DNA from: a virus
Taxonomy: Duplodnaviria; Heunggongvirae; Uroviricota; Caudoviricetes
Strand: one strand, 5' to 3'
Virus record (IMG/VR): IMGVR_UViG_2695420624_000003
Coordinates: 1 to 27,032 of that record
Length of the DNA: 27,032 nt
In this document: positions 1-27,032 of the stretch, one piece after another
Position numbering within the stretch: position 1 is the first letter of the stretch
Layout of the letters: each line of letters begins with the position of its first letter
Notes under the pieces: model-generated
Database searches by the model: none
The model's input: only the letters and a program-made list of their open reading frames with translations
Told to the model about the DNA's origin: nothing
Made by a program: the position numbers and the translations under genes

Positions 1-9396: not shown

Positions 9397-10308
9397 TCAG
9401 TACTTAAATAAGAATTTGCTATTACTTTGAAATTGAGATGGTGTGGTTGCAATCGGACTAGATGTCGCAGCTATCTCTTCAAGTAACTCAGCTTTCCAGA
9501 CATGCCCTAGTTGCAAAGATTCACTATGCGACACTTTGTATTCTGCAGCACTAACGACTTGTTCTAAGAAAAGATCACTGTTTAGCATTTGCATACTTGC
9601 ATAAACGCCAAGGAAATGAATTTTCATTCCCATATCCATGATCATATTCCCTTCTTTTGTAAGATAACCACTGTGCGTGACATAGAATGCCGGAGAGCCT
9701 GACATTCCAGGGAAAGCAGAAATATCGACAACTATTAATTTCTTCCCATCGAAATCGATATCTGGCTCACTCGCTAAGCTTCCTGTTTTCCATATTGGAA
9801 GGTAGTGAGTCGTGTCATGATAACCATGAGGATATCCAATCATTACAACAGGAGATGAGGGGTTTATCTGGACATTAGGCAGTGTCGTTGTTTTTGAGAC
9901 TACTTTTACTCCTGTGTTTACAAACAACTCTTGAGGCAAAGGCATCAAGATAATGTCTGCCTCTTTATCTGTGGGGTGCTCCAACCACAGCGGTGAACCA
10001 TCTTTAAACAGAGGCATCGTATGTTTGAATAGTTTTCCGGTTTTATCTCTCAGCTGAATATCAATACTATCGCCTATAAATGGCTTTACACCCCTTTCGG
10101 ATGGGCTGATTCCAGTTATTACATGATAGTTAGTTGCAAGGAAAATGAAACCATTGCTATGTTGATAAAAGAACCCAGTACCTAACGACTTTGACTCTCC
10201 ATTAGACCTCAAAATTACTAAAGTAGTTACCAGAGATAGCGGCTGTACGTTTTGCATAAAATTCATCCAACATGAACTTCGATATAGGTTGTAAAAGCAT
10301 ACAATCAT
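9397..10308 (-). CDS. Trypsin-like serine protease (chymotrypsin fold), moron gene
   Basis: Catalytic-triad motifs in order: ATNYHV (His), ADIILMPL (Asp), GMSGSP (Ser). Low-GC. True start may be an internal Met (10266 or 10257). Confidence 0.65.
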   Translation of the reverse strand: MIVCFYNLYRSSCWMNFMQNVQPLSLVTTLVILRSNGESKSLGTGFFYQHSNGFIFLATNYHVITGISPSERGVKPFIGDSIDIQLRDKTGKLFKHTMPLFKDGSPLWLEHPTDKEADIILMPLPQELFVNTGVKVVSKTTTLPNVQINPSSPVVMIGYPHGYHDTTHYLPIWKTGSLASEPDIDFDGKKLIVVDISAFPGMSGSPAFYVTHSGYLTKEGNMIMDMGMKIHFLGVYASMQMLNSDLFLEQVVSAAEYKVSHSESLQLGHVWKAELLEEIAATSSPIATTPSQFQSNSKFLFKY

Positions 10309-10374
10309 TCCAGAAAATTCTTAACCAACTATTTCCGATATATGAATCGCCAATTCCGATCTAGCTATATAACC

Positions 10375-10647
10375 TCACTTTTCAGCAGAGTTTTTCTCCG
10401 AAAGCAGGTGCTCACTCTTTCTAATGTCTAACTTATCCCTATTACAAGACGCCAGCGCCGACAACAGGCTTACGTTCAAATCCAGGCTCCCACTCCATGT
10501 CAGCGGGTCGGGGATAGCTGGTTGCGGAGTTTCAGCGGTCAGATTCGCTAGTAGTGGTACCGCCGAAACTGGTACGTAAACTGTCCGCGTACCGGCGCAG
10601 CCGTTCAGCTGCACGAGCAGGAACAGGACGGGCAGCGCAATCATCAT
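10375..10647 (-). CDS. Rz1-like outer-membrane spanin lipoprotein
   Basis: Signal peptide with lipobox (MMIALPVLFLLVQLNGC) and Pro-rich mature part, in the +1 frame overlapping the 3' end of Rz. Confidence 0.45.
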   Translation of the reverse strand: MMIALPVLFLLVQLNGCAGTRTVYVPVSAVPLLANLTAETPQPAIPDPLTWSGSLDLNVSLLSALASCNRDKLDIRKSEHLLSEKNSAEK

Positions 10648-10924
10648 TCGCAAAAGCCATTTTGATATCAGCCTGGGTTCTCTGTGACTCCAGTGCGATC
10701 TGCTGTTTTGCATGCTGGTTAGCCTCCAGTACTGTATTGACGATTTGTAGTGATTGCAGGACGTTATTAGTAATGGCAGTTGCCGATTTGGCATTTTGTA
10801 CAGCCTCATCAGCACGTTTCTTTTCGTGCTGATATTTGCTGTAGTAGTGGTTGGTTGACCAGATGAAAGAACAGACGACAGTTAAAAGGAAAGCAGCGAT
10901 AATCAGCTTATAGCTCAACTTCAT
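10532..10924 (-). CDS. Rz-like inner-membrane spanin
   Basis: N-terminal transmembrane helix then a charged coiled-coil-like region; located directly after the endolysin. Confidence 0.7.
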   Translation of the reverse strand: MKLSYKLIIAAFLLTVVCSFIWSTNHYYSKYQHEKKRADEAVQNAKSATAITNNVLQSLQIVNTVLEANQHAKQQIALESQRTQADIKMAFANDDCAARPVPARAAERLRRYADSLRTSFGGTTTSESDR

Positions 10925-11384
10925 TTACCACCCCACCAGCCTCTTTAAACCTGGCAATCAGGTCACCGATTTTATGTTCATACTGACCATAACCAGCGCC
11001 CGGCAGTGAAGCCCAGATATTGCTGCAACGGTCGATTGCCTGACGGATATCACCGCGATCAATCATCGGTAAAGCGCCACGCTCTTTAATCTGCTGTAAT
11101 GCCACGGAGTCCTGGCTTCTGGGAGAGAAGTCTTTCAGCCCTAGCTGCTTGCGGTAGGCATCCCACCAACGGGAAAGAAGCTGGTAACGTCCGGCTGCTG
11201 TTGATTTGAGTTTCGGGTTTAGCGTGACAAGTTTGCGAGGATGATCGGAGTAATCAGTAAACAGTTCACCACCGACAATGACATCATAACCGTGGTTACG
11301 TGTCGGTTGTCGCCCGTTATCCGTTCCTTCTGACCATGCAACCATATCCAAGAAAGCTTTACGCTGGGAATTTAGTGCCTGCAT
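10908..11384 (-). CDS. Endolysin, lambda R-like lytic transglycosylase
   Basis: Near-identical over long stretches to lambda R as recalled from memory (NSQRKAFLDMVAWSEGTDNGRQPTRNHGYDVIVGGELFTDYSDHPRKLVTLNPKLKST...). Confidence 0.9.
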   Translation of the reverse strand: MQALNSQRKAFLDMVAWSEGTDNGRQPTRNHGYDVIVGGELFTDYSDHPRKLVTLNPKLKSTAAGRYQLLSRWWDAYRKQLGLKDFSPRSQDSVALQQIKERGALPMIDRGDIRQAIDRCSNIWASLPGAGYGQYEHKIGDLIARFKEAGGVVNEVEL

Positions 11385-11387
11385 AAA

Positions 11388-11714
11388 TTACTCCTTCGAG
11401 CTACCAAATTTGTTACCGATTACTCGCATTGCAGCCCCACGAATTGCATCGACACCAATCAGCCCAACACCGCCACCAATGGCAACAGAAAGAGATTTAG
11501 GCCATCCGACATACTCAAGAGCGGATGCAAAAGTCAGCGTCAGAGCACCACAGAGCAAAATCTCGAGCGTTTTTCGTTTCCAGCCACCACCACCGCCAAA
11601 ATAGGCAATGCGCAAGCCAGCCATAACGATCGACATAATCACTGCGCCCAGCGGTGTGTCTCCACGCCACCAGCTCTGGAACAACTCCAGCCAGGTATTT
11701 GGGTTATGAGGCAT
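11388..11714 (-). CDS. Holin (lambda S-like)
   Basis: 108-aa protein with hydrophobic helices and a charged C-terminus, immediately upstream of the endolysin. Confidence 0.75.
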   Translation of the reverse strand: MPHNPNTWLELFQSWWRGDTPLGAVIMSIVMAGLRIAYFGGGGGWKRKTLEILLCGALTLTFASALEYVGWPKSLSVAIGGGVGLIGVDAIRGAAMRVIGNKFGSSKE

Positions 11715-11856
11715 TTGTAGTTATCTCTCACCTCGCTGATACAGCAGGTGCAAATTGAGGGAACATCATGTACAGCAAATTAGAAGCGGAAACGTCAAAG
11801 AAGCCGAACCAATGGATAACTGCGGAATAGACCAGGACCAACGAATCCCCAGCCCC

Positions 11857-11888
11857 AGAAACGACAAAACCCGCTCGACGGCGGGTTT
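11857..11888 (-). terminator. Intrinsic terminator upstream of the holin (tR'-like)
   Basis: GC-rich 8-bp stem AAACCCGC/GCGGGTTT followed on the minus strand by a U-rich tract (UUUUGUCGUUUC). Confidence 0.5.
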
Positions 11889-11933
11889 AAGCTGTGTGGC
11901 GAAGTAACCACTCTTAACACGATACAATAATTT

Positions 11934-11962
11934 TTGCGTACGCGTTAGCGTTTTTGTAAGAT
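11934..11962 (+). promoter_or_regulatory. Candidate sigma70 promoter for the 12000..13614 cassette
   Basis: TTGCGT, 17-bp spacer, TAAGAT, about 40 bp upstream of the cassette ATG. Read by eye only. Confidence 0.3.
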
Positions 11963-11999
11963 TAACAAATAAATCGAAAAATCATAATCGGATGATTTC

Positions 12000-13022
12000 A
12001 TGGCAAAATTAAATGCTAGCGAAAGACTCGTTACTCATCATAGTCTGACCATTGACACAAAGTTTAGAACCAAGGCAACACAAGAGGTAAAAGCCCAGTG
12101 TATATGTCCTGTTCCGGAAATGTACATGCTTGCCCCATTGATTGTTAAACAAAAGGGACTCGTTCATTCATATGATTCTGGGAATATTGTAGTTACTCTC
12201 CAAGATGTACAACTTTATCCTTTACTTCCAGATAACTCACCCACGCATATTGTCCTTCTTATTAATAGTGTTGATAAAAATGGAAGTACTACCGTTGTAA
12301 AAAATATAAATACTAATGAACGCGTTGAAATCCAACCAAAATATGAACAAGGTGAAGGCTATGAAGTTTCTACCTATGTTGTCATATCATTAAATGGAAA
12401 TAAAAGAACCTATGATATGATTTGTACATCTACCCCAGGTGTATCTACGGCCCGGTTAAATAGTTTTTTAGACAAAATTCTCTTTGAAGTGGCGAAAGAC
12501 AATGAAGACTTATTTACCGCAAAACATCCAACTAACGTTATTTCTGCAACATCAAAAAAAGAAGTAAAAATACGATACAAACCAATATTTGAATTTACAG
12601 GAATGTTAGACAAGGAGCTTTTTAATAAAATAAGCCAAAAAGGATTATCAGATGTCATATTAGTCAAGGATCAATTCGGAACAATTAATGCTCCTGATGT
12701 TAACTCACCTTACATTCCGACTGAAAGTACATTAAAATTACTTCCAAATCATGGTGACAATGTTATTGGATGGATTAAAAATGTAGCATCTCATTTCAAT
12801 AAAAAAATGAATGGTGGTTATGATAAATTAAAGGTTAAATTCCAAGATCCTGAAACAAATAAACCAAGGCAGGTTGATTTCAAAACCTCAAACATCAATC
12901 TTAATAATTTAGAAAAAACATTTATTAAGAAAAGCATTATCGATAACTTTAATTCGCGCCTGAAGGATTCATATGTTAAAATTGAGCTAGAGTTTGTTGT
13001 GAAAATGATAGATTTGATGTGA
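12000..13022 (+). CDS. Hypothetical soluble protein (340 aa), first gene of a low-GC cargo cassette
   Basis: Long low-GC ORF on the strand opposite to the phage late genes, Lys/Asn-rich, no recognised motif. Confidence 0.7.
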   Translation: MAKLNASERLVTHHSLTIDTKFRTKATQEVKAQCICPVPEMYMLAPLIVKQKGLVHSYDSGNIVVTLQDVQLYPLLPDNSPTHIVLLINSVDKNGSTTVVKNINTNERVEIQPKYEQGEGYEVSTYVVISLNGNKRTYDMICTSTPGVSTARLNSFLDKILFEVAKDNEDLFTAKHPTNVISATSKKEVKIRYKPIFEFTGMLDKELFNKISQKGLSDVILVKDQFGTINAPDVNSPYIPTESTLKLLPNHGDNVIGWIKNVASHFNKKMNGGYDKLKVKFQDPETNKPRQVDFKTSNINLNNLEKTFIKKSIIDNFNSRLKDSYVKIELEFVVKMIDLM

Positions 13023-13029
13023 GGTTATT

Positions 13030-13614
13030 ATGCCAATACTTTCAGTTTTCTCTCATCTAGGCAAGCCGTTTGGATATCTTTTTATTAAAGGTATTAGCGG
13101 CAAAGCTGCATATGATTGGGTAGCACCAATTCTACTTACTTCTATCACAGCAGTACTTTTCATTCTATTAAAAATCCCTGTCAAAGATTTATTTGATGAC
13201 AATGGTTTCATTAAATCAATCGTTTCATTTATCTCTAACCTACCAGGGTTTTATATTGCCGCTCTGGCCGCCATAGCAACTTTCAATAGAGCTGAGATTG
13301 ATTTACCATTGATTAGCAATGAAAGAAATGCCTCTATTGAAATAAAAGTAACAAAAGAAAATGGAAAAGTAGTAAATTCAGAGGAGGTTCTGACCAGACG
13401 ATTATTTCTTTGCATGCTATTCTCTTTTTTAACAGCATTAAGCATTGTTATAATAATACTTAATGCTATATTTTCACCATTAATCAATGTCTATCAAAAC
13501 AGTTTTGTTTTAATGGTTTATACTGTTGTATTTACTTTCCTCGTTTGGCAACTCTTAGTATCAACTTTCTTTGGATTATATTATCTCGGAAACAGAATTC
13601 ATATGAATTATTAA
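13030..13614 (+). CDS. Integral membrane protein (194 aa, about 4 TM helices), second gene of the cargo cassette
   Basis: Starts 7 nt after the upstream stop with a GAGG ribosome-binding site; four long hydrophobic segments. Confidence 0.7.
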   Translation: MPILSVFSHLGKPFGYLFIKGISGKAAYDWVAPILLTSITAVLFILLKIPVKDLFDDNGFIKSIVSFISNLPGFYIAALAAIATFNRAEIDLPLISNERNASIEIKVTKENGKVVNSEEVLTRRLFLCMLFSFLTALSIVIIILNAIFSPLINVYQNSFVLMVYTVVFTFLVWQLLVSTFFGLYYLGNRIHMNY

Positions 13615-13617
13615 GCC

Positions 13618-13983
13618 CTACAGGGGCTTAATAATCAACAAAATACCTTCAATCACTCCTATTGCTGCTTGAAGTTGTTTTCTGATTGACCCGTCAGAGC
13701 ATTTCCGTTTCTTTGCTATTGAACGGAGTGAAATACCGATAACAAAGTGAGCAATGATCAGTTCATATTCTTCTGGCTTATATTTCCGCATTCGCGCAAC
13801 ACAGCTGTCAATCATGATTCCTTCATCATCATCGCATTGTTGGCGTGTTTTCTTTCCATGAGGTAGTAAACCTTTAAACCCTGCAGCAACAGGCTGCCAG
13901 TCCACACCACTGTTATCTGCTGCAGCCCATGCTCCCCAGCGGTCCAATACTTCATACATATCACGCATCAACCTTCTCCACAA
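13618..13983 (-). CDS. Late-gene antiterminator Q (short QuuD-like type)
   Basis: Resembles the short Q antiterminators (VLDRWGAWAA ... AAGFKGLL ... KCSDGSIRKQLQAAIGVIEG) as recalled from memory. Start may be an internal Met. Confidence 0.75.
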   Translation of the reverse strand: MWRRLMRDMYEVLDRWGAWAAADNSGVDWQPVAAGFKGLLPHGKKTRQQCDDDEGIMIDSCVARMRKYKPEEYELIIAHFVIGISLRSIAKKRKCSDGSIRKQLQAAIGVIEGILLIIKPL

Positions 13984-13985
13984 AA

Positions 13986-14981
13986 TCAGGCCAGCACGCC
14001 AATTGCCAGCGCACGATCGATAAAACGAAATATCAGCTCCAGCTGGGAGCCATACTTCTCTTCAAATACCACGGTATCCGCATGCAGCTCGTCATGATGC
14101 TTTCTGCACAAAGGCAACACAAAGAGATCATGCGCTTTTGTACCCATTCCCCCCTGACCGTGGCCTATCAGGTGGTGGGGATCATCAGCAGGCTTTCCAC
14201 AACATGCACACGGCTGCGTCTTAACCCAGCGCGTGTACTTTTCATTAACCCAGCGGCGACGTTTTGGGCGTAACATAAAAGACTCCGGCGACTCCGGATC
14301 CACTTTCAGCGCCAGCACCTTTTTCGCCTTATCCTGGATGATGCTGGTGGCAGGAACCGAAGGCACAAGGTCACTTTCCCGGGTAACAGACGGCACAACA
14401 GGCTTCGGTAATCTCAGTGCCTTACGGGCTGCACTTTCCGGTAAGGCATCAGCCAGGTCATTACGAACCAGCCACCAGCACAGTTCCGGCATTGTCACAA
14501 CGTGACTATCATCAAAACCGAGATCCCGACGCACGACAGACAACACCCAGCGGGCACAGTTATCCGTTGCCATTGATTCCAGCCGTTCCGTGAACTGATC
14601 GCGCAGCTGGTTATCGCAGTGCCAGCACAGACGAATTGCGCCCGGAGCGTGTCGCATTGTGGTCATGTTCTCGCTGTGCCAGTCGGAATGAGGCCACTGG
14701 CAGCCTTTTTCACGAAGTAACCAGCTTTCAAGACATTCCACGCCACCAGCACGACGGATCACTGCCTCATTGCGGAACACGGCCCGAACGGCAGGATCAT
14801 CCGCCAGCGGTTGTGATGCAGCCGGAACGGCACCACTGGCGAAAGATGAATAACGTTCCGGCTCAGGCTCCAGCAGGACACGCCCCTGCATAAACAGGGG
14901 CATCAGCTCTGAACCTGGCCTGAACAATACGATCCCCATACGCGGGGCAATATCAGGGGTCAGTAGTGCTCTCACGGTCAC
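13986..14981 (-). CDS. Prophage protein with C-terminal Cys/His (HNH-like) zinc-binding motif, possibly DUF968-like
   Basis: 331-aa ORF in the nin-equivalent region; C-terminus CACCGKPADDPHHLIGHG ... LPLCRKHHDELH. Family name is from memory and unverified. Confidence 0.55.
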   Translation of the reverse strand: MTVRALLTPDIAPRMGIVLFRPGSELMPLFMQGRVLLEPEPERYSSFASGAVPAASQPLADDPAVRAVFRNEAVIRRAGGVECLESWLLREKGCQWPHSDWHSENMTTMRHAPGAIRLCWHCDNQLRDQFTERLESMATDNCARWVLSVVRRDLGFDDSHVVTMPELCWWLVRNDLADALPESAARKALRLPKPVVPSVTRESDLVPSVPATSIIQDKAKKVLALKVDPESPESFMLRPKRRRWVNEKYTRWVKTQPCACCGKPADDPHHLIGHGQGGMGTKAHDLFVLPLCRKHHDELHADTVVFEEKYGSQLELIFRFIDRALAIGVLA

Positions 14982-14982
14982 C

Positions 14983-15780
14983 TCAATGAACGGTATCGAG
15001 CAGCTTTAACAGCTCAGGGAATCGGGATTCGAAGAAGTGCGGCTGCGTCTCGCGCGGATTTGCGGGACTGGTGATGTTCTTGCCGAACATGCAGCCTTTC
15101 GGTGTCAGCGACCAGAATTTTTTGATGTTGTTAATCGCGGTACGGCTGTATCGTTCGCGTTGTTCAACGATCCCCAGCTTCGCCATCTGGTGATATGCCT
15201 GATTAGCCGTCAGGCGGATACCATACTGTTTCAGCAGTGCACTCAGCGACAGCGTGGGGCGGCTTGAGCCATCAGGCGCGTCAGCAGGAGCATCAATGGC
15301 ATAGCGCGGTGCCAGATTCGGTAAGCCAACAGCCTCCTGGAGTTTCTGACAGGCCCCAAGCACAGATGAGTTAGACAGGTTTAACTCCCGGCGCATAAAG
15401 TCCAGCAGAATCACGCCAGCCTGCATCTTGTCAGCAGCCTGCCCGGATAATTTTTCCGGTGCGCTGGTTACCATATCGAAAGTACGGATCACCTTCAGAT
15501 GGAATGACGGGCTGATCCACATTGCATAGGCATACACCAGTTCTTTGCAGACATACGTCCCCTGGTTATTTCCGCCACGACTAACGTTAACTGGCTCTAT
15601 ATTGACCGAGTTGCAAATCTGCAACTCGCTTATTAAACGTTCGGTTTGCTCATTGCGGAGCCAGAATGCAGGCTTATGCTTATCCAGAGAACCAGCAGCC
15701 CTGTGCAGATCGTTCAGGCTGTAACGCCCATAAGCATCACGACGAACTTCAATGCCATCAATGACCATCAGATTATTCAT
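14983..15780 (-). CDS. KilA-N domain protein
   Basis: N-terminus MNNLMVIDGIEVRRDAYGRYSLNDLHRAAG is KilA-N-like; AGGAG ribosome-binding site before the internal Met chosen as start. Confidence 0.7.
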   Translation of the reverse strand: MNNLMVIDGIEVRRDAYGRYSLNDLHRAAGSLDKHKPAFWLRNEQTERLISELQICNSVNIEPVNVSRGGNNQGTYVCKELVYAYAMWISPSFHLKVIRTFDMVTSAPEKLSGQAADKMQAGVILLDFMRRELNLSNSSVLGACQKLQEAVGLPNLAPRYAIDAPADAPDGSSRPTLSLSALLKQYGIRLTANQAYHQMAKLGIVEQRERYSRTAINNIKKFWSLTPKGCMFGKNITSPANPRETQPHFFESRFPELLKLLDTVH

Positions 15781-15799
15781 ACTTCGTTTCTCCTCTTGA

Positions 15800-16189
15800 T
15801 CAGGCGGCTGCACCCGCCGTTTTCTCGTACTTACTGATAGTGATCTCGACCTTCCCTTCCGGGATAACCGGTCCCCACTCCACCAGCATTCTTTTCACCT
15901 GACTGTCGTCTTCCCACACACCCGCGTGGGTCAGGGCGTCAAACAGCGCCTTGTTATAGTTGTCCAGATCGCGGATCCGGTTATCCGGAGGAAACAACAC
16001 GATCTCCACTGAAGCAGGTGCCGACGTTGGTTTCGGCAGACGACGTAACTGCTCAACTATTGCTGCGCACGCCGCGCTCTGGAATTTTCGCCCCGCCGCG
16101 CTTATCAGACTCTTACCAGCAAACGCCCCTTTGTTGGGGTGTCGCCAGTACGTGTTCACGCTGGGCGGAAAAGGCAGTATTAGCTTCAT
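15800..16189 (-). CDS. rusA: Holliday-junction resolvase RusA
   Basis: LPFPPSVNTYWRH ... RDLDNYNKALFDALTHAGVWEDDSQV matches RusA active-site regions. Confidence 0.85.
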   Translation of the reverse strand: MKLILPFPPSVNTYWRHPNKGAFAGKSLISAAGRKFQSAACAAIVEQLRRLPKPTSAPASVEIVLFPPDNRIRDLDNYNKALFDALTHAGVWEDDSQVKRMLVEWGPVIPEGKVEITISKYEKTAGAAA

Positions 16190-16512
16190 ACTTTCAGGCC
16201 CCTCTCATGTAACCAGTGGGCTGCACGCAGCCTGGCGTTTGCCTCACCGGCAAGCAGTGCGCGGATAATCCCGACCGCCTCGCTGTCGTCGTCCTTCACC
16301 GCGGTATGAAGAGTGATACCCCGGGCCACGCCACGCTTTATCGTGATGACACCTTTTTTCTCCAGTGCGCGAAGATGCTCCACCGCTGCATTCACCGAAC
16401 GGTATCCCAGCATGGTTGCCACCTCCTGATTGGTTGGCGGAAAGCCACGCTCTTTCTGATAAGAAATCAGCATATCCAGCACCTGCTGCTGGCATTGAGT
16501 TAACGTCGTCAT
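16186..16512 (-). CDS. LexA-type winged-helix DNA-binding protein without a peptidase domain
   Basis: LTQCQQQVLDMLISYQKERGFPPTNQEVATMLGYRSVNAAVEHLRALEKKGVI resembles the LexA N-terminal domain; start overlaps the upstream stop (ATGA). Confidence 0.55.
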   Translation of the reverse strand: MTTLTQCQQQVLDMLISYQKERGFPPTNQEVATMLGYRSVNAAVEHLRALEKKGVITIKRGVARGITLHTAVKDDDSEAVGIIRALLAGEANARLRAAHWLHERGLKV

Positions 16513-17006
16513 TAAGCCCCTACGTAATTCCCTGACAGATACCACTCTTCACCCGATACAGCGCGCTTGCTGCTTTTCCGTAAACACCGCTCACGACGCG
16601 CAAGAAAATTGTTTCGCTCTTGCTGGGAGTGGCTTTCACGGAATGCCGCCATCCACACGGTTGCAGCACGACGGTATAAGCCCCTGGACTCCAGTTCTTC
16701 AGCCTGGCGGGTCAGGCACAAAATCACCCGTGGATCGTTAGTGCCGACATAGAAATTGCGCACAGGTCTGGTTTCTCGAACTGGTTGTGGTTCCGGTTCC
16801 TGCGCTCTCTCAGTCAGGCGCGGGAAATGTCTGCGTGTATCTCCTTCACAACGGTGAGCCACACGCCCACTCTGACGTAACTTGCTTGCTGACTGCAGAA
16901 CGCGCTGCCGTGAGTAACCTGCAAAAGCATCCGCAATGTCTCCGGAAGTACATCCCGGATGGGCTTCAATGAATTTCTGAACTTCATTCAAAAGACTCAT
17001 GATCAC
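16512..17006 (-). CDS. Hypothetical regulator, PerC-like C-terminal region
   Basis: C-terminal RGLYRRAATVWMAAFRESHSQQERNNFLARRERC is reminiscent of PerC-type activators; low certainty. Confidence 0.4.
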   Translation of the reverse strand: MIMSLLNEVQKFIEAHPGCTSGDIADAFAGYSRQRVLQSASKLRQSGRVAHRCEGDTRRHFPRLTERAQEPEPQPVRETRPVRNFYVGTNDPRVILCLTRQAEELESRGLYRRAATVWMAAFRESHSQQERNNFLARRERCLRKSSKRAVSGEEWYLSGNYVGA

Positions 17007-17944
17007 CCCCTGAATCCTGCCGGGATCTGGCTGTAGTCCACGTTGTCGTAACTGGATTTGAAGTACGGGTCTTCGCGTTTTTCGGTGTACGTGCTGACGG
17101 ACGGTGATAAGCGCAGGGAAAGCTCATCCCATTTTTCCCGCAACTTCGACGGGCTGAGCACGTTACGGCACCAGAACGGATCGCGGCTGACGCGGCTGTA
17201 CATCTCGCAGATTTGTTTGTGAGTACGACCATCCTGCACACACATCAGGCGAATTTCGTTTGCCCAGGCTGTCCAGTTCGGTTCTTTGGGACGAACCACC
17301 TCGCCGTCACATTCGGCGGCTTGCTCGTACAGGGCGATGATTTTTTTCCAGAGCCACTGTGCGCAGGTCAAATCATCCTGCGTTCCCCACTGGCGCTTTT
17401 TAGGGCTGAATACAACCGCATCAGGATGGCGAGTTAAAAAATCCTGTTCATCCGTCTGCGTGTCCGGTTGCGAAGCGTCCGGACGAGAAGGTTTTTTATC
17501 TGACGGATCATGTTTTGATTTTACTGACGGATCCCCGCCAGATTCTGACGGGTGAAAACCCGCTTTTTTGCCAGATTTCGACGCATCAAATTTTGACGGG
17601 TCAGATTTTGATGCGTCAGATTTTGACGGGTCAGAATCTGACAGTTGAGAAAATGCCGCTGCCTGAAGCTTCGCAACGTTAAGCTGATAAACATTCGACG
17701 CATTGCGGTTACCCTGGCGACGCGCCTTACGCGTTAACCAGCCTTCTGCTTCCAGCCGTGCGATAGCCGTCCTGACGGTACTCATCCCCGCGCCAATCTG
17801 ACGGGCAATGGTTTCAATTGATGGCCAGCACACACCTTCGTCATTACTGAAATCAGCCAGGCGGGCCATAATTGCCACGCTGGATAATTTCATGCCTGAT
17901 GCAGCGCAACCATCCCATACATAGCCGGTTAATTTAGTGCTCAT
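17003..17944 (-). CDS. Replication initiator (O-like), HTH N-terminus with a repeat-encoded linker
   Basis: N-terminal winged-helix region, central DPSKSDASKSDPSKFDASKSG repeats encoded by DNA iterons, C-terminal domain; sits in the replication position after cro and cII-like genes. Confidence 0.7.
   Translation of the reverse strand: MSTKLTGYVWDGCAASGMKLSSVAIMARLADFSNDEGVCWPSIETIARQIGAGMSTVRTAIARLEAEGWLTRKARRQGNRNASNVYQLNVAKLQAAAFSQLSDSDPSKSDASKSDPSKFDASKSGKKAGFHPSESGGDPSVKSKHDPSDKKPSRPDASQPDTQTDEQDFLTRHPDAVVFSPKKRQWGTQDDLTCAQWLWKKIIALYEQAAECDGEVVRPKEPNWTAWANEIRLMCVQDGRTHKQICEMYSRVSRDPFWCRNVLSPSKLREKWDELSLRLSPSVSTYTEKREDPYFKSSYDNVDYSQIPAGFRG
17521..17650. repeat. Iteron-like direct repeats inside the replication gene (candidate origin)
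   Basis: Repeated units of the form GATTTTGACGGGTCA / GATTTTGATGCGTCA about 15 bp apart, at least five copies. Confidence 0.5.
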
Positions 17945-17953
17945 GACCGACCT

Positions 17954-18292
17954 CTATTTCCCTGAATTTACGACGAAACTGTTCGAGCGGGCTGAAGCAC
18001 TCATGCTCATAGCCTTCGCGGAGGTAGATAACTCGTTGTGTTTCCGGCTCCCAACGAATGACTCTGACGGGCACTCCGTAGTGATCTTTGAACCAGCGGT
18101 TAACTTGTCGCAAAGGACTGTCTCCTTCTGCCGGTTGAAATCACCCACAGCCCACTCAGCAAAGCTGTGGGTTACAATTTCCCTGTCACCTGGTACATTT
18201 ACTGCGTAGCAATACTCCACCTTCGCTTTTCCACCCGGTACAGGAAGCGCAATCAGTTGCGAGCGACGGTAGTGTGTTGTTAAACTGTTCAT
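17954..18292 (-). CDS. Hypothetical early protein (112 aa)
   Basis: ORF between the cII-like gene and the replication gene; same size and position as ymfM of e14 (from memory). Confidence 0.4.

Positions 18293-27032: not shown

Follow-up and report, generated by a model that had tools for sequence, protein, structure and literature searches.

A DegS/HtrA-like serine protease gene carried as optional cargo at the lysis–terminase junction of an SfII-like prophage, and its relation to a candidate anti-phage defence family

What is a trypsin-like serine protease doing between the genes with which a temperate phage lyses its host and those with which it packages its genome? The question is raised by a stretch of DNA of 27,032 nucleotides, referred to here as the window, which holds a degraded SfII-like prophage whose portal gene is truncated and whose head and tail genes are missing. 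A preliminary description had placed an open reading frame (ORF) for such a protease at this junction. The frame is present on the minus strand and encodes a protein of the chymotrypsin fold, with Rz/Rz1 on one side and the HNH endonuclease and both terminase subunits on the other. The features of the locus are as follows.

10375..11714, minus strand: lysis cassette forming the upstream flank (holin S, endolysin R, Rz/Rz1)
11388-11714, minus strand: holin S
10908-11384, minus strand: endolysin R
10375-10924, minus strand: Rz/Rz1 spanins
10258..10374, minus strand: intergenic region of 117 nt from the Rz1 stop to the protease start
9397..10308, minus strand: maximal ORF, 303 codons from the first ATG
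10258..10308, minus strand: upstream in-frame extension of 17 codons, not signal-peptide-like
9397..10257, minus strand: protease coding sequence, 286 aa plus stop, counted from the probable start at Met18 of the maximal ORF
9358..9383, minus strand: weak hairpin and T-run (ATAAACCGCCTGTTGGAGGTTTTTAT), 14 nt past the stop codon, z = -0.05
8971..9321, minus strand: HNH endonuclease, the downstream flank
8351-8854, minus strand: small terminase TerS, P27-type
6621-8354, minus strand: large terminase TerL

Translation most likely starts at Met18 (ATG at 10255-10257), because the RefSeq annotation is of 286 aa, the alignment to PHROG 7688 begins at residue 18, and the enterobacterial homologues start at the equivalent MQNV... 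residues, with the 17-residue extension showing no conservation. The extension is probably untranslated. A weak Shine–Dalgarno-like sequence, GGAUGA, lies ahead of the ATG. All residue numbers below are those of the 286-aa protein.

The ORF is not a chance reading frame, since three profile collections recognize it and relatives are numerous. Its sole Pfam match is Trypsin_2 (PF13365; E 3.7e-8, 34.7 bits against a cut-off of 27.6 bits). The match to PHROG 7688, a family that carries no functional annotation, covers the entire profile (1-288 of 288, E 8.9e-112), and residues 10-282 align to positions 6-282 of 293 in the PADLOC profile PDC-S45 (E 5.8e-42, 141.6 bits). A word-indexed search returned 285 homologues at E<=1e-3, and an exhaustive search returned 312 clusters (50% identity) at E<=1e-30.

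The three motifs that had been read as a catalytic triad are all in place, as FLATNYHVITG, KEADIILMPLP and FPGMSGSPAF, and supply the following residues.

10123..10125, minus strand: codon of catalytic His45, motif TNYHV, invariant in homologues
9955..9957, minus strand: codon of catalytic Asp101, motif EADIIL, invariant in homologues
9700..9702, minus strand: codon of catalytic Ser186, motif GMSGSP, invariant in homologues

This invariance holds across 25 diverse homologues (down to 39% identity) and 36 enterobacterial ones, and the order His, Asp, Ser within conserved motifs is that of the PA clan (MEROPS S1). The protein is therefore predicted from its sequence to be proteolytically active. 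Six residues ahead of Ser186 lies Ser180 (9718-9720, minus strand). The motif spacing would make it the counterpart of residue 189 of chymotrypsin, at the bottom of the S1 pocket, and would predict a preference for aromatic or large hydrophobic P1 residues. Two non-catalytic motifs, LPIWKTGSxASEP and ESLQLGHVWK, are also strongly conserved in the homologues.

The AlphaFold2 (AF2) model (pLDDT 78, pTM 0.79) has the double β-barrel of Trypsin_2 and MEROPS S1 proteases and the S1C-type protease-domain structure of HtrA and DegS. The nearest solved folds are the periplasmic DegS/HtrA proteases. At the sequence level, phmmer found no detectable similarity among PDB chains, with matches to Prp8 at chance level, and a viral structure library gave matches to generic 3C-like and sobemovirus-like proteases alone. 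Residues ~211-255 form a long, poorly predicted β-hairpin, and at the C-terminus the model has a helix and then a disordered tail.

The resemblance to DegS/HtrA (MEROPS S1C) is confined to the protease domain. Those enzymes are housekeeping proteins, whereas the window protease is phage-carried, lacks their signal peptide, membrane anchor and PDZ domain, and has the 211-255 hairpin and a tail ending in an aromatic residue. True membership of HtrA/DegS was ruled out by the missing signal peptide and the missing PDZ domain in a protein of 286 aa. Within the chymotrypsin fold, the protein is an intact, single-domain representative of the DegS/HtrA-like branch, without PDZ domain or export signal.

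The absence of an export signal, as first proposed, is borne out by simple sequence measures. There is no basic n-region, the maximum Kyte–Doolittle mean over 19 residues is 1.22, and the protein has no cysteines. Its sequence opens directly with the fold's first strand, and its lone N-terminal hydrophobic stretch, LSLVTTLVIL, is a conserved β-strand. A signal peptide or lipobox within the 17-residue upstream extension was considered and rejected, as neither is there and the extension is not conserved. The preliminary description had held that a secretion signal together with homology to periplasmic housekeeping proteases would speak against its reading. One part of this applies: the nearest folds are DegS/HtrA, and two clades of the family carry classical signal peptides. 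The other does not, as none of the 37 enterobacterial clade members examined has a signal-peptide-like N-terminal extension. The enzyme is predicted to act in the cytoplasm.

A further feature belongs to the enterobacterial clade only.

9400..9456, minus strand: C-terminal extension, residues 268-286, predicted disordered

The extension ends in a motif conserved in this clade, [SG]F-x-x-[KR]-[FY]-COOH, which in the window reads SKFLFKY (9400-9420). Docking of the tail onto the protease was unsupported, with residues 267/268-286 at pLDDT 27-39 in two AF2 runs, one from a diverse alignment and one from a clade-specific alignment. An aromatic C-terminus recalls the C-termini of outer-membrane proteins, through the YxF motif that activates DegS. 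The tail may regulate or target the protease.

Is the gene part of the phage's own programme? The slot that it occupies is variable in related phages. The Rz1–HNH junction is 26 nt long without a gene in SfV and 291 nt long without an annotated gene in SfIV, and it holds an unrelated 168-aa gene in vB_EcoM-689R6. In Shigella phage SfII the gene is present, 99.9-100% identical, and is interrupted by an insertion sequence.

10095..10096, unstranded: insertion point of IS911 (1249 bp) in SfII, between codons 54 and 55

The insertion parts His45 from Asp101 and Ser186, and SfII is a viable, plaque-forming phage despite it. Copies in S. flexneri genomes are likewise disrupted by IS911. The window allele occurs in 3 of 5426 complete E. 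coli genomes, compared with 1096 for the adjacent HNH backbone, and the gene is found in ~6 of the 1100 or so prophages that have this backbone in common. One identical allele lies in a complete prophage of E. coli TW10828. Only two of 50,697 phage records contain any homologue, and both are SfII. A selective absence of intact alleles from isolated phages was considered and dropped, as prophages, too, very rarely carry the gene.

The protease gene is therefore dispensable for the growth of SfII and is optional cargo, which an SfII-like temperate phage acquired horizontally at its right genome end, the lysis–terminase junction. The variable slot, the rarity in E. coli and the split SfII copy uphold its earlier description as a probable moron. 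A role as prohead maturation protease was also rejected: intact relatives, the TW10828 prophage among them, have a separate HK97-type prohead protease (Peptidase_S78) between the portal and capsid genes. That enzyme is likewise a phage-encoded serine protease from the same kind of prophage, but it differs in fold and position, and the window gene is dispensable and lies outside the head module.

Base composition also sets the gene apart, as had been noted. Its GC content is 0.40, against 0.57 for HNH, 0.58 for TerS, 0.54 for TerL and 0.48-0.52 for Rz, R and S, and its GC3 is 0.36 (neighbours, 0.47-0.65). With the classical lambdoid morons, as defined in HK97 and HK022, it shares presence or absence in collinear genomes, deviant GC, a position between modules and a hairpin with T-run. 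It differs from them in that no promoter was detected and the hairpin is weak. At the equivalent spot after the cargo gene, a strong terminator is found in the P0037 prophages and in vB_EcoM-689R6; a strong hairpin with T-run follows the paralogous cargo in the L003 locus, as it does the cargo in 689R6. Unlike lambda bor, a moron at the Rz–terminase junction, the protease gene is co-oriented with the late operon.

What, then, does the cargo do? By its profile match, the protein belongs to a catalogued family of candidate anti-phage defence proteins, which answers the call for a search of defence-system databases. PDC-S45 is a single-gene phage defence candidate obtained through guilt-by-embedding, one of 145 PDC candidates (Payne et al. 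2024); the genes from which the family was built lay inside BREX, DISARM or type I RM systems. Members have also been reported in Sinorhizobium prophages. The window protease shares with it the full-length HMM match, the single-gene architecture and the occurrence in a prophage, and no sequence difference sets the two apart. Published experiments that test PDC-S45, or a defence gene consisting of an S1 peptidase on its own, were looked for in the literature and not found.

The role that we tentatively favour, as possible rather than probable, is site-specific proteolysis in phage–phage or phage–host conflict. On infection by a competitor, this one-gene system would cut a specific protein, or a handful of them, belonging to the competing phage or to the host. 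The competitor would be excluded or its infection aborted, to the benefit of the lysogen and its prophage. Defence is plausible because of the full-length PDC-S45 match and the mobile or defence-type neighbourhoods of the homologues, and the protease may thus be anti-phage. A second PADLOC candidate, PDC-M53A/B, lies in the same prophage across the lysis cassette from the protease, and at one prophage end a homologue faces P2-like lysis genes in convergent orientation. Against this reading, the protease has no sensor domain to account for the recognition of infection.

Transcription signals bear on the same question. No sigma-70-like promoter and no terminator were detected in 10258..10374. 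Consensus scans of the window and three homologous prophage loci were empty upstream of the gene, with totals at or below those of shuffled controls; weak or non-sigma-70 promoters could escape such scans. The lack of a detected promoter at these loci counts against the expression in the lysogen that is expected of a defence gene. In all seven enterobacterial prophage contexts, the homologue sits in the lysis–terminase slot directly after the lysis genes and is co-oriented with the late operon, although the holins, endolysins and terminases are non-homologous among them. Late expression in the lytic cycle fits this arrangement at least as well.

The main rival explanation follows from these observations, namely that the gene is transcribed with S-R-Rz/Rz1 from the Q-dependent late promoter and encodes a lysis-coupled protease. 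The enzyme would reach the envelope through holin lesions, as a canonical endolysin does, or would be released by lysis. Its targets would be envelope or extracellular proteins, such as outer-membrane or receptor proteins on debris, matrix, or proteins of an animal host. The gain would be better release or spread of the progeny, or a lysis-released factor comparable to Stx. Besides the constant position and the failure to detect a promoter or an Rz1–protease terminator, this explanation draws on the periplasmic nature of the nearest solved folds, the secreted sister clades and the clade-specific aromatic C-terminus with its likeness to outer-membrane proteins. Yet lysis and plaque formation do not need the protease, which is disrupted in SfII and missing from SfV and SfIV. 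The 117-nt gap and the foreign GC are at odds with the tight packing of the lysis genes, and homologues without a signal peptide are located far from holin genes in Nitrospira, Desulfobulbus, Geothermobacter and Pectobacterium. The homologue convergent to the P2-like lysis genes is not transcribed within that late operon. Moreover, the junction is an end of the packaged genome and would tolerate insertions whatever their function. A lysis-coupled role is somewhat unlikely on this balance.

It could also be asked if the gene has any current function in the prophage, or is a selfish or decaying insert. The degraded state of the window prophage, the IS-disrupted copies in SfII and S. flexneri and the rarity of the gene would suit a passenger. 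Against this, the reading frame is intact, and the catalytic residues, many others and the C-terminal motif are invariant across a clade of 47-100% identity, which indicates purifying selection. The complete TW10828 prophage carries the identical allele. A functionless passenger is thus very unlikely.

The wider family was examined for a partner or an added domain. Among the best 150 relatives (from 1.84 billion representatives), most are 250-330 aa long without an added domain; the shorter ones are fragment-like, and the longest, of 365 aa, leaves no space for a sensor or PDZ domain. Neighbours vary with the locus and the lineage examined, and pairwise tests bore out none of the candidate partners. 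A conserved downstream partner was rejected because the DUF3644, HEPN RiboL-PSP and 211-aa proteins of three loci are mutually unrelated, as was an upstream one because the same is true of the small ORFs in three prophages. The protease stands alone, as first described, with neither an added domain nor a conserved partner.

In an all-against-all clustering of neighbours at 44 loci, a conserved neighbourhood was found in Acidobacteriota only. There, at least 21 loci have a homologue of 35-39% identity in an operon, directly ahead of the gene for an ECF sigma factor (PF07638), after which comes a Ser/Thr kinase gene. Homologue and sigma factor overlap by 4 nt in both loci checked (L041, L050). 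This branch looks like housekeeping envelope signalling and counts against the conflict reading. It raises the alternative of a regulatory, site-1-type protease that cleaves a specific regulator, as DegS cleaves RseA, and so reprogrammes host or prophage expression. Such a function would amount to lysogenic conversion or control of induction and not to an attack on phages, and the conserved LPIWKTGSxASEP and ESLQLGHVWK motifs do suggest a specific partner. The Acidobacteriota proteins, however, are a clade apart and have signal peptides, and sigma factor, anti-sigma factor and kinase are absent beside the enterobacterial and other mobile members. Dependence on a host-specific regulator would also sit badly with rapid horizontal movement among unrelated hosts. 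We consider regulation of this kind quite unlikely.

Elsewhere the neighbours are of another type and form part of the case for conflict. They include a TIR protein, an HNH protein and a caspase-TPR protein in Nitrospira; a ParE/Phd toxin–antitoxin pair, a DUF2726 protein and a methyltransferase in Bacteroidota; a HEPN RiboL-PSP protein in Geothermobacter; and an AriA/PtuA-like ATPase in Chitinophagaceae. Integrases, IS elements and plasmids accompany other homologues. Guilt by association is weakened by the Bacteroidota locus, where the member inside the "defence-like" island has a signal peptide.

If the protease is engaged in conflict, it might serve the phage against its host by destroying an immune protein. 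The accessory status of the gene on a phage, its variable slot and the lack of an export signal accord with this, and immune proteins could in principle be destroyed by proteolysis. Three observations make counter-defence highly improbable: the far-end position in the late operon would be unsuited to a need that arises early in infection, many homologues are chromosomal, in islands beside defence genes and not in phages, and the phage records with a homologue are confined to the two of SfII. Of the activities first suggested for the protein, the stand-alone, export-less cargo protease stood, defence is plausible, and anti-defence found no specific support.

The defence reading invites comparison with the sensor-coupled trypsin-like proteases of bacterial immunity, such as the trypsin-MBL of Hachiman, Avs2 and Argonaute systems and the activators of gasdermin and CARD proteins. 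These share the PF13365 trypsin fold and the anti-phage context, and in the paradigm they cut a target at a specific site, which either unleashes or destroys it. They have a fused or partnered sensor (HamAB, a STAND NTPase) and an adjacent substrate effector (an MBL nuclease, a gasdermin), whereas the window protease has neither. No MBL, gasdermin, STAND or HamAB gene adjoins the protease at any homologue locus examined.

A more far-reaching version of the conflict reading, which is unlikely, is that the sensor-less DegS-like protease needs no other component to work as an immune or exclusion device of temperate phages. It would lie latent in the cytoplasm, held or targeted by its tail, until a trigger released it to cleave a specific target. 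The trigger would come from the infecting phage or from membrane permeabilization by the holin. Placement after the lysis cassette would then be functional, through coupling to the lysis clock, and more than a tolerated insertion site.

If protection against phages proves true, this gene would be among the simplest protease-based immune genes, with ~285 residues, no sensor and no partner. It would then become a question how a bare DegS-like protease recognizes infection and what is cut. If the enzyme is only released by lysis, or is a neutral passenger, the finding would be an ordinary one. SfII, split by IS911, is a natural knock-out and provides, together with the intact alleles in TW10828-like lysogens, a ready-made isogenic test system. 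Within the family, some clades are secreted, one of these being associated with genes for an ECF sigma factor and a kinase, and others are signal-less and mobile; seven unrelated enterobacterial prophage backbones share the same slot. The family thus usefully illustrates how an envelope protease fold of the housekeeping type can be recruited as mobile cargo.

The protease gene is encoded on the minus strand of a degraded SfII-like temperate prophage, in which lambdoid early genes are joined to an HK97-type packaging module. Its place between the lysis genes and the HNH/terminase module was correctly described in the preliminary description. Several features are named by reference to the intact related prophage of E. 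coli strain TW10828, which carries the same protease allele.

Gene order in the window
25779-27032, ORF in the proA position of the TW10828 relative, assigned by position
25589-25664 (-), tRNA-Thr(CGT), abutted by the ORF at 24411-25574
24411-25574 (+), ORF in the integrase position of the TW10828 relative, 387 aa, assigned by position only
13618-13983 (-), antiterminator Q-like gene
11388-11714 (-), holin S
10908-11384 (-), endolysin R
10375-10924 (-), Rz/Rz1 spanins
9397-10308 (-), protease ORF
8971-9321 (-), HNH endonuclease
8351-8854 (-), P27-type small terminase
6621-8354 (-), large terminase
5939-6427 (-), truncated portal gene

The prophage is integrated at the tRNA-Thr(CGT) gene, beside proA; the 24411-25664 region and the proA-position ORF mark the attachment site of SfII/SfV-type phages, thrW-proA. 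The portal gene is cut down to 162 aa, and of the 321 positions in the Pfam profile it covers only 2-97. Directly after it in 3278-6427 come genes for tail-fibre assembly, a gp53-like fibre tip and a Pin-type invertase (3278-3868); the head genes of the TW10828 relative, and most of its tail genes, are missing. Beyond the invertase, low-GC DNA (0.35-0.39) holds a 432-aa ORF (1647-2945, -) with no Pfam or PADLOC match and a 373-aa ORF (415-1536, +) with only a sub-threshold DUF1079 repeat match; both may be further cargo. Against the left 6.6 kb, matches in the collection's complete E. coli genomes cover at most 58% of the length. Upstream of holin S lies a strong terminator-like hairpin (11867-11888, -; AAACCCGCCGTCGAGCGGGTTT followed by a T-rich tail), where the late operon would be expected to have its Q-antiterminated tR'; a terminator is annotated at the corresponding site in SfV.

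Translation of the protease almost certainly starts at Met18 of the maximal ORF (ATG, 10257), because RefSeq annotates 286 aa, the profile of the phage protein family PHROG 7688 begins at residue 18, the corresponding MQNV... residues open the enterobacterial homologues and the upstream 17 codons are unconserved. The protein belongs to the S1/Trypsin_2 superfamily, PHROG 7688 and the PADLOC phage defence candidate family PDC-S45. Its Pfam Trypsin_2 score exceeds the threshold, and its match to PHROG 7688 (E 8.9e-112) spans the profile from end to end. At E<=1e-3, a word-indexed search returned 285 homologues and an exhaustive search 6960 clusters of relatives, with 312 clusters at E<=1e-30. 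His45, Asp101 and Ser186 are invariant in homologue alignments reaching down to 39% identity. The preliminary description of the ORF holds in all its elements: motifs, placement, signal-less N-terminus and low GC. The motifs ATNYHV, ADIILMPL and GMSGSP are present. There is neither a basic n-region nor a hydrophobic segment of membrane length (highest 19-residue Kyte-Doolittle mean, 1.22), and the hydrophobic run near the N-terminus belongs to the fold as its first conserved beta-strand. The protein has no cysteines. Gene GC is 0.40 (GC3 0.36), against 0.54-0.58 for the packaging genes and 0.48-0.52 for the lysis genes.

With 25 homologues as input, AlphaFold2 gives a model (pLDDT 78, pTM 0.79) with two beta-barrels; residues ~211-255 form a long hairpin, predicted poorly, and 256-264 a short helix, and the tail is disordered. 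Foldseek against the PDB retrieves DegQ, Spl and 3C proteases at E of about 1e-6; a PDB sequence search gave nothing meaningful. The model and these matches therefore describe a DegS/HtrA-like protease domain without PDZ domains. Despite this likeness in fold, both defining features tested, the export signal and the PDZ domain, are absent, and membership of the DegS/HtrA family is rejected. Most of the best 150 relatives are 250-330 aa long, some are shorter fragments and the longest has 365 aa; therefore a sensor or PDZ domain would not fit in any of them. Ser180 precedes Ser186 by six residues, the spacing of chymotrypsin residue 189, and would fit a P1 preference for large hydrophobic residues.

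The Rz1-HNH junction is a general cargo slot in the SfII-related phage group. The distance from the Rz1 stop to the HNH start is 26 nt in SfV, while SfIV has 291 nt without an annotated gene (410-700 of its locus). In vB_EcoM-689R6 the slot is filled by an unrelated 168-aa hypothetical gene (680-1186 of its locus), followed by a strong terminator (z -3.5). The window allele of the protease and P0037, a 50% identical paralogue in other E. coli prophages, each occur in 3 of 5426 complete E. coli genomes, and the HNH gene beside the slot in 1096 of them. Among 50,697 phage records, homologues are found only in the two SfII records. Window positions 9000-12000 are 100% identical to SfII, save for 1249 bp extra in SfII, where IS911 cuts the protease gene between codons 54 and 55 and parts His45 from Asp101 and Ser186. 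SfII was induced, gave plaques and had its host range measured (PMC3772137); the protease is therefore dispensable for lytic growth, lysis and packaging. Copies in S. flexneri genomes are also split, into 82-aa and 226-aa pieces. The allele is intact in the TW10828 prophage, which carries its own HK97-type prohead protease besides. The protease gene is optional cargo.

Across the lysis cassette from the protease gene, a two-gene cassette (12000-13614, +; GC 0.32, GC3 0.24-0.25) runs opposite to the late operon between the Q gene and holin S, a slot in which Stx phages carry stx. Its products are of 340 aa (PADLOC PDC-M53A, E 2.1e-32; PHROG 9879) and 194 aa (PDC-M53B, E 2.8e-54), and the pair is a second defence candidate in this prophage. 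The genes correspond to SfII_50 and SfII_49, unique hypothetical proteins according to the SfII paper (PMC3772137). In the otherwise similar P0037 prophages, a different opposite-strand pair fills the slot (4025-6395 of the locus read), encoding a 406-aa protein without a Pfam match and a 376-aa protein of the nucleoid-associated NA37 family; both slots flanking the lysis cassette thus exchange cargo.

In all seven enterobacterial prophage contexts read, the protease gene is co-oriented, directly 3' of the last lysis gene and 5' of the small terminase gene, which the HNH gene precedes in SfII/SfV-type backbones. The flanking modules are non-homologous among these contexts.

Lysis and terminase modules flanking the protease gene in enterobacteria
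Window, TW10828 and P0037 prophages: holin Phage_holin_3_1; endolysin lambda-R-like; terminase P27 TerS + TerL
Serratia: holin Phage_holin_3_3; endolysin Phage_lysozyme; terminase Terminase_2 + Terminase_3
Enterobacter hormaechei: holin_8 + holin_3_7; endolysin GH19; terminase lambda Nu1/GpA type
Citrobacter: holin_8 + holin_3_7; endolysin GH108; terminase Terminase_2 + Terminase_6
Rahnella: holin_2_1; endolysin Phage_lysozyme; terminase lambda type
Enterobacter remnant: no holin recognised by Pfam; endolysin Phage_lysozyme; terminase absent, tail-fibre remnants next

This invariable position and orientation favour the main rival explanation, a late-expressed, lysis-coupled protease whose targets are reached only through holin lesions or by lysis. 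A simple scan of the 117 nt from Rz1 to the protease start found no sigma-70-like promoter or terminator, and no such promoter was found upstream of homologues in three other prophages, where totals never rose above shuffled controls; this agrees with lysis coupling, as does the fact that the nearest folds and the sister clades are periplasmic. That role is nonetheless rather unlikely, given the dispensability of the protease in SfII and signal-less relatives far from any holin. Downstream, 14 nt past the protease stop, there is a weak hairpin (z = -0.05) with TTTTTAT behind it; its counterparts behind the P0037 paralogue and the 689R6 cargo gene make good terminators. A terminator amid a Q-antiterminated operon would make sense only with non-antiterminated transcription starting upstream, the classical moron argument.

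Outside these contexts, a metagenomic homologue at the end of a P2-like prophage converges on the endolysin and Rz-like genes, and a Pectobacterium copy is an isolated islet adjoining an IS200-type transposase. More remote relatives (25-30% identity) are carried on plasmids as stand-alone genes. Homologues in other phyla have the following neighbours; other non-enterobacterial loci have integrases or plain housekeeping genes.

Neighbours of non-enterobacterial homologues
Nitrospira: TIR, HNH and caspase-TPR genes
Bacteroidota: ParE/Phd toxin-antitoxin pair, DUF2726, methyltransferase
Geothermobacter: HEPN RiboL-PSP
Desulfobulbus: DUF3644, IS elements, methyltransferase
Chitinophagaceae: AriA/PtuA-like ATPase

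No conserved partner emerged, the candidate upstream and downstream partners being mutually unrelated. The preliminary description had called for a search of defence-system databases, and in PADLOC the protease matches PDC-S45 (E 5.8e-42). The PDCs are 145 candidates, chosen for having at least one member inside a BREX, DISARM or type I RM system (PADLOC); others regard them as unvalidated, and no literature on experiments with the PDC-S45 protease family was found. The best-supported reading, held tentatively, is a one-gene conflict function, in which site-specific cleavage of a competitor's or host protein would exclude or abort a competing phage. It is favoured because the gene is rare and horizontally mobile, occupies a variable slot, has PDC-M53A/B across the lysis cassette and has homologues with defence-type neighbours in other phyla. 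It is highly improbable that the gene is a functionless passenger, and a counter-defence factor is scarcely to be expected.

The exception to the partnerless pattern is a clade from Acidobacteriota MAGs (35-39% identity), in which the homologue immediately precedes an ECF sigma factor gene (PF07638), with a 4-nt overlap in both loci checked (L041 and L050). A Ser/Thr kinase gene follows, and an RND efflux operon (OEP, AcrB, HlyD) is adjacent and divergent; at least 21 loci have this arrangement (e.g., L041 9875-12725). The operon of homologue, sigma factor and kinase looks like a DegS-style envelope signalling module and is the one observation that suggests a regulatory, DegS-like role for the window protease, which is improbable. 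The Acidobacteriota homologues bear classical signal peptides (e.g., MRLWLPWLVAGLLARPAQAQ), as does a second, Bacteroidota-like clade (e.g., MKKQLSKRIVTIFLVIFIICLLIITIGGIAMA). A large environmental clade is without them, and they occur in 0 of 37 enterobacterial members. A secretion signal with homology to periplasmic housekeeping proteases, named in the preliminary description as refuting its reading, is therefore found in distant cousins and not in the window protein or its clade.

The enterobacterial prophage-borne clade alone carries a C-terminal extension of 20-35 residues, variable in sequence and ending in a conserved [SG]F-x-x-[KR]-[FY]-COOH. The window protease ends in SKFLFKY and other members in SSFETKF, GISFKF, SVIFKF or SFQMRF; three run on beyond PKF with E[NK]TRW. 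Both AlphaFold2 runs leave this tail disordered (pLDDT 27-39). The C-termini of outer-membrane proteins activate DegS, and the alternating aromatics and terminal Phe/Tyr of the tail may recall them, as a lead rather than a result.

Characterised immune trypsin-like proteases act as trypsin-MBL in Hachiman/Avs2 or as gasdermin or CARD activators, whereas the window protease has neither a sensor nor an adjacent effector. It adds a member to a known, still uncharacterised family, which is no surprise to the specialist. What it offers is a clean natural knock-out for testing, in the SfII copy split by IS911, together with a conserved C-terminal motif and striking positional conservation across unrelated prophages.

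Follow-up and report, generated by a model that had tools for sequence, protein, structure and literature searches.

Antitermination by Q at pR' and tR' is textbook phage biology, whereas an arrangement in which cargo genes split Q from its target has been little described. Lambda pR' reads TAAATT-TGACTC-AACGATGGGTTAATTCGC in the lambda record; its +1 is the first A of AACGAT, and polymerase pauses at +16/17. In both lambda and phage 21 the Q-binding element lies between the -35 and the -10 (PMC6606751). Using the published 14-mer of the Q21-binding site, we recovered a phage-21-type late promoter from IMG/VR that reads TTGACA-TCAT-TGAGCA-AA-TGAGCA-ACACT-ATTCGC-A(+1)-TAAGCT and continues into a 9-bp stem and a run of seven Ts that ends near +50. 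Numbered in this way, the promoter has a C at -21 and at -13, as published (PMC6606751), and its layout indicates that a Q21-family promoter has Q sites between the -35 and the -10, a pause at +2..+7 and an early terminator.

Other described systems carry additional genes close to Q or in a fixed slot. The E. coli K-12 prophage DLP12 (qsr') has the order quuD, IS5 and nmpC in antisense, a promoter-leader block that is considered below, and essD. Among the work cited in PMC7918800, QuuD is given as a regulator of the DLP12 lysis cassette, acting across nmpC (Rueggeberg 2013), and the essD promoter is given as RpoE-dependent. In lysogens of Shiga-toxin phages, pR'-tR' gives rise to a short RNA (PMC7547250). 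P2-like prophages and P4-like satellites have defence hotspots in which a fixed slot holds many unrelated low-GC cargoes (PMC9122126).

We analysed a stretch of viral DNA of 27,032 nucleotides (IMG/VR record IMGVR_UViG_2695420624_000003, hereafter the window) around positions 11715-11999. Over 11300-14100 the window is 100% identical to Shigella phage SfII (NC_021857 / KC736978) in reverse orientation, so that the late operon lies on the minus strand. Along the late strand the gene order is a DUF968/HNH protein, Q, two plus-strand ORFs, holin S, endolysin and Rz/Rz1, with the LysC/Rz1 match in the profile search falling to PF23793. The SfII record carries no promoter or terminator annotation in 11715-11999, and the leader up to 11920 is 92.9% identical to that of phage SfIV. 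The features of the region are as follows.

13618..13983, minus strand: antiterminator Q gene, an ORF of 121 codons (PF06530)
13611..13631, no strand: 8-bp inverted repeat at the Q-side cargo boundary, from reading of the sequence
13030..13614, plus strand: cargo gene B, 194 aa (PADLOC PDC-M53B)
12000..13022, plus strand: cargo gene A, 340 aa (PADLOC PDC-M53A)
11934..11962, plus strand: candidate cargo promoter, with a -10 kept across SfII-type junctions
11936..11943, no strand: dyad GCGTACGC, candidate Q-binding element (late-promoter position about -26..-19)
11919..11929, minus strand: two overlapping late -10-like hexamers, TATTGT at 11929..11924 (preferred) and TATCGT at 11924..11919
11893..11918, minus strand: predicted initial transcribed region GTTAAGAGTGGTTACTTCGCCACACA, an exact 26-mer in IMG/VR with likeness to lambda pR'
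11911..11896, minus strand: small hairpin within the initial transcribed region, from the RNA fold
11855..11888, minus strand: tR'-like intrinsic terminator, stem-loop 11888..11867 plus U-tract TGTCGTTTCTGG
11715..11854, minus strand: leader from the terminator to the holin gene, without a convincing ORF
11388..11714, minus strand: holin S, first late gene (PF05106, E 6.6e-25)
10908-11384, minus strand: endolysin gene, next after holin S and followed by Rz/Rz1 (SfII annotation)

We conclude, with a probability of roughly 0.7 and on the strength of sequence comparison, that window positions 11855-11953 (minus strand) form the Q-dependent late control region of SfII (pR'-qut-tR'), which a 1.66-kb cargo has parted from Q. 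This reading follows from likeness to lambda, likeness to phage 21 and the presence of an element that is specific to the module. When SfII was aligned with 1720a-02, vB_EcoS-569R4, Stx2a_WGPS2, cdtI and mEp460_4F5, which have the Q type in common and differ in their surroundings, a block of about 95 bp from dyad to terminator was kept among all six phages, and homology broke off on either side of it. On the late strand the SfII block reads AAACGCTAAC GCGTACGC AAAAAT TATTGT ATCGT GTTAAGAGTGGTTACTTCGCCACACA GCTT AAACCCGCCGTCGAGCGGGTTTT. At least 120 IMG/VR contigs contain an exact copy of the 26-mer GTTAAGAGTGGTTACTTCGCCACACA (11918..11893), the identity of the motif across these loci being a consequence of the exact-match search. 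A 103-nt version of the block was matched in 2569 of 5426 complete E. coli genomes (47%), K-12 with its prophage DLP12 included, and among species-representative genomes it was found in E. coli, Shigella and Citrobacter. It was also present on three short metagenome-bin contigs labelled as other taxa, which are probably contamination. A full-text literature search with a 17-mer of the motif, on both strands and as RNA, returned no papers.

The first-pass annotation had placed a strong, tR'-like intrinsic terminator on the late strand about 150 bp upstream of the holin gene. We found a minus-strand hairpin, AAACCCGC-CGTCGA-GCGGGTTT (11888..11867), followed by TGTCGTTTCT, so that an intrinsic terminator is present between the candidate late promoter and the first late gene, and 153 nt separate the 3' end of its stem from the holin ATG (11714). 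The hairpin has the G+C-rich stem, short loop and U-rich tail of a Rho-independent terminator on the transcribed strand, and the tail on the plus strand is merely UUUAAG (DNA TTTAAG), which indicates that it acts in the late direction. Its stem of 8 bp (five G-C and three A-U pairs) closes a 6-nt loop with a folding energy of -11.5 kcal/mol, compared with -26.3 kcal/mol for lambda tR', and the U-tract is broken in SfII (UUUUGUCGUUU) and runs to seven Ts in many relatives. The SfII terminator is of moderate strength. Thus the terminator itself and its distance from the holin gene stood, and "strong" had to be given up in view of the folding energy and the interrupted U-tract. The likeness to tR' is supported by position, in that the hairpin appears to end the conserved promoter-leader block, which follows a PF06530 Q gene and precedes S-R-Rz.

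By pattern alone such a hairpin is at chance level, as four terminator-like sites were found in 3 kb compared with 2.3 +/- 1.2 in shuffled sequence; the 63-nt RNA fold gave z = -1.9. It is the conserved position, and not the pattern, by which the hairpin exceeds chance: its distance to the 26-nt motif was constant in 46/46 distinct downstream variants among the matches listed, and across loci the loops are variable and the stems mostly retained.

The SfII counterpart of lambda pR' reads TATTGT-ATCGTGTT-AAGAGTGG-TTACTTCGC, and its initial transcribed region agrees with lambda pR' +1..+18 (AACGATGGGTTAATTCGC) at 13 of 17 positions, including A2, T6 and GG. In both phages Q lies upstream on the late strand, a terminator precedes S-R-Rz and a short terminated RNA is made (predicted in SfII), and in both a -10 is followed by a -10-like pause element (a candidate one in SfII) at the transcript start, GG and TTAnTTCGC; lambda AACGATGGG has the pause element and then GG, as SfII has AAGAGT and then GG. 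The differences are that SfII Q belongs to PF06530 and lambda Q to PF03589, that SfII is without the -35 hexamer of lambda, that the SfII terminator lies at about +30..+59 compared with +194 in lambda, and that 1.66 kb of antisense cargo fills a gap from Q to promoter that measures about 80 bp in lambda. With phage 21 (6P18, 6JNX; PMC6606751, 10.1101/651190) SfII shares the Pfam family of Q, the position of the (in SfII putative) Q element and the order of parts, and about +2..+8 is the place of the pause element in phage 21 and of its candidate counterpart in SfII. In phage 21 the Q element repeats TGAGCA directly (TGAGCA-N2-TGAGCA) and is accompanied by a TTGACA consensus -35, whereas SfII has an 8-bp dyad and no -35, and SfII Q has 116 aa compared with 162 for Q21.

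The -10-like hexamers are conserved to different extents. At the TATCGT position, almost every junction variant of the four module types has TAnnnT, the exception being CAGTAT in empty-site type-b junctions, and the TATTGT position is retained only in SfII-type modules. We prefer TATTGT because, by the geometry of lambda and phage 21, it alone leaves space for a start before AAGAGT. A role for TATCGT (11924..11919) as the pause element was rejected, as only the A-tract and the dyad lie upstream of it and no -10 does, and so was a pairing of TATCGT as the -10 with AAGAGT as the pause element, which would leave a mere 3 nt between them. Neither -10 candidate has a -35 hexamer 16-18 bp upstream, and a consensus promoter scan of 11890-11999 gave no match on either strand; the scan was set aside as a means of placing promoters, since its total number of matches was that expected by chance and 11890-11999 was empty. 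Upstream of about -32 the sequence changes with each cargo class. The late start can be predicted only loosely, within 11918..11915. The candidate pause element AAGAGT (11915..11910) has A2 and T6 and is followed by GG, and it matches TATAAT at merely 2/6 positions. As a separate observation, the geometry suits a different hexamer from the one that the module types have in common (TATCGT).

We infer the start site, sigma-dependent pausing and Q-dependent read-through as follows. Sigma-70 RNA polymerase would start at ~11918-11915 from the -10 TATTGT, with no recognisable -35, and would pause at the -10-like AAGAGT. Without Q, transcription would end at the hairpin 11888..11867 and release an RNA of ~50-59 nt. 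Two hairpins are predicted in this RNA, a small one at the 5' end and that of the terminator; lambda 6S RNA and StxS (PMC7547250) suggest by analogy that lysogens may make such a short RNA. After induction, the early operon 1.7 kb away would supply Q, which would diffuse to the dyad GCGTACGC immediately ahead of the -10, load onto the paused polymerase and take it past the terminator, so that S-R-Rz and the morphogenesis genes are transcribed. As a diffusible protein, Q needs no special mechanism to act across the cargo. Q might possibly also activate the -35-less late promoter, beyond its role in antitermination.

The Q gene product matches PF06530 (Phage_antitermQ) with E 1.2e-44 and 151.5 bits (cut-off 26) over profile positions 1-112 of 118, and its gene lies on the late strand upstream of S, R and Rz. 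Alignment with five relatives gives a common start (MRDMYEV) at 13968 and thus a protein of 116 aa. Its match to the solved Q21 protein is weak (E 1.6e-4) and is confined to Q residues 13-91 and Q21 residues 20-99, which leaves the DNA-binding half without a match. The C-terminus of Q varies with cargo class in the alignment.

Between modules, the SfII-type promoter differs systematically in one segment only, the 8-14 bp that directly precede the A-tract and the -10. Among the matches listed, GCGTACGC goes with an SfII-like Q at 41 loci comprising 15 cargo classes, and GCGGTCCGC goes with a 1720a-02-like Q at 42 loci comprising 10 cargo classes and empty sites; TTTACAATCGTAAA and TGTTATAACA were both seen with a third Q cluster, and the dyad of K-12 DLP12 is TTTACGTACGTAAA. 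Dyad and Q cluster agreed at 83/83 loci among the matches listed, and no cargo class was common to two Q types, so that plain linkage could give the same match; for this reason we downgraded the match as proof of pairing. We regard the dyad GCGTACGC as a putative Q-binding element. A reading of the segment as a direct repeat (AACGCG/TACGCA) fits the SfII type and DLP12 and was rejected since it fails types b, c and d, whereas the dyad fits all. The phage 21 motif TGAGCA is absent from 11890-11999 on both strands.

In 14 empty-site loci among the matches listed (1720a-02 and 13 viral contigs), the Q stop codon lies 27-38 bp from the 26-mer and right against the dyad. In SfII the late promoter is not directly downstream of Q, as two antisense genes intervene, and the Q stop is 1699 bp from the 26-mer and, at 13618, 1.69 kb from the candidate -10 at 11929. 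At filled sites elsewhere the distance from Q to the motif is 525-3780 bp. The inserts at about 95 other loci fall into at least 29 cargo classes (defined at 70% megablast coverage), with a GC content of 0.29-0.42, nearly all ORFs antisense to the late strand and proteins in about 37 unrelated groups. The Q-side boundary of the cargo falls within the last ~10 codons of Q. In SfII, the stop codons of gene B (13612-13614) and Q (13618-13620) converge within a perfect inverted repeat of 8 bp, TTAAGCCC-TACAG-GGGCTTAA (13611..13631), which spans both of them, and no U-tract flanks this repeat on either side. The SfII cargo itself runs from 12000 on the strand opposite to the late genes, measures 1.66 kb, has a GC content of 0.29-0.36 compared with about 0.5 on its flanks, and ends 3 nt from the Q stop.

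The other occupants of the slot include a complete Kiwa system (KwaA 1.9e-83, KwaB 2.3e-150), PDC-S20 (a KAP NTPase), an HNH-nuclease protein like PDC-M68A, a cytosine methylase with HEPN and GmrSD-like partners, a 1050-aa phosphoesterase-NACHT protein, an AAA_15/21 ATPase and an SDH-type protease. PADLOC gave no matches on the cargoes of 569R4, WGPS2, cdtI and mEp460. Shigella phage SfIV has a type-b dyad, a different cargo and a transposase. DLP12 resembles SfII in having the block (with one mismatch in the 26-mer) and antisense cargo in the slot between Q and the block, and differs in that its cargo is the nmpC porin gene and that of SfII a defence candidate. The lc porin gene of phage PA-2 presumably occupies the same slot. 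Going by these comparisons, we conclude that the gap between Q and the putative pR' is a recurrent cargo slot in this Q subfamily. A literature search found no paper on the slot between Q and the block as a hotspot, and such a paper may exist.

In SfII, cargo gene A matches PDC-M53A (E 2.1e-32) and has no match to a Pfam family, and cargo gene B matches PDC-M53B over its full length (E 2.8e-54), both in PADLOC. The two genes are adjacent and on the same strand, and by hydropathy A is soluble and B has about four hydrophobic segments. Judged by these profile matches, the SfII cargo is PDC-M53 A+B, a candidate defence system in PADLOC.

The candidate cargo promoter consists of a -35, TTGCGT (11934-11939), that lies within the block, a 17-bp spacer and a -10, TAAGAT (11957-11962), with a predicted start near 11969, a Shine-Dalgarno sequence GGATGA at 11990-11995 and an ATG at 12000. 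A TAnnnT hexamer followed TTGCGT after 16-18 bp in 17/18 distinct SfII-type junctions, compared with a control rate of 0.12, where a hexamer was scored at 4/6 or more matches to TATAAT including A2 and T6 and the next 125 nt served as control. The hexamers vary by junction (TAAACT, TATATT, TAGAAT, TACAAT, TATAAT and others). In type-b modules, 1/14 junctions had a cargo -10, which is background. The SfII-type cargo is thus very likely driven by a promoter, predicted from sequence, that straddles the junction. TTGCGT overlaps the dyad at 11936-11943 and the cargo promoter lies 5 bp from the late -10, and as the cargo -10 is kept beside this TTGCGT, the candidate cargo promoter overlaps the putative late promoter divergently. 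The two stand back to back with ~40 bp in common (11924-11962), and since the cargo -35 overlaps the dyad they could not both be occupied; cargo and late promoters may therefore interfere with each other.

The first-pass annotation had also suggested that a low-GC cassette begins directly to the right of the terminator region, that it is inserted between Q and its target, and that its promoter may overlap late-promoter elements divergently. The cassette does start there, at 12000 and with its GC of 0.29-0.36. Placement between Q and its target is borne out by the 27-38 bp of the empty-site relatives and by a Q-type element that appears to lie beyond the cargo from Q, and the 29 or more cargo classes in one slot speak for insertion. 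For the divergent, overlapping cassette promoter, the arrangement TTGCGT-17-TAAGAT on the dyad, with a -10 in 17/18 junctions against 0.12, points the same way.

No rival explanation fits the whole block as well as the pR'-qut-tR' reading. It is unlikely but conceivable that the late promoter, instead of being a constitutive sigma-70 promoter of the lambda type, fires only with Q as activator or with a different sigma factor (RpoE), in which case the hairpin would be less important and lysogens would contain little of the short RNA. Such a promoter would account for the missing -35 match and for a dyad at about -26..-19, Q21-family proteins have a fold like that of sigma region 4 (PMC6606751; 10.1101/651190), and control by RpoE and Q is given for the lysis operon of DLP12, whose block is homologous, in work cited in PMC7918800. 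However, the -10-like hexamers, the lambda-like initial region and the terminator make sense only with a Q-free start that is followed by a stop, no GGAACTT-type sigma-E -35 was found upstream of the block in SfII or DLP12, and the sequence beyond -32 differs with each cargo class, so that there is no fixed upstream element. The -35 region is said, in work of Rueggeberg from 2015, to matter for the action of QuuD.

Two further proposals concern the hairpin and the RNA that it would terminate. That the hairpin is a mere insulator of the lysis genes from early read-through, with the true late promoter in the 3' end of Q or in the AT-rich cargo, we consider highly improbable. The stops of Q and gene B are 3 nt apart with no U-tract terminator, so that early transcripts should cross the cargo, and the cargo contains four minus-strand promoter-like matches; yet promoter-like matches occur as often as expected by chance (10 vs 9.0 +/- 3.0), the hairpin-side block is conserved between phages whereas Q 3' ends and cargoes are not, and in empty-site phages merely 27-38 bp separate Q from the motif. 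It is quite improbable that the short terminated RNA is the main product in lysogens and acts in trans as an sRNA like StxS, with conservation reflecting this role and not Q loading. StxS is a by-product of pR'-tR' that binds Hfq and regulates rpoS (PMC7547250), the SfII RNA is predicted to have a hairpin at its 5' end, an unpaired CACAGCUUAAA stretch and a U-tailed terminator hairpin, and 47% of complete E. coli genomes carry the block. On the other hand, the RNA has no Rfam match, is very short and has an interrupted U tail, and an sRNA role would be compatible with one in antitermination. The Rfam search at E up to 1 gave no family match, the best score being 18.4 bits against a threshold of 43, which is chance level. 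That best match was Pseudomonas P9 and was due to the terminator.

On the pR'-qut-tR' reading, Q would act at a distance, with a regulator and a cis site that are normally adjacent staying functional although split by 0.5-3.8 kb of exchangeable cargo. The SfII slot resembles the P2-like and P4-like hotspots (PMC9122126) in being a fixed slot for many unrelated low-GC cargoes, and differs from them in belonging to another phage group, in its position, in bordering a regulatory site and in giving half a promoter to its cargo. Since the slot is both common (about half of E. coli genomes) and diverse, it is a place to seek new prophage-borne defence genes. We also put forward, as a doubtful idea, that the gap between Q and pR' is a built-in slot for defence cargo in which TTGCGT serves as both cargo -35 and Q operator, and that induction turns the late genes on and the cargo off. 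The shut-off would come about through Q binding, late-promoter firing and early antisense read-through across the cargo. This overlap of cargo promoter and Q operator is a testable hypothesis in which a prophage silences its own defences on going lytic, and, if true, the shut-off would let the phage escape its own defence system.

Shiga-toxin phages resemble SfII in carrying cargo between Q and S. Their stx genes lie downstream of tR' on the late strand and are Q-dependent, whereas in SfII the cargo is antisense, is located upstream of pR' and has a candidate promoter of its own. Some Stx2a phages (WGPS2, 1447) have the SfII-type block and slot, and in these the layout bears on the link between Q type and toxin expression.

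The gap between the stop codon of Q and the conserved late-promoter block is a hotspot for cargo genes. Across the IMG/VR loci L007-L126, at least 29 classes of cargo, each of 0.5-3.8 kb, were found in the position equivalent to window 11960-13617. These cargoes are low in GC and in almost all cases are oriented antisense to the late strand. Searches with PADLOC and Pfam returned no match for many of the cargoes in L007-L126, and the slot contents included the following:

L011 and L119: complete Kiwa system
L044: PDC-S20
L063: methylase with HEPN and GmrSD-like partners
L094: phosphoesterase-NACHT protein of 1050 aa

The same layout is found in the prophage DLP12 of an E. coli K-12 derivative (L127 1258-4915), in the region comprising quuD, IS5, nmpC and essD; there the occupant of the slot is the porin moron nmpC, in antisense orientation. 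The conserved block of DLP12 lies 123 nt upstream of essD, with a single mismatch in the 26-mer of the initial transcribed region and with the dyad TTTACGTACGTAAA. Comparison with the sister serotype-converting phage SfIV (L248 2200-4330) showed that the genes S and R, together with leader, terminator and 26-mer, are common to SfIV and SfII at 93% identity. This likeness breaks off precisely where the motif begins on its 5′ side, and SfIV has the type-b dyad there instead. From that point on, Q and the two-gene cargo of SfIV both differ from those of SfII, and a transposase is present as well.

At the other end of the SfII slot, a perfect 8-bp inverted repeat with a 5-nt loop (TTAAGCCC / GGGCTTAA, window 13611-13631) covers both stop codons of the convergent Q and cargo gene B. 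No U-tract adjoins this repeat on either strand. As a part of the cargo module, the hairpin may mark the end of transcripts or stabilise them. Alternative starts for Q (window 13929-13983) are a TTG giving 121 codons in the open frame and the MRDMYEV start common to relatives, giving 116 aa; the RefSeq annotation of Q is 103 aa.

On the late strand, Rz is closely followed by a second low-GC patch (0.39-0.42), which contains this open reading frame:

9397-10308, minus strand: 303 aa, encoding a domain of the trypsin-like peptidase type (PF13365, E 3.7e-8)

This ORF may be another moron. The SfII record carries a fragment of IS911 and a terminator annotation in this part of the genome, so the sequences of record and window may not agree here.

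The exact enterobacterial 26-mer was also found in three short contigs (2-4 kb; L250, L253 and L257, genome_contigs) from metagenome bins labeled Chitinophagaceae, Bacillota and Erysipelotrichaceae, which likely reflects binning contamination. In Rfam, window 11866-11934 on the minus strand matched the Pseudomonas sRNA P9 below threshold, scoring 18.4 bits (E 0.98) where the gathering score is 43; the match rests on the terminator hairpin and is treated as chance.

Late promoters of the phage-21 type (L222, L149, L166 and other IMG/VR loci), found around the GCAAATGAGCAACA match, have a hairpin with a 9-bp stem and seven Ts that ends only ~50 nt past the start. In many contigs this hairpin is directly followed by a tRNA-like sequence or a lambda-like CACAACAGGTAAGAGC.

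Follow-up and report, generated by a model that had tools for sequence, protein, structure and literature searches.

Two adjacent genes of a 27,032-nt stretch of prophage DNA (the window) probably form a defence module of a known family, PDC-M53, as judged from profile matches of both encoded proteins. The pair is likely to be a prophage-borne, two-component abortive-infection or superinfection-exclusion module of the Rex type, in the family of PDC-M53 and of RexABpp from Pseudomonas putida. The cassette stretch was 100% identical to genes SfII_50 and SfII_49 of Shigella phage SfII, both annotated as hypothetical.

The cassette and its site beside Q

Gene A (SfII_50; 12000..13022, + strand) starts with ATG and encodes a soluble, basic protein of 340 amino acids with a pI of 8.9 (PDC-M53A). 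Gene B (SfII_49; 13030..13614, + strand) also starts with ATG and encodes a 194-aa protein with four predicted transmembrane helices (PDC-M53B). An earlier sequence-only reading had described two AT-rich genes of 340 and 194 codons between the antiterminator and holin genes, in reverse orientation, and all of this was confirmed. The GC content was 0.326 in gene A and 0.318 in gene B, against 0.475 for the whole window and 0.50–0.58 for the flanks. Both genes lie on the strand opposite to antiterminator Q (13618..13983, − strand; Pfam PF06530, 1.2e-44) and holin S (11388..11714, − strand; Pfam PF05106, 6.6e-25, and SfII annotation). Q, which showed a distant match to Q21 structures (E 1.6e-4), is convergent with gene B and lies 3 nt from its stop codon.

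Genes A and B are on the same strand with a 7-nt gap. The Shine-Dalgarno sequence GAGG of gene B (13021..13024, + strand), read from the sequence, overlaps the TGA stop of gene A (13020..13022) and lies 5 nt 5' of the gene B ATG. The translational coupling claimed earlier is plausible with GAGG placed over the stop of A, although the genes do not overlap, and it is kept as putative. The cassette-specific upstream region (11954..11999, + strand) was absent, by sequence comparison, from related phages with other cargo. It contained weak promoter candidates only, recognized by eye: TTAACA-15 nt-CATAAT (11962–11988) and TTGTAA-17 nt-AAAAAT (11954–11982). No sigma-70-like promoter upstream of gene A passed a consensus scan, so the promoter named in the earlier reading was reduced to these weak candidates. 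At the other end, an inverted repeat with an 8-bp stem, TTAAGCCC-tacag-GGGCTTAA (13611..13631, no strand assigned), spans the convergent stops of B and Q. The repeat was retained at the junction of a Klebsiella aerogenes prophage, and the window copy has no U-tract. It is possibly a bidirectional terminator or a stability element.

The cassette was rare, being present in 9 of 5426 complete E. coli genomes. The prophage of the window is itself defective, with a truncated portal gene; the cassette has been kept intact.

A terminator scan and comparison with related phages revealed a conserved phage-backbone block of 93 nt (11866..11958, − strand). It contains an intrinsic terminator (11888..11867, − strand), consisting of AAACCCGCCGTCGAGCGGGTTT followed by a T-rich tail. 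The identity of the block was 98% in Stx2a_1447 and 93% in mEp460_4F5 and PhiR40_1, and its distal part was retained in a K. aerogenes prophage. In every compared phage, the block lay between reverse-oriented cargo and the − strand late genes, of which holin S is the first downstream in the window. From its sequence and position, the block is probably the late promoter pR', the Q-utilisation site and tR'. The position of the cassette can be refined to the interval between Q and this block, which borders the cassette and is not part of it. Since the cassette is located between Q and the probable pR'/tR' block, it would fall outside the Q-dependent late transcript.

The Q-adjacent site carried different reverse-oriented cargo in related phages. 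Stx2a phages had a pair encoding a 343-aa soluble and a 179-aa multi-TM protein, whereas the cargo of mEp460_4F5 was a 308-aa gene and that of PhiR40_1 a 148-aa gene. These genes were tested as members of the A or B family and did not belong. The sequence-only reading had called this a cargo site and had placed the Shiga toxin genes in it. The variable cargo bears out the first part, and the second has to be refined: stx of a related Stx2a phage is located downstream of the late-promoter block, and the reverse-oriented pair occupies the position equivalent to that of the cassette.

Family membership and the link to RexABpp

Protein A matched PADLOC model PDLC04696 (PDC-M53A) at 2.1e-32, with residues 7–340 aligned to positions 4–318 of the 320-position profile, and four more PDC-M53A models at 1e-12 to 1e-15. 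Protein B matched PDLC04699 (PDC-M53B) at 2.8e-54, with residues 6–193 aligned to positions 2–187 of 188. The PADLOC run proposed earlier thus gave a match for both proteins, and the earlier suggestion of an undescribed system had to be dropped at family level: PDC-M53 has been in PADLOC since 2023/24, and validation of a Pseudomonas member followed in January 2026. In PADLOC it is a candidate label with no proposed mechanism. PDC candidates were chosen through guilt-by-embedding, as cassettes of genes lying inside BREX, DISARM or type I restriction-modification loci (Payne et al. 2024 bioRxiv). A search of the available paper library for PDC-M53 found none mentioning the name. Pfam and NCBIfam gave nothing meaningful for either protein, with no significant Pfam match for A; a PDB sequence search gave no match for A and noise only for B.

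The pairing of the two genes is a property of the family. In 41 of 45 loci (genome representatives, other species), the start of B was preceded by an A-like ORF of 316–405 aa ending within about 50 nt, and the partners in seven other tested loci all scored as PDC-M53A. The A→B pair was retained across gamma-, beta- and alpha-proteobacteria. It was found in a P4-like satellite immediately after the integrase; in a P2-like prophage adjoining an Eco29kI restriction-modification pair; in a chromosomal island adjoining Zorya II; in Salmonella phage F1055 upstream of the holin; and in PM2-like Vibrio elements. In a K. aerogenes prophage, it occupied the same Q-adjacent site as in the window, and HicAB toxin-antitoxin genes adjoined it. 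A second Vibrio pair of similar size (L004, 3197–4189 and 4864–5457) was unrelated, and its smaller protein had no obvious hydrophobic stretch by eye. The mean identity was 39.7% for B and 25.6% for A, and of 528 comparisons, 97% gave the higher value for B. Such a pattern fits a conserved effector with a fast-evolving sensor.

No hydrophobic segment was found in protein A, with a maximum Kyte-Doolittle 19-residue mean of 1.07. The top two structural matches of its predicted model were RdgC and lambda RexA, so that the modelled fold resembles that of RdgC and RexA. RdgC of E. coli is a recombination-associated DNA-binding protein that lowers RecA-catalysed strand exchange and RecA ATPase activity; it has no membrane partner, whereas protein A is paired with B.

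Hydropathy analysis of protein B gave four hydrophobic segments, at residues 27–52, 64–83, 123–156 and 157–184. The AlphaFold model was confident (pLDDT 89, pTM 0.85), and its four long helices coincided with these segments, in agreement with the four-helix topology read earlier. The loop between TM2 and TM3 forms a beta-hairpin in the model (residues 102–120). Family-wide motifs of B were LPGFYIAALAAIATFN, TRRxFLxxLFxFLTAxS and FxGLYYLG, and Y185 of the window protein was invariant in a 33-sequence alignment (A2). Foldseek of B against viral models gave nothing significant; a Sbash protein at E 1.5 was discounted as evidence. Protein B is a predicted inner-membrane protein and is proposed as the effector.

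RexABpp (PP_5643/PP_5644, prophage P1 of P. putida) is a validated lambda-Rex-like anti-phage system, and phage defence needs both genes (Rosendahl et al., Sci Rep 2026, PMC12894663). RexApp dimerises and binds DNA; when it is overexpressed, growth is arrested and the membrane becomes permeable in a RexBpp-dependent manner (PMC12894663). No RexApp–RexBpp interaction was detected in two-hybrid tests, and single deletions of rexApp and rexBpp were both made and used in phage infection tests (PMC12894663). The paper does not mention PADLOC (PMC12894663). According to the primers in its supplement, RexApp starts with MHRTATFV and ends with RLMV, and RexBpp starts with MLIGQLANP and ends with GLYYLGYKLQE (PMC12894663).

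The A protein of locus L049 (Pseudomonas sp. 286) starts with MHRTATFVDIKI, including the MHRTATFV of RexApp, and ends with ALMV; its B protein starts with MLISQLTKP and ends with GLYYLGYKLQE. Of seven residues altered in suppressor mutants of RexBpp, five match in L049 B: W25, F35, L55, G153 and Y181. Both proteins scored strongly in PADLOC (PDC-M53A, 1.5e-149; PDC-M53B, 4.8e-71). RexABpp was therefore placed in the family by primer-derived termini and five matching residue positions rather than by the full PP_5643/5644 sequences. The exact rexABpp primer sequences had no match among the searched genome contigs or viral contigs.

Window B was 38% identical to L049 B (E 2e-33). The RexBpp substitution Y181H sits in the family-wide GLYYLG motif, and Y181 of L049 aligns with Y185 of the window protein. 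Pairwise BLASTP of window A with the RexApp-like A of L049 gave about 20% identity and was not significant, and hhalign of the Pseudomonas A clade with the window A clade gave 97.4% probability (E 1e-11, 290 columns). These comparisons suggest that RexABpp belongs to the Pseudomonas clade of PDC-M53 and is homologous to the window proteins. The Rex analogy drawn in the earlier reading was thus borne out by the RdgC/RexA match of the A model and by sequence and profile membership of the RexABpp family. The two systems differ in hosts, target phages and identity (about 20% for A, 38% for B). RexABpp lies downstream of a cI-like repressor, whereas the window pair is encoded on the opposite strand, in the interval from Q to the late promoter. 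HicAB also seems to stand beside RexABpp in P. putida, as judged from primer and plasmid names.

Proposed mechanism and alternatives

The mechanism proposed for the cassette is modelled on the validated homologue RexABpp. In the lysogen, the cassette would be expressed from its own weak promoter, as its locus suggests. Protein A would be a cytoplasmic dimeric sensor with non-specific DNA binding, and would respond to a signal of the infecting phage, possibly replication or recombination intermediates. Activated B would then oligomerise in the inner membrane and compromise membrane integrity. The membrane damage would stop growth and abort the infection. Counted against this reading are the negative two-hybrid tests of RexABpp, the non-significant pairwise comparison of the A proteins, the weak promoter candidates and the rarity of the cassette in E. 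coli.

The roles could also be reversed, with B sensing or restraining and an RdgC-like A acting as the effector that binds phage DNA or blocks recombination-dependent replication, as in Kiwa KwaA/KwaB and Butters gp30/gp31. This is unlikely but has points in its favour. The best structural match of A is RdgC, which reduces RecA-catalysed strand exchange; in mycobacteriophage Butters, a membrane protein sequesters the RexA-like protein, which acts as effector; and the failure to detect an interaction of RexApp with RexBpp is counted on the same side.

A function in the phage's own life cycle is less probable still. Here a RexA-like DNA binder would shift the balance between lysis and lysogeny or would modulate recombination, and B would be its membrane partner. 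The RdgC-like fold of A does suggest an interaction with recombination. However, the pair occurs without a lambda-type switch in P4-like satellites, PM2-like elements and the Zorya II-adjacent chromosomal island, it is intact in a prophage with a truncated portal gene, and the window cassette is far from the immunity region.

Least probable is a non-defence moron or addiction module, in which A neutralises a toxic B or the pair serves host fitness or virulence. Morons in general tend to share its low GC, reverse orientation and position at a cargo site, and HicAB genes adjoin the pair in K. aerogenes and apparently in P. putida. On the other side, excess A causes rather than relieves RexABpp toxicity, both single deletions were obtained, PDC candidates derive from BREX, DISARM and type I restriction-modification loci, and A and B have no signal peptide, adhesin-like feature or Pfam/NCBIfam match.

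Under the Rex-type reading, two hypothetical genes found in the serotype-converting phage SfII, as well as in related E. coli, Klebsiella and Salmonella prophages, acquire a probable function. PDC-M53, RexABpp and possibly Sucellos, three records without mutual citation, are thereby brought together. If this link is true, Rex-type exclusion would be a Proteobacteria-wide family carried by at least four types of mobile element, beyond lambda. The fast divergence of A and the slow divergence of B offer a natural series for studying recognition by Rex-type sensors, a question since Benzer's rII experiments.

The cargo site between Q and the late promoter holds other uncharacterised genes, including those in Stx2a phages. 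Tentatively, the junction may be an unrecognised hotspot for reverse, low-GC, lysogen-expressed cargo that includes further uncharacterised defence systems, and enterobacterial A, at about 20% identity to RexApp, might recognise a different trigger. This proposal covers lambdoid phages with a Q distantly related to Q21, and the PDC-M53 pair would be one occupant.

Comparison with lambda Rex, Kiwa and Sucellos

The lambda Rex models (Pfam PF15969, PADLOC RexA and RexB) gave no match to window A or B at E ≤ 1. As a control, lambda RexA and RexB matched their own PADLOC models at 9e-110 and 9e-61. The hhalign probability was 0.3–0.8% for the A family against lambda RexA (narrow and broad alignments) and 0.3% for the B family against lambda RexB. 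The pair was not classed as lambda RexAB because neither A nor B gave a profile-profile signal. Window A is 60 residues longer than its lambda counterpart, and B is 50 residues longer, with a beta-hairpin loop predicted to be cytoplasmic. Lambda RexAB belongs to the immunity region and shares a transcript with cI, whereas the window cassette occupies the opposite strand between Q and the late region. Common to both is a four-TM partner encoded immediately downstream of A.

Kiwa consists of a small four-TM membrane protein, KwaA, and a soluble protein of about 300 aa, KwaB. It resembles the window pair in combining a multi-pass membrane protein with a soluble protein. Identity with Kiwa was rejected: no PADLOC Kiwa or Pfam DUF4868 match was obtained at E ≤ 1, and the gene order is reversed.

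Sucellos (SclA/SclB) is a two-gene system of the Vibrio cholerae superintegron, validated in 2024 (Darracq et al. 2024 bioRxiv). It is RexAB-like by predicted structure without Pfam RexA/RexB matches, both genes are required, and SclB is predicted to form a multimeric pore in the membrane (Darracq et al. 2024 bioRxiv). No attC-like repeats, which would link the pair to integrons, were found flanking the examined Vibrio PDC-M53 loci. Sucellos has been reported frequently from Salmonella prophages and also from a temperate phage of Nitrosospira (Darracq et al. 2024 bioRxiv). PDC-M53 pairs were found in similar taxa: Vibrio, a Salmonella phage and Nitrosomonas. By description, taxa and contexts, Sucellos may be a sister family of PDC-M53 or the same family.

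Genes of the cassette and state of the prophage

Two ORFs were called on the plus strand of the window: gene A (12000..13022), encoding 340 aa, and gene B (13030..13614), encoding 194 aa. Their coordinates agreed exactly with the sequence-only reading, and the low GC and the orientation opposed to Q and S were confirmed. GC was 0.326 in A and 0.318 in B, compared with 0.475 in the window overall and 0.50–0.58 in the flanks. The antiterminator gene Q (13618..13983; PF06530, 1.2e-44) and the holin gene S (11388..11714; PF05106, 6.6e-25) were on the minus strand, where S was followed by endolysin and then Rz. The A stop codon and the B ATG were separated by 7 nt, with GAGG ahead of the ATG. An inverted repeat with an 8-bp stem (13611–13631) spanned the convergent stop codons of B and Q and was kept in K. 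aerogenes. For the putative promoter of the cassette, a consensus scan upstream of A passed none, and only weak candidates were seen by eye.

The region 11900–13700 was 100% identical to Shigella phage SfII, in which both genes (SfII_50 and SfII_49) are annotated as "hypothetical protein". The whole cassette was present in 9 of 5426 complete E. coli genomes at ≥99.7% identity, with Q under the match every time. The window is an SfII-like prophage that is defective. Next to its portal gene, which is shortened to 162 aa (5939–6427), come an unassigned 248-aa ORF, then a tail fibre assembly gene (4596–5189) and a resolvase/invertase (3278–3868). Within this stretch (3278–6427), the head and tail genes that should separate portal from tail fibre were not found. 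The integrase adjoins a host aldehyde-dehydrogenase-family gene. The cassette is intact in this defective remnant.

Two other genes of the window were observed. A 432-aa ORF on the minus strand (1647–2945), near the invertase in a region of 36–41% GC, had no Pfam match; it may encode a variable segment of the tail fibre or be additional cargo. Between Rz and the HNH/terminase genes lies a second low-GC cargo gene (9397–10308, minus strand, GC 0.39), whose 303-aa product is a trypsin-like serine protease that matched PF13365 (3.7e-08) and the PADLOC single-gene candidate PDC-S45 (5.8e-42). A 1251-bp offset in coordinates, together with the annotation of SfII, indicates that the SfII copy is split by IS911.

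Insertion site between Q and the late genes

A 93-nt block at 11866–11958, holding an intrinsic terminator on the minus strand (11888..11867), recurred in phages whose Q genes are related to that of the window, with 98% identity in Stx2a_1447 and 93% in mEp460_4F5 and in PhiR40_1. Its distal half was kept in the K. aerogenes prophage. In each phage, the block stood at the start of the minus-strand late genes, which in Stx2a_1447 continue with a methylase, tRNAs, and stx2AB. The minus strand of the block reads TTACAA-18 nt-AAAAAT, then TATTGT, a possible sigma-dependent pause element. From its conservation and position, the block is probably the Q-dependent late promoter and terminator, and therefore the cassette would lie outside the Q-dependent late transcript, unlike stx.

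The interval between the block and Q held a different plus-strand, low-GC (0.30–0.38) cargo in each related phage, in each case reverse-oriented: a 343-aa soluble and 179-aa multi-TM pair in Stx2a_1447 (locus L006, 3597–5160), a 308-aa protein in mEp460_4F5 (L007, 1476–2402), and a 148-aa protein in PhiR40_1 (L008, 2202–2648). None of these proteins was a member of the A or B family, and none had a significant Pfam or PADLOC match; the sole Pfam trace was a sub-threshold LPG_synthase_TM match of the 179-aa protein (E 0.0011). By megablast, Q of mEp460_4F5 matched the window Q at 94% identity except over its last 60 nt or so (13615–13677), which suggests a recombination joint within the Q 3' end. 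These data refine the cargo site to the interval between Q and the 93-nt block.

Family membership and the link to RexABpp

Pfam and NCBIfam searches of A and B gave nothing, and their PHROGs (9879 and 8257) are of "unknown function". Both proteins, in which no motif had been recognised from sequence, matched one PADLOC candidate system: PDC-M53A for A (2.1e-32) and PDC-M53B for B (2.8e-54). The PDC set consists of 145 candidates that come from within BREX, DISARM, or type I restriction-modification loci; no mention of PDC-M53 was found in the literature searched. The A family comprised 30 clusters by word search, with named sources all from Enterobacterales; searching exhaustively with a profile raised it to 268 representatives at 50% identity. 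The B family, with 682 matches, was far larger and better conserved. Its motifs were LPGFYIAALAAIATFN in TM2, TRRxFLxxLFxFLTAxS at TM3, and FxGLYYLG at the end of TM4.

RexABpp (PP_5643/PP_5644), from P. putida prophage P1, gives resistance to two phage groups and needs both genes; RexBpp (PP_5644) is a four-TM protein, and when RexApp is in excess, cells stop growing, take up dye, and leak enzyme in a RexBpp-dependent manner (Rosendahl et al. 2026). RexABpp was placed by the protein termini from the published primer table and by mutated positions. These termini are MHRTATFV and VYNKQSRLMV for RexApp and MLIGQLANP and GLYYLGYKLQE for RexBpp (Rosendahl et al. 2026). A Pseudomonas sp. 286 locus (L049), retrieved solely through its relative of window B, encodes an A protein of 330 aa, which starts MHRTATFVDIKI and ends ALMV, and a B protein of 188 aa, which starts MLISQLTKP and ends GLYYLGYKLQE. 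W25, F35, L55, G153, and Y181 of the latter correspond to five of the seven positions mutated in RexBpp suppressors. The L049 proteins scored 1.5e-149 for PDC-M53A and 4.8e-71 for PDC-M53B.

Window B and L049 B shared 38% identity (E 2e-33). Pairwise identity between window A and L049 A was only about 20%, and the Pseudomonas A clade matched the window A clade with 97.4% probability (E 1e-11, 290 columns). Suppressor Y181H falls in the family-wide GLYYLG motif, and L049 Y181 aligned with window Y185, invariant in a 33-sequence B alignment (A2). From the termini and residue positions, we infer that RexABpp is a PDC-M53 system. Together with the PDC-M53 scores and the homology to the window, these results place RexABpp and the window cassette in one family, of which the cassette would be a distant member. 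The Rex-like reading of the cassette was thus supported, but the system cannot be called undescribed, being already PADLOC PDC-M53 with a P. putida relative validated in 2026. By these comparisons, what is new is the enterobacterial (SfII-type) cassette as a member of the known PDC-M53/RexABpp family.

With one genome scanned per species, 47 loci were obtained from gamma-, beta-, and alpha-proteobacteria, of which 45 were parsed and two short partial matches were left out. In 41 of the 45, the distance from the end of a 316–405-aa ORF to the start of B was no more than about 50 nt (typically -4 to +12 nt), and all partner ORFs tested scored as PDC-M53A. Over 33 paired loci, the mean pairwise identity of A was 25.6% and that of B 39.7%; in 97% of 528 comparisons, B was more similar than A, and the divergences of A and B were correlated (Spearman 0.73). 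This pattern fits co-inheritance of a conserved effector (B) with a fast-evolving partner (A).

The pair sits at variable cargo positions of several kinds of mobile element. A Serratia P4-like satellite carried it directly behind its integrase, and a P2-like Halomonas prophage had it beside an Eco29kI restriction-modification pair. In Chromobacterium, it was within an AlpA/DUF927 island, and in Aeromonas near a DUF4238 gene in a prophage-like region. In Vibrio coralliilyticus, it was near Zorya type II; three ORFs and about 4.3 kb separated it from ZorA. In Salmonella phage F1055, it was immediately upstream of the holins and in their orientation. In Vibrio cyclitrophicus, it adjoined the integrase in PM2-like (Vinavirales) integrated elements, among them the 14.6-kb element PE001 (L064, 3001–4546); therefore, the family also rides on non-tailed temperate viruses. 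In the K. aerogenes lambdoid prophage, the pair was Q-convergent, in the same position as in the window. A HicA/HicB toxin-antitoxin pair adjoined it there (L014, 7900–8562), and in P. putida P1 hicBA2 (PP_3900-PP_3899) appears, from primer and plasmid names, to flank rexABpp. HicAB beside the PDC-M53 pair may be a recurrent association.

Proposed function and comparison with known systems

Protein A was soluble and basic (pI 8.9). Structural matches of its model included CHL4 (7.1), CENP-N (7.0), and IML3 (6.0), and Foldseek against viral models gave first three phage proteins that are uncharacterised (E 5e-10 to 3e-7) and next a phage RdgC. With modest scores and an only moderately confident model, the assignment of an RdgC/RexA-like fold is supported but not proven. 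The four transmembrane segments read from the sequence of B were borne out by four hydrophobic segments matching the four long helices of its AlphaFold model (pLDDT 89, pTM 0.85), which has a beta-hairpin loop (residues 102–120) between helices 2 and 3. B gave nothing significant against PDB sequences or, by Foldseek, viral models.

The cassette is rather likely to be a Rex-type abortive-infection module. It would be expressed by the lysogen; A would bind DNA as a dimer and sense infection, and B would be the membrane effector. This reading is weakened chiefly by the very low identity of A to the validated protein, by the modest scores in structure comparison, and by the indirect way in which RexABpp was reached. 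A reversal of these roles, as in Kiwa or Butters, is unlikely. It is less probable still that the cassette serves the prophage's own switch or recombination, and a non-defence or addiction module is the least probable reading.

The proposed Rex-type module was compared with known systems. Lambda RexA and RexB matched their own PADLOC models without a PDC-M53 match, and the window proteins did the reverse. By hhalign, narrow and broad A-family profiles gave 0.3–0.8% probability against a 21-member RexA alignment, and the B family gave 0.3% against RexB, the best local alignment (not significant) pairing the second transmembrane helices of both. Membership in the lambda RexAB family was rejected because PADLOC and hhalign showed no sequence link to RexA/RexB.

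Sucellos (SclA/SclB), a system of the V. cholerae superintegron, is frequent in Salmonella prophages and also occurs in a Nitrosospira temperate phage. The Vibrio PDC-M53 loci checked were not integron cassettes. Sucellos is described as RexAB-like in structure and without Pfam matches; both its genes are needed, SclB is a predicted membrane pore, and its hosts are of the same kinds as those of PDC-M53 pairs. The present analysis joins separate records of one family, for which Sucellos, compared by its description, is possibly a third name.

Follow-up and report, generated by a model that had tools for sequence, protein, structure and literature searches.

The window (the whole stretch of DNA that was analysed, 27,032 nucleotides) holds a prophage with 98% identity to the Shigella phages SfII/SfIV, and its replication initiator gene (Table 1) is 98–100% identical to genes of SfII, SfIV and E. 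coli phages. The encoded protein matches phrog_391 'replication initiation O-like' (E 1e-135), carries a Pfam HTH_36 winged helix (PF13730) at residues 23–70 (E 4e-11) and aligns with lambda O in BLASTP, colinearly from residue 70 to 277 (E 7e-26, 31% identity over 216 residues), all of which bears out the earlier note's reading of the gene as O-like. The N-terminal domain also gives weaker Pfam matches to GntR, PaaX, MarR and DnaD_N, only weak MarR-type winged-helix matches in a PDB search, and the initiator has no useful match in NCBIfam. A low-complexity linker (residues 96–165) joins this DNA-binding domain to a separate C-terminal domain that is homologous to that of lambda O: tblastn against O of lambda, phi80 and a Stx phage gives 35–39% identity (E 1e-17 to 9e-18), with the best alignment covering residues 166–277 (39% identity, E 9e-18). 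In Pfam, the N-terminal domain matches HTH_36 and not Phage_rep_O (PF04492), the family that lambda O itself matches at E 6e-36; the initiator is therefore an O-like chimera rather than a strict O orthologue.

Table 1. Coordinates of the initiator gene, its neighbour and the elements of the candidate origin (window positions).
Feature	Position	Strand	Basis or remark
YfdN/PerC-like gene, 164 aa	16512–17006	minus	Pfam PerC; phrog_1324; overlaps initiator stop codon
O-like replication initiator gene, 313 aa	17003–17944	minus	ORF list; HTH_36, repeat-bearing linker and lambda-O-like C-terminal domain
Lambda-O-like C-terminal domain coding region, residues 173–277	17114–17428	minus	tblastn and BLASTP; presumed replisome-recruitment domain
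Whole candidate origin	17460–17650		Synonymous positions conserved among relatives
Moderately A/T-rich segment, candidate unwinding region	17486–17527		Composition; C-terminal to the iterons, like the lambda segment
Two exact GATCCGTCAG boxes, each with GATC, around a 14-nt stretch of 86% A+T	17500–17533	minus	
Sixth, detached unit TCACCCGTCAGAATCTGGC	17537–17555	minus	DNA-level conservation in 31/31 type-1 relatives
Five tandem 15-bp iteron-like units	17567–17641	minus	Tandem Repeats Finder, repeat families, inverted repeats, register
N-terminal winged-helix domain coding region, residues 1–95	17660–17944	minus	HTH_36; presumed origin-binding domain

The YfdN/PerC-like gene sits at the position that P occupies in lambda without being a P homologue, and a YfdN-like gene follows the initiator in many relatives. 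By Pfam, the genes downstream of the initiator are PerC-like, LexA-DNA-binding-like, RusA and KilA-N. A tblastn search with lambda P finds no match in the window, and the large ORFs of the window that were scanned hold no P, DnaB or DnaC homologue or other helicase or loader domain. Relatives of two further clades (type-2 and type-3 loci) have a lambda P homologue directly downstream (tblastn E down to 1e-41; Pfam Phage_lambda_P, E 3e-58), which argues that this initiator family forms bona fide O–P replication modules. With no P in the phage itself, helicase recruitment would run via host proteins or an unrecognised partner, raising the question of how a lambda-O-type C-terminal domain recruits a helicase without a P gene.

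The linker-coding middle of the gene contains the strongest and sole substantial tandem array that Tandem Repeats Finder reports in the window (17572–17635), scored at a period of 15 (4.3 copies, 81% matches, score 86) and of 30 (2.1 copies, 88% matches, score 100). Read in the gene frame on the minus strand, its five units are TCAGATTCTGACCCG, TCAAAATCTGACGCA, TCAAAATCTGACCCG, TCAAAATTTGATGCG and TCGAAATCTGGCAAA, which together encode initiator residues 102–126 (S-D-S-D-P-S-K-S-D-A-S-K-S-D-P-S-K-F-D-A-S-K-S-G-K). The unit consensus is TCA(A/G)AATCTGAC followed by three variable nucleotides, and a TGA-N4-TCA dyad forms at each unit junction (core GAYNNRTCA); inverted-repeat pairs reach up to 89–92% complementarity. 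Scanning the whole window for TCARAATCTGAY with up to two mismatches, and using 100 shuffles as a control, we found 27 matches where 9.2 were expected, a count that none of the 100 shuffles attained; 12 of the 27 lie within 17507–17642. Beyond the tandem array, from which an A-tract and a T-tract (17556–17566) separate the detached sixth unit, three dispersed cores reach down to 17501: CACCCGTCA at 17546–17554 and GATCCGTCA at both 17525–17533 and 17501–17509. The gene thus carries in its middle at least four direct repeats with dyad symmetry (five tandem and three dispersed cores). The element recognised by the initiator may be the conserved 12-nt block, the TGA-N4-TCA dyad or the GAYCCGTCA core. 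At a spacing of 15 bp, adjacent sites come to lie almost on opposite sides of the helix, an uncommon arrangement among iterons.

These repeats had been described from the sequence, in the earlier note, as at least five copies of a roughly 15-bp unit at 17521–17650 that encode the repetitive linker peptide. Unit length and copy number agree with what we find, the unit given there (GATTTTGACGGGTCA) is the same repeat read on the plus strand, and the encoded peptide is indeed built of SDxSK-type units. The extent needs redrawing: the tandem units occupy 17567–17641, whereas 17521–17566 holds dispersed cores that are not in tandem. The second GATCCGTCA core falls just outside the range first drawn, and the constrained stretch described below (about 17460–17650) reaches some 60 bp past its left boundary.

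On the C-terminal side of the array lie the two GATCCGTCAG boxes, of which the window has no other exact copies, and the A/T-rich segment, whose 69% A+T over 42 bp (86% in its 14-nt core) compares with a gene average of 47%. The corresponding segment of lambda is far more striking than this. The box stretch shows the strongest codon constraint of all (same-residue codon identity 0.93–0.94), with GAT in 31 of 31 loci, CCG in 30 of 31, TCA in 28 of 28 and GTA in 31 of 31, and it is common to all three enterobacterial initiator clades, the type-2 and type-3 loci included. Distant relatives have related GAACCGT(C/A)A boxes spaced 10–12 nt apart. Control by Dam and SeqA through the two GATC sites was considered and rejected: GATCC is replaced by GAACC in the boxes of distant relatives, and the boxes therefore do not generally contain GATC. 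No perfect DnaA box exists in the window; boxes with one mismatch are absent from the initiator gene and lie nearest to it at 18301 and 18554.

A comparison with 31 relatives (type-1 loci, about 15 genera), in which identity was counted at codons for identical amino acids, reveals what is conserved in this stretch. Same-residue codon identity is 0.39–0.57 in the N-terminal domain, against 0.35 expected from codon usage, and 0.87–0.92 in a 23-codon block of the linker, against 0.38 expected. Counted by pairwise comparison, such codons of the winged-helix domain match in 39–44% of cases. In a sliding profile of 20 non-redundant loci the constraint runs from residue 99 to 162, and amino-acid identity there is below that of the domain. 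In these 20 relatives the N-terminal domain has the profile of ordinary coding sequence (amino-acid identity 0.6–0.96, same-residue codon identity 0.32–0.57), and in the C-terminal domain codon identity is back down to 0.38–0.54. Pairwise codon statistics of this kind ignore phylogeny; a test on disjoint locus pairs addresses kinship and finds the effect in 10 of 10 (Wilcoxon p = 0.002). A position matrix of 171 units from the 31 loci has 12 informative and 3 variable positions, the freedom being confined to a single whole codon in each unit. For Ser, the first position uses TCA in 146 of 161 units and the second TCT in 107 of 131; elsewhere in the genes these codons account for 18% and 10%, respectively, of those for Ser. 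Lys is encoded by AAA 107 times and by AAG never. A search of viral contigs with lambda O retrieved copies that were all 99–100% identical.

The whole candidate origin, array included, is identical or nearly so in SfII and SfIV, both viable phages, and among relatives the number of units ranges from 3 to 9. The repeat differs from one N-terminal clade to the next. The second initiator clade (Erwinia, Mixta, Edwardsiella) keeps the 15-bp period with a different repeat, combining TTGACCCCTCAA and its reverse complement TTGAGGGGTCAA in one array, where they encode DPS and EGS, respectively; the third clade has TGA(C/G/A)GGCTCAC, again with a 15-bp period. Distant HTH_36 initiators (from Pseudomonas, Achromobacter, Pigmentiphaga, Thorsellia and others) have repeat units of 17 and 22–23 nt in tandem directly after the winged helix, followed by the GAACCGT(C/A)A boxes read in differing frames; with periods of 17 and 22 nt and shifting frames, these cannot be peptide repeats. 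Codon identity, fixed Ser codons, inverted units and the non-triplet periods of other clades together argue that the repeats are selected as DNA, and on this evidence the stretch is conserved as DNA rather than as protein, independently of what it encodes. At least two types of C-terminal domain, lambda-O-like and Phg_2220_C, are found joined to the type-1 N-terminal domain and its repeats, and the junction between the N- and C-terminal modules falls directly after the constrained stretch. As judged from these pairings, the N-terminal domain and the repeats travel together while the C-terminal domain is swapped, and the repeats, with their presumed origin specificity, are inherited with the N-terminal part of the initiator.

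Homology and architecture lead us to infer a replication role for the stretch: 17460–17650 is probably the replication origin of the phage, of the lambda type and situated inside its own initiator gene, in the central part that encodes the linker. Transcription from the early rightward promoter (leftward in the window) would come first. The MarR-like winged helix of the N-terminal domain would then bind the cores, the TGA-N4-TCA dyads probably being occupied by dimers, and an O-some-like nucleoprotein complex assembled on them would destabilise the adjoining A/T-rich segment with its two GATCCGTCAG boxes, whereupon the lambda-O-like C-terminal domain would recruit the host replicative helicase. 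The repetitive SDxSK and DPS motifs of the linker would be a by-product of the DNA element; that DNA dictates peptide would account for the peptide-repeat look of the initiator linker.

The most serious competing reading, which we consider unlikely, is that the array is a DNA-level binding site through which the initiator exerts regulation (autorepression, copy control by handcuffing or exclusion of related phages), opening taking place elsewhere. Codon constraint shows that the DNA has a function but not which one, the neighbouring A/T-rich segment is weak, no helicase loader is encoded nearby, and iteron plasmids use additional iterons for control. Against it, the array is alone of its kind in a window that spans the early and regulatory region, and it lies at the position of the lambda origin in a homologous protein; relatives carry a lambda-type O–P module. 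It also sits in mid-gene rather than at a promoter, and 16900–18400 contains no promoter-like site.

Very unlikely, in our estimate, is a purely recombinational 'linker', with DNA homology kept for the exchange of N- and C-terminal modules and no part in replication, as the position of the module junction (lambda-O-like or Phg_2220_C domain beyond it) might suggest. Recent exchange should leave even conservation, whereas one codon per unit is free and the codons beside it are fixed at their synonymous positions, and amino-acid identity is lower in the linker than in its flanks; nor would homology predict differing repeats of the same period and placement in other clades. Roles as a recombination linker and as an origin can coexist.

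We give still less credence to a protein feature only, a flexible Ser/Asp/Lys/Pro linker grown by slippage and devoid of DNA function. A period that is a multiple of three, the simple SDxSK motif and the 3 to 9 units among relatives would fit it, but it is contradicted by synonymous conservation far above that of the flanks and the codon-usage expectation, by position-specific Ser codons, by inverted units that encode different peptides, and by the 17- and 22-nt periods and shifting frames of distant relatives. Least credible is a synonymous constraint imposed by an overlapping gene or by a structured or antisense RNA, for although other frames contain ORFs of 55 and 60 aa across the repeats, the single strand has a better fold than its shuffled versions (z = -4.8) and the antisense strand has a terminator-like hairpin at 17549–17562, no alternative frame is conserved in the 31 loci (the best is open across the constrained region in 13 of 31, the others in 0–1 of 31), which rejects the overlapping gene, the good fold arises because the half-sites of the repeats alternate inverted, a known RNA family is rejected since the sole Rfam match is a sub-threshold microRNA (30.7 bits against a threshold of 97), spurious because the repeats are palindromic, and the lack of promoter-like sites noted above applies here too.

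The origin reading places the stretch closest to the lambda origin, and the parallel that the earlier note had drawn with it stands up: the four iterons of lambda occupy the equivalent linker position of a homologous protein (O residues 117–145, against 102–126 for the phage array, or to 148 with the dispersed cores). In both, the middle of the initiator gene, where the linker is encoded, carries direct repeats that have a dyad inside them and a centre rich in A, and the C-terminal domain is homologous; the candidate unwinding region, moderately A/T-rich, lies on the same, C-terminal side as the A/T-rich segment of lambda. The type-2 and type-3 relatives share P downstream. They differ in the N-terminal domain (Phage_rep_O in lambda, HTH_36 here) and in the repeats, iterons of about 19 bp spaced 20–24 bp in lambda and a 12-nt block with a 15-bp period here; the phage further has conserved GATCCGTCAG boxes, no P gene and an only moderately A/T-rich segment.

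In iteron plasmids such as RK2, pPS10 and R6K, winged-helix initiators bind short direct repeats beside a repeat-bearing A/T-rich unwinding element, and the GAWCCGTCA boxes could correspond to the repeats of that element. Plasmid iterons are, unlike these, usually intergenic, about 17–22 bp long and helix-phased, and are bound by other initiator families; no homology to these initiators was found.

Among lambdoid phages, whose origins lie midway along O and combine iterons with an A/T-rich tract, the number of iterons differs: the Stx phages 933W and P27 have six as opposed to four, and each change alters the length of the initiator linker (PMC7466680). The 3 to 9 units among relatives of the present phage recall this variation, although the Stx-phage origins have lambda-type iterons bound by a Phage_rep_O domain, with binding and function demonstrated by experiment, while the origin proposed for the present phage is read from sequence. 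In P22 and phage L, gene 18 contains repeats peculiar to each phage: P22 has four of about 20 bp, L six imprecise ones of 11 bp (PMC8022706). In those phages, too, phage-specific short repeats inside an initiator gene are read as an origin, for phage L likewise on sequence alone, but the repeat sequences are different and the partner gene encodes a DnaB-type helicase (gp12).

The arrangement is one to be expected of lambda-like phages, and the general picture of lambdoid replication is unchanged; in the literature we found, the origin is undescribed for this phage group. That literature contains no report of initiator binding or origin activity, the genome papers of SfIV and SfI mention the replication module and no origin, the GenBank records of SfII and SfIV annotate none, and a full-text literature search for the repeat sequences returned unrelated primers only. 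The stretch offers a testable candidate origin of about 190 bp for the serotype-converting Shigella phages SfII, SfIV and SfV, many E. coli prophages and the CPS-53-type cryptic prophage remnant.

More tentatively, the linker segments of HTH_36 O-like initiators might represent an old, family-wide origin in two parts, a clade-specific array and a near-universal 9-bp core (GAWCCGTCA) maintained for so long that the DNA dictates the conserved DPS/EPS motifs and not the reverse, from Pseudomonas and Burkholderiales to Enterobacteria, with the SfII/SfIV group pairing it with a lambda-O-type C-terminal domain and no P-type loader. We regard this extension as possible but doubtful; were it true, the helicase-recruitment route of the SfII/SfIV group would be new for O-type initiators.

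Conservation of synonymous codons can locate origins hidden within initiator genes. P1 oriL is another that lies in the coding sequence of its own initiator, repL, where synonymous substitutions abolish replication (PMC9948254); the protein is unrelated, and what is critical in that origin is not an array of iterons but an A/T-rich region.

The 313-aa O-like initiator gene had been flagged, from the window alone, as carrying iteron-like repeats and a candidate origin at 17521–17650. That account of the repeats is correct: five consecutive 15-nt units lie in the gene frame, with related cores beyond them (see table). The extent was drawn too short on the left, where the feature continues for about 60 bp. 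Tandem Repeats Finder ranks 17572–17635 as the top-scoring tandem array of the window (period 15, 4.3 copies; period 30, 2.1 copies), and a TGA-N4-TCA dyad is formed at each unit junction. Allowing up to two mismatches, the window contains 27 matches to the 12-nt pattern where 9.2 would be expected (0 of 100 shuffles reach 27), and 12 of them fall inside 136 bp. Counting both strands, there are six copies of the strict core GAYCCGTCA in the window, four of them at the candidate origin and all four on the gene strand. Viable phages SfII and SfIV carry the array in identical or nearly identical form. We judge it likely that 17460–17650 is a lambda-type origin inside the initiator gene.

Features of the early operon and of the repeat region, in window coordinates
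Feature	Position	Strand or frame	Remark
cro-like gene	18833–19093		early operon
CII-like gene	18289–18840		early operon
112-aa gene without assigned function			early operon, between CII-like and initiator genes
313-aa initiator gene	17003–17944	minus	
PerC/YfdN-like gene	16512–17006	minus	next after initiator gene
LexA DNA-binding-domain gene			early operon, after PerC/YfdN-like gene
RusA, KilA-N, DUF968, Q			early operon, after LexA-domain gene
Five consecutive 15-nt units	17567–17641	minus, gene frame	consensus TCA-AAA-TCT-GAC-NNN
Related core CACCCGTCA	17546–17554		beyond array
Related core GATCCGTCA	17525–17533		beyond array
Related core GATCCGTCA	17501–17509		beyond array

According to published work, lambdoid origins are built of iterons and an A/T-rich tract located centrally in O, with iteron number varying among phages (six in Stx phages; PMC7466680). 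Gene 18 of P22 and of phage L likewise contains repeats particular to the phage (PMC8022706). Lambda's four iterons span gene nt 349–435 (O residues 117–145); in the colinear alignment, this part of the linker corresponds to residues 102–126 of the window protein, or to 102–148 if the dispersed cores are included. At 69% A+T over 42 bp, rising to 86% in the core between the boxes, the gene's richest A/T segment is a moderate one; it lies C-terminal to the array, the side on which lambda has its A/T-rich segment. As a whole, the layout is one already known from lambdoid phages. The array might possibly be a set of regulatory iterons with the origin elsewhere, but it is the sole substantial array of the window and stands exactly at the lambda origin position.

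The initiator matches phrog_391 ('replication initiation O-like', E 1e-135). Its C-terminal part is, by sequence, homologous to lambda O (tblastn, 39% identity over residues 166–277), and BLASTP aligns residues 70–277 colinearly with lambda O residues 78–270 (E 7e-26). The N-terminal family is HTH_36 (winged helix, residues 23–70), whereas that of lambda O is Phage_rep_O, making the protein an O-like chimera and no strict O orthologue; weak PDB and Pfam matches suggest that the winged helix is MarR-like. In type-2 (Erwinia, Mixta and Edwardsiella) and type-3 (a third enterobacterial clade) relatives, a lambda P homologue lies directly downstream (tblastn E down to 1e-41; Pfam Phage_lambda_P E 3e-58), so the initiator family forms true O–P modules. 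The repeats are inherited as one unit with the N-terminal domain, while the C-terminal domain is either lambda-O-like or Phg_2220_C, and the junction falls directly past the constrained stretch. A recombination 'linker' could be proposed for this conserved stretch, but would predict neither position-specific conservation nor clade-specific repeats of a common period.

Since 15 nt is five codons, iterons and a repeated peptide would look alike in the window alone. We fetched 80 related loci, one genome per species, and extracted their initiator genes; 31 share the N-terminal domain type of the window (type 1; Shigella, Pantoea, Citrobacter, Providencia, Enterobacter, Buttiauxella, Kosakonia, Yersinia, Tatumella, Rosenbergiella, Erwinia and others). 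Pairwise among these 31, same-residue codons match at 39–57% in the N-terminal domain, by divergence (codon usage predicts 35%), and at 87–92% in the 23-codon linker block GFHPSESGGDPSVKSKHDPSDKK (38% expected). Ten disjoint pairs were drawn at random three times, and the effect was present in every pair (Wilcoxon p = 0.002), a test that handles relatedness in part. In a sliding profile of 20 non-redundant loci, the codon-identity excess covers residues 99 to ~162 (17460–17650) and peaks at 0.93–0.94 over two GATCCGTCAG boxes, while amino-acid identity in the stretch (0.4–0.8) is below that of the N-terminal domain. Across the 171 units in the alignment, 146 of 161 first Ser codons are TCA (18% of Ser codons outside the linker) and 107 of 131 second ones are TCT (10% outside); Lys is AAA 107 times and AAG never, and the only freedom lies in one codon per unit, at each of its three bases. 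A free whole codon with fixed synonymous positions is the opposite of a coding-constraint pattern and points to DNA; these codon analyses contradict a repeat that is a protein feature only. Synonymous constraint from an overlapping gene or RNA is also contradicted: no alternative frame is open across the constrained stretch throughout the relatives (best 13 of 31 loci), Rfam yielded no family in the stretch (one spurious sub-threshold match) and no promoter-like site was found in 16900–18400. As a single strand the stretch does fold well (z = −4.8), but as a result of the alternating inverted half-sites.

Type-2 arrays have a different repeat with the period of 15 unchanged, in both orientations: TTGACCCCTCAA encodes DPS and its reverse complement TTGAGGGGTCAA encodes EGS. 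In the third clade (Serratia), TGA(C/G/A)GGCTCAC recurs every 15 nt. Distant HTH_36 initiators (Pseudomonas, Achromobacter, Pigmentiphaga, Allopusillimonas, Thorsellia and one Hydrogenedentota genome) have tandem repeats of 17 and 22–23 nt immediately past the winged helix, then three or four GAACCGT(C/A)A boxes 10–12 nt apart in differing frames; being non-triplet, these periods cannot reflect peptide repeats. Together, synonymous conservation, position-specific codons, clade-specific repeats in two orientations and non-triplet periods indicate that the repeats are a DNA element, of which the linker motifs SDxSK and DPS are the translation. The two repeat types of the distant initiators look like a family-wide two-part origin. 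The GATCCGTCAG boxes, common to all enterobacterial clades, resemble those of the distant relatives and may serve either as the initiator's best-conserved sites or as a component of the unwinding element. In these distant initiators (loci L064–L082), the two successive in-gene repeat types occur at gene nt ~260–520 (first-type example, ACCCCCGCAGCAGATGC), and the conserved peptide RTVIEPSxEPS arises from the GAACCGT(C/A)A boxes.

In the mechanism we propose, the MarR-like winged helix would bind the dyads, probably as dimers, and build an O-some-like complex; once this had opened the adjoining A/T-rich segment, helicase recruitment would fall to the C-terminal domain. Three things sit somewhat awkwardly with this: the 15-bp spacing, which sets neighbouring sites on nearly opposite helix faces; the absence of P, DnaB and DnaC homologues from the window; and the two possible roles of the GATCCGTCAG boxes. 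The P position is occupied by the YfdN/PerC-like gene, which overlaps the initiator stop codon and encodes a small protein whose N-terminal part is winged-helix-like. Many relatives have such a gene after the initiator, whatever the C-terminal type of the latter (loci L003, L004, L007, L015, L022–L026, L031, L032, L043, L044 and L048), and its product might be a replication partner or regulator. Neither the accessible literature nor the SfII and SfIV records describe these iterons with their 15-bp period, the conserved boxes or the lack of P, although earlier mention is possible.

The lambdoid prophage, whose early operon runs leftward, is ~98% identical to Shigella phages SfII and SfIV and several E. 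coli phages over the 2 kb compared. In SfII and several E. coli phages, the PerC-like and LexA-like genes are separated by one for a DNA adenine methylase (SfII locus L002, 2110–2763), which is missing from the window (compared at 16512–16545) and from SfIV. A GATC site lies inside each of the two candidate-origin boxes. Smaller repeats comprise two copies of a 23-nt unit (23180–23226) and three of the 9-nt unit TGATGTCAT in the CI-like repressor gene (19511–19537). The exact 12-nt iteron block TCAAAATCTGAC recurs once, 6 kb from the array, at 23447–23458 (minus strand) in a PAPS-reductase-like gene (ORF 22848–23843); ~0.01 exact copies are expected by chance on a rough estimate, and this single, isolated copy may be a coincidence. 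Between the tandem array and the detached sixth unit, a terminator-like hairpin (CGGGTGAAAACCCG then CTTTTTTGCC; 17549–17562 with a T-run to 17572) lies on the plus strand, antisense to the initiator gene, and a Citrobacter locus (L008) has a longer stem (GAGGGTTTTCACCCTC) there. In E. coli CP178306 and CP178308 (loci L004/L005 and L051/L055), the initiator gene is split over two distant prophage remnants, with residues 1–79 at ~1.19 Mb and residues 79–313 at ~2.44 Mb; the latter remnant keeps the complete array though the gene start, including part of the DNA-binding domain, is lost.
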